DNA of 58,315 nucleotides, counting the filler, from Platydemus manokwari (taxonomy: Eukaryota), in NCBI GenBank assembly GCA_037951405.1. It is 6 parts of 6 records of this genome, joined end to end, with 100 filler letters (N's around TTAATTAATTAA, not from the genome) between each part and the next. Parts side by side here need not be neighbours in the genome. Positions count along the whole stretch, not along the records: positions 29,591 to 39,118 come from JBBMOY011236431.1; 5 more parts are not named here. One strand, written 5' to 3'. A model generated the notes under the pieces. It searched no databases. It was not told where the DNA came from and saw nothing but the letters and a program-made list of their open reading frames with translations. How positions within the stretch are numbered: position 1 is the first letter of the stretch; each line of letters starts with the position of its first letter. Both the position numbers and the translations under genes were made by a program. Below, in pieces: positions 1 to 58,315 of the stretch.

Positions 1-1564
1 AATGAATTACTTCTCGGTGTTAACGTGTCATACTTTAAGTCCATTTATTCAGTCATGCAAACTGAAACACGATATGGAAATGGGACAATCTTCTGTAAAT
101 TTCATGAATGGACACACATTTCATGGAGTTCTATTATTAAAATTTTCTTGAGTTGAACTCTATGTTGGATTACCATTAACTGTTGATATGAACTGTATTG
201 AATTCTTAATGTTTCACATATGTTAATCAATTGTTCAAATTGCTTTAATTTATCTAATGTTCTGTCAATGGGGATTTATTAAACAAACTAAAAATCACAC
301 ATATGGAATATGTCATCTACAAGTCATTAGTTTAAAATGGAAATATCTGCTTTCAAATTTTATGAAAATAACTCAAAAGAGAAATGAAATAATTGTTTGA
401 CTTGTACAACATAAGTAAAGTGTGCTTAAAACCTATTATTTTGTTATTTTCTGAATCCCAATTCCAGTATTTCTCTCATTCACCATTGATTTTTGCTAAA
501 TCTTTCCACCATATAATTTGATATTGATTTAAAAATCTAATATATGGTTGCCACATTCGATTCGATATAATTTATAATAATCTTTTCCTTGATACATTAA
601 TATGAACATAAATAACAAAACATTGACTGACTTTGTTATTTCAATTTTTATATTTATTCTAATGAGTCATGAATGAATAGATCTCCGTTAGCTATATTGT
701 AATAATTGAATAATTTTAAAAATATATTTACGTATGAATTATTTCATTAAATATTGAACATTTTCAAAAATTTTGAGATATGACTCGTACCGAAATGATT
801 TTAATGTCTCGTTATCGGTTTAAAGTTATAGCAAGTTCATCGTGATTCATTATCTGTTATACTTAAAGTTAAAATAAGTCACTGAAAAGTGCTTTGATTA
901 AAAAAAGTATTCCCAATTAAATTCGAAATTAAATTAACCAAAACACTTAAGAAAAAGGTCAAAATTAAACACTGGTAAACAGTTTACTATTCATAAATGA
1001 AACACAAATTTATAAATTACAATCTTAACCAATTACAAACAAACATTGTCTATTTATATCTGTACTGCAAAGATAATAGAAAACAAATTTCGTAAGTTAG
1101 ATTAAATTAAATTGTTTAAATAAATTAAAAAGTTAAAATACATTCCTAAATTTATTAAACTTCAACTGTGGCGCAGTGGTAAAATATATTCGATTAGTGC
1201 AATAACAAATAAATCACGCAAATATTTCCTATTAGTAAATGCAAATTTATTTTCTCACTATATATTTATATTAATATATAGAGATATATATAAAAAAGCC
1301 AAAAAACCCATGATACGAATCACAAACAATTAGATTAATCAACATTAATAAGCGGTCCATTTGAATAATAAAAAAAACAAACACCAATCACATAAAGATA
1401 TATATGAATGGCATATGAAAACGACTATTTAAATACAAATTAATAATAAACGGAATTTATCGAATTATTGATGATATTCGGCTTGAGAAACATTTACACA
1501 ATACAGAAATACGAATAAATAAAAGAGCAATTTTGATTTAATGGTTTTCTATATTATCACACAT

Positions 1565-4500
1565 TTATGCCTTTAAAAATTTGCCTTTAACAATGTGCTG
1601 CTTGGATTTGATTACGCCGAGTTTGTTGCTGACAGTTTTACGAGAGTTGTAAATAGGAATTCGTTTACGATTCTTCTCAAGACCCAAACGATTGGTGGGC
1701 TTCTTCACCTTATAGATTCTAACGAGCCAATGCTCAGTGGTATAGGCCTCCTCAATATGGTCCAAAGTGAAATGTTTCCTACCGATTTCGACATTTCTCG
1801 TCCTATCGAAACCTGGAGGCGTTCGGAAGTCGAGTTGTAAATCTCCAAATCGATAATAACTCATTTTATACATCATTGAATTCAACATGATGTGTGATGC
1901 TGCACTGTCAACTCGATATTCACCATTCGGTGTGAAATAATCGCTCTCTTTGATATCTTTTGGATGTTCACCTTCAGCTATTCTCACCATCCATAAAAAC
2001 TTGTTGATATCATCACCCGAATAACCAATAACACCACCAAATATCACCAATACATAATCCACATCCAAATCACGCATGATTCCATAAGCAGCCGATTCAT
2101 TTGATGCCATAGCTTTACCAACGAGAGCAATATGAGAATTATTCCATGTATTATTATCCACTAATGTTGTCCGATTGCCCATACCAGCAATCTGATATCC
2201 ATAATCCCACCATGACATAATACGAGCATCTTCATGTGTATTCTGACTGAGCCAGTAATAAGCTTCACGGAAATCATCGAGAATATTTCGCGATCCATCG
2301 GAATTGTATGTCGCCAATACAATGGATGGACTCGAATAAGCATTTGATGTCACCCAAGTGCAATGAACAACAAAAAGGAACATGACGATGATTAAAACAA
2401 GAATTGCTATGGTTTTAATATTGATGCCCATGAATTCATCACTGACATTAGCAGTGCTTCCTTCCACTGAATTGTTATCACCAGATGATTGGCTATTAGA
2501 TTTCGATTTATCCCCACTTGGACCAGATTTGGCACTTTTTTTCGGTTTGGGGATTTTATCGTACAGCATTTTCTCTTTGGGAGCGGTCGATGACAAAGTA
2601 GCAGTAGTAGTAGCATTGGGAATATTATTCAATGATACCACTGGTTCAACATTGGAATTTGCAACTGGTTGGATTTGATCTTCTTTCAAATACACTTCAA
2701 ACAGACGATTAAACACCACAGCTGCCAACACACAGACGACCGGTGTCAGAATGAGCATCAAACGAACCATGACGCCAGCGAAATACGAAGCACTGATCGC
2801 ATAGAGAATGATAAACACTCGCTCATCATTCACTTGTTTGATGCACAACCAAACACCAGCCGGAAATACGCAAGCCAACATGTGGAGATCGAAGAAAAAC
2901 GAGACCCATGTCGTTGGTTGATGTTCGGAGACACTGGCAATGATTGGAATATGAATTTTGGCATAACCAGTATCCCACAACGAATAGAATCGTCCACTCC
3001 ATGGAGCAATGACACCGAAATATGTCAAAACAATAACGGTGAAAAATACCAATGCTGCACTGAGAGTCACTGCCGAGACAAAAAAATTCCGAAATTGACT
3101 TTGGCTGAGTTTGGATTGAAGGAAACGCAACAGAGCATATGCCTACAAATGAGAAATGATATCTATCAAAATGTCCCTTAATGGCATCGAAATATCATAT
3201 CGACAAGACAATAAACTGATTAAAAACGACTCACTTGTAGAAGAACGAAAACACCAGCTGATGCCATATGTTCGCTCGTTTTGATTGGCTGAAAGCCAAC
3301 AAAAGGAATCTGCATCGAGAATAGAAGTCCCATGATATAAAATGTCGTGTATGCTACATAGATTCTCGAGCTGTACCGTTGCATGATAAGTAAAACAAAT
3401 ACGTGTAATGGAATAAGATTGATAATGAATACATAGCCACCCCAAGCGGAAACCATGTACAAATAGCTCAATGCACAAAATACACTCCACATCATTGTGC
3501 CCGTTTTGACGGACTTGATCCAGAGATAATATGTAAACATCAATGCGAATATGGCGATACCTTCATTATCATAGCTACCGGCCACTGATCGGCTAATATA
3601 TCCCGGCACTATACACGAAATGAAACATATAAAATCAACTTTATTAAATTGAGAAATTATCATTTCGTTATTTCAATTAAATAATCAAATACAGCTCATA
3701 TTTGTTAAAAAATAAGTGTTTATCAAATTAAGAAAAATCTTGTGATATTAACAATTATTTATTGTTTCATGGTTCACTGAACAAGTATACAATCGTAACA
3801 GTTTGGAAAATTTGATATTAGAATGATAAATGTTAAATTGATGCTTATTCATTATTATAAAGCAAAAAATAGGAATTCGCGATTTCCATTGAGAAACAGT
3901 TGAGATTATTGAAAGCGATTAGTCAGAGTTGATAAAAAATAATACATTATTCATATATTTGAATAATTAAATATTATTAGAAATCGAAAATATAAACATC
4001 TCAAACTTCTATGGTAACGACATTAACATTTTTAATAGAAAAATGAATTTTCTGTCAAATAATTTTCAAGATAAAGGTTAAAAATTGCATTAGATATAAA
4101 AATATTGATATGATTTATTAATGAAAATAGTTGTTGTATCATTAATAAATCTGATTTTGTAGAACATAACATCTAGTTTTATTTTAAAATATCGTAAAAG
4201 CTGTTTATCGAAAGTGAAAAAATCATAATCTAGCACTTGACATTTATCTGACGAAATGGATAAATCGCAATTTTTGTGTATGTATCAATAGAAATGAGTG
4301 CACAAAATTAGTCATAAAACATTGCAATTACCAATAGCTATGAAACATCCAGCTAAGAGTCCTGCGCCACTATTCCATAATTCTTTCGTCAACAGAAACG
4401 TAGCAATAACAGTTAATCCACTAAATATCGGCGCTAAAAACACACAAATATCCCTAATGTGCACCGGAAAGTTTAATAATTGCAATACATAATGTATTGA

Positions 4501-4847
4501 CCCTAAATGATTTTTAATATTAATTAATTTTAAATTACTTTTTTACCTGAAGTTAACATCAAACCAGGATAAACAGTACCACCTACTATTCGACCAAGTG
4601 GATACCAAGCTCTCTCATCAAACCAATTAACAAAATTATAAAATCCATTTTCAACCATGTGATGAGTAGCTCGATAATTAAACCATGGATCAAATTCGTG
4701 GATTATACTTTCAAATCGAATAACAGAAAATAAACGTGAACTAAAACCAACGAGCCATGCCAGAGATAGAATAAAAAACGTTAATAAGCTCGTCCATCCA
4801 CTTGGATTTACTAAAAGAGGTTCAGAGTGCTTTGAAGAAATAGCCAT
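1565..4847 (-). CDS. STT3B: Dolichyl-diphosphooligosaccharide--protein glycosyltransferase catalytic subunit, STT3B-type; exons 4847-4547, 4502-4332, 3608-3235, 3142-1565 (~807 aa)
   Basis: ORFs carry [52 protein letters not shown] and [11 protein letters not shown]. Hand-spliced GT-AG introns (44, 723, 92 bp) keep the frame; exon total 2424 nt. The LYDK-containing loop insert and the C-terminus look B-type. Confidence 0.96.
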
Positions 4848-5519
4848 GAAAAAATATAATTGGTGGATGTAATTTAAACGTATGCACTTTTGATTGCTTA
4901 TTTGTAATTAAATAAACAAATTCATTAAAATATTATTTGAAACACTTTCATCAGTACTTTGATTATTCAACTTGAATTTATCTTTATTTAAATGTATTTA
5001 GGAAAGACAATAAAACTAATAATTTTTTAATTTTATTTTATAATCGAAAGAAAATTTATTCAATTGAACCAAAAACTGAAATTAATATTTCATTTCGATC
5101 TTGTAATTTTTAGTTAATTAATCAAAATTAAATTTTATCTTTTTTATTTATTTCGTATCTCTGCTGAGTATAATTTGATGGCTTTCATGTTAAAATGATT
5201 TAGTTATTCTGCTTGACTTTTCAGCACTAACTAAAAATTTGATTACTTTTTAATTATAATATTTATTTTTATGTACTTTTTAATTTTGTGCTATTAATTA
5301 CTTTTAACCTAATTTATATATTTTAAATCTAAAACAGCAAGTATCTTTGCTTGTTATAAGCCTGAAATATTATATTTTGTATATGAAATTTTCATGATTC
5401 ACATTTTTTTATAGAAACAATTAGTAAAAAATACAAGTTCAATTATAAAATCAATTTCCAGAAGATCGCGGAATCATATGAAAGTCATATGAAAGATCTG
5501 AGTACTTCGAAAATTCAAA

Positions 5520-8500
5520 CAAAATCAATTATATTAGATGTTATCTAACTTCACTCTCCCGTTGTTTTTGAGATATTTTCAGCCACTCAATTCTTCGAGG
5601 TTTTGTCTGTCCCTGGAAGTCAAGAAGCACTTGATGTGATCTAAAAAAAATTCAAAATTCAGTGAAGACCTTCATAACGATCTCCATTCTTCTTTATATT
5701 GTGTGGCTCTTTCTTCATGAAGGTATCTTGTGAGTTTCTGTGAATGAATCTTTGACACAACAATTCGCTTCTTCCCATTCTAGCTAAACAGCACTGTATC
5801 TTCAAACAATTCATATTTCTCTAAATTGCAAAAAGATTTGCTTTTCTTGACCCATAAATTAACTCCCGTTTTCGTTTTTCTAAAACCATTTTCGAATGAA
5901 ACTAACAATAGTATCTTGTTGTTGAATCTTACTTAGTTCGTCATTATTTGCAATGGAATGCTCGACAACATTAATAAACCAAATTTTTGCCTTGCCTTCT
6001 TTAGCACCTTGGTTCTTAGTTAAACACTGTGAACAAAATGCTTCGCCTATCCTTGAGAGTCTATACGCATCTCCATGATTTGATCCCTTCCGATATTAAA
6101 ATTCTAAATTTAATCCGGATAAGTTTGCAAAACATGTTTGAAATTGAGGACTAATCGGTATGTTATTTTCTTCATGTATGTCAAGGATTTGTTATCTGTG
6201 CGAGTTACAAATTTCTTTTCAAGTAGACAATGCTTAAAATGCATAGTAAACTCGTGGAATACCAAAAGCTCTTTCCTCGTGACTCAGTAACATTTTTCAT
6301 AACTGTTATGAGTTTTAGAAAGGTGGGGTACTACTCTTTCTTTTCCAGTATTATCCAACTGGCTTAGAACGTCGCCATCGCTCTGAAACTAGTGGTGGTA
6401 TCTAAAATCATCTCTGTATTTGGACCAGGAAAGAGCCAAAATCAAAACTTTGCTTAATTGTTACTTTAAGATTCCAAATTTTCCTCACACTCTGTAGTCC
6501 ACTCCAACTTCTTGTCTCTTCCAGTCATCATATATAATGGACTCGTAATTAATAGGTAGTATTTGATAAATCATATGTAATAATTGCATCGTCTAGAAAC
6601 GACCTCAACCGAGTGATGCAAACAGGTTTAATTGCTTCTTTAATCTTCTTTAATTTGTCGTCAGTAGTTTCTATATCTTCTGCACTAACCATATGACCCA
6701 GGAAATTCAATTTTCTGATTTCAAATGCAAAGAACTGTCCCGTTCTAGTGCTGAGCACTGTTTTAAACTTAGAATCTTCCTCAAGTTTGACCTGATAATA
6801 TGCCTGGCCTAAATCTATAGTGAAGAAATCTGTCACACCATACAGTGAGTTTGATAAAGTTTGGATTTCAGATACAGGAAAAGAAAACTTCTTGGTCTTT
6901 TCGTTTAATTTTCTGAAGTCTAAATACATCTTGATCGATCCAACTTTCTTGCAAGGCGATTTCAAGAAGACTTTATATCAATTCTTGAATTTTGGTTTCT
7001 AAATTTAATGGCTACCTTCTGAGAATTTGTGCAATAGGTTCCCCTTTTGTACGGATCTCATGCTTCACCATTACTGTTAGTCCCAAATCGAACCAAGACG
7101 CCATTAAAAAAGCCATTTTTTATACACCTATTCCATGAAATATCATTCATATTGGCATTATTCTTAAATGCCATTTCGATTCCGTCTTGTCGTGCATTTC
7201 TTTCCCACATCTTTGGCATCATTTGATTCTATCCTGTGTTGAGTGAGATGAAATTCTACAAAAAGAGAAACGAAATTGCACCTTGGAACCCTAGTTTGGC
7301 ACTCTGAACATTTGCCTGTCTACACAGTCGTACAGGCATAGCAGTCAGCCAATCACAGTGAAATTAAATGGTCAATTACAATTGAAAAAAATCCGATAGC
7401 TAAACAAAACACATGTATAGGGATTGACCAATCCAACTAATGTAAAAACTTAAAAACCCAATAAGAACTCAGAAAAACCAATATCAAATCAAATGTGATA
7501 CAACATGAGACAAAAATACACACAGCACGCGAGCATAAAAATCGATGTAAAGATGGACAACAACAACATTTTGTATAGAAGTCAAGTGTTTTATATTAAT
7601 AAATACCCAACACATGCAAGGAATATTCTACAAGTCTTCATCATATCAACTTGTCCGATAAATCTTGGAGAAATTTCTTTTACTACGATGATCTACTTTA
7701 CAAGAATTTGATTGTTCCAAACTATTGGTTTCCTTATTTTCATTAAACTCGATATGCTTGAATTTGATAATACACCAGCCTATCGAACATCAGAACTTTT
7801 AATCTGCGGCTTTCTAATCCGCCTCCAATTACTGTCATTCATTATTGTTATCGATACACCAGGATCACATAACATTTCAATATGTGTACCGCTGCACTCA
7901 ATTTTACTCCACTGTCTACCATCTGTTTTCTGATACATCTGTGAGTGTTTCCTCTTCATTTTGCCATCTCTTACTTTTTTTACTTCTATTCTATCTCTAG
8001 CTGATATGTATCCTATTGAATCAACTCCATTGAAGAGATAAGCACAGGATGTTGATGCCAGTTTTTATCATCTACGGAAACTGAGCTGACACAATCACTT
8101 GCTTCATTTTGGTCTCAATATCGGCTTCATCATCTTCGTCATGAATGTACAGTATTCTCCTCGACCTATTTAACTAGGCTTTCTGGCTAAATGACATTCT
8201 CTGAACACATGTACTTCCTTTCGTATATTAAACTTTACTTAACAGTGGGCATTCAAACTTCTGGTGTTCAAGCTCACCACATCAAAAACATGTTCCTGGT
8301 TTCAAATAATCAACCTTTGTAAAATTTAGAAGGAATAGCCTTCATTGATCTTGTTGGTCTCATATTGTTTGGAGATTCCATATGATTAACTGCTGCACAA
8401 TTATATTCCTTTACACCAAAATCTCTTTCCTGCAGGATTGGACTTGTTTTTTGAAAGAAGTCTCCTTTTGAAAGGTTTTTCTTGGGTTACTTTAAAATAG

Positions 8501-8640
8501 GGACTGGGCATATGTCATCTTGATAGTTTTTATCGGCTTCGTTGGAGTTAACTTTTCTAAATTGACAGCTAACTCTCTTCTTCTATCATCGAACATTGTA
8601 GAGTCACGAGTAAATGACTCTTTCAATTTTTGCTATTTAG
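5520..8640 (-). mobile_element. Degenerate Ty3/Gypsy LTR retrotransposon, copy 1 (partial gag with Zn knuckles, protease, RT, RNase H, partial integrase); boundaries approximate
   Basis: RT motifs YLDFRKLNEKT, FFTIDLGQAYYQV and FLGHMVS in ORF 6549-6965. RNase H-like FKHCLLEKKFVTRTD and RKGSNHGDA in broken frames. Long nucleotide similarity to 21100-22260. Many stops and frameshifts. Confidence 0.88.
7237..7612. mobile_element. Solo-LTR-like insertion nested in Gypsy copy 1
   Basis: Starts TGTTGAGT and ends ACCCAACA (TG..CA with terminal inverted repeat). Flanked by near-TSD cctg/catg, with AATAAA just before the right end. Absent at the homologous position of Gypsy copy 2 (~21488-21496). Confidence 0.75.
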
Positions 8641-8644
8641 ACTA

Positions 8645-9776
8645 GTGGTTATATAAGCATGGTTTGTTATAATAGAATTTAGTACAAAATTATGATGGTT
8701 AAAATTAATACAATCAAGTTAAAGAAGTGTGCGATGAGAATGGCAAAAAGGTACGTGGAAAGTTGCAAAAGATCCTTAACATTGGAGTTGTTAAACGGAC
8801 GGATTTTAAAAAAAATCTAAAATATTTTCAGATGATTTATTGAATTGGATCAAACGATAACAGATGTGATGAAATAGTTCGCAGAGGAACACAGATTATA
8901 AAATTCATTATGATTGCAACATAGTACAAGTCTTAAAGGTAGGATAAATTTTATGTGGAATAAAGGCTGTACTGAAAGGGAACTCAGTAAAATTTGGAGT
9001 AATAATATACGAAATAGTTCTACCAAAAATCTGGGCAGACAAAAATCAAATAATAATGGAGGTACTAAATATGAAAAATTTTCATTCATGCAAAATGAAG
9101 ATGGGAGTCAAAAGATTGATACTCGTATGATAAGATTGTATCCTTTAAATAGAGATAAGGTGAATTTTAATGTTCACGGTGAGTGTGAATATTGTATACT
9201 TTTTAGATATATGAAATAAATTGATGGAAGTGAAAATTAAATATACAGAATGTTTTAATGAAGAAAATATAAACTGTCCCGTAAATGAAAAGGAAGATTC
9301 GTTTGAAATGAAAATGAAGGAATAAATAAAAATTATGGTAAAACTAGTATTCAAATTGATACTATATGAATCATGTAGGCAACACCGAGAAAGTAGAGAA
9401 GCTTACCAATTCAAGTGACTGAGAACCAATTATGGCATAAAGATGACCGAATTTTAGAAACCATTGATTAAGTACAGAATATTAAATAAATATCGTATTG
9501 ATTATATGATTGCCTACAGTTTCAAATTGAAGAATTCTCATATGTTAGGGACCCATATTAGCATGAAAATGAATTAAAAGTTAGAAAACCTTACTATACC
9601 AAATTTATCAGAACATTTTTTACTGAAACAGAACAAATGAAATAGTTGGAAGAACAAAGGTCTCTTATCAATTTTGAAGTTCAGGTTGCTTGAACTGACA
9701 TAGTTTTCAAGCTCTAGTTACTGGGATTAAAAAATTCCATTTCGAGCAAATTTTGAAAAAATATGTTTTGTGTTGT

Positions 9777-9780
<4 letters not shown>
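8645..9780 (+). pseudogene. Decayed coding-like segment, possibly an env/glycoprotein relic of a retroelement
   Basis: Purine-rich, with stop-interrupted frames giving Cys/Trp-containing peptides (CDENGKK, GTWKVAKDP*HWSC, IHYDCNIVQV, EIVLPKIWADK, ECFNEENINCP, LILYESCRQHRES). No intact ORF; identity is a guess. Confidence 0.3.
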
Positions 9781-9819
<39 letters not shown>

Positions 9820-9952
9820 GTTGTCCCATATGAAATGTCCGATTTTTATATANNNNNNNNNNNNNNNNNNNNNNNNNNNNNNNNNNNNNNNNNNNNTTAA
9901 TTAATTAANNNNNNNNNNNNNNNNNNNNNNNNNNNNNNNNNNNNNNNNNNNN

Positions 9953-10023
<71 letters not shown>
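9781..10023. repeat. (TA)n microsatellite, mariner-like TIR start (tattaggttgtcc), assembly linker 9853-9952, (ATT)n microsatellite
   Basis: Repeats and linker directly visible; the TIR call is by resemblance only. Confidence 0.9.
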
Positions 10024-10026
<3 letters not shown>

Positions 10027-10780
10027 AATGGCGAGATAGAATGAAATTTTAAAAGTGCAAAGTATTAAGGTAAATCAAGGTTCGATAAAAAATAATATGT
10101 TTTTAATAATCTTCAAGGTAAACTGGTAGGTTAATTATGAGTTGAGTTACATCGCCTATGTTTTGAAAGTCATAACTATTTTTCTATCATTATGTCATCA
10201 TTATGAATTTTTTTGGTCAAAATCTTTTACGTATTGTCTAAAATGCCATCTCTGTTTTTCGGATAATCTGAAAATCGTTATTTCGGAAATATACATTTTA
10301 TTTTTCATTCACATTTTCTCACTCTTTCATAAACGTCTGTATCCATACTTGTAAGAGTTTTCAAAATTATCAATGTCACATTTCAATGTAATGATACCGT
10401 TAACTGTAAATAAAGCACCCGGCTTGATACTGATTTTTCAAAAACTCCAAAAATTTCAACCAACTAGATAATGATTAAAATTATCGGATAAAATTCAAAA
10501 AATTAATTGATCTTGATATTAAAAAAAATTATTGTTTTATCCTTCGAATCAATAAAGAAAACACAAGATCAGAATGAAAATTATAAATATGAATTGCCTA
10601 TAATATCATTTATTGATTGAATAAAATCATATTTTGACAAAACACGTTTTATCATGATTAAATATCTTAATCCGATCGAATTTTGATTTCAAATACCAAC
10701 AATGAACACCGGATAATTTAACGATTAAAACAAAAGTCAATTTATTTATAAATATTTCATTTTATGAGATATGTCAACAT

Positions 10781-11967
10781 TTATCGATCGATTTTCCGAT
10801 TGACACAATTCAATGGATGATTGTCCGACATGTGTTGCCAAAAATCATCGATTTTCGTCGAACTGAAACCACATTCTTCACAAATGAAAATCTTCTCCCG
10901 ACGTTCTTTATAACCGTAAGGAAGGAAAATATTATGCAATTTTTTTAAATGACTTTCCAACGAACAACGCTGAGTGAATGATTTGAAACATTTCTGACAC
11001 TGATAGGGTCTGACTCCTGGAGATAGATGAGGATAAAATTTTATTTTTTTCAAATATTTAATAAACAATAAAATATTGTCATTTAAAGAAAAATTTATTT
11101 CTTTTTACGGTTACTATGGTTATTCATAGAATGGGAGTGAACTATTACATCACTAGAGCAGGACATACAATTGTAAAAATCTATGAAGATATTTTTGTTT
11201 TCTTATATATTACTAATAATTTATATTTATCTCATTAAGATTACGATAATTTTGCAGGTGTATAGTAGAGTTTGAGCTGAGAATGTATGCATTAATATAA
11301 TAATATACATATTTTAATTAGCTAATGAATATAAACATTAAAACAAATTATACCGACCCGTATGAGTTCTCGTATGCCTTTTCAAATCGAAAGTGTCGTT
11401 AAATCCTTTCAGACAGTATTTACAAAGATATTTACGAATTTTACTATGACTCTTAACGTGCCGATTAAAGAGACGGCTATTGGTGAATTCTTTGTTGCAT
11501 GTAGGACAATGCCAGAGATTTTTCATTTTTTCATCTGAAAAAAAAATCAACAGAATATTAAAAACCGATATGATTGTCAGTTGATTCTTCATGGTGATTT
11601 ACTTTTATTTTCCGTCAAATCGGCTATGGACAGAAAGTTTTGTTCGTCTGCTAATGGATTTTTTATGCCTGCCCCATTATTGACAAATTCAATATTCGAT
11701 TTTGGTATCTACAATTTCCGACAACTGGAATCAATATATCGATTAAATGCATATTCAATTTACCCAATTGATATTGTCTTTGACTATTCTACTAAATGGC
11801 CAATAATGTCGCCTGTCCATTAGCCATGAAAGCTGACGAGGAAATGGATAAAACTTAGTATGGAAATTTCCATAATCTACTCTTTCATTTCCTCCTAAAA
11901 TGGCTTCAATTCCGAATTTCAATTGTTTAGATGAACTACTACTGTTTTTGCTGTCCGACGATAACAT
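10781..11967 (-). CDS. ovo: Ovo/shavenbaby/OVOL-family C2H2 zinc-finger transcription factor; exons 11967-11764, 11708-11603, 11534-11358, 11016-10781 (~240 aa)
   Basis: Ovo-specific motif IEFVNNGAGIKNPLA in exon 2. Four fingers including C.[40 protein letters not shown].H and YGYKERREKIFICEECG. GT-AG introns of 55, 68 and 341 bp; exon total 723 nt in frame. Start ATG inferred; an in-frame ATG at ~12039 is an alternative. Confidence 0.93.
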
Positions 11968-12059
11968 TTGATTGACTTTTTGACATATGAACGTTATATA
12001 AATGACTTTTTTCTGGTTTTGTTTTCCATTGATTTTCATTGGCCAATAATCCAATCAAT

Positions 12060-13400
12060 AAGAAAAGTTTATTAATCGCAAAATGGAATTGAAATGACAA
12101 AAATGTATTATTATTGATCAGCGATTAAATCGTTAATTGAAAAATATAAAAGTATGCATTTGACCATTTGGTAGTGACCGGTGCGTCAATTTGATATAAT
12201 GCGACAGGTGATATAATCCTGCTTTCAAAGATGACTTGATTAATGAAAATTTTCAATCGACACACCTGTTCGAAAAGTATGTCAACGATCTGTTAGCTGG
12301 CTTAGTAAGGCGTGATGGAACATATGATGACAGTTGTGTACTTATGATTGTGTGTATGTGTGTTGGTGCGTAAATTATGGTTACAGAAGCACAAATTAAT
12401 AAACTCACCATTAGGTTTCATGCTTATGTAATGGACGCATTATTGGCTATTATATTTCACTTATAGATAACATCTACTTATGGATTAGAAAGGAAAATCG
12501 CTGTTAATATCTTATTAAGTAAGATAATGGAATGACATTGGTGGAGAGGGAGAATGGAGTGATTCCTCTGCATAACGGTTACAGGGTACATTATGGAATA
12601 CATTAAATATACTCCTGTTTTTATATCCTTTAATGGTTGATATAGATCACATCATCAACAAGAGGAAATCTTCGATTAGGCAGAAGAATTACTAATAAGA
12701 GAATTAAGTAGTACAACAATGAAATTAAATTTATTTCCGCTATGGATTTCTGCTATCGTCATAACCACGACATTCAATACAGTGTTATCATTAGACATTC
12801 AATTCGATAGATTTCTTTAAAACAAGGAACAAAATCATCACTATTTTTTGAGGAAAAAACATGTCGAAGTTAATAATATTAATTTGTTAACGATTGTATA
12901 ATGGTTATTTGTTCCACACTATACATTGTAAATCAATTGACATAGCTAGATCATGTCACTGTCATAGCAATGGAATAGATTGAGATAATGCATTATAATA
13001 CGGATAGTTTCCACTAATTAGTTAAGCTAATAAAAGGCGTCGATGCATTGTCGTTTCTTTTATCAAAAAACCATGTCCATAGTACCAAACTGCATAATGA
13101 TCGATACAATCAGACTGATATTAACGTAACAATACAATATTGTCCGTGGAGCATCTGTAAAATTACAAAGTAGTTATCAATTATCCTATTGTCAAAAGAT
13201 AATACTAATTCTGTTCCATTCTATTTTAGAACAGTATGCATCTACTTACCACAAATAACGATAAGACATCACCGCTACTACGATAATGCAAATGCTGTTC
13301 AGTCTAAAGTTATATAGATTAGCAAATGATTGTGTACAATAGTGTTGTGGTAGAAAATATGTTGACCTGTTTTACCAGAAGTAAATTAATCGGTTTTTTA
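12060..13400. promoter_or_regulatory. Putative ovo 5' promoter/enhancer region
   Basis: Apparently repeat-free, ORF-free and higher in complexity than its flanks, directly upstream of ovo. Contains CCAAT boxes, E-boxes (CAGGTG/CACCTG) and an Ovo-type site TAACGGTTAC at 12573-12582. Confidence 0.35.
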
Positions 13401-16400
13401 TTACGAGTTTTCAATAATGTTTCATTTGTCGTACAATTTTAATAATAAACGTTGAATGAAGTACGTTTTTTGAGAAGGTAAATGAGGAAACGTTGTGTAA
13501 ACAAAAACGATTTTGAATTAGTCGAGTGTTGTGTTAAATAAAAATCGAAAAATTCCTGATGGACAAATTGCACATTAATAATATTGAGGTGGATACAAAA
13601 TTTTAAAAGCGTATTTTATGAATCATTTCTAATCTATATCAAATGGTTTCGGATATTCTTTCGTTTAAAAATGGAGAAATATTTTCACGAAATCAAATTA
13701 AATACGTATCCGTATAATAACTCCTTGAAGCGCTTTGAAATAATTTTAAAAAACATCTATTAAACAGATTGAAAGAGTAAAAAAAAAATTCTGAAAAATG
13801 TAATTGTCTGTTTATGCTGTTATAATAAGTTTTATTGGATTTTCTAGTAATGATTCAAATCGATGATTTATCGATGTGGAGATGAATTACTAATATGGAT
13901 TCAAAATACAATTTCACCATGTAAACAAAGAAAAAGCGATAAGTGATAATAAAGTTGAATAAGGTGACTGTGAAAGAATTGTGTAATATGATGAATTCAA
14001 AATCCTGTCCGATATTAATACAAAAATGTTCATTGACGGTCGACATGTTGGATTATAAATGGGTTGTCATAACAATGAAGTACCAATTTGGTGGTATTTT
14101 TGCTTGTTTTATTATTTTTTAAAATATAATATTATTTCCAATTTGGAATACAATGTTTTCAAACGAGTATGATAAGAACTTATACAAATTATTTCTTCTG
14201 TTTTCTATTTAGTGTAATACAAGTTTTTATGCAAATTTAATGACGATTTACGTAAATGATGTTGATTTCAGAATGTTTTAGGATTGATTTAATTTTTAAT
14301 TCTTTCAAATATGCTGTCGAAAATGAATAAAATTATTAATTTAAGACTTCTTTGTGGGTTTTAATCTTCACTGACAAAGAATATTTAGTTTCGAAGAAAA
14401 CATTTATAAATAATCTTATTATTCTTGTTTAAATTTGATGTTTAATGATTTTCATCTAACTATAATGTGATTTAAAATTGTGACTTTCAGACTCCAAATG
14501 AACTTAAATTTTGAATTCTTAAATGAATTAAATGGAATAAAGATGTTAATGTTTATAATTTAAAACATTAGAGCTTATATTTTAGACAAAAAATTTTAAT
14601 TTTTGAAAATCTTCTGTTTAAACTTTCTCATAAACCGTACTTTTAATTATCTTCAAATCGCAATACTCCAAAGATTGTGAAGACGTGCACATCTTCAAAG
14701 AGGTTCGCTAATTTCTTTTACTTGTAATCATTAATAAATGCCAATGATATTCTTAATAATAATTAATGTCATTTCAAAATGTTAAAATATTCGTAATCAC
14801 CATGAATCGAAAATCAATCGAATGATTAGTTTGAAAATGGAATTCAATTTGAAATTAATCAATTTAATAATTAGGAAAAAAATCGAGCAGTTGTCGGGTC
14901 GACTATTGCCTTTATTATTGTTTCAATGGGTTAATTAATACCTCAATGAAATGGTAGTCAATTTAATTGTCATATATTCAATGAAAAACAATTTAATTTT
15001 ATTCAACCTTTCGCCCGATGTCTCTCTTGCAATGTTGACCATTTTCATTCAATGGAATTGTGATTACCATGAGAAATTGTTCAACTAATCAACCGTGAAA
15101 AGCCACCGACAATAAAATTTTCCTCATAAAATCAATTGTATTCCACGGTTCCCAGGCAGATCAAAAAGATGTTATCAGTTTAATTTCGCAACACCAAAAA
15201 AAGGTCTTTACAACGTGTATTCCCATGCGCCAGAAACTCATTGTTTAACCAACTACAATAAACTGCTTATTGGCGCTATTGAAACAGCGTTCACATCATT
15301 CACTACCAGAGAGTGATCAGAGACCGTTAAACGCGTGTTTTAATCAGTTCTGCTACCAACCAGTTAATAGCTACTCTCCCGTGACCAAAACCTATATGAG
15401 AAGTCAATGGCTTTATCACAAACATTATTACTAGTCATTATTCAGCTTCGCAGTCATATCAGTTGTATTGGTTATATGGAGACATAAGAGGAATCGGTAT
15501 TCTTGTATGAACGTGAGAACGGGTTTTATCAGCAGACAGATCTTCAGAGTAAATTCTACAACTCTCCATTACCGTTCTGCAGGTTGACAGTGCTGTTATG
15601 TCAATAACCTGCATTGAGTTGTTCAAAAATTGTGTTATTATTCTACTGTTAATAATACAAAAGTTTCATATAAAATTGATCTGAAGCCAACGTTTTCTTG
15701 ATTCTAGTGTTCATAAACGTTTTTGAATTTGAATTTAACAAGTTATTCTCATCTTCCATTATTGATCGAACTAAGATTTCAGTTTATTGAAAATTATCTT
15801 TATTTTTCCCATCATTTTCATAGATAGTTTTTCTTTATTATTTGATAACTATGTTGCTTGTAATCAAAATCGATTAAGAGCATTCCGTGGAGGTCTGAAG
15901 AAGATTTGTTCCATCTTTCTTCCATCGAGGAAAACGGGTGAAAATATCTTAAAATTTACTCAGAAAAATTTAAAAAAATCAATATTTATTTAACATAAAC
16001 AGGATCTTCACGAGGCGATGGGAAATACCTCACGTTGACTTGATAAAATTGGTTTATTTCGCTTTTTACTGTTAATACTGATTTTGGACAAGAAATTTAT
16101 GGCATTCCATTAGAAACGGCACACCGAATATTGGGATTAGACAGTGACTTGTTTTGGTTTTCGATTTTGTGTGTGTTTGCAAAAAAATATTAATTTCTAA
16201 AGCTGATTTATTTGATTTCTTGTCGGTATAAATGTAAAATTGATGGGTTAATATTTAAAAACTTTTCCTTAAATCATTTCTCAATTGCTTGATTTCAATT
16301 TCAATTTCTTGCTCATCAAATTTTATCCTGTCACAAACACAGTATTAGCTTTTATACATTATCAAATTAAACCGAATGTATTAATAGGATTAAACTGACA

Positions 16401-17279
16401 CAAGTTTTAAATTTTTTTTGGATTGGGTTCATGGGTACAAAGTCGGTAAGAAATTCATTCCATGTTAACCCTGTAGACTCGATTGGGTTTAATACTGGTA
16501 AAATCGTAATTTATCGTTTCAAAAAATCAACTTGTTTTCATCTGAAAAACTTAATTTCAAACTAGATTTAGGATTTTAGGGTATATAATATGTAATATTG
16601 TCGAGAAACAATAGTGGTTTTTCATTGGAAATTGCGTATATATAGTCATTAATAACATATAAAACGATTAGCGAAAAACCGAACAACGAAACAGTACAAG
16701 GAGAAGCCGTGGATTTTTCAAAAGTTTTTCCAATCGTATACTTAAAGAATTACTATCTGAATTTGAATTTACTTTAAAAATGATGGTAACTGTGTTTTGT
16801 GGCTTTCTTCAGTACATTCTAGTGAAATTTGTTTAAACGAGTAGAACTTCACATTTTAAAATTTGAGTAGGCGATATTTATCTGTTTTTAAAATGATTTA
16901 CTTGAAACAAGCGATAAAACTCCGCAAGACCCACCTGGTATAACGATGTTATGATTTTTACTTTTATCTATAGTAATTTAAAAATCAAATTTAAATTTAA
17001 TTTTTGTGAAATTTTCGTACTATTTAATAACTATTCGAATGTGTTTATATCGTGTAAAAACAATTTCATCATTTTGATATTATGGTTTTTTTGTTATCAA
17101 TTTGCTACTTTTCTTGACACTCTTAAACAACAAAAAGTCACAGATAAAGGACACCGAATAATTCTTGAATATTTAAAACAAAACCAAATGGTTTTAAAAA
17201 TCCAAGTAGTCAAAAAATGCAAATCTTTCACATATTGAAGTTTGAATTAGGTCATTTATTGAAAATTAGTCAGAACTCC

Positions 17280-17545
17280 ATATTTTAATATTAAAAGCAA
17301 ATTGAGACAAACTTTAAATTTTTACAATTATTTGATAAGATCAAGTAATACTAGACTACTAAATATGTCATGAGTTTCTTAAGATCATGGTAATTAAATC
17401 TATTTAAATTTACAAAATCAAAGTCTCGTGGAAGTGTTGTGATTGGAATAGGAACTTGGTTTAAAAACTATGTTTTCTCCATATTCGACATCCTAAAAAA
17501 GTGAGATATTAACTGAATTATACTGATAATTCAAATATCGCAATT
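17280..17545 (-). repeat. Partial inverted copy of the MITE family at 50624-51090 and 56158-56702
   Basis: ggaacttggtttaaaaactatg...catcctaaaaaagtgagatattaactgaattatac is the near reverse complement of the MITE interior. Confidence 0.7.
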
Positions 17546-19010
17546 ATTTATAAAATTACCTCATGGATGAAAATTCATCATTACGAAAAAAGGTCAATGT
17601 ACCCTTTTTTTAATTTAGCCGAATTTAGAATTGCAATTAACATCAGTAAATCAATTAAAGTGAGATATTTTTATTTGTTTGTCATAAAACAATTGTTACT
17701 TTTTGAAGATGTTGAGATCGTTGAAATAATCCACGAAACACTTTAAAAGAAAAACTTAGTCTAGATAAAGGACGTAATGTTACTTGCAACGTTTTTTTTA
17801 TAGAAAATAAGCACACGTGATCATTTTTTAGAATTTCCATTATTGCTCTTTTGGAATATCTTAAAATTTTAGGAAAAATATATCGGTAAATCGAAAATTA
17901 GATGTCAGATAATTCTTGAGTCAAAATGCATCAAGAATTTTACTGAATTTTTATAACAAAGAGAAATCGGTTAAAAATTTAGTCAACTCATGTCCAAACT
18001 CTTAGGGAGACACCGATAAAAATAAAGCATATGTTATTGTTAAGGACAAAGAAATTTTCTGATAATGATTATTCAGGATTTGACATCTAATTTAATTAAG
18101 TTTTTAAACTATTCATTTTCATTTAATCTATTAAAAAATCCGTGTTCATTTCGATTCAAATTCTGCAATTGTAATTTTTTGGTTTTTAAAATTTTTCGTG
18201 TTTTAATTCGTTTTATTTATCTAAGTAGGTGGCAAGGTTTGACTCTTCATTTTCCAATTTATAAACAAATTTAATTTCCAGGGAATATAATGTGATTCAT
18301 GAAATCAAAGTAAATGATATTAAGTTTTGTTATTGAATAACCTATCCTGTTTTTGTTAGTGAAGATTCTACTTTGTATCAATAAAAATATTTCTTATTTA
18401 AACGACACCTTAAAAATATTGATTCCAAAAATGTAATCGTGGAGTAACTTTGTAAAATACATTTACTAATTTATACATGTACTGAATTTTATATAGTAAA
18501 ATAATCTGTTTTTTCAGAGCTTTAATAAGTATTTAAATGTAATAATTTCATTAACTGCTGATGTGATTTTGTCAAAGAGGCAAACTACATGATTTTCCTT
18601 TAATTCATTGTATGTTGCTAAATATTTATGTTTTGTAAATTAGAATTGGAACAATTTTTCCAACTAAATAATTCTGCAACCAAATAAAAACTTTGATTGT
18701 ATCGTTGACTATGACAAATTAAAAATAATACTTAACTCAATATCTTTTATTATTTTCAATTTTTAGTGATGATAATTTTTATTAATTTATAACGAATTTA
18801 TTTTAATTTTCTAGCAAAATCTTTAGAATCTTAGAGAAATGAGAGATTCTCATAAAGGTAATTTATTTATTAATCTAAAAATTTTCCTGACTTCTATTAT
18901 GTTTTATAATTAAATTGATTTTGTTTTACTCAATTGAAGTATTGTTTTCATAAATTGTTATCAATCAAATAAATTATTAAATAAATAATATCAATAAAAG
19001 CTAATTAACC

Positions 19011-19957
19011 ATGGATGGGAAGTATTTTACCGCTTTAGCTACTTATCTGGACGGACTGGATATGTTTCCGTATTTTAATATATGCCATTATTTACTTATT
19101 AGTTTACATATGCGTCAAATATCTCCAGGTATTCATAGTTATTGAATAATATAAAATGACATCTCTTTTAGGGAATAAGTCATTTTCTCGACAACATCCA
19201 TTAGCAAGCTGGTCAGCTACAATATTAATGTGTTTTGCAGGATCTGTTATATCAAATTTTTTAATTGGTGAACCCATTGTGATACCTTTTAAGATTCATG
19301 TAAATATATTACATGCCAGTTTATGTTGGTAAGATATAATTAAACCTGACAGAATTTACTATATTTCCAATTTTATTTTAATCCATATTTCTCAAATAAA
19401 ATGATTCATAATCTTTCATAAATGTTTCCAATTCAGGTATTTGATGAATTATTTTCCACTCGATCTCGTATTCAAAATATGCTCGTTGATTCCAGTTTAT
19501 ATGGCGATTTGTTTAGCGAAAGAATTGTATAGAGCTAAAATGGTCAATATCGCAATCGCTGTAGCTTCTAAAAGATATCCAGACTCCATGATTGTCTGGC
19601 TTATGATTGGTCTAGCAAAGGGCTGTGGTGAAGATATGTTGTTGCCTTTGGCTTATTCCTGCATGGGTGGCCATGAATCGAGTGGCAATTTCTTGTTGAA
19701 TCCCACTTTGTTAGTAATACACATAATAAATATATATATATATAAATTATATTAGATAATATATACAAATTATTATCATTTATTAACATTAATGATGATG
19801 ATTATGATTATTATTTGATTTGATTTATATTTTCAGTAATGTTAAAGGTAGCCTTGCTGTTGCAATCATGTTTGCAATGGAGAAATTACAGAAGGTACCA
19901 TTGGCGTCCAGTCAGCTATTTTTAGCCGCTATTCTCTTTCTTGCTTATTTTCGGTAA
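19011..19957 (+). CDS. TMEM38: Trimeric intracellular cation channel (TRIC/TMEM38) family; exons 19011-19128, 19172-19328, 19437-19709, 19837-19957 (3' end may splice onward at 19953)
   Basis: Spliced translation gives DMFPYFNICHY, FSRQHPLASW, MCFAGSVISNFLIGEP, WYLMNYFPLDL, KELYR, GLAKGCG and NFLLNPTFNVKGSL, all typical of TMEM38. Introns of 43, 108 and 127 bp are GT-AG and phase-compatible. Confidence 0.9.
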
Positions 19958-20007
19958 TTTTTTTGAATTTTTATATTTATTTTCTCTTTTTAATAGCAGA
20001 TATTATA

Positions 20008-20060
20008 CATGTGTATGTGCGTGTGTGTGCGTGTATGTGCGTGTATGTGTGCATGTGTGT
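20008..20060. repeat. Imperfect (TG)n/(TGTGCG)n microsatellite
   Basis: Directly visible; it produces the spurious CVCACVCV ORF. Confidence 0.9.
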
Positions 20061-20509
20061 TTGATTATATTTTATAATAATGAAATAATTATAAATAATC
20101 AAACTTGTATTCACCATTGGGTAGTGTCAGCATGTTACAGGAATGATTTATTATGGGAAATAATATGCTAGCCAATTGGGAGTTGCCTTGACAACGATAT
20201 ATACTGATATACAGAATTTTATCTGAAAACTTGAAATAAGCTAAAATAATAATTATATTTGTATAATTATAATAATTATTATTATATTTCGGCATTTATA
20301 GAAATAATTATATTGGTAATAAAGCTGTAATTATTTCATATAATAAAAATAATATTTTTAATATTATTAATAATATAAATTATTTTTAATATAATATTTA
20401 ATTTATTTAAGAATATTTGTTTAAAATATAATTTATTATTTAAATAATGCACCTTAGTGATTATATTTAATGATCAAATTAATCGCCCTTTTTTGATATT
20501 GGTTACATA

Positions 20510-20609
20510 NNNNNNNNNNNNNNNNNNNNNNNNNNNNNNNNNNNNNNNNNNNNTTAATTAATTAANNNNNNNNNNNNNNNNNNNNNNNNNNNNNNNNNNN
20601 NNNNNNNNN
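20510..20609. other. Assembly linker (N44-TTAATTAATTAA-N44); equivalent linkers at 9853-9952, 29491-29590, ~39119-39218 and ~48776-48875
   Basis: Identical 12-mer giving stops in all six frames, centred in 100-bp N runs. Confidence 0.97.
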
Positions 20610-22745
20610 CACCATACCTATAGATCCATTTATCGATGATCGCCTTCGAAATACTTGTTTCATCTTGTCGAATAAGTGGCACCAAGTTTACTAACTTACT
20701 GAATCTATCGACAATAACCAACAAATATCTGGTTTTAGTCATAAATTCCCCAAAGTGCACAACACCAATAACGATCTTTTCCAGAGGCTCAAACTTTTCC
20801 CTTGGAATCATAATCTCTTTAGTTCGCCCAGTGTATACCTTCCATTTAGCACAAATATCACAATTCCTCACTTCATGTTCGATGTTTCGTGACGTATTTG
20901 GCCAGAAGAATATTTTTTGAATATAATCGACCAATTTCTTATTGCCAATATGGCACAACTCTTCATGAAGGTATCTCGTAAGTTTCTGCGAATAAACCTC
21001 TGACACCAGATAGACCAGAAAGCTTTTGTAAATCAAGTACTTGAATATAGTATTCATTAGACTCTGACACGTTGCTGGTGCGGTACATAAACCAAAAAGT
21101 AGTCTGTTAAAACAGAACTGCCCAGTTCTAGTGCTAAATGCCATTTTTATTTTAGAATCTTCCTCAAGTTCAACCTAATAATATGCTTGGCCTAAATGTA
21201 TCGTGGAGAAAATTGTCACTCCATACACCGAGTCCAATAGCTTTCAAGAAGATTTTCTATCAATTCTTGAATTTTGGTTTCTAAATTTATTGATTGCCTT
21301 CTGGGGTTTTGAGCAATAGGTTTCCCTTTTGTACGGATTTCGTGCTTCATGAAATAAAAATGGAGCCATTTTCTTTTGTACACCTATTCAATGAAATATC
21401 GTTCTGATCAGTGATACTCTTCAGAACCATTTCGATTCTGTCTTGGTCGCTTATCTCTTTCCTACATCCTTGGCATCAATTAATTTTATCGCTTCAAGGA
21501 ATATTCCACAAGTCTTCATCATGTCAACTCCTTCGATAAATACTGGTGATATTTCTTTTACTACAAAGATCTCCTTTACTAGAATTTTGTTTTTCCAAAC
21601 TATTGGGATCCTTATTTTACCTAGACACAATTTGTGTGTATTGGAGAATTCACCAGCCAATCGAACATCAGAACTTTAAATCTGCGGCGCTCTAATACGC
21701 TTCCAGTTGTTTTCGTTCATTACAGTTATTGATGCACCATAATGCCATAACATTTCAATATGTGTTTTCAATATAGGCTTTCTGGCTAAATGACATTCTC
21801 TGAACGAATGTCCTTCTTTTCCGCATATCAAACATTTATTCCGCAGTGGACACTCAAATTTCCGATGTCCAAACTCATCACATCAAAACAAGCTCCTAGT
21901 TTCAAATAATCATCGCATGGTATAAGTTTTCCTCTACAATCGTTGTAGAATTTCGAAGCAATAGCCTTCCTTGATCTAGTTGGTCCCTCATTGTTTGGAG
22001 ATTCAGTGCGATTAATTGATGCTCGATGATATTCTTTTACACCAAAATCTCTTTCCTGTACGATTGGACTTGTCTTTTTGAATGAAGTCTCTTTCTGAAA
22101 GGTCTTTCTTTGGTCACTTTGAAATACCTACTGAGCATATGTCTTCTTAATGGTATTTAAGGGCTTGGTAGGAGTTAACCTCTCAAAATTGACACCCAGC
22201 TCTCTTCTTCTATAGAAGGCAGGGTCGAGAGTAAATGACTCTTTCAATTTCTTACTATTTAGACCTTGCAGAATAAATAATCTTGAAATTTCTTCAAGAG
22301 TGTTTTTCTTGTCAAACACTTCCAAAACTAGCTTCTTTACCCGAACTTCGAAACTGCGATATTTTTCATCCGGTCTTCGTTGTATTGTTGCCAAATCCTG
22401 AATCTTGTCGTACACTGTTTTGGCATGTGAAAATGTTTCTAAAAGCCATTTTTCAATTTCTTCATTTGAAACAGCCTCTTTGAAACTGCTGAATTCTTAT
22501 CACAGCTGTTTAGCGTCATCTCTCAAAAGCATGTCGAATGCAAATGATAGTTCCATTTGAATAAAGGTCGCGAAATCTTTGGTTGTTTGGAACCATTTCT
22601 CAGTGTCTTGGATTGATGAATCGAAGCTTGTGGGTTTCGGAATTAATAGCTCCTGAGTTTTTTATGGCAGATTCGCAAAAAATTTCTGCCTCTCTTCTCG
22701 TTTGGCTCTAGTCAGAGCGTTAATTTCGGTGTGTTCGCCAATAAA
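20610..22745 (-). mobile_element. Degenerate, internally deleted Ty3/Gypsy retrotransposon, copy 2 (gag, partial protease and RT, integrase), cut by the linker
   Basis: Gag-like IQDLATIQRRPDEKYRSFEVRVKKLV; RT AFSTRTGQFCFNRLLFGLCTAPAT; integrase HEELCHIG..FFWP..VRNCDIC and YLLVIVDRFSK..WIYRYG. PBS-like TGGCGAAC at 22740-22733. Confidence 0.92.
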
Positions 22746-22747
22746 AA

Positions 22748-23214
22748 CATAACTCGTTTCCATAAATATTTTTTTAATATTAAAACAAATCTCATTTTTT
22801 TTATCTAACTATTATGATCTAAAGAGACAAACAGGAGCATCATCATTGAAGTGGAATTCTATGATTTAGTTAATATGTAAAGTTCCATCTCTTTTTATCG
22901 AAAATAGTAAATTCTATTTGCAATAATAATTTGCGACGTTTTTGCTAATTTTATTCTATTTCTTCCATACTTCTGGATGTATTCTGTTACTGCTGATGGC
23001 AACTGTACCAATATGTGTCCAGACTATTATTTTTCTTTATGCCTTTTGTTGTTTTAATTAGTTAATTTATTAAAAGATAGTTTTAATAGTTTCAATTTTA
23101 TTATACCAAAGCCGGGTTTCTTATTAATTATAGGGATTATAAATTGGGGTTGAAATTATATATTATATTATATCATATTATATTATACTATACATTATAT
23201 ACCCATGGGTTACA
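22748..23214 (-). mobile_element. Putative 5' LTR of Gypsy copy 2
   Basis: On the minus strand it begins TGTAACCC (23214) and ends with degenerate GAGTTATG a few bases before the PBS-like TGG. No second LTR is available to confirm. Confidence 0.45.
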
Positions 23215-24249
23215 AAATCTCCCTGAATTTTCATAAAAATGTTTTTCATACAATAATAATGTTGGGGTTCTGAGAATGTGACTAATAACAATAACATTTT
23301 ATATAATTATGGTGACAATATTTTGTGTATAATGGTAACATTCAGTGTATAATATAATAATTTATAATTTTTATTTGGGTGTATAAAATTAATTAGTTTT
23401 GTAACAATTTTCATCTAGCAAAGTGTATCAATTTTTTAGTCGATTAATTTTTATAACGATGCTGAAAATTGGAACATTTAGTTGCTATTGCTTGAAAAAA
23501 CTATTTTATTTTATTTTTACCGCATTGTAGCGATATAATTTTATAATGTAACAATAATTTTAAAAGCCTACATTTATGGAAAAAACATATATTATTACAT
23601 AATAATTTATTACGGAATTTATTTAAAATAAAATATATTTTATATATAAACTGATTAATATAATGGCAACAAATATAACGTCGGAAAAATGAAAGAAACT
23701 TCATGAATTCAAGATGAATCATTTTTCTAAAAATTGTACTAAAATATTTTTAAAGTTGAAATCATCACAACTCACCCTTATCTGAGAAACCACTAGGAAG
23801 AATATGTGAAGTCCGATTTAACTTTAGAAAAGAATACGCGAAGTCAAGGATACATATTCGCCATAGAAGCCTACCAATATATGCCTTTCGATTTTTGATC
23901 AAAGCCATTATATTGATTGTGTTCCCCGTTTCGACAATAAGTGAGTTAGATTAATACTGTAAACTCATAATCAATATTATATATCGTATATCGTTGTATC
24001 ATCAAACTAAAGAGCTTTGTCTCACAAAAAACTCTTACGGGTAAAAGTTCGACTTCTTGAGTTGAAGTTTTGCAACCGTTTTTATTCTCCAGAAATTGTA
24101 GGTGTCATCGTCTAGCTTTATTTTATCATTGTATAGTGTAGTTTTAAACAAACAATTTGTGCATAATTTTATAGTTGTTGTATATTTCGTAGTCCATAAA
24201 CATTACTGTATCAATTTTTTTGTTGAGTTGTTGATTAGATAGGATATAG

Positions 24250-24540
24250 ACATAGGACATTAAAATTTGAGACTAATGGCAATTAAGTTTCAGACCGATA
24301 GTTATAAATTATACCATCTGGATCATTGCTGCCTATCGTACTATCTCCGTATAGTATTGATATCGAGGTGAAGACAGAAGATTATAAAATAAGGTTTCAT
24401 AGAATGCACTTTAAGGGGTTGATCAGACCTCACAGAGACTGGTCAAGACAGCATTGATCCGCAATAAATTATATAATATAGAGTCTGATAATAAAATTAA
24501 ACGAGCAACCCCAAAGCACATCATTAAAAATTAAACATTA
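24250..24540. repeat. Dispersed repeat with an inverted homolog at ~29650-29830
   Basis: ctcacagagactggtcaagaca..tgatc (~24430) versus gatcacctttgtcttgatcagtctctatgag (~29740). Confidence 0.6.
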
Positions 24541-24669
24541 ATGCATGCAATTACTGTTGGATTAAAAAATTGTCATAGGCTCCAAAACCCAACATCACTG
24601 ATTATGAGTTATGTTTGAGTTCTCTTTTTAAGTGGTTAATTAACTGCTTTGTTATTTCATTTTTCATCT

Positions 24670-24890
24670 CTTCCATTCTAAATTATCCAATTTCCGTGTA
24701 AACAATGCACAATTTTTGTGATCTATTATTCTTTCTCTATCGAACTCTCAGTTAATAGCTCTATAGAGATAACAATTCTTGATTTTGGTTTCTGTAGAAT
24801 GTATGGTTTTGATCGGGTTTAAATGTCAGAAGGTTTTTTAAGCTCTAAATTTAATCCTGACTCCGAAGACGCAGCTTAAACTGGTAGAAA
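24670..24890 (-). mobile_element. Possible 3' end remnant of a CR1/L2-like LINE
   Basis: Minus frame KNCYLYRAIN*EFDRERIIDHKNCALFTRKLDN resembles the CR1 ORF2 terminal motif (FFS.RV.N.WN.L...F..KLD). Confidence 0.35.
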
Positions 24891-25803
24891 TAATTTAATG
24901 GGTGTAATTATTCGTCATCTACTTGTTTCTATGTTATTTCTCTCTTTTTGGTAATCTTTTAAAGTTAAAATTATATTTTATTTATGCTATTTTTATACTC
25001 CTACACCTTTATAGTTCTATTTTCATATATAATCATTTCTATTTTCAGATTTTATAAATTATATTTATATTTGCATTTATAGTTTCTATTTTTATGAGGG
25101 TTAAAATGTGTTAAGTGTTCATAAAGAAAAATGCTGTTTTTACTTTCTCATAAACTTTTAAATGGTCTTTGATATTCTATTTTCCAGTGTTTTACTTTAT
25201 CTATTTAATTTTATGCTCTTTGTACTTACAATATGTCCGTGACACTGCAGAATGTTTCTATAACATAAGAAACATTTATTATTGAAGAAGTTTGTAGAAC
25301 CAATTCAAACTGATAAATTAACTGATTATAAATTGTCTAAGTACAGTCGATGTGTCACAGCTTCCACTGTTAAGATAGTTGTAAATCAAAATCCTTTCAT
25401 TGTTTAAATCAACAATTTTATCGATTATTAATCTTATTCAAATTATAGAAATTATTATTCCAAACAGACACTATAAATCAATTATTCTATTTTGGATCGA
25501 TCAAAATCTTATCACAACATTCAATAACCTATTCGATTATTATTTATTCGACTACTTGGATTTTATTGTTTGGAAATGAATAGTAAACGACACACTCACT
25601 GTAAGATATGACTTGCCCATTATCATCGCTAAATAACGATTCGATCTAGCCAGACAAGTATAGCTGGCATAATTAAAGTACCAAAACATATAAAGTCAGT
25701 ATTTTTTAAATAGAAGATCAAAACAATTGCAACGTCTCATCGTACTCAAGGCACTTAAATACAATAAAATAATGCACGTGAAAAAATAATTTAGTGGAAA
25801 TTA

Positions 25804-26438
25804 TTAATTTTCATTGAAACTATTTTTAATCGAATTTTCCTTCCCCAAAAGACTTGCATGTGGAATCTCATTAACCTTTTCATTCCTGTATCGATGAGAA
25901 ACTTCTATCGCGGTAGCTGTGGCTGCAGTTTTCAAAATACTTCTCCTAGTGAATTGTTTTGCAACCATAGCTAACATTCCAAGATTTCCAGCTGCATAAA
26001 GGGCATTTTCAGTCGACTGGCCGATTTCTTCACCGTAACTAAAAATGTAGCAAATATAATATTAAATCATTGGTTTCCTGATTTAGATTATTTGTGGTTT
26101 AAAGTAGCATTTCTATTCGTTGAAAATTTTGAAAACAATCAGAATTCATATAAATTAGGTAAAACAAATCATAAAAATTTGAAAATAAAATAAAATTAAA
26201 ATTTTTACCGATGACCCATAACTTGACCACTACTACGAGCTGCACACCGACCAAAAGTAATTGCACCGTCATGAAGACTATCAAATAATAACACTAAACC
26301 CTGTACACTGGTTCCAGTTACCAATGCAATTTGTTCAGCTTTAGATATTTCTCCATTTTGACCTTTTGCTTTCCAATCATCTGGTAGAAGATTATTCGCA
26401 GCTGAAATGATATGAGGAGCTGTTTTCGCTGCTAAAAA
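25804..26438 (-). CDS. SPART: Spartin (SPG20)-like senescence-domain protein, last two exons 26438-26209 and 26038-25804; 5' exons not found in window
   Basis: Spliced peptide FLAAKTAPHIISAANNLLPDDWK..VTGTSVQGLVLLFDSLHDGA..QVMGHRYGEEIGQSTENALYAAGNLG..ILKTAA matches the spartin C-terminus (LAPH..LVP..SSVQGF..YKYG..G). 170-bp GT-AG phase-2 intron. Missed by the ORF track. Confidence 0.82.
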
Positions 26439-29400
26439 CTGAAAAAATTACAAATATATTTTAAAAAATGTTAGAAATAAGTGTGAAATGATTTTAAACG
26501 AAATCCAATCGAGATTCTTTGAATAAGGCGTAAGTTTAATAATTTCAAGAAATTATATTACTTTCTATGCAGTAAAACAAAAAATACTTATAGCAACTTT
26601 CTTATCAAATATATAAATAAACGCATCATTTCAATATAATTTTGATAAATTCATAAAAATCCAATGGATAACAATATCATTCCATTTTATTTTTGATGTT
26701 ATTATAAATAAATTAAAAAAAATCAGAGTTACCTAATTTTCTTTTATTCGCGAGGGGTAAAAATACTAAAGCAATAAAAAAATCGTTACATAATATTTTA
26801 AAAAGATTTATGAAAGCGTATAATTTTTTAAAATCGATCACTAAATTCGATAATTTTCACCTTAAATAATTTAACAGAAAATTTCAATCAAAATATAAAT
26901 TTCTGTTCTAAAATGAAATCAACTTGAGTAACCAATCGAATAGTGAAATGATTTCATTTTAATAAATTATCTGATATTTCATTCAAAATTTCTATAATAC
27001 AAAATAATTAAAGCCAATATTGTTTCTAAAACATGGAAATAGAAAATATATAAAATCCAAATAAAATCAGCGTTTTTGAAACAGCTAACTGGGACTAACT
27101 AGGGTCATGTTTGAGTTATTACAAGGAAGTTGAAAAAACATCAGAAATAATATCACTTTTGAATTTAGTCAGATAAAAAAAGTGAGAAGGTACAAGGAAA
27201 ATATATATAAGCATAATATATTATTTAGAGTGTAATTGTTAATTTTGTTGCGGTTTGGAGGTTGACAGTTTTAATAAAACAGTAACTTGAAACATTATCG
27301 AGGTATTTTCTTTTTTATTTCTGTAACCGTATGGTAATAGCAGAAAAATTGTATCAATGTATAAAAGTTTTATTTTAATGTTTTATTTTAATTAGAATCT
27401 GTCATTGACAATTTTATGTTATAGCATCCAACATTGTCATCTTGATTTCTGTGGCGACCAGTCCAATTACAGTTAAGGAGGTAATCGAATGTTCTTTTTT
27501 GCATTTTTCTATGATGATTCTAACGTCTATGCTTATGCATAATTGGTTATTAGTGATAAAGTTAATGTAGCCACATGTTTGTGGGCCACAGTCAAAGTTA
27601 TTCTACTGTAATTGTCGCTGTTTCTTATCGTGTTTACTTTTTAATTTTGAGTTTTTCCATAGTGAGTTTTCATACTTGAGTGCCTTTTGGCTTTGGTTTC
27701 AGCTTCATGTAAGAATTCGGCACCATTCAACGAGTCAACTATGTCTCCTCCGAATAAGGAAGGGGCCAGTAGCATCGAAATCTTAACTGGAATCGTTTAC
27801 CAAAATACACTTCGTTATCCATAAGTTCAGCTGTGCAAATTTTGTCATTTTATTTTATGTTTTCATTCTAATCAATATATTTTAGTTTTCAATTTCGATT
27901 TCTGTTTATTTGTCATAATGATATATTTAGTAATTGATAAAAGCATTCTGTCACCTAATTTCTAATCAACGTACTACAGTCATGCCAGCTTATTTAGGAT
28001 TTGATTGGAATGCCACAATTTATACGATTTATCTCAAATACGACTTATATCAAAAAGATTATTTTTGCAGTATTATTAGCTTGTCGTTCATTTAACATAG
28101 AATAAAAATGAATGCCTTTTCATTTCATCGTTATAACAGTAGTATATTACTATAAGATTTCTAAAGTAATCACTGGTTAAAAAAATAAAAACTCGAATTG
28201 TATAATTTTTAAAAGAGTGTATCTATTAAAACGCAACAATTATCGAATTGATAATGAATAATATTATGAATTATAAAAATAAAAATCCGGAAGTTTGAAA
28301 CCATTATGACATACGTTTTAATTTGAGATATTCCGATCCGCCTCAAGCGGACTTGACTGTATTTTATTTCAGTTTCAACACCACTTACGGGCAGATATAC
28401 TTGTATTGAATATAAATAGACAAAGATCTATCGAGGCAATAGTTAATGTAAAATCATCTGCGACTGTTATAATCATTACTATTAACACCATATATTTATT
28501 CATACTATTTTTCGAGTGCGAAATGAAAGAAAAACAAATAATAGATATTTCTACATTCTTAGAGGCCGATTTAAGACGCTAGTATAAAGAATCTCACTCA
28601 AAGTAAAATGTAGTAACATAATAGAAACCAATACGGCTGAAACGTTACAATTTTTCAACTTAAATTTCATTTCATAAATGAGTTAAAATTTATATTTATA
28701 AACTCAAAAGAGTTTGAACATCACAAGAGTTCAAAAAACATTGCAATGATTAACTATGGTGTTACAAATATCGGTCAATTTTATATAATTTTAATATTAG
28801 ATTATGAAATTTTTAAGACTAAAGTTCAAACTTTCATATATAGTTCAATTAGGTTAGAAAGCTGCATATTAAAACTAATTTTTCATAATAGATTCTTCAT
28901 TTCAACGTAAATTTAGTTGACAATCAGACTTGTGGAAAGAAACACGTGGTTCAAAACCTCAATTGATAATTTTTCTCAAATGAGCACATGTACATTTGAC
29001 AATTTTATTCTACTGTAACACAAGATAATTTCAAAGAAGAAAAGATTTTCTCAGATTGTAAATTCTTTCGAATTACTGGATGAAGTTAAGCACGTTAAAA
29101 AATTTGTTTTGTAATAGACCGGTATTTCCAAAACTTATGATCATCAGAAAGAATTCCTGACCAATCTAATTCTCATATTTCTTTCATAATAAAATCTTGT
29201 CATAAGACAGCCGATAAAAATCTTTGACTATTTAATGAAAGATTAGGAATGTGAGTAAGACTTTCAAGTTAATAATCATAAATAAAGTTTGATATATTGC
29301 AGATGATTTCTTAATTATTTCATCTCTGTGGGTTACAATTCTATCACCAATCAAGCAACAAATCTATAGATGCTTTGTGAAGTGAATTCATATATTTCTT

Positions 29401-32400
29401 TCAATAATATTTTAAATTTATATTGGGTCTATAACTTAATAACCGGAATTTGACACCAGATGTAAACACTTGTGTGTGTGCTGTAGCAAANNNNNNNNNN
29501 NNNNNNNNNNNNNNNNNNNNNNNNNNNNNNNNNNTTAATTAATTAANNNNNNNNNNNNNNNNNNNNNNNNNNNNNNNNNNNNNNNNNNNNACTATGCAAA
29601 ATGTACTTTAAATAAATAAATATTTTTCAAAAAAAACCGAAATTTTAAGGTTATACACCTAATAATTTATAAAATTATTCTGTTTAGGACTTGTAATTTT
29701 TATTTGTGTTATCAGTCTCTCATTTATTGATGGAAGATCACCTTTGTCTTGATCAGTCTCTATGAGTCCTAATCAAGTCCATGATACAAACTATTAAAAC
29801 CTTTTATTTGTTTTTTTTCCACGTCACTTACAATATTATGCGATGATAATATGTGTGGCAACAATGATCTTGATGATTTTAAAACGATCAGTCTCAATTA
29901 CTATTACTACTGTATAACACTTTACTTCGATCAATGAGCATACAAGTTTGATGTACAAATATTTATTAATATAACAACAATAGCACCAAATATTAAAATG
30001 ACACTGACTTTGTTGATACACTATACAACTAATAATTATACGAAATGACCCTATAGAATTTCTTTTACTTTTTAAGGAGGATGAGGAAAAACTTGATATT
30101 AGAAGATAAACGACAGGCTATAATACTGATCGGTCGTTTAAATAAAAATCGTACTCACATTACTAATTATTGGTATATAACAATGTCTTCTTCTATGGCA
30201 ATACGTCTGTTGAAAATACGAGTGTCTAGTGGTTTCCTGGTTAATTTTAAAGGGGCAAGGTTCTGATGTTTTGAACTTCTATTTAAAGGTTTTCACGACT
30301 GGGTTTTAATCGTTCCACGTGATGATTTATTTGGGTACATTAAAGTTTTTTCCATTGGAATTTCAATTAAAATTCTATTAATTTAAAATTCTATTGATTA
30401 ATTTTCTGCCTTTGAATTATCGTTTGCAAATATAAACTATTAACCCTCATTTAATAGTATATTCAATATTATTAAATTCCGATTTATTAATTTATCACGT
30501 ATATTTTCCAAACCGTATTCTTATTATTTTTCCTTTATTGATTATCTGTCCAGAAATCCTTAAAAAGGGTGAAAATAAATTAATACATTTATATTTCCTC
30601 ATTCATAAAAAATATAACTTGTTACAATTTTCATGACTTGTTACAAATTAATACTGATAAAAATTATTACATAATAAACATGCGAGAGTATAAGATAAAA
30701 TTTTTACAATGAATTTTTCGATATTGTTCACTTCATCATCACGAAAATTATTTAAATACTGTTAATTTTTGAATATTAAAAGGATTAAAATAAAATTGAA
30801 ATTCCTATTTAAAACAGATAAAATATAAAAATGTGGGAATTTTTATATTTTAATAAAAAATGGAACACATTTAAAATTTGATTAAATATGATGTAATAAA
30901 TAATATATTTTTGTGCCGTTAAAACATGACTTCTGATTTAAATCTCGAGTATGAAGAAATTTTCCATACTAACAACGATAATCAACTCAAATAAGTCGAA
31001 CTGTAATAATGGCAGCGAAATGTAATGACATTGAATTAATAATAGCCAGTGATATAATAAAATAACCCAATGTTACTCTAATGTAGGTGGAATAAAAATG
31101 AATGAGAATAGATTAATAAACAACAATTTCCATGAATAATTCATGATTAATGAAAAAAAATTAAAATATTCTGTGAAAAATTGAGGAATGAAATTAACCC
31201 AATAAAATATTATAAAATAAAATATTAATCAAATAACACTAGAAACTCCAATTATACCTTGAAAATAATATGAATAAATTATTAATTTGGTTAGTATCTT
31301 AAGGGAATTCTTAAACAAATAAAATAGTGTTGAGGTCAAATTCGAAATCACCAAATTATTACTGTAGACTTGATTCTGAACAGCTGACTAATTACGGACT
31401 CCAAAATTTAGAGGACTATAACTTTATTTTCAAATTGCGTACTAACCATTACGACTTATAAACATACACAAACATACTCAAACTATTAAACATAAACAAA
31501 ACCTGTGTTCAAACTGGCATTTTTGGAAAGAATGGACGCTTTTTAATATATGATAGCACACAATATTAAATTTATTAATTTAAAAAAATTTTTCTAGAAC
31601 ATTTTATTAACTTTTTATTTTTTGATTTAACTAAATTAGTAAAGATTTTCTTTTAGAATTTTTCATAGAATATTTATTCAACAATTTTAATTATTTTTTA
31701 AAAAGTTTACTTTTCAATACTCAACAATAGTTTCACAAAGATCAGAACCAAACCGATTGGATTGATTTTGCCTTAATGAGACAAGGTTTCATATAAATCA
31801 AAAGCAGTTTGAAAATTATTTTCACTTAATTTTTAAACTTATTTATTTGAATTGATGTGATCTATTCATTGTGTTGTGTAATAAAAATGTTTTGTTAACA
31901 AGAGTTGGTTGGTTTTGTTACTGTCAAGCAGGTCAAAATCATTTCACATGCATAATGATCATTCATTATCATAGCATCACCGTGTGTCTGGTGAAAAAGT
32001 TGTCAATACTATTAGTGACAGATTCACAGGTTGGATTTGGAGTCAGACATTTAATTTAAACTTATAGAGCTACGTTCTCCTTGCTTTCATATAAGTGATT
32101 TAACGATATACGTGAAGAAACATCAAGTATAATGCTAAATTACTACTTGATGATCGTGGGAACTCAGAGGTTGAGATAATCCGTAAATAGGATCAATAGA
32201 GATTCCATAATAAAATAAATAATTATATAAACAAAATAAAACAAATGACCAGAAAAGTAACAGAATTATTCATTATTAAATCAGCCAATCAATTCTGATT
32301 AAGCTATCCTTTTGAGTCAGACATAAAACTAAGTCCAAAAAAAAATAATAAATAAAAAAAAATTATAGCATTTTAGTGATCGAACCGACATCATTAAAGG

Positions 32401-32520
32401 TTGTAGCTTTATTTCTATCTATCACAAAGTATCACAGATTTACAATTAGAACTTCACTTCTAAATGCACACATATTACTTAGCACGAGTTACAAATTTAA
32501 TATAATATCTCAACACGTAA

Positions 32521-32852
32521 CCAAAACTTGGCTTCCAACAGTAGACCATCTTTATATTGGTATTTATATTCGATATATGTGTGCAATTTTTTGTGTTACG
32601 CTTGTATCACATTTTGATTTGTTATTTTCTTTTCTATGTTTCTATTTGGATTATTTGTTTTGTGCATGAGTGAGATCGGTCAATCCCTATGTGTGCTTTG
32701 TTGTGTGGCTATGTCCTTTTTTCCAATTGTGAGTTACCACCTAGGTCTTCTGTGATTGGTTAATCGTTATGGCTGCAATGTTTGAAGTGCCAAAACAATG
32801 ATCACATGGTGCAAAACCGTTTTTCTTTTGTAAGACTTCCTCTTACTCAACA
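32521..32852. mobile_element. Second, inverted and diverged copy of the solo-LTR-like element at 7237-7612
   Basis: Colinear reverse-complement blocks (ccatcttta, tgtatcacattt, ggtcaatccctat, ctgtgattgg, gtgccaaa, ggtgcaa); ends in actcaaca. Confidence 0.72.
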
Positions 32853-33448
32853 TTAATGTAAGAGCAAGCTATAAATTGACCAAAAATTAAAGTGATATCA
32901 GATACCAACAATTTATTACAATGTATGATTAGAGTGTACCTTTAATGTAAAGGAAAAATTACTGCAAATATTTTTAAGATTTTCTAATTGAAACAAGTAG
33001 TAAAAAGAGAGAGAGCAAGTTATTTATGATTTTATGATTTTTTTTAATCTGCCAAACTCAACCCAATGGAGAAATTGTTAGTTGTTTAAATTTATATTCA
33101 AATATTACACCATCTGTTAAAATAAGCTGAATGTAGGACACACGGGAATAACAATGTCGATCATCTATCGCAGACTAACATTGAATATCTGTTAATGTTA
33201 TTTTATATTGACGGACTTTTATAAAAATACATAAAATCATGATTTTCCGGATAAATATTGCAATGAATTTTGCAAGACACAACAGATAATTGAATCCATA
33301 TAAAATACCAAGAAGTGTGAGATAAATAATTGAAATGTTTTATCCTAAATGCAGTGGCATTATTTTTTGATCAATATTTATGCGATGAAGACATGTTTTA
33401 ATAGAGATGAAGTGATTTCAGCGGATAATATTATGATTATCCTGTACA

Positions 33449-33685
33449 TTATTGATTGTCACCAATTCTTCTAAAGTAAATCGGCTTACGATAATTGATA
33501 AACTGCTTCTGTTGAAGACTCTCACTGGAAATAGAACTCATTGAATGCCATTTATTAGCGAATTGAAGATTGCTTCGTGATTGATATAAAGATATAGGAC
33601 GATGATCAATTGACTGCAATAAATATCGATCATTCCACTTATTAATATTATCAATTTTCATTATTCTTTCAACAAGAGAACACAT
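33449..33685 (-). CDS. Hypothetical 78-aa small protein
   Basis: True ATG and a hydrophilic, protein-like composition unlike the FILK-rich random ORFs. CCAAT box ~80 bp upstream. No recognised domain. Confidence 0.35.
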   Translation of the reverse strand: MCSLVERIMKIDNINKWNDRYLLQSIDHRPISLYQSRSNLQFANKWHSMSSISSESLQQKQFINYRKPIYFRRIGDNQ

Positions 33686-35478
33686 TTGAATTAATGCTCA
33701 AAACCCGATTACAATGAATGGAAAAAGTATCGGTTATTAGTGAAATATTACATGTTTTCTGTGATTGGCTGAATTATTGTTGACATACAAGCTGATACGT
33801 AAACAATCAACATCATAAATGATGATTGAAAATAATGATGTATGTGGGCTAGAAAATTTATCAATTCTCAAGGAAATGTTTAACATAGGGAAAAGTGTGA
33901 CCTTTTATTCTTTTGATTTGTGGATGGTTTGTGTAGAAACTGGAAAACAGAAGCAGCAGTCATTATGTAATTCAACCCGTTAATAATAATTCAATTTTAA
34001 TTATAATTTATGGCAATATTAGACTGTCAAAGTTTTAAAAATAATACAATAGAACAGACAATATAAAACAATATGAACACTAGCGGCTTTTTGTATATTT
34101 ATCAGTATTGTCAAAGTCGATAATGTCCTACTGCATAAATTAATTAGTTAACCTATTCAGAGTTTAGTTATAATATTATATTTTTTCATATCAATAATAA
34201 TAGACATTAAAATCGTTACTGTGAATGATAGTTTCGATGTGGAAAGAATTCACAAGGTTTCAGTGGATGTAAGAATGTAAATAAGTTGTTGAATAAAATA
34301 ATCTAACTAAATGAAAACAATTGGTAAAATATTAGTAAAATTAATAAAATTTAGAAATTGATTTTCGAAAAATATGTAAAATTACCGTAAAAACATAATT
34401 AAAATAAATTATTTTTATTGGATAATCTTATCCAATGAATTTCAAGATAAATTGTAGAAAATCAATAAAATTCCTGATTGATTTCAAAATATCAAATCAT
34501 TCGATATAAGCTTCTGAATAAAGTGTGAAATGAAAATATTAGTAGATCTCACAAAGAATTTCGAAACTCTGTTTTTTCTTCCGAAATTGATAAGTAAAAC
34601 ATTATAAATTCATAGGTTTAACAATGGATATTTCGATAAACATGAAACAGAATCAAGTAAAAATTAATTATTAGAACCAAAATAATCTACAGAAGGATGT
34701 ATATTCAATCTACTTTAAACAATTGAAGAGTGATCATAATGATGAACCCTTGGGTTGATAAAAATATCGAGGAAAATTTTCTCATAAAAAGTTCACGGGA
34801 AGAAATGTTTTAATGTTTTGAATGAAATATTCACTATCAGTACGATGTAAATATTTAAAACATTCCTTCAAATTATAAAAGATTTATTCAGGTCATAAGA
34901 TGTGTTACAGACGTTATAATATATACAATGAGATTACACCATGTAAAATCTTGAGAAAATATTCAATGTAGCTTCGACATCCTTTATCTTTTAATGAATC
35001 CGGTATCGAATTTTGTTGAAAATTCGCAATCAATTTCTAAAAATCATTCGATTATGTCGAGGCTAATTGTTAATAAATATTTCTTTAAATTATATTTATA
35101 AAATTATAATTATTAATCATCTAACCAATATTATAAAACTTAATAACAGGCGATCTTGAAGTGGGATTGGACAAAATTATCAAGCGCAGTAAGATAAGTA
35201 CTCAAAAACAGCATGACAGTTATACACAGTAATAACATTTGTGCACCAAACAAATCAAATTGAAATTAATTATACAATTATGACTTTTATGATAAGGTAG
35301 ACGAAAATAAAATTACGCAAGAATAGATGATACTTTATTCCATTCAGTCTCTATAGAAACAATCACTATAGTTACTCATATCAAAAAATTCAGTGGAAAC
35401 AAAAGTTATGAATGTAACCATAAATCGATAAAAAGATAAGATAAAATTTTATTCATACAAAATATAATCTAAACTAAT

Positions 35479-36765
35479 TTATACTTCAGTTATAAAATCT
35501 TCATAATTAATGAAAATTCGTTCACCATTGTTTACATCGAAATAAAATCGGTTCCCTAAATCTTTCTTCAAGTATGTTTTGAGACCGGTGCTTTGATTGT
35601 TGATAAATATTTTCCCATTGATTTCTTGCTTTAAATAATGTTTTTCACCTGATAAATCAAAGAAAAACAATCGCCCATTGATTTCCTTTTTCAAACGCAA
35701 TTTATGGCAATTAGATGAATGACAAAATTCATTTCCATCGCTACTTGATTTCGGTTGAACGAAAAGATGTTCGTATAAATTTTCATTGTAGTTATCATTG
35801 ACATTGAAGAGTTTCGGCGAACTATAAATGTATTCATTTTCCAAATGCGATTGACGGATATTTTTGTTTCTTTCACCCTCGAAATTCATATAAACAGCAT
35901 CATATGCACTACAAATCATCGACGGTTGTTTCGATTGTAAATTCATACCAAACGAGTTCACAGATAAGCTCGGCCTAACATCGTACACTGGCGGCACCAT
36001 AGACACTTTACACATTTCTTCAACTTGATTTGATGTTAAGGATGAAACTTGAGTTCCTGGATGATTTTTGTTCAATTCGGGTTTATTTGTATAAAGGCGT
36101 TTATAAATACAAATTCCGATAACGATTATTATTAAAAATATAAGACACCATATCACCACCAATATTGTGATTTGAATTGGCAAATTCAGTCGTTCAAATA
36201 ACGAGTAAAGTTGATAGATGCCTCCATTATCCGTTTGTGCTTCCAAAGGAAAATTCGTTAACGATCTATCAGTTTTCTTGAATAATTCGACCGTGCTGGT
36301 AAAAATTTTATTTTTTTCGAATCTCATAACATTTGAAACGAAATTTTTCCTGTTCTCCACACTACCAACTCGAAAGAAATAAACCGTCAATGTCATGCCA
36401 TCGGCATAATTATTAAATCGAATCTCTACTCTTATCGAATTGTTATTTTTTGCAACACCTTCGATTTTCATATATGATTTTTCCATGGTTTCAATTGGAA
36501 AATAATTGGCTTGTGAAACAACGATCACATTAGCTACTGGCATTTCGTCTCTGTGGATTGTAAAAACCAATTCCGACATATCGTTTTTGTCGGTTTGTGA
36601 AAAATTGTATTGGAAAATAAATGTCTCATGGTCTAGAATTGGGAAATTTCGGAGAATTGCATATGGTTCACGTGCAATAGGTTGGACTTTATTTTCAGAA
36701 TATCGACGGCATAATTCCACGAAATTGAAATAAAATATTAAAAACACGAAAACAGAATTTAGCAT
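35479..36765 (-). CDS. Intronless 428-aa single-pass type I membrane protein of unknown family
   Basis: 1287-nt ATG-initiated ORF in very AT-rich DNA. N-terminal hydrophobic signal peptide, ~175-aa beta-rich ectodomain, TM helix ITILVVIWCLIFLIIIVIGICIY followed by KR, Tyr-motif tail, and C-terminal ITEV. Confidence 0.85.
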   Translation of the reverse strand: MLNSVFVFLIFYFNFVELCRRYSENKVQPIAREPYAILRNFPILDHETFIFQYNFSQTDKNDMSELVFTIHRDEMPVANVIVVSQANYFPIETMEKSYMKIEGVAKNNNSIRVEIRFNNYADGMTLTVYFFRVGSVENRKNFVSNVMRFEKNKIFTSTVELFKKTDRSLTNFPLEAQTDNGGIYQLYSLFERLNLPIQITILVVIWCLIFLIIIVIGICIYKRLYTNKPELNKNHPGTQVSSLTSNQVEEMCKVSMVPPVYDVRPSLSVNSFGMNLQSKQPSMICSAYDAVYMNFEGERNKNIRQSHLENEYIYSSPKLFNVNDNYNENLYEHLFVQPKSSSDGNEFCHSSNCHKLRLKKEINGRLFFFDLSGEKHYLKQEINGKIFINNQSTGLKTYLKKDLGNRFYFDVNNGERIFINYEDFITEV

Positions 36766-37689
36766 TGAATTTTTTTAATTATAAAATTAAAACAAAGATT
36801 ATGTTCTTATTAATAATATTGAAATTTAAATCAATTCAAAATTATTGAAATCGAATTTAAAATGAATTTTAAAATAATTTCAAAACTCGTTCGCTTATAA
36901 AATTCTAAAAAGAAAGCATGTTAATTGTCTAAATTAGTTATTCTTATAGAACTCTTTGCTACATAACATTAATAAATTTTATTTTACTTTTTTAAAAATT
37001 ATTTAAAATTACAGCCATAACAAAATGGTTAGATAGCAAATCAGCGATGAGATTTCTTAATACCAAAAGCAAAAGAAACAGCTGCAAGAACAGGGAAACA
37101 CAAGACTCTATTTACAATATCTCTACAATGTATTGTTATTTAAGATTTTGAATATGATTTCCGCGCCACATTCACATAAACCAGTAGTTACATTTCCTGC
37201 TGTTTATAATAAGTGTATACTAGAAGCGTACAAAGTAAGAATTTTAAATGCATGCTACATCGCAGAAAAGTTGAAATCAGTGTTTTAATTAAAAATGGAA
37301 ACTTTTGTAAAATAAAAATTGAATGATATACTATATCTAGGAGTTTGAAGCAGGGCAAATAAAGAATACCAAAACCATATGTATACACTGACTAAGCTTG
37401 TGTGATAAGTCATGGATTATACTCTGAAGTATTTGCAACAAATATTATTATTTTGTGAAGCCATGATAACACAACAAACTATTGTTAGAATTCCTAACGT
37501 TCTCATTTTATTAGTATCAGAAAGAATTTGATATATATCTAATTATAATTCCGTGTTGCTTGATTTCACTTGACCTAACTATATTATTTTATATTTTCTT
37601 CATAACGGTAGTAATCACTTTGGATTTTTTACATAAATTTACGTTTTTTGACGAAATCTTAAATCTCATTTACTAAATATTTGATTTTA

Positions 37690-38290
37690 ACATAAATAAA
37701 ATGGCTTTCGAGTTCTTTCTAAGAATAAATTCTTTACCATACAAGTGATGGTTAATGTGATGACAGAAATTATATGTTCCTGTCTATCGATAAAACATCA
37801 TTTTTCATAGTCATCTTTTAGCAATAGAACCATCACTATTCTGGGTATCGGAGTCGATAAATTTTTTGAAGCTTTTTTAAATTTCTCTGTTATGTGTCTT
37901 GATTTAGCTCTGCCCTTGATGTGTCTGCTATAGCCCTTGATTTTTGTGTTCCATGTATAAATATTCTCTAGTAGCCATTAATTTCTAATTCCTTATCTCT
38001 CCTGATTGCAATACGTTTCACAGTGTTCTCGATATTGTGTCTGATTAAATTTCTCAAAACCCATCTTTGTAGCCGTTCTCGTCTCAAACATAGCACGGTA
38101 CAACCATTGGATTATTGTACTTTCTTGATATATGTTCTGAATTGTTAATAGTTGTCCTGGTAATTATTCTCTTTATCTACTTCTTTACCGTATGGCTTGT
38201 TTTACTTCTTCTTATCCATTAATATTATCTCATTATGTTCACATGCTTGACCTAGCCCAACATTTTGACATAGTAATATTAAAATATCGT
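37690..38290 (-). pseudogene. Decayed coding-like relic, probably TE-derived or env-like
   Basis: Minus frame IQWLYRAMFETRTATKMGFEKFNQTQYREHCETYCNQER*GIRN*WLLENIYTWNTKIKGYSRH continues through isolated stops. Confidence 0.25.
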
Positions 38291-39040
38291 TAACAAATTT
38301 TGAAAAACTTTTCGATTAGGTTCCATACTATGTATTTCTCTATCATTAGTCTTTTTCGTTGTTGTCGGTACTTGTAAAATCTATTCTGACTTCGTTTTTA
38401 TCACAAATCACAGGCACATGTTGAGATTTGTTTATATTTGAAATTGATGTAAAATATGCCATTCATGATAATTATTTTTATTGTTTTATAAAAAATCATA
38501 ATTTTTAAGATAAATGTAAAAATAAATGTTAAAATAAATCTAATACAAATAAAAAGTTAATTAAAAAATAATATATATATATATATATATATTAAAAAAA
38601 TTGAATAAAAAATTGAATAAAAATTAAATTTAAATTATGAAAATATAATGATAAATGAAAATAAAAATCAGAAAAGTTAGAAATAAAACAGATTATTTTT
38701 AAGTAATTTGATTCTAAGTATTTTTGATTTTAAAATTAATAAATTATATTAATTAATTATATTATGATAATTATATCAATCATTTTTATATTTATATTAA
38801 AATCGTATGCTGTCACCAATCTGCGAAGGAAATCGACGAAGTTATAATTGTAGTTTATTTATCCTAATTTATTCTGATTTAAACTGGTTCATTAGATGAA
38901 TATGTTTTGGAAGCGATTGAAAGGAACATTTATAAGTATGCAATGTGATTTTAAATTTAGTTGTAATAATCAATTACATGATTGACAGACACTGAAGAAG
39001 TAAACCTTATAATGATTATATTTACTGTCCTTATAACTAC

Positions 39041-39055
39041 ATTTATTATTATTGC

Positions 39056-39118
<63 letters not shown>
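39041..39118. repeat. (ATT)n microsatellite running into a linker
   Basis: Directly visible. Confidence 0.95.
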
Positions 39119-41240
39119 NNNNNNNNNNNNNNNNNNNNNNNNNNNNNNNNNNNNNNNNNNNNTTAATTAATTAANNNNNNNNNNNNNNNNNNNNNNNNNN
39201 NNNNNNNNNNNNNNNNNNTTTTAATTCTTTAACATGCAAATCCCTTAATATCTCCAAACAAGAAATATATGACTTATACCACTTTCATAATCAAGAGCAC
39301 AAATAAAAAGGAGAAATGATAAAGAGATAGATAGATGGATAGATAGATAGATGCGTAGAAAGAAGTCTAAAACCAAAACATTTATTTACTACCTGTTGGA
39401 ATTGGCAAACCATTATAATTCTAAATGTGACTTTATTTTGATATTTTAAGAATTCTTGGTCTGATTGCTTTCCTCGAACAATTGTTAGTCAATAAAGTCC
39501 AATTAAACAAATCAGTCTGCCTTTCAGTTCTCTTTTGTGAAGCGATGTAATGGATTGTGTCTATCAAGTCAACTAGTAAGCGAATCTACTAAAATTAGGG
39601 AAAAGTCTTTTGCACTGAATTTTTTGAAAGATGTCTATTATCTGACATAAAACCTCAATTTTGAATCCATTAGGAGTCTCAGTTTAAAGATTTTAATTTT
39701 TTACATAATCATAATTAAAGATATAATCTTCTCTAAATGGGATTTGCAATCTTGGACATTTATAACTTTAAAAAAGAATATTAATTATATTTCTTCCTTA
39801 TTCTCGAATGCACGAAAATAATTCTAATGGTATCAATCTCAATTGTTTTTCAAGTATATTCGATATATTTACTTTTCGTTAGAACTATTTTTATCGACAT
39901 TAAGTTTCAATCAGAATTTAACAAGGACAAAGGATTGGCAACATATGATTCATTTTGATTTACAGTAATAAAGATTTGTTTTATTTCATTTCTGATATTC
40001 ACCAATCTTAAGCATTTATGTTTTAACTCATTTGACTGTTTATTCTTCTACTCAAACTTATTCATTGCAAACAATCTTTTGATGAAGATATAATTAAAGC
40101 ATGGATATACTGCTATACATGCAATTTAATTTCTTTACACTGTAACCTTAATATTAAATGAAGTTTGTTAAAATGATTGTCAGTATACCGAATGCGAGAT
40201 GTTTAATTGCTAAATCTTACTGTCAGTAAAACAAAGCAAGTGACGCTACGTTATATCTGGTTAACTTCACCAATATGATGGTTTTTATTAAAATGTGTAG
40301 CCTAGGGGTACATAATCTTCTCTTTTTTTTAAAGGGATGTAAGTGTACAAACCATTACATGTGAAAAATCGTGTTTTATAATGTTGTTAAATAAATAGTT
40401 TGTGATGCTGATTAAACTACTTCTGTTCACAATTACATTGACTAGTACAGTTAAGTAATTTATAGATAATGTTATTATCTCATAATCTTATTATTATAGG
40501 TAATTCATTACTTGTTATAAATTGGTTTTATTAAATATGGTGAGTTACGACTTATTTTTAGTAAAATTGATTTTTATTTTTACTGCAAACTACGTGTATG
40601 TCGTACTCACATTTCCATATACATGCTGAGCACCCAGACTTGGAACGTAACGAATATACACCCATTTAGGAATTTATACTCGTAGTTCAGTAAATTTCCA
40701 TATATTTTCGTAGAATTTGAAGAAGAATTTTCATGATTAGATTAACTAAATTAATGGAATTAAATCTGGATTTTAAATTGCAATAAAATTACAATCCCAC
40801 ATCGAAATTTTAATTGATATCGATGTCTACATTTTGACACATTCATATGATTTTAAATATTCAATCTTAAGCAAATATGAAAATGTTGATAACCGATCAG
40901 ATCCGACATGTATTTCTATCAAAGAATAATAACAAGGGTAAATATTTCAGATATTAATGAAAGCATATCGAAAATAAATTAATTATTGATTATTATCACA
41001 AATCAACTAATTAAAAATGACACAAGAAAGCAAGATTTTTGATAGATTTTCTGTAACAATAATGTAAAGCATAATTTTTATCGATCATAAAATGTCCACA
41101 AATTGGAATAAAATTGCTCAAATACCACGACTGCTCAATCGATAAGGTTTGATCGATTCATACGATCAATATTTACAGAATATCTACACTATCTAATCAT
41201 TTATCTGTTCAAAAATAGTTTTTTCAACATAATGTTATAA

Positions 41241-44200
41241 TCAGGAAACTTTGTAGTCCTTCATGATCGTTATGAAAAAGTAAAGAAGACACACATTGAT
41301 AAATATCACCATCAAGCTGACAGCATGAATCCTTAGCCAGTCCTAAAATTAAATTAAAGCCAATCAATATATAAAACTAAATTATTTTGATAATTATGGT
41401 TTATTTGGAATGGCTCAATTAATTCTTTTTAGATCTTGTTGACTAAATAAACTTTTAAAAATGGTTTAAATCATGAATAATATCTTGCGAAAATTTTGAG
41501 ATTTCTGTAGGCAGTCACTTTTTTATAAAACACGCATTTAAAGCGAACTGAAAAGCAGGGCCCAAATCGTGTCTTAACTATTAAGTCTGATTATAAAATC
41601 TTTAAATTTTCAATTCATTCTAATAACCTAGCAGTTTCGATAAATTATTATTTAATCAATTATTTTAATTAAATTAAAGGATTAACAATGTCCTTTAAAT
41701 ATTTTGTTGAAATATTATTGAAAATATATATTTTCTTGGTTAAACTTGTTAAATCATTTTCAAATTGTTTGAGTTAAATAAATGGAATCTGACATGGTAA
41801 TCCCGCATTTATATTGGTTATTAGATGATTAATGCAATATAATTCCAAAAATAAAGTATCAATTACAAGATTATTAGTGTTCGGTTTGAGACCGAGAGAA
41901 TGGAATGGAACAACGAATTAAGCATATTTAAAAAATATGTTAAGAATACAGAAGATATAAAGAAGACAGTAAATATAGAAATAAATAAAAGATAAACAGA
42001 TTAAAATATGCAAATATATGGAGTATATAAAAGATAATGAGAAGTCATAAATTAAGAATATATATTATAGACACATAAAGAGAATTTGATATTAAAATAG
42101 ACAGAATAAATAAACGAATTCATTAATAAGAAATGCGAAGAATATCAAAGATTTTGAAAATGGGGTTGCGAAGATTTTAATGTCTTAATAAATAATTATT
42201 TAAACAATCTTTCAAAAAATGGAATTGATTAAAAATACTTTTTTATTATTTAACTCAATATTATCACCGGAATATACTTTGTGGGTTGAAATTCTTAAAT
42301 CGTTTTCAATGTGACTTTAATAACATAAATACCAGCTAACATATATCATCAATTTTCATTTAGAAATTATTCTTAAAACAAAGACAAATCTAACGTATCA
42401 ATTACACGAAAGATATCTGATTCAACAAAGTGAAAGAAAATTATGATTCAACATCGATGAATGATTTCATTTCGATTCATCCAATAGAGATTCGTAAACA
42501 GTTCTATTCGACTCGAAAACATTCTTTGATTACGTTTTTGTGTATTTGAATAATTTAACCGTAGTGTACTGACAGATTTTGGGATTATTGATTCAAGAGT
42601 CGATATCATTGAATGAAACTCATTTACTAATACTGGTATTGTGATTGCTGTTTTGTTTAAAAGAATATTTTAAAAAATTTTAAAACACGATTTTCCAAAC
42701 ACAACAGCTAAAACTATTGATCTACACATGGTCAATATTCATGAGGAACTAATTATAAATCAACTTCTGTTGTTCAAAATTTCAATAAATCATCTTACTC
42801 CAAGCTTGTAGAATTTGATCACAAAAACACCTTGTTGTAGTTTCAGTTTATCCAATTCGATTGCTTGACGATATTCTTGGCACAATCGACTAGCTTCCTC
42901 TTTTGGCATACCTGCTTTGCGGCGTCTTACAGACACATCTGGCAAACTTCCTTCTCGTAAATCCTAAAGAAAATTAATTATGATTATTTACATTTTTCTG
43001 GTGTAATATCAATAAATTATAATTTTTATATAAAATATTTGAATTAGGCAGTCATGAACCACAGGTAAATAATAAACTAGGTATGAGAATGTTAAATTGA
43101 ATTAAATTTTTAAAAGATTTGATTTTATATAAATCACATTAATTTGTTAAAGTAATTGTATTCAGATACACAATTTGATCTCGTGATTTTACAGTTCGTT
43201 TTTAATGTTTTTTTTTATCTTAGTAACGGTATAAAATAGGTAAACACATTTACTATATTCGGTACAAAAACGATATTCAATAACGATTATCAAATGCAAC
43301 TTGTTTATTGATTTGTAAACAAGACCGGCGGTAAAAAATCAAGTTTATATCTACTAGAAAGAGAGAAGATAGTTTATGCAAACTAATATGAAATAAATCT
43401 GATAAGTTCCAATACGACTTGTATTATTCCAGAAATATTAGAAAAATCAAGACATGCTAATGTAAAAATATTGATGCTCATACGAAAATACAATATATGA
43501 AATTATTGACCTTTCTCAAATCGACTTCCGATTTGAAATTGAATATCATCGGTAATGGACGCAACTCGTCCTGTGGTGGATTCAATGTTATTTTGGATTC
43601 TCTTCTCAACGGTACTTGGTTAACTGGTACTGGAGAGATTCGTTTCCGTACACCAGTTTCTGCTACATATATCAAATCTGATGATTCTTGTGATTCATTC
43701 TGAAAGAAAAGAAAATAATTTATCGATATTTTAATCAATAAACTTCGGGTTCTTCTTGTAATTCACTCAAAATACTGGAAACTGCCGCTGGGGCTACTGG
43801 TTCTTGAGTCATAATTTCAGGTACAGTAAATCTGCGAGGATTATTCAAGCTGGAATATATCACATTGGAGATGTTGGAATTGATTTTTTTTCTCGAATCT
43901 TTCTCATCTAAACCTTTTGACGGTTGGGAATAATGATCGAAGAAATCAACATGTGTCTCTGAGGTAATAATGGCTGACAAAGGTTCTTTTGGAATTCTCG
44001 ATGTAGCCATGATATTCCCCACTGTTATTAAAGTTAATGAATAATCAAATCATCTCATGTACTTGTAGATATGTTTATTATTAAAATCAATGAAGTTATT
44101 TTAATTTTTACTTACAATCTATTAGAGCATAAGATAAGTTTTACAAATTTCGTGAATATTTTTATTACCAAATATACTACTGACAAAAATATTTATGAGT

Positions 44201-47200
44201 AGTATATTTTAATCAAAATTTATAATCTTTCTAACTTTGCAATGGCGAGTAAGTCAAAACACTTGACAATGAGAAATTCAGAATTATTCTCTCTCCATGT
44301 AAATATACTCTTAAGATTTCTTGGGTTAAAGTCAAAATCAAGATACTGATTAGCAATTTTACTCAATCAGGGGTGCTTAAAAATAATTATAATGAGCGGA
44401 TTTAATTTTGAGATAAATTTAGTTCCAAAGCCCTAGCAATCTAAAAATGTAAGTCGAGATACAGAGTGATGAAATCTTAATTTAACAGGAAAGGAAGTGT
44501 CTGATATTCCAAAGACATAAGGCTAGAGCTTCATGAATTGAAACAAATGTACGAAATCCTAACGAATAAATAAACAGTATAGGAGATCATAAATTCAGTA
44601 TGTCAGCTAATTTCAAAGCATTAAAAGAATATATAAATATAATAATAAATCTAAAGAAATACCAGTGACATAACTTTCTTCTTCCTCGACTTCTTGGTGC
44701 ATGCTTGTATTTATGCTTTCATTATCTACCATTGATTTATCTGGTTCGTTCTCGACTATTATCGGGGCCTTTTGTGTAGCAGTCGGTATTATTATCTTTT
44801 TTAAAACCGGTGGTTCCTGTAGTTTCAACTGAAATGAATATATCAGTTCAATCGGTCTATGGTTTTATGTACATTTATATAAGGAAATTAAATTTCGGAG
44901 GAGCTGATAAAAAATAACCATTTAATAGATTAAAATATTCAAGGATTACTAATAAAATGATTTTAGATTCAATTTTCGAGCAATTATAATGAAAGTTCTG
45001 ACAAGAGATGAGTTGACAAGATAGATTAATCGTGATCAATCGATTAGGATATACAAACCTCTATGATGGATAATTAGATTGAGTTCTGCTATGAAAGGAT
45101 TTTGATAAATTGAGAATATAATTATTAATTGCTGTTTTCAATAGTATTATCGATGATATTGTGTTTTATTATTTTCTATCATCACCGATAGTTCCAAGGG
45201 AAACTGATAATCATGTGAAAAATGCGAGTCCTTAACTGACATAACACATCCATAAAAATTAACATTTCTATATGATTGGCAATCCAATTCTCTGAAATGC
45301 AGTTCCAGAAAATCCAATACAACGCCACTACCTAAAAGTCGAAGAGTATTAATACATCAATTGTTCCAACCAATGGAATTTAAACAGTCTATTTTTGGAG
45401 TGTAAAACGAAGATAATCCCAACATCGGTTTGAATTTGTTAAATTTTTTGATTAGATAAAAAATACAGAAGGCTCCTCGATTGATGTTTATCTTTAAATT
45501 GTCAAGTCAATCAATGCTTCATTAATATTGTAATGTTTTATGTTGACTCTGAAAATTTCCATGTAATTGAAGTAAAAATGAAATAAATAACAGACAAGTT
45601 TATGGATTCCACTATCAATAATCGTTGATCCGAAAAATAATTAATCAAACATGGCATTTGTTTCACGTTTTATGGTTTTTAGAGAATCTTAATATATGGT
45701 TTTAATTATATCAAGAATCTCTCAATTTCAGCTATGATCGATTTGACTTCAATTACAATTTTATGTTTTACTATGATGTTCTAATGACATAACATTTATA
45801 GAACTATGATGTATGCGCTCTATGAACTATTGGAAACTAATTCATTGAAATTATTGGCTTTAGTTTAAAAAAATGGATTCTAAAATAAAATTTTAAATTC
45901 ATTGAGTGTATTCCGAAAATCTATATAGTTCTATCTATTTATATTCTTTAAAAAGACTGAATTGTCTGTTTAAGTACTTAATAAAAATTTTAGTTGTTCG
46001 AAATCAAATATTAAATAGACTAGAGCTTTAGAATTTCAGAAAATTTCAATATTTGAAAAACTTATCAAAGTAGGTCGAATTGCAATTTATTGAAAATTAG
46101 CGAGGACGTTTTTTTTAACATTAGAAGCAAACTAAGAGTTACTCTCTAATGTTTTACAATTATTTTATAAAAATAATTAATATTAGATTATTAAACATGT
46201 CAGGAGTATCCTAAGTTCATTTATAATTAAATAACTTTTAAGACTCAAATAATCATCTAGTAGTGATGTGATTAGAATAGAAAATTGGTTAAAAACGATG
46301 TTAGTTGTCCTTATTCGACATCCTTACAAGTGATATATCAACTGAATTATACTAATAAATCAATCATCGTAATTTTATATGAAATTAAGTTATAAAATTG
46401 TCTCATGCGCAAAAATTCATTATTACAAAAGTATGTCAAAAGACTCTTTTCCTTAAATTCAGCCAAAATCACGCCTTTTGGAAAATAATATTTTTCAAAT
46501 CTAATAATCACGTGAATAGTTGTCATGGAGAATTATCGAGATTATTCAATTATCAGATTAAAACACCACCTCAATTTATAAGCAAAAAGAAAACAAATTC
46601 ATTTGAAAGTTCGTCTGAAGTGCAGCCAAGAAATCAAAATGTGCATGAATTTCCATAAAAAATTATCAAAACTTTTCATTTACGTCTGAATAGTAGAATA
46701 ATTTGTTGTTGATTGTCTTTTTCGATATAAGAATTATTATTGTTTCAATAAATTTTATAAGATACACGACATTAGAATATATTTCAAGAAATATAAATGA
46801 ATTAGAAAAAACTCATTTTAGTTGAAATGAAACAAAGATTTCAGAAAAATTGTCCAAACATGACGAGACCAATATTATTCATTAAAACCAATAACTAATA
46901 TAAGATTTCCACGAAAACAATCTTACTGCCTCTAATTTGGCTGACTGTTGAGGCTTGATGAATGTCATTGTTTCAAGCTGCTGAGCTTTGTTCGCAAGTT
47001 TAGGTTCTTCGGGGCAATTCTGTGATGTTATCCTTTTCAAAGTCGCTGTGTTATTGGATTCTGAATTTTGTCTGTTCATCGATTTTTCATCTTTCTGTGG
47101 ATTATGAGATGAAACTTTTTTCGATCGCCTGAAACTGCCGTGGCGACTAGCTCTTTGTTCTCCGGACGAATCGACCTTGACAATATTGAAATGAAAATAA

Positions 47201-48013
47201 TAATCCAATCAAAATATCGTGGGAATTGTTGTTGATTATTAGGTGTATGTAATTTATTGTTATAATTAATTCCAAAACATTTAAGGATGAGGTCTTAGGA
47301 TAATGTTTGGAGTTAGATTTGGAGTTTAGTTTAGTATTAGAATAAGAGTTATTGTAAAAGTTATGATTAATGTTAGGACTGAGTTTGCGTTTGATGTTAG
47401 AAATGGATGAGGAGTTAAGGTTCCAACGAGCGTTAAGGGCAGGGTCAATGATAAACTATAAATAAGAGTTTGTGGTAAGTTAAGTGTAAGTGGTGTAGTA
47501 CCTAAGTTGAGTAAGTTGTTCGGTTTAGGCTTAAAATCAGGTTAGTTATGAGACTAGTAGCACAACCAGTGTTTGATTAGGATTCTGGTTATAATTAGGG
47601 CTAACATTAAGAGTGAGATTATCTGAAAACCCTTTTTATTTTAAAGACAAGTTAGGGTATATTTTAAAAAAGAAATAAAACGAAAATTTGAAAATATATC
47701 ATAAAATATTTGAATGAGAATTAGAGGTTAATTTTATTTGACCATTTTAAAAATGTTTTGAATTATTTATCGATTTATAATAAATGTTATTAATCGATTG
47801 GATGTGATCTCTAATAAAATCTAAAAATAATATATACCAATAAAAAGTTATCCTTGTTATAATTGACTGTCAAATTTTGATTAGTGTTTATTATTTCCGG
47901 TACACCTCGTCCTTCGACAACATCAATCGATGCTTGTAGCATAGATTCAAATGATTTCTGACCCCGCTTTGTAACTCTCATCATTCGGACAATGTCTGAC
48001 AAAATTCTAAGAC
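41241..48013 (-). CDS. Uncharacterised tail-anchored protein, 5'-partial; exons 48013-47838, 47175-46927, 44828-44663, 44021-43744, 43699-43511, 42963-42799, 41342-41241 (~440 aa)
   Basis: Seven exons with GT-AG boundaries and matching phases. The S/P/E/K-rich body ends in conserved-looking DLREGSLPDVS..MPKEEASRL..YRQ, then DWLRIHAVSLMVIFINVCLLYFFITIM (single C-terminal TM) and a stop. Confidence 0.8.
43080..43200. repeat. Dispersed repeat shared with ~54395-54512
   Basis: gagaat..aattgaattaaattt..aagattt..aattgtatt..tcgtgattttacagtt is present at both sites. Confidence 0.65.
47280..47620 (+). repeat. Decayed G-strand-biased hexamer tract resembling (TTAGGG)n
   Basis: Recurrent ttagga/ttagag/ttagaa/ttaagg/ttaggc/ttaggg units with strong G over C skew, inside an intron. 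Confidence 0.55.
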
Positions 48014-48698
48014 CTATAATTGATAAAAATCGATAAATTCTTTATTGGAAGGCAGCGAAATGAGATAAAAATTATCAAAAAAATTTCCATTCAAATTTTG
48101 CGGCCCACAATAAAAGAATGAAAAATCAATATTTCTAAATTCATATCACACCAGTAAAAGTACAAAATTTCCAATTCCCATATTCACGCAGTCATTGCAT
48201 GTCTGATAATTTTATCAATCATTGCCTTATAAGCACGCACGCATCACATTTCACTTAATAAAACAAAATGTTAATATTCCTCCACAGTTGTTCATCAGTA
48301 TTGATTTCTCGACTTAATGAATTCCATCAAACGCTTCTATTATAAATTTGTATTCTGTTTATTTCAACTGTAAAAAATCTAATGCATGTTAATAAATAAA
48401 ATGACCAATAAAATTGGTGTTTACTGTTTATAGTTTCAAGTCGCTAAACACTGTCTTATAGGTGTGTAAGAAAAATAAAACCTTTTAGAAGTACAAATAT
48501 TTGACAGTCTAAACACAAAAATCATTTATTACGTTTTATATTGTGCTGTAAAATGTGGCTTACAAATATATGTTATTGAAACTTGAATATAATCAAAAAT
48601 ATAAAATCAGTTTTAATTCATGATAATATAATCAAATAATTTTTTAATAATTATTATAATAAATATTGATTATTTTTATTCCAAAATAAACCCATTAC

Positions 48699-48729
<31 letters not shown>

Positions 48730-50623
48730 AACATTATAGAAATAAAAATCAGCAGAAAAATGTAAAATACAACTTNNNNNNNNNNNNNNNNNNNNNNNNN
48801 NNNNNNNNNNNNNNNNNNNTTAATTAATTAANNNNNNNNNNNNNNNNNNNNNNNNNNNNNNNNNNNNNNNNNNNNTATATATATAAAATTTTCAAATGAA
48901 TATTTTCCTGTCACTATTCTATTATGAAAGCCAGATATTATTTTATTATTATTATTTATATATAATATCGAAAACATTCGACTCAATCATATTCTGTCTT
49001 TATTATAATTATTTATGATCAATTACGTGATCTGAGTATTAGGTAGACCACATTGAAGGAATATCTAATATATTTCCGCTTATCCTACTTTCAGAATTCG
49101 ATGCCCGTGAAAATAGTTGATTTATCTTTTATTTAATTTTTTAGTTATTTGAGTCGTAATGTTTTGTTCTTAGATTAATCATTAAATTCTTTTCATTCAT
49201 TTTTATTTTAATTATTATGAGTTTTAATAATCTGTGTAAATTTATTAACTGGGGTTTTGACCCTACTTATTAAGTTCATCGAAAAAGCTGCTACATCTGT
49301 GTTCAAAACCACTATTTGTTTTCAGATTCATGGTTTTGGAAATAAAAGCTCAACCTAAAATATCTAAATAAAGGGATAGTCAAAAACAAGTTCCAGAACA
49401 AATCCAGCAACAAAGCTATGACATAGGTTTTAATATTCTTAAATATGAAGTTAGAAGAGATATAAATAATATTTGTTGACATTTAAAATGGAAATCATTC
49501 TTCCTTGTATGGAATATTTATTGGTCAAAACCGAAGTTCTAAATACAATTTTAGAATAAATAATTCAAAACTTGGCTCTTTACCAAAGCTTCGATAGACT
49601 AACATATCCTTAGATCGATAGCAAAGTTGTTGACTGATAAAGACTGTTTTTAATCGATAAAAACGAAGACTTCTTCAATGAACTAGTCCTTCTTTGATCA
49701 TGTAGTCGTAATTCTGTTGAGAAAATAAGAAACACTAATTGGAATAAACAGTGATTATGTCTCCCGAGTAAATGTAAAATGTTTTTGTAGTCATCATCAT
49801 GATTTTTCAATAAATAATGGCATGAAATAGCTTGTTATCATTGTAAGTAGTAGCTACTTTATTTTAAATTTTGGTATTTGCTATAATTAGCCATTAAAAA
49901 GTTTGATTAAAATTATTCGCCAAAACACATCTTTAAACAAATGAAGTTATTTCCATGAGAGCTTTGATTATTGATCATCTTAATCAGGAATAAAAATATA
50001 TTGAATTTATTCAAAAATTATTCCATAACAAATTTTCAAATAATCCATTAAAATTGCAATTTTTTTAAAAATTCAAAACCAAAACATTTATAAATGGTTT
50101 ATTTTTAAATTTATTTAAATTTTAATTTTCCTCACAATCATAGAAAATTTTACTACACTGTTATATTATATATCAATTATCGATTGATTTCTTTATCATT
50201 AAAATTTTTATTTTCGATTATCGTGGCTTCATTTAGAATTTCCGCACATGAAAATCTCCATATAATGAATTTGTGTTGAATTCTTCGCAAATTATCATTT
50301 GAATATCAATTGATTTTTATTTAATTAAATCGATTACAGAAAAAATATATTATATTTAACATGGTCGATCAATCGTTAGTCGATTTTGGAAACTTTAATT
50401 GAAATTCAAAATTTGTTTTAATGTATTCAATTTATTTTCAATTTTCCTTTGACAAATTTTCGGTATGAGATTTCTTTTCTAAAAATCTAAAAAAAAATAA
50501 TCAATTGAAAGTATTTTGAATTGAATTGCTGGTGGAGTATTTTGGATTTGTTTTAGATATTTTTTTATGATGGAAAGTGGAATTTTCCGCTTAAATCTTT
50601 TGAACTAATTCGATTTTCGGGTT

Positions 50624-51090
50624 AAGTTAAGAAAAGGGGTCTTTTGACCTACTTTCGAAATAATGAATTATCGTGCATGAGATAATTTTATATATAATTA
50701 AGATGTTTGATTTATTCGTATAATTCAGTTAATATCTCACTTCCTAGGATATCTAATAGGAACAAAATATAGTTCTTAAACCAAGTTCCGATTATAATTG
50801 TCAAAGTTTATAATATCTGTCAATTTGCTTATAATTTAAAAAAAGCGGCCCTCATTAATTTTCATTAAATTGCAATTCGACCTACTTTCATTTTTTCAAA
50901 TAATCAAATTTGATTAGATTTTTAAGCTCTAATGTATTTAATATTTGATGTCAAACAATTAAGATTCTTTCTTATAACTTAAATAAAAAATTCAAAACGT
51001 TTTTAAAGAATATAATTAAATAAACAATATAGATTTTTCCAATACACTCAACAAATTTAAAATTTTATTTTAGGAACCCTTTTCTTAAAA
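50624..51090. mobile_element. MITE-like non-autonomous DNA element (~470 bp)
   Basis: Left end aagttaagaaaaggggtc; right end gaacccttttcttaa. A direct homolog at 56158-56702 ends gaccccttttcttaactt, the exact inverse of the left TIR. Confidence 0.75.
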
Positions 51091-53009
51091 TCTTACTCGA
51101 TTTTCAATAATAAAAATATCGATTTTATAATCCAATGATTCTGAAAATTCCAAGAAGAATTTAAATTTATTTTCCAGACTACGTGTGACCATGTTATCGT
51201 AATGCGATTGAATTCATAATCCACATTCGAATAATGATAAACCAGACAGAGAGAATTATGGAGATATTTTGTTCATTGATAACTGATCCTCATCTCACAG
51301 AAATTGATGTCCAATTTTCGTGTTTGCTAGATATAGATGAATAGTGAAATGGATTCGTATCTGATAACAGCTTGATTTACGCTGTTTTATAAATGCACAC
51401 TTATCGAGTTATCGAATGGGTTTGTCTTGTTTCTGATGTAGAGATTCTTGTTAATAGAGTATCTCATGTCGATTGATTGTCGAGATTTTTGTTTTGAAGA
51501 TTTTATTGCTTTTATTTCCAGATTAGGATAAACAATTAATCAAGCTATTTAAGTGGATGACAAATCAAGAGACAATTAATTAAATCAATAAATTTTCTGC
51601 TTGCCACCAAGTTGCGTTTTTATCTGATTTGAAAGAATAATGAGAAAATTGGTGTTTGTTTATATCGAGAAAGATTTGTTTATTTCTTCATATCAATAAG
51701 AAGAAATTTGTTTATTTTATTATTTGTTTAAATTAAGATTGATGACGTCATAATTATTTGAAAATTAACTGAAAATTCCGTGAAACATTTTATAAGACAG
51801 CTATAAATATGTGCTGACATGGATGTCGAATCCAATCTCATCAAATACCTTTGATCAAATATGGATAAAGCAGTTATCGATTAAAATTCCCGATAAATGA
51901 ACTTGGACATCATAAATGAAAATGACATCAAATTTTTGTTTGTAAATCTTAAGCCCCATAATCCTTAAAATACCAAGTAATTCTAGATGTGCATATAAGA
52001 CGAATCTAAGCCAAATAGAGACAAAATATTTAGCGACCAAACATTTCAAGCATATATCAATAAAAAAAATCTAGCTTCATTGTATCAAGCTAGGAAATAC
52101 CAACGTGATTTAAAAGGCAAACATATCGAGCTTAAAGAGTTGAACGAGTTCGTGGAAAGAGGATATTTATACGTGAGATGGATTGTTTTTTGTTGTCTTT
52201 TAATTCTCAAACCTTGAAAGTGCTTTATCAAACCTTAGCTTTGAAAAATCTAATTTATGGTGAGAAAAAATTTATACCTCAAAATACTGAAATATGATAT
52301 TTTTTATTTATCGGCAAAGAATTGTGATAGTAAAACATAATTATATCAACAATTGTAAATAATTAATACGTCCTCTATTTTATTTTTCCAATATTTTTCG
52401 AAATGAAAATGATTTTTGTAATTATCCATCCAATGCAGTTCAGTGTGATTGATATTCGTGGTGTTCGTTGCAAGATAATTGGTGTAATTTACAATAAAAT
52501 AATTAAAACATTAATTAAAGATTAAACGCTAATCAAGCCAGTTATTTTAGACTGACTTATTAAGGAAAGCTGAAAGTATTTATTGTAAAACAAAATCAGT
52601 GGAACTAGAATTGTAAAACAAATCCATAAATCAACTATTTTGTGTAAATTGTAAAATTTTAAAATAATTTTTAATAACTCCATTCTTTAAAGAGATATTT
52701 AAAATTAAAAAATTAAAAAATTTAAAATTGAAGGCTTTTCGATTAGGAAGTATCAAGACAGTTCAAGTGTATTAAAAATACAAATAAGTCTTTTTTATGA
52801 TTAATTTGAAAATACTTTTTCATTTTTTCATTCATGTCAAGGGGGTATCACAATTTAACATTAATTAAAAGACTTTTTCTCATGTTTTTGAATCAAATAT
52901 CGATTTTAACGCTAGTCATTACATTTTGCTTTTCGTTCTTTGAAAGAATTGTCCATGCAATGTAAAAAATTGGAAAATTGAAAAAATATTTTAATGCCTT
53001 AATTTGATT

Positions 53010-53390
53010 TACCTGATTTTTTCAAATAAAGTAACTTCTTTAACATCAACTCCATTAATTGATGAGGTTTTTTTGAAATCCATCTTCAGTCAATGGTTTT
53101 TTGTACTAGGAATATTTTGCAATAAAATGGACATCTGTTTTTTCATATTCAGTAAGAGGTTTTTCTGCAGAATTTGTAAACATTTATCGTGTTTTGATGT
53201 CTGCAAAATATGTATTGCCCTTTCGGTACTTGAAGTCAGAAAAATATTTAATTCTATTGTATTTCGCACACTGACATTCTCATTACAATACGTGAAGTAA
53301 ATATGATTTGATCTCTTGTTAGTCTGAACATAAATCCATAATTTTAAACAGCATACATCTCCCGGTAATATATTGGATGTTTTGTTTTTG
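53010..53390 (-). pseudogene. Degenerate coding-like fragment, possibly a DNA transposase N-terminus
   Basis: Open minus frame TSNILPGDVCCLKLWIYVQTNKRSNHIYFTYC..HDKCLQILQKKPL..KYS* with no ATG; family uncertain. Confidence 0.25.
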
Positions 53391-53649
53391 TAATTTCACT
53401 TTAATAAAATCGATAAAATATAATAAATAATTTTTGCTTCCCAAAAATAGGACAGGTTTTTATCGCTTGCGTTAAGTTGCCGATCATTGAATATACAGAA
53501 ACTCTAAAATACAGAAACCTATAAAATATTTAATTGAGTAGTCAAGGTAATTGTGAACAGAAGTAGTTTAATCAGTATGACAAACTATTCATTTAACAGA
53601 ATAATGAAACACAATTTTTCACATGAAATGATTTGTACACCTACCATAA

Positions 53650-53700
53650 TTCGGTGACCCTTTTAAAAATGCTTGCCGACCTCGGGGTTGAGAACCACTG
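53650..53700 (-). mobile_element. hAT (Charlie-like) terminal fragment
   Basis: Reverse complement begins CAGTGGTTCTCAACC, a typical hAT-Charlie TIR; partner TIR not found. Confidence 0.5.
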
Positions 53701-54559
53701 CTCTAAACGATTTTTGTTGTGAATACGCAAACAATACACAGTGATGCGCTAAGCATTCCATTGGTTATTAGAAGATTTGTTTGATGCACGAAACGCATCC
53801 ATATTTCCGCATTTATCAAGCAGATTTAAAACGTACGCCTTAAACACAGCAAAATTGTGTTATTAGCAAATTTCAAAGGTCGAATTTAACATACATGTAG
53901 AACAACTTTTTGATAAAGTTTTAATTTTTGTCATGTTTTTCTTTCATTAGACGATATATATCCTATGTGTGTGAAGATGTATATAGCAAGAATAACTCCC
54001 ATCATATAATAATTCCTAATTAGAACAACTTATTCCTCAAATTATATATACAGGGTATTCACTGCAAGTCCTCCAAGCCTCATTTTGTAAAAATTTCCAA
54101 TTTCATATTAAATTTTCAAAATTCGCACAGTGAGAATTTTAAAATGAACTAAATTTATGAAATTGTAGCCGCTTAAATGGCGATCGGGCATCTGGATTTG
54201 ATTCTGAGAAGATCCATGACTGAAAATCATAGAGAAGGATGAAAATATTGAGAATTTATAAAGAAGAAATAAAGAAATTGTAGTGAAGAGATAAAGGAGA
54301 TACAAATAGGATATAAAGAAGATAGAAGAATTAGAGATATATAAATATGCAGAGTATTTGATACAGAGACGATCAAATATTTTAAAGGGGACGTGAGAAT
54401 TGTTAATTGAATTAAATTTTGAAAGATTTAATTTAAATTTTATTTAAAATTATATTGATTACCTTATATAATTGTATTTAAATAAATAATTTGTTGTCGT
54501 GATTTTACAGTTTCTTTTCGCTGAATACTTTATAAAATTAAAGCGGCTTATACCTATCA

Positions 54560-55000
54560 TTCTTATTAATATAAAGATAAAATAGCTTCTCAAGAGCTCT
54601 AGAACATGTTTCTCTACACAGGTCTTGAGCAACATCACTGAGTGTGTTGCAAATTATATTTTCTAATTAATCCAAGGCTTGTTGATGACTCTGATAGGCC
54701 ATTTCTTTTAAGCTTACGAAAAGCCGAAGATTTTGAAATTCTTACACGGAACTTATCACCTGTTTTATTCACAGCATTAGCAAGTGCATCAACGCATTAT
54801 CGTAACCTATCAACACTTGAATTGATATGGATCAATTTTGGTCAATATTCACAGTTGCTTAAAATTTATCAATTACAAAAATTTTATTTTGTGATCCATC
54901 TGTCTATCCTCAAAGTCTTCAAAAAGTCCAGCCATTTCCCGTTAGTTTATTGTTTTATAAAAATTCTTTACAATAAAGAATCGTCGTGTTTGAATTTGAG
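54560..55000 (-). mobile_element. Degenerate Tc1/mariner-like transposase fragment
   Basis: Minus frame LANAVNKTGDKFRVRISKSSAFRKLKRNGL, followed after a frameshift by PWIN*KI*FATH, resembles the second HTH and KP..RL.FA..H linker of Tc1 transposases. Confidence 0.4.
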
Positions 55001-56157
55001 CAGAAGCACTAATGAAACAATCAATAATGATAAAAATTCGAACTTTATAAACTAGTCATTATTTCAATACAGCAAATGTGATTTTGAAATATTCAATGAA
55101 TTCCTGCTTTTGAGTTCACTGTAAGCCGTTATACATGCGTTTGTGTATCTCTGTGTGTATTGGTAACTAAGGATAAAGCTTTGATAGCTAAAAACTTGTC
55201 CTTTGTGATTCATAAATAGAAATGATTGAAGTGAAAATATAAATTACAATGTACCGATAGATGATAGATCATGTAATGAATTTATCAATATTCTTTCACT
55301 CAAATATAATTCCACATTGTTAACCTAAAGTATTGATTAATACTTTTATCTTATTTATCTTCACACTTTCAGATTAAAAGCGAATGTATTGCAATTTATT
55401 TTCAAACTTCCGAACAATGTTTCGTTTATTTTCCATGCTTAAAGACAAGAATTGAGGTAATTTTACATTTTCTTCCTTACGCAATTCAATAATTCTCACA
55501 ACATCGATATTCGTTATTGAATTCATCAGAAACAGCAGGTATCACTTGCATTACATGAGATCCAGATTAACAATTCTTGCTAAAATTGATATCGCCAAAC
55601 GAAAACCCTCGGGATCTTTAATAACTTAGTATTACCAAGTGAGAAATTTTACAGCTGCTTATTAAAATAGGAATTTTAATTGGTGTATTAATAATTATGT
55701 GATATTGAACATCAACAGTTAAATAAGTCAACCCATTTTTAAAGTTTATGCGGTTATATGAAAACCAAACGATGGTGACCGGAATGTTCATTAGTATATA
55801 GTATTCGTTAGGCTTCAATCAAATTTATTATGAAAATCATGTTTATCCAAGCCGGTTAATGTGTGCAACAAAATAATTTTATAAATTATTGAAAAAAGGG
55901 CTTATAGAAATACAATCCAATCGAAAAACCGACTTCAAGTTCGAGAAACAAAGAATAAGGAAATAAGAAATTGTCATATACGATTCGATGTATTATTCGA
56001 AACTGGTAAGCAGATGAGTCAAGAAAATCAATCTATCAATGAATTGTCTGTTGGTGAGGCTGTGCTTTTCAGATCTTAAACGGAAAGATTTTTTGTATGA
56101 CATCTATAATAAATATGTTAATTCCAAAGTTTGTGGTCTTTATCAGTGAATTTTGGC

Positions 56158-56702
56158 TCATGAGATAATTTTACAACTTAATTTTATATATAATTGTGAT
56201 GTTTGATTTATTCGTATAATTCAGTTAATATCTCACTTTTTAGGATGTCTAATAATGACAAAACATAGTTTTAAAACCAAGTTCCCATTTTAGTCACAAC
56301 ACTTCTAAATTATCATTTGAATTTTTAAATATAAAATTTTTGATTATAAATCGAGTTTTTTAATTACAGACATGCTTAATAATATCATTGGTTATTTTTA
56401 TAAAATAATTGTAAAAATTTAAAGTATCTCTCAATTTGATTATAATGCTAAAGAAGGGCCTTCGCTAATTTTCAATAAAATGCAATCCGACCTACTTTGA
56501 TCCCTTTTTCACATTAGCAAATTTTGGTAGATTGAAGCTCTAGTGTATTTTATATTTTATTTCAACCAACTAAAATTCTTCTTAAATAATTAAATAAAAA
56601 ATTCAAAATGTTTTTAAAGAATATAATTAAATGAGCTATATACAATTTTGAAATGTACTCAAAAAATTTCAAATTTTATTTTAGGACCCCTTTTCTTAAC
56701 TT
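56158..56702. mobile_element. Second copy of the MITE at 50624-51090 (left end not resolved)
   Basis: Colinear similarity over ~500 bp, e.g. gatgtttgatttattcgtataattcagttaatatctcactt is identical. Confidence 0.78.
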
Positions 56703-58315
56703 TTGTCAAAAGTCCAAATCATCAATTGATAAATATGATTTGCCAAAAATTTATTATTGGCTTATTTAAACATCGGACTGATCTTCAAATTTAATGTGTT
56801 GCAGTGATAAAGTCAAATTAAACATTTATTATTATAATATTTTAAGATCTTTATTTATCTTTATATAATTTTAGATTATTGCTAAACTATGCAGCTCATT
56901 GTGTGTGAATTAACCAGTACTATAAACAACCAAAAAAATTTAATTAGAATGCAACATGATAAATATTTTAAAAATATTTTTACTCTATTTAAGTTGGTTT
57001 TGATTACAATCATTTTAAAAATAGATTGCATATTATTCAGATGTTTAGTATTTCATTATTTGAGATCAAACAAATTTAAAATGAAATGTCTAAAGTTTAC
57101 TGAGTGAAATATTAAAACGCTTGGCGGTTAAAATATTTTAAATAAATAATTTTATTCACTCAAATTTTCAAGAAAAAATCCCAACTAAATAATATTCATT
57201 TTAATTTATTGCAATGCAGCCACAATGAATATCAATTTCCACTTGATTTCGGTGACTTATATTTATAAAGATTAAAAGATAAATTTATTTTAAAATTTAT
57301 AAAAAATTTAACTAAATAATTGAAGTTCATTTATTTCGAAGATTTCACTTATCAGAGTTCATAAATTATTTCATTTGAATGTTTAGCTTGATTTAATAAA
57401 ATCACTCTTAAATAAAATTTATAATTTTATATTTATGGTTATGTTTTGCTTTAATAGAGTACAACTATTTTAATAATGGTTATATTTAACTGAAAACTAT
57501 TAATAACTTTAATAACAACATTTAGAGTAAGGAAACCGTGAATCCTAAAAGATAATTTAATATTATAGAAACATTTTGATATATGGAGTTCACTATGCTC
57601 TCTTTTTATTCGGTAAATTCGTTCCGCTAATCCTGGTTTTCAAAAACTTTGCCTCCAAAAACTAATATCTATGTAGTAATTCCAAAAATGTTTTCATCAA
57701 ATCGTTTGATAACCACATCATTATAAATCTTTAATTAAAATCGCAAAAACAAATAATAATTTCGTTTATGGTGGAATTCCAAAACTGAATAAAAGCAGTG
57801 AAAATAAAGGTTTATTCCAATCATTCATGAACGATAGGTAACGAAATATTATATTTTTGTAACAAATATGTTTGTCACAGATTTCTAAAACATTCTGGGT
57901 GATTGATAAAATCTTATCTAATTTTCGACCACAGATGATCGATTTCAAACGTATTTGAATAATAATTTATTAAAATTTTTGAGTACGAAATCCGACAAAA
58001 ATTTAATTTATTAATTTAAATTTTCACTTGATGAACCTGGATTGACTTTTAATTTATTTTTAACAAAATAATAGCAGCAAATATAACGAACAACACTTAT
58101 TCGGATTTGATTTTGAGAATGTTAATAGAAGAAAAATGTAATATATTAGGGTGAACCAAAAGTTCTTCCCGATTTTCTACATCATTTTTGTCCAATTGCT
58201 TTTTTACCAAATGAAGATGTTTTATATACATGTGTTAAATATATTTTTAAAGCTCTTGAGCTGCTTTATCATAATATACATTAAAACTTGTAATCAATCT
58301 TTACATACATTTTTA

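What the first reader, a model, noticed from the sequence alone, without database searches (positions are those of the whole stretch)
35479..35706. Three ~22-aa beta-hairpin repeats resembling bacterial choline/glucan-binding (CROP) repeats in a cytoplasmic tail
Seen: RLKKEINGRLFFFDLSGEKH / YLKQEINGKIFINNQSTGLKT / YLKKDLGNRFYFDVNNGERIF. The first two share DNA-level similarity (cccattgatttc at ~35615 and ~35674), showing internal duplication. Established: cell-wall-binding repeats of pneumococcal CBPs, glucansucrases and clostridial toxins follow roughly GW..INGK.YYFD..TG. Inference: an undescribed metazoan beta-hairpin repeat domain, either convergent or horizontally acquired, on the predicted cytosolic side. 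The GW of true choline-binding repeats is missing.
Basis: partly seen in the sequence, partly recalled or inferred. Interest (0 to 1): 0.7.

Follow-up and report, generated by a model that had tools for sequence, protein, structure and literature searches.

The report
Orphan Ig-like receptor's beta-repeat tail
The three short repeats are real and end the predicted inner tail of a small, apparently undescribed family of predicted immunoglobulin-like surface receptors in a probably flatworm-like animal; they are not choline-binding repeats and likely form a small docking module for signalling.

Summary
In detail: three units of 20, 21 and 20 aa end a single-exon 428-aa ORF (35479-36765, minus strand). 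The protein has a signal-like start, a predicted cysteine-less V-set-like Ig domain, one membrane helix and a tyrosine-rich tail. Four paralogues in the same genome carry the same three-unit block. The choline-binding reading fails: Pfam 12.7 bits against a cut-off of 27, 0 of 15 units hold Trp, profile-profile probability 1.1%, and only this copy (0 of 4 paralogues) weakly hits lysins. The units share their register with bacterial beta-meander repeats, two of which carry the PBCV basic adaptor domain (96-97%), but those were picked by this profile and an unrelated periodic protein scores almost as well, so descent and gene transfer are unproven. The model (pLDDT 64) is a seven-stranded meander that matches small barrels only weakly. 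A Tyr strand, YEx[LIV][YF], precedes the block in 4 of 5 paralogues. Best reading: a lineage-restricted Ig-like recognition or adhesion receptor whose repeat block is a cytosolic docking module, possibly gated by tyrosine phosphorylation. No expression or binding data.

The parts
35479..36765 (-). Single-exon ORF, 428 aa plus stop; predicted type I membrane protein (P0001)
   Evidence: same DNA in one piece with no differences in run X1, which may be the source of this DNA
36700..36765 (-). Signal-peptide-like hydrophobic start (aa 1-22, approximate)
   Evidence: hydropathy peak 1.81, helix 2-24 in the model; no signal-peptide predictor was run
36271..36672 (-). Ectodomain aa 32-165, predicted V-set-like Ig beta-sandwich without Cys or Trp
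   Evidence: block pLDDT 66-82; Foldseek nanobodies prob 1.00, E 1.6e-3; VIA myelin P0 Z 8.7, rmsd 3.1, 113 aligned; 0 Cys, 0 Trp
36097..36165 (-). Predicted membrane helix (aa 201-223)
   Evidence: hydropathy 3.5; helix 195-225
35824..35910 (-). Low-confidence (likely disordered) tail with Tyr motifs: ITIM-like at aa 286, YxN at 292, NEYxY at 310
   Evidence: YMN and NEYxY recur in L002
35755..35775 (-). Conserved Tyr strand YEx[LIV][YF] (aa 331-337) ahead of the repeats
   Evidence: 4 of 5 repeat-bearing paralogues; strand 332-336 in the model, at pLDDT under 50
35638..35697 (-). Repeat 1 (aa 357-376)
35575..35637 (-). Repeat 2 (aa 377-397, 21 aa)
35515..35574 (-). Repeat 3 (aa 398-417)
35503..35514 (-). 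Closing partial unit that ends the seventh strand (aa 418-421)
   Evidence: aligned in 5 of 5 paralogues; strand in both models
35448..35453 (-). AATAAA about 25 nt after the stop; weak evidence in 27% GC DNA

Best explanation
The three repeats are the C-terminal block of a five-member paralogue family of predicted single-pass receptors, and they likely fold into one small cytosolic beta-meander that would serve as a docking module, unrelated by any test here to choline-binding repeats. Shown: the ORF, the repeats, the paralogues, the conserved Tyr motif. Predicted: an Ig-like outer domain, the membrane helix, seven antiparallel strands. Inferred mechanism: the outer V-like domain binds a cell-surface partner and clusters the receptors; tail tyrosines in acidic context (YxN, YExL) are phosphorylated and recruit SH2 proteins (general knowledge of IgSF receptors); the repeat block buries its aliphatic face (unit positions 2, 10, 12, 20) and offers an aromatic and basic face (1, 3, 9, 11, 19) to a partner protein or acidic membrane. 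The YEx[LIV][YF] strand may pair with the meander as an eighth strand, which would couple phosphorylation to the module. Origin most likely by local triplication of a two-strand unit, converging on the same pattern as bacterial PBCV-adaptor-type repeats.
For: Five genes on five contigs carry three units plus a closing strand after a membrane helix; four different repeat queries returned the same five, at 29-37% identity to this copy, so the block is old and kept open. Units score 30.4 against other paralogues' units, -2.2 against choline-binding units, -16 to -20 when shuffled. Ectodomain matches V-set folds by two aligners; relatives of it continue into Cys-bearing Ig-like domains (Pfam Ig_3 E 0.052, below cut-off). 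Modules shuffle: L025 has the ectodomain but no repeats and one tail Tyr; L004 has repeats but no ectodomain. Single-sequence model: seven strands with short turns; best structural matches are small barrels. Repeat region GC3 0.31 equals the rest of the gene, 0.32.
Against: No function is tested. Model confidence is modest (pLDDT 64 alone; about 48-65 in the full-length model; pTM 0.47 and 0.35) and barrel matches are Z 5.7 or less, which the tool counts as ordinary. Ectodomain E-values (1.6e-3) and Z (8.7) are borderline, and the Atlas lead points elsewhere (Methyltransf_FA, 0.88). No ITAM in any disordered tail. L004 lacks the Tyr in the upstream strand. A bacterial protein, P0009, aligns without gaps over 68 columns and finds four paralogues in the reciprocal genome search, which fits common descent as well as convergence.
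Confidence: 0.58

Rival explanations
1. The repeat block descends from a bacterial beta-meander repeat of the PBCV basic adaptor type, was acquired by gene transfer or ancient descent, and was grafted onto the receptor tails.
For: hhalign 97.4% (E 1e-11, 68 columns) to P0009/P0019 and 96.2% to P0004/P0008; P0004 and P0008 carry PF08789 above cut-off; 15 of 15 units score higher against these than against choline-binding units; P0009 has the same three units plus closing strand and scores 47.6 bits forward, 17.8 reversed; reciprocal search ranks paralogue L003 first, E 5.5e-6.
Against: The bacterial set was chosen by this same profile and cut on a D/G anchor, so the scores are circular. An unrelated 10-aa-period protein, P0012, scores 44.1 bits; 24 of 30 library hits are in another register by eye. 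No family member hits PF08789. In the reciprocal search 14 of 18 matches are not family members and the window copy is absent. No compositional step. The look-alikes come from unnamed records, with no donor clade.
Confidence: 0.17
2. The block has no signalling partner of its own; it oligomerises the receptor or tethers its tail to acidic lipid through its basic and aromatic face.
For: K+R 11-14 against D+E 5-11 and 7-11 Phe/Tyr per block in 5 of 5; an open seven-stranded sheet with one aliphatic face needs a partner surface (inference).
Against: The block sits about 130 or more residues from the membrane, and the net charge is small in three paralogues; a conserved Tyr strand accompanies it in 4 of 5.
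Confidence: 0.15
3. The units are degenerate choline/glucan-binding (CW_binding_1, CROP) repeats.
For: Same 20-aa period and two Gly in register; family units score -2.2 against choline-binding units, above the shuffled -20.2 (sd 1.7); this copy hits phage lysins or amidases in 8 of 9 matches at E 0.4-8, Choline_bind_3 at E 0.13 and an endolysin PHROG at E 0.056; choline-binding and CROP chains top the Foldseek list.
Against: All of these are non-significant and copy-specific: 0 of 4 paralogues hit such lysins; 0 of 15 units hold Trp; 0 of 30 library hits carry a choline-binding family; hhalign 1.1%; Foldseek rows to those chains have TM about 0.15-0.30 and rmsd 10-14 A; PF01473 finds nothing in this genome while the Cpl-1 control scores 98 bits.
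Confidence: 0.04
4. The gene is silent, or the contig belongs to another organism in a mixed assembly.
For: The assembly holds GC-richer, CpG-depleted contigs too (L019: GC 0.42, CpG o/e 0.67); no conserved gene was found on this contig.
Against: Five long open frames with conserved architecture; receptor contigs match the window's other stretches in GC (0.25-0.30) and CpG o/e (1.0-1.4); signal, membrane helix and Tyr tail are a eukaryotic receptor layout.
Confidence: 0.06

Closest known systems
Choline-binding / CW_binding_1 repeats (PF01473, PF19127; LytA, Cpl-1, glucansucrases, clostridial CROPs)
   Same: About 20-aa tandem units with a beta-hairpin, an NG turn in some units and a second Gly in the same register.
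   Different: No Trp, no TGW, Lys where the consensus has Trp or Met; predicted continuous two-strand-per-unit meander, not hairpin plus linker; predicted cytosolic; far below Pfam cut-off; profile-profile 1.1%.
PBCV-specific basic adaptor domain (PF08789) and unnamed bacterial meander proteins P0004, P0008, P0009, P0019
   Same: Same unit register ([DE]xxG turn, aromatic pair, DxxG turn, K-hydrophobic-Tyr); P0009 also has three units and a closing strand.
   Different: No member reaches PF08789; the bacterial proteins are secreted-type or of other architecture; homology not separated from periodic convergence.
Hydractinia Alr proteins (bioRxiv 10.1101/2022.03.04.482883; abstract and section 9 read)
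   Same: Invertebrate family of divergent IgSF receptors whose V-set domains lack diagnostic motifs and are seen by structure prediction; Tyr motifs in tails.
   Different: Alr proteins have three Ig domains, invariant cysteines, many ITAMs and one gene cluster (abstract, section headings); here one Cys-less domain, single-exon genes on separate contigs, no ITAM, and a folded C-terminal repeat block. No sequence link was tested directly.
Myelin P0 / sodium-channel beta subunits (single V-set type I proteins)
   Same: Best structural matches of the ectodomain; one V-like domain next to the membrane.
   Different: 10% identity or less, no B-F disulfide or C-strand Trp (features recalled from general knowledge), long tail with repeats.

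Membership tests
Choline-binding / CW_binding_1 repeats | Tandem units of about 20 aa (PMC4929436) | tested here: met
   20/21/20 aa
Choline-binding / CW_binding_1 repeats | Pfam score above cut-off | tested here: not met
   Choline_bind_3 12.7 bits vs 27, 1 of 5 members; PF01473 no match in the genome; control Cpl-1 98.1 bits
Choline-binding / CW_binding_1 repeats | Consensus TGW...WYY with two Trp forming the choline site (PMC4929436, passages read) | tested here: not met
   0 of 15 units hold Trp; position 3 is aromatic in 17 of 21 lysin units and in 0 of 15 here. The 21 of 21 Trp at position 10 is by construction, as units were cut on it
Choline-binding / CW_binding_1 repeats | Profile-profile similarity | tested here: not met
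   hhalign 1.1%, 16 columns; 0.3-7.1 bits on four lysins
Choline-binding / CW_binding_1 repeats | 14-aa hairpin plus 6-7-aa linker stacked as a beta,beta-3 solenoid | tested here: inconclusive
   Model shows seven strands with short turns and superposes poorly (rmsd 10-14 A), but pLDDT is only 64
Choline-binding / CW_binding_1 repeats | Binds choline or glucan | not testable with these tools
   Needs a binding assay
PBCV basic adaptor domain (PF08789) | Pfam score above cut-off | tested here: not met
   Not listed for any of 5 members at E up to 10; the genome search also found none, but its control rang nowhere
PBCV basic adaptor domain (PF08789) | Same unit register as proteins that carry the family | tested here: met
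   hhalign 96.2% to P0004/P0008, which were selected by this profile
PBCV basic adaptor domain (PF08789) | Common descent | tested here: inconclusive
   Periodic decoy P0012 44.1 bits vs P0009 47.6
IgSF V-set receptors | Ig beta-sandwich fold | tested here: met
   Predicted only: Foldseek prob 1.00, TM(target) about 0.5-0.6; VIA Z 8.7
IgSF V-set receptors | B-F disulfide and C-strand Trp (recalled from general knowledge) | tested here: not met
   0 Cys and 0 Trp in this ectodomain
IgSF V-set receptors | Pfam Ig-family match | tested here: not met
   0 of 8 ectodomains; a downstream domain of relatives hits Ig_3 below cut-off
ITAM/ITIM immunoreceptors | Paired YxxL/I (ITAM) in the tail | tested here: not met
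   None in 5 of 6 tails; the one pattern hit, in L004, lies inside the repeat block
ITAM/ITIM immunoreceptors | ITIM consensus | tested here: inconclusive
   One match each in 2 of 6 tails, at non-equivalent positions; no chance control run

The most novel reading that the evidence does not exclude
An animal lineage grafted a bacterial-type beta-meander repeat onto cysteine-less Ig receptors and uses it as a new intracellular signalling domain: seven repeat strands are closed into a barrel by an upstream YEx[LIV][YF] strand, so phosphorylating that tyrosine opens the domain. The wider family may be a polymorphic recognition system, since two 48%-identical outer domains join a 99%-identical constant region.
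Probability: 0.1. Interest if true: 0.8.

Novelty: new variant of a known kind. Interest (0 to 1): 0.45.

Why it matters
Folded cytosolic domains on IgSF receptors come from a short list of families (general knowledge); a repeat-built beta module tied to a conserved tyrosine strand would add one, and the family gives a testable candidate for cell recognition in a lineage where the searches found none described. It is also a caution: a single copy can mimic choline-binding repeats through one variable turn, and the likeness disappears when paralogues are included.

Tried and rejected
Complex prediction of the Tyr-strand peptide with the repeat block gave no answer (score 0.02, alignment not used); it is not counted either way. 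No RNA holder was listed. Laying run X1 on the STT3 stretch gave almost no cover, so contig depths could not be compared. Word-indexed searches found no relative of the full protein (0 of 2563 candidates) or of the ectodomain profile (0 of 7425, longer proteins only). Atlas: nothing usable for the repeats; Methyltransf_FA at 0.88 with 129 shared features for the ectodomain, a lead only. Solved-structure sequence search: FGF1 at E 0.018, not followed up; nothing for the ectodomain under E 0.05. No choline-binding chain is among the 50 VIA rows shown, which does not exclude them. Viral fold library: nothing under E 0.001. NCBIfam and PHROGs: nothing under E 0.01. No named genome was found for P0009/P0019; DNA-pattern scans with the family alignment could not run. 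Weak genome hits L006-L008, L013, L016-L018, L020, L021 are simple tandem repeats or other DNA and were dropped. The DNA 12-mer was rejected as independent evidence. Literature searches with no relevant paper; one search found one paper that only lists the PBCV domain in a table. These cover open-licence PMC and bioRxiv only; no supplements were read. Earlier findings: nothing by sequence or words; two unrelated notes in this genome.

Full report
Observation. The finding is the 3' end of a single-exon ORF on the minus strand, 35479-36765, 428 aa, in the fourth stretch of the pack (29591-39118, GC 0.27), which is contig G000:C1236431. The three peptides are there as quoted, as units of 20, 21 and 20 aa followed by a closing strand. 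Their mutual similarity is far above chance (0 of 100,000 shuffles). The shared 12-mer is at 35614 and 35674, but resampling codons at fixed amino acids gives as long a run in 16% of trials, so it only restates the shared EING.

The protein. Hydropathy gives a weak N-terminal peak and one strong membrane segment near aa 201-223. An AlphaFold2 model from a five-sequence alignment has a beta ectodomain at pLDDT 66-82, a low-confidence tail and seven strands over the repeats. The ectodomain matches V-set Ig chains: Foldseek probability 1.00, best E 1.6e-3; VIA Z 8.7 to myelin P0, rmsd 3.1 over 113 residues. Both are borderline by the tools' own notes. It has no Cys or Trp and no Pfam Ig hit in 8 of 8 family ectodomains. 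Support comes from relatives in the same genome (L027/L032, L038, L039) in which the same domain is followed by Cys-bearing Ig-like domains (Ig_3 E 0.052).

The family. The repeat block finds four paralogues, L002-L005; queries with each paralogue return the same five genes (counts are lower bounds). All five have a hydrophobic start, a membrane helix and the block near the C-terminus. L004 lacks the ectodomain; L025 has it but lacks the block and has one tail Tyr. A YEx[LIV][YF] motif lies 10-25 residues ahead of the block in 4 of 5, and L004 keeps the hydrophobic strand without the Tyr. No ITAM occurs in the disordered tails.

Organism. STT3B from another stretch of the pack is animal and groups with Macrostomum and Schistocephalus (SH-aLRT 95, quick tree, long branches; 47 of 120 hits used). 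The receptor contigs match the pack in GC and CpG, unlike one GC-richer contig tested. A flatworm-like source is therefore likely but indirect.

Choline-binding test. The likeness is detectable for this copy only: Choline_bind_3 12.7 bits against 27, 8 of 9 phage matches at E 0.4-8 are lysins or amidases (three were fetched and the match lies in their choline-binding block), and choline-binding chains head a non-significant Foldseek list at rmsd 10-14 A. None of four paralogues hits such lysins. PMC4929436 (passages read) gives the consensus TGW-b-(K,Q)DNGSWYYLN-x-SG-z-M, a 14-aa hairpin with a 6-7-aa linker, and two Trp at the ligand site. Here 0 of 15 units hold Trp; positions 3 and 19 are Lys in 11 of 15 each; ING occurs in 2 of 15, both in this copy. 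Family units score -2.2 against 21 lysin units: above shuffles (-20.2), so period and Gly pattern do agree, but far below 33.7 within the lysins. The family profile gives 1.1% against the lysin profile. A profile search of 1.84 billion proteins returned 30 hits, none with a choline-binding family.

What it resembles instead. Six of those 30 hits are in the same 20-residue register by eye (P0004, P0008, P0009, P0013, P0019, P0024); P0004 and P0008 carry PF08789 above cut-off and WW below it. hhalign gives 97.4% and 96.2%, and P0009 finds four paralogues in the genome. Against descent: the set was picked by this profile, most other hits are 10-11-residue periodic decoys, one of which scores 44.1 bits beside 47.6 for P0009, no member hits PF08789, and codon composition shows no step. 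It works like, or at least looks like, that repeat type; membership is not met and transfer is unproven. The only paper found on the PBCV domain lists it in a table of virion DNA-associated kinases (PMC3281028, one passage read).

Structure and mechanism. The single-sequence model of the block has seven strands with short turns, pLDDT 64; its best matches are small barrels at Z 5.7 or less, which may be only a common arrangement. The column pattern alternates an aliphatic face (positions 2, 10, 12, 20) with an aromatic and basic face (1, 3, 9, 11, 19); this face assignment is my inference. I read the block as a cytosolic docking module on an Ig-like recognition or adhesion receptor that signals through tail phosphotyrosines. 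The upstream Tyr strand is called a strand in the full model (aa 332-336, pLDDT under 50) and could complete an eight-stranded barrel, giving a phosphorylation switch; this is a hypothesis. The nearest described analogue is the Hydractinia Alr family (abstract and section 9 read; other rows seen as listings only).

Novelty and verdict. No relative was found outside this genome for the whole protein or ectodomain (both word-limited), and no paper in the searches made. It is a new variant of a known kind: a lineage-restricted IgSF-like receptor family with an unclassified repeat module. The headline link to choline-binding and CROP repeats does not hold. Interest 0.45.

Noticed in passing
L038:361-1010, L039:1-640, L060:1-593: Two outer domains of the same family, 62.5% identical in DNA (250 of 400) and 48% in protein (67 of 140), switch to 150 of 152 identical bases and both run into one shared contig that encodes further Ig-like domains. 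Either highly diverged alleles, as in recognition loci, or paralogues homogenised by conversion.
   Followed up: partly
L032:3005-4060: Intron-containing relative with the V-like domain, a Cys-bearing Ig-like domain and a membrane helix, unlike the single-exon repeat-bearing genes.
   Followed up: partly
L003:125-1675: Paralogue tail holds four or five copies of a 21-aa unit with a YP motif, a second, recent tandem repeat in the same family.
   Followed up: no
window 1565-4907: STT3B oligosaccharyltransferase gene with introns and a 525-aa open exon frame; groups with flatworms.
   Followed up: partly
window 10781-11104: C2H2 zinc-finger exon; looks like ovo from memory, untested.
   Followed up: no
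window 19405-19755: TRIC channel exon.
   Followed up: no
window 6549-8064 and 20554-22496: Decayed LTR-retrotransposon-like pieces; reverse transcriptase fragment at 6552-6977 below Pfam cut-off.
   Followed up: no
L008 / L019 (G000:C1557779): GC 0.42, CpG-depleted contig with an RNase H-like frame, unlike the window's DNA; the assembly may mix two organisms.
   Followed up: partly
P0009, P0019 (library proteins): Small secreted-type proteins made of three acidic meander units, with no Pfam family and no match in the named-genome collection.
   Followed up: partly

What the first reader, a model, noticed from the sequence alone, without database searches (positions are those of the whole stretch)
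35479..36765. Intronless orphan receptor-like protein with a phosphotyrosine docking tail and PDZ ligand
Seen: signal peptide, ~175-aa ectodomain with almost no Cys, one TM helix, and a ~205-aa cytoplasmic tail with PVYDVRP, AYDAV, VYMNF, EYIYSSP and NLYEHL, ending -ITEV. Established: YxN binds Grb2-type SH2, YxxP is an Abl/Crk-type motif, YxxL/V recruits SHP2-like SH2, and T-x-V-COOH is a class I PDZ ligand. Inference: a kinase-less signalling, immune or adhesion receptor or adaptor that I cannot assign to a known family. It is single-exon in a neighbourhood of multi-intron genes, suggesting a lineage-specific or retroposed origin.
Basis: partly seen in the sequence, partly recalled or inferred. 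Interest (0 to 1): 0.72.

Follow-up and report, generated by a model that had tools for sequence, protein, structure and literature searches.

The report
Orphan single-pass membrane protein gene

Summary
The ORF is real: 428 codons on the minus strand (35479-36765). No other ORF in the piece exceeds 97 aa, and 200 simulated sequences never gave an open frame above 156 codons. It has a signal-peptide-like start, an ectodomain of about 179 aa without Cys, one strong TM helix (about 199-221) and a 207-aa tail ending ITEV.

It matches no Pfam, NCBIfam or PDB sequence family. A search of 1.84 billion representatives found six hits. Four are ectodomain relatives, about 35% identical, known only as metagenome singletons. 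A profile search added a full-length 338-aa homolog, P0007.

Two parts are conserved: the ectodomain (a modelled beta-sandwich with only generic fold matches) and the last ~70 residues. These form three ~20-aa beta-hairpin repeats resembling bacterial choline-binding and PBCV-adaptor-type repeats.

The motifs occur at chance frequency (4 seen, 2.2 expected, P=0.14). ITEV is replaced by FLM, while NYEDF just before it is conserved.

Verdict: a new, lineage-restricted type I membrane protein family of unknown function. Phosphotyrosine/PDZ signalling is unsupported, and there are no retroposition hallmarks. Expression and source organism could not be tested.

The parts
35479..36765 (-). Complete single-exon CDS, 428 aa plus TAA stop
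   Evidence: the open frame of 431 codons compares with a maximum of 156 in 200 simulations. An in-frame stop lies 4 codons upstream of the ATG.
36709..36765 (-). N-terminal hydrophobic segment (residues 1-19), signal-peptide-like
   Evidence: KD 1.81. It aligns with the N-terminal hydrophobic segments of P0001, P0002 and P0007, which end in a V-N-A type cleavage motif. No dedicated signal-peptide predictor was available.
36196..36672 (-). Conserved ectodomain (residues 32-190), modelled as a beta-sandwich without Cys
   Evidence: 32-36% identity to P0001, P0002, P0003, P0005 and P0007. In the AF2 model the strands span 35-131 and 159-163, with pLDDT 70-82 in the core. Fold matches are generic only, best Z 6.5.
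36103..36171 (-). Transmembrane helix (residues about 199-221)
   Evidence: KD up to 3.5. AF2 helix 195-226 at pLDDT 82-86. A hydrophobic segment sits at the same position in the homologs.
35710..36084 (-).
   Evidence: pLDDT below 40 for residues 223-332. It does not align with P0007 and is about 90 residues longer than there. Motif count is at chance level.
35491..35709 (-). Conserved C-terminal beta-hairpin repeat domain (residues 353-425): three ~20-aa units ending in the conserved FINYEDF
   Evidence: 39% identity to the C-terminus of P0007. pLDDT 66-84 with 7-8 strands. Matches P0004 (E 2.1e-9) and P0006 (E 5.4e-5) in the whole-library search, at z = 10.3 and 8.6 over composition shuffles.
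35602..35695 (-). DNA-level trace of internal duplication: 34-nt copies at 35602-35635 and 35662-35695, 60 nt apart
   Evidence: 74% identity, with a spacing of exactly 20 codons. The copies correspond to the two EING-containing hairpin units.
35482..35493 (-). Terminal I-T-E-V (residues 425-428); has the form of a class I PDZ ligand but is not conserved
   Evidence: for the sequence. P0007 ends F-L-M.

Best explanation
This is an intact, intron-free gene for a member of a small, fast-evolving, lineage-restricted family of type I single-pass membrane proteins. Shown or modelled here: a signal-peptide-like start; a Cys-free ectodomain of about 160 aa modelled as a beta-sandwich; one TM helix; a disordered linker that varies in length and sequence; and a conserved ~70-aa C-terminal module of three beta-hairpin repeats ending in FINYEDF. 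Inferred function: the ectodomain binds an extracellular or luminal ligand. The conserved cytosolic hairpin module, not the linker's tyrosines, couples the protein to a cytosolic partner or to the membrane surface. The conserved Y-E-D-F (YxxPhi form) near the C-terminus may serve as an adaptor-protein sorting signal. The Tyr-containing strings and the ITEV end are species-specific features of a rapidly drifting linker and terminus, without evidence of function.
For: Reality of the gene. Architecture. Family: the exhaustive HMMER search found P0001, P0002, P0003 and P0005 over residues 32-234 (E 3e-25 to 1e-8). The profile search added P0007 (338 aa), which has the same order of parts. Conservation is confined to residues 35-~190 and 356-425. 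The tail model has pLDDT below 40 for 223-332 and 66-84 for about 353-422, with hairpin strands. The repeat similarity to P0004 (which carries PF08789) and to P0006 (choline-binding repeats) lies well above composition shuffles. A 60-nt-spaced DNA repeat shows internal duplication. K/R-rich sequence after the TM places the C-terminus in the cytosol. The other organism holds several paralogs, including a broken copy, as expected of a fast-evolving family.
Against: No expression data: the single run holding the sequence is not RNA and is probably the source assembly. Both structure models rest on very shallow alignments (5 and 2 sequences) and are only moderately confident (mean pLDDT 65.6 and 47.9). 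No fold match is specific (best Z 6.5 for the ectodomain, 4.5 for the tail), so the binding function is inference from architecture alone. In the model FINY is part of a beta-strand, so YEDF may be structural and not an exposed sorting signal. The homologs come from apparently one other organism and may be paralogs, not orthologs, so loss of the motifs there does not strictly exclude a species-specific signalling role. The signal peptide was judged by hydrophobicity and alignment, not by a dedicated predictor.
Confidence: 0.6

Rival explanations
1. One reading: a kinase-less receptor or adaptor. Its disordered tail would be tyrosine-phosphorylated and recruit SH2 proteins (Grb2-, Crk/Abl- and SHP2-type), and its T-E-V end would bind a PDZ scaffold.
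For: YDAV, YMN, YSSP and YEHL lie in a segment predicted disordered, hence accessible. The end fits [ST]-x-V.
Against: The motif count is at chance (4 against 2.2, P=0.14) and Tyr is not enriched in the linker. PVYDVRP does not fit YxxP. The motif-bearing segment is unaligned and about 90 residues shorter in P0007, which ends FLM. YEHL abuts a strand that the model adds to the C-terminal sheet. The source organism is unknown, so even the presence of SH2, PTK or PDZ machinery is unverified.
Confidence: 0.12
2. A p24/GOLD-like cargo or sorting receptor of the secretory or endolysosomal pathway. A luminal beta-sandwich would bind cargo, and the cytosolic tail would carry a sorting signal (conserved YEDF) near the C-terminus.
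For: The architecture is signal peptide, beta-sandwich, short helical stalk, TM, then tail. The model matches GOLD domains of p24delta1 (Z 5.6, rmsd 2.6 over 75 residues) and TMED1 (Z 5.1), and the GOLD-like GPR180 N-domain (Z 5.0). NYEDF is conserved near the C-terminus.
Against: Those Z values tie with dozens of unrelated beta-sandwiches. There is no Pfam EMP24/GOLD hit even at E 10. The GOLD Cys pair is absent, since the ectodomain has no Cys. The tail is 207 aa, against about a dozen residues in p24 proteins (that figure is from general knowledge).
Confidence: 0.13
3. A non-functional or untranscribed ORF: a recently dead pseudogene, or a transposon- or virus-derived envelope-like gene.
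For: No expression evidence. At least one copy in the other organism is broken. No other recognisable gene lies in the 9.5-kb piece.
Against: A 428-codon frame in 27% GC DNA cannot survive long without selection. Domain-wise conservation at about 35% identity with a distant homolog indicates purifying selection on two folded parts. There are no gag/pol-like ORFs or Pfam hits beside it and no relatives in viral contigs.
Confidence: 0.08

Closest known systems
Metagenome proteins P0007, P0001, P0002, P0003 and P0005 (unnamed singletons from ENA and JGI; loci L001 and L002 from JGI metagenome Ga0307474)
   Same: True family members. They share the N-terminal signal segment, the ectodomain at 32-36% identity, and the TM position. 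In P0007 the three C-terminal hairpin repeats and FINYEDF are also shared.
   Different: P0007 ends FLM. Several copies are short or broken. None is annotated or characterised.
Bacterial and viral beta-hairpin repeats: PBCV-specific basic adaptor domain (PF08789, as in P0004) and choline-binding repeats (PF01473/PF19127, as in P0006 and pneumococcal LytA)
   Same: The C-terminal residues 340-420 share the periodic pattern (polar-x-N-G-basic, an aromatic-rich strand, a turn, a second strand ending Y-L/I). Scores are E 2.1e-9 and 5.4e-5 across the whole library, z about 9-10 over shuffles, and weak LytA hits in PDB at E 0.09-1.9.
   Different: The window protein itself reaches no Pfam threshold for these families, even at E 10. 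It lacks the G-W and W-Y-Y signature of choline-binding repeats (read directly from the sequence). The domain sits on the predicted cytosolic side of a eukaryotic membrane protein, whereas the bacterial repeats are extracellular. No specific structural match.
p24/TMED GOLD-domain cargo receptors
   Same: Signal peptide, beta-sandwich, stalk, one TM, cytosolic tail. GOLD domains appear among the fold matches at Z 5.0-5.6.
   Different: No sequence-family match, no Cys pair, and a tail roughly twenty times longer with a folded domain.
Single-pass Ig V-set adhesion or immune receptors with ITIM/ITAM-type tails
   Same: Foldseek's top matches are V-type Ig domains, including the sodium-channel beta subunit; the VIA-align search lists nectin and CAR D1. 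The protein is single-pass with Tyr-containing tail strings.
   Different: Foldseek E is never better than 1e-2, with TM-score about 0.5 on the target only. There is no intradomain Cys pair, no ITAM spacing, and the Tyr strings are not conserved.

Membership tests
PBCV-specific basic adaptor domain (PF08789) | Score above the Pfam gathering threshold (20.4 bits) for the profile | tested here: not met
   hmmscan of the whole protein and of the C-terminal 100 and 200 aa at E up to 10 does not list PF08789. The link is indirect, through P0004, which scores 43.3 bits and matches the query at E 2.1e-9.
Choline-binding / cell-wall-binding repeats (PF01473, PF19127) | Profile match, and the ~20-aa repeat with conserved G-W and aromatic W-Y-Y residues that form choline sites | tested here: not met
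   No Pfam hit. Only weak phmmer hits to LytA chains, E 0.09-1.9. The protein has a single Trp, and it lies in the TM helix. P0006 matches at E 5.4e-5.
p24/TMED (EMP24_GP25L / GOLD) | GOLD-domain profile match, conserved luminal Cys pair, short cytosolic tail with a di-basic or FF motif | tested here: not met
   No Pfam hit. No Cys in the ectodomain. The tail is 207 aa. Structural Z of 5.6 is not above background.
Immunoglobulin superfamily V-set receptor | Ig profile match, the B-F strand disulfide, and a specific fold match | tested here: not met
   No Pfam Ig hit. No Cys pair. Best Foldseek E is 1.1e-2.
Phosphotyrosine docking receptor or transmembrane adaptor (ITIM/ITAM/LAT-like) | Tyr-based motifs conserved among homologs and more frequent than composition predicts | tested here: not met
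   4 observed against 2.2 expected, P=0.14. The motif region is unaligned and shorter in P0007.
Phosphotyrosine docking receptor or transmembrane adaptor (ITIM/ITAM/LAT-like) | The protein is actually tyrosine-phosphorylated, and SH2 proteins and tyrosine kinases exist in the organism | not testable with these tools
   The source organism is coded or unknown. No proteome or phosphoproteome is available.
Class I PDZ ligand | [S/T]-x-[V/L/I] at the free C-terminus, conserved in homologs | tested here: inconclusive
   The form is met in the window protein (T-E-V). It is not conserved in the one full-length homolog (F-L-M), which may be a paralog.
Methyltransf_FA domain (PF12248) | Pfam profile match | tested here: not met
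   This is only a language-model lead at 0.82 for residues 20-198, a level that a third of shuffled proteins reach. No Pfam hit at E up to 10.
Processed retrogene | 3' poly(A) remnant, flanking target-site duplications, and an intron-containing parent gene | tested here: not met
   No poly(A) tract after the stop. Flanking direct repeats are only short AT-rich chance-like pairs. A parent gene could not be sought because only this piece is available. The homolog's CDS is also uninterrupted.

The most novel reading that the evidence does not exclude
The family defines a new kind of eukaryotic single-pass receptor. Its conserved cytosolic effector would be a choline-binding or PBCV-adaptor-type beta-hairpin repeat module, a type otherwise known from bacterial surface proteins and giant-virus proteins. 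It could have been acquired by horizontal transfer and re-used inside the cell, for example to dock the tail on phosphocholine-type lipid headgroups or on a repeat-binding partner.
Probability: 0.12. Interest if true: 0.6.

Novelty: new variant of a known kind. Interest (0 to 1): 0.33.

Why it matters
The practical value is a correction. A plausible story built from short linear motifs (SH2 and PDZ docking) does not survive a chance test or a single homolog comparison. If the gene is expressed, it represents an unannotated, taxonomically narrow membrane protein family. Its cytosolic beta-hairpin repeat module is related in pattern to bacterial and viral repeats, which would be an unusual use of that repeat type. 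Orphan single-pass membrane proteins are common in eukaryotic genomes, so without expression or functional data this is of modest interest.

Tried and rejected
- **Family and sequence searches on the window protein.** Pfam, NCBIfam and PDB sequence searches gave nothing usable. The word-based homolog search with the whole protein gave nothing.
- **ESM Atlas.** The whole protein gave no usable hit. The ectodomain gave only a 0.82 Methyltransf_FA lead, not confirmed by Pfam.
- **Fold searches.** Both models returned only generic beta-sandwich or beta-meander matches.
- **Collection scans.** Viral contigs hold no relatives. Prokaryotic genomes hold no relatives of P0004, so the source of the closest repeat protein remains unknown. 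A literature search for the PBCV basic adaptor domain found no papers.
- **Expression.** One sequencing run holds the stretch. It is not recorded as RNA and is probably the source assembly. Laying its contigs gave no usable coverage over the ORF and no variants; the tool warns that holes prove nothing.
- **Paralogs and other features in the piece.** tblastn found no paralogs. There are no tRNA or Rfam features. Other open frames of the piece have no Pfam match. The bacterial promoter and terminator scan is uninformative for a eukaryote.
- **Alignment set aside.** An alignment of the tail with the whole of P0004 (A4) was a poor global alignment and was not used for modelling.

Full report
**1. 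The observation**

The piece (29591-39118) is AT-rich, with GC of 0.18-0.33. It holds one outstanding open reading frame, on the minus strand at 35479-36765: 428 aa from ATG to TAA.

- An in-frame TAA lies four codons upstream of the ATG.
- The longest stop-free run in the piece is 431 codons. In 200 Markov-1 simulations of the same piece the mean was 98 and the maximum 156.
- The next longest ORF is 97 aa.
- GC rises over the ORF, and codon-position GC is 0.38, 0.275 and 0.32 for positions 1, 2 and 3.

- a hydrophobic N-terminus (residues 1-19);
- an ectodomain of about 179 aa with no Cys at all;
- one very hydrophobic segment at about 199-221, followed by K/R-rich sequence, so the C-terminus should be cytosolic;
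- a 207-aa tail containing the quoted strings and ending ITEV.

One quoted string, PVYDVRP, has Pro at +4, so it is not a YxxP motif.

**2. Relatives**

Searches with the window protein itself found no known family:

- Pfam at E up to 10 gave nothing meaningful.
- NCBIfam gave nothing.
- PDB sequences gave only weak hits, to pneumococcal LytA choline-binding domains at E 0.09-1.9 over residues 343-423.
- The word-based homolog search gave nothing.
- The ESM Atlas gave no usable hit for the whole protein.

The exhaustive HMMER search of 1.84 billion cluster representatives returned six proteins.

- P0001, P0002, P0003 and P0005 match residues 32-234 at 34-36% identity (E 3e-25 to 1e-8).
- P0004 (696 aa) and P0006 (2253 aa) match only residues 340-420 (E 2.1e-9 and 5.4e-5).
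- P0001, P0002, P0003, P0005 and P0004 were looked up and are unnamed singleton clusters from ENA or JGI metagenome assemblies on contigs of 0.6-8.7 kb. The window protein itself is not in the collection.

A profile of the ectodomain alignment (A1) then found P0007. It is 338 aa and has the same order of parts: signal segment, ectodomain, TM, a shorter linker, and a C-terminus that aligns with the window protein's last 70 residues at 39% identity.

A scan of JGI metagenomes recovered two contigs from one metagenome, Ga0307474.

- L002 encodes the C-terminal 196 residues of P0007 exactly.
- L001 is the P0003 copy. It is broken by frame changes and stops, including a decayed C-terminal repeat.

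So the other organism carries several paralogs, some degenerate. Its contigs are also AT-rich (GC 0.25-0.29). No relatives occur in viral contigs.

**3. What is conserved and what is not**

Conservation is confined to two blocks.

- The ectodomain, residues about 35-190. Invariant positions include F117, G123, M124, L126, Y129, G134, K140, F142, N145, F149, N152, K153 and I154.
- The C-terminal residues 356-425, ending in the shared FINYEDF.

P0007 ends FLM, not TEV.

Tyr makes up 5.0-5.5% of each part of the protein. The caveat is that the homologs may be paralogs.

**4. Structure models**

*Residues 1-235* (five-sequence alignment; mean pLDDT 65.6, core blocks 70-82). The model shows an N-terminal helix, eight beta-strands between 35 and 163 forming a sandwich, and a TM helix at 195-226.

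- Foldseek against PDB gave nothing at E of 1e-3 or better. The top rows are Ig V-type domains at E about 1e-2.
- The Foldseek-independent search gave a best Z of 6.5. A flat list followed: phage tail-fibre and tailspike domains, Csp protease domains, p24 and TMED GOLD domains (Z 5.6 and 5.1), CBMs, galectins, SIDT and GPR180 N-domains.

By the tool's own calibration this is background for a common beta-sandwich arrangement, so no specific family can be assigned.

*Residues 223-428* (two-sequence alignment).

- pLDDT is below 40 for residues 223-332. I read this as disorder.
- pLDDT is 66-84 for about 353-422, with 7-8 short strands arranged as hairpins.
- Fold searches gave nothing specific (best Z 4.5).

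**5. The C-terminal module**

Reading the sequence directly, the module is three units of about 20 residues. Each unit is a hairpin: polar-x-N-G-basic, an aromatic-rich strand, a turn, and a second strand ending Y-L or F-I.

- Two adjacent units are still recognisable at the DNA level: 34-nt copies exactly 60 nt apart, 74% identical. This indicates internal duplication.
- P0004 carries repeats scored by Pfam as the PBCV-specific basic adaptor domain (PF08789, 43.3 bits). P0006 is a choline-binding-repeat / GH25 protein.
- The window module aligns to several registers of the P0004 repeats at 27-38% identity.
- Its best BLAST scores against P0004 and P0006 lie 10.3 and 8.6 standard deviations above 500 composition-preserving shuffles. 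The resemblance is therefore in the pattern, not just in composition.
- The window protein does not itself reach any Pfam threshold for these families, and it lacks the Trp signature of choline-binding repeats.

I therefore describe the module as 'like' these repeats and do not file it as a member. Whether the likeness reflects common descent or convergence of hairpin repeats is open. Neither GTDB genomes nor the literature search added information.

**6. Interpretation**

The best-supported reading is a bona fide gene for a lineage-restricted type I membrane protein.

- Its selected parts are a beta-sandwich ectodomain and a small folded cytosolic hairpin-repeat module.
- These are joined by a fast-drifting disordered linker.
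- By architecture it is receptor-like. The ectodomain presumably binds something outside the cell or in a lumen.
- The conserved cytosolic module is the likely coupling device, to a protein partner or to the membrane surface.
- The only Tyr-based string conserved between the two full-length proteins is Y-E-D-F at the very end, which has the YxxPhi form of adaptor-complex sorting signals (general knowledge). In the model it partly belongs to the last strand, so it may simply be structural.

These functional steps are inference. Nothing here tests binding, localisation or phosphorylation.

**7. Rivals**

- The phosphotyrosine/PDZ model is weakened as described in section 3.
- A p24-like cargo-receptor model shares the layout and appears among the fold matches, but fails every defining feature tested.
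- A dead or silent ORF is unlikely, given the length of the frame in AT-rich DNA and the domain-wise conservation. It cannot be excluded without RNA data.
- A transposon or viral envelope gene has no support. There are no gag/pol-like frames or Pfam hits beside it and no viral relatives.
- Retroposition hallmarks are absent, and the homolog's CDS is also uninterrupted.

**8. Limits**

- The source organism is unknown to me; the run's organism is coded.
- The single run that holds the stretch is not recorded as RNA, and laying its contigs was uninformative over the ORF.
- Only this 9.5-kb piece could be examined.

**9. Verdict**

This is a new, narrowly distributed family of a familiar general kind, a single-pass membrane protein with a beta-sandwich ectodomain. 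Its unusual feature is a conserved cytosolic hairpin-repeat module. Interest is modest.

Noticed in passing
window 34423-34499: Many different contigs of the one public run pile up on this ~75-nt stretch (summed depth up to 111, against about 15 beside it), with loose ends on both sides. It looks like a short dispersed repeat about 1 kb downstream of the gene.
   Followed up: no
window 39043-39118: A (TTA)n microsatellite of about 25 copies at the edge of the piece. There are also several AT-rich minisatellite-like arrays at 38498-38780.
   Followed up: no
L001:1-1018: A family copy (the P0003 gene) whose N-terminal, middle and C-terminal parts lie in three different frames, with stops. The remnant of the C-terminal repeat is decayed. 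It is either a pseudogene or an error-prone metagenome assembly.
   Followed up: partly
L002:770-943 (minus strand): A 57-aa ORF downstream of the P0007 gene. It weakly resembles the extreme C-terminus of Sleeping Beauty (Tc1-type) transposase (E 0.57, chain positions 181-230 of 230), with no Pfam support. This is only a lead that the other organism is a eukaryote with Tc1-like relics.
   Followed up: partly
window 33452-33697 (minus strand): An 82-codon open frame in a slightly GC-richer stretch (32591-34090, GC 0.28-0.31). It has no Pfam match, so it may be chance or a small exon of another gene.
   Followed up: partly
P0004 (ENA metagenome protein, 696 aa): The closest carrier of the hairpin repeats has a lipoprotein-like signal, about ten PBCV-adaptor-type repeats and an unassigned ~300-aa C-terminal region. 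It has no relatives in 185,579 prokaryotic species genomes by the pattern scan.
   Followed up: partly
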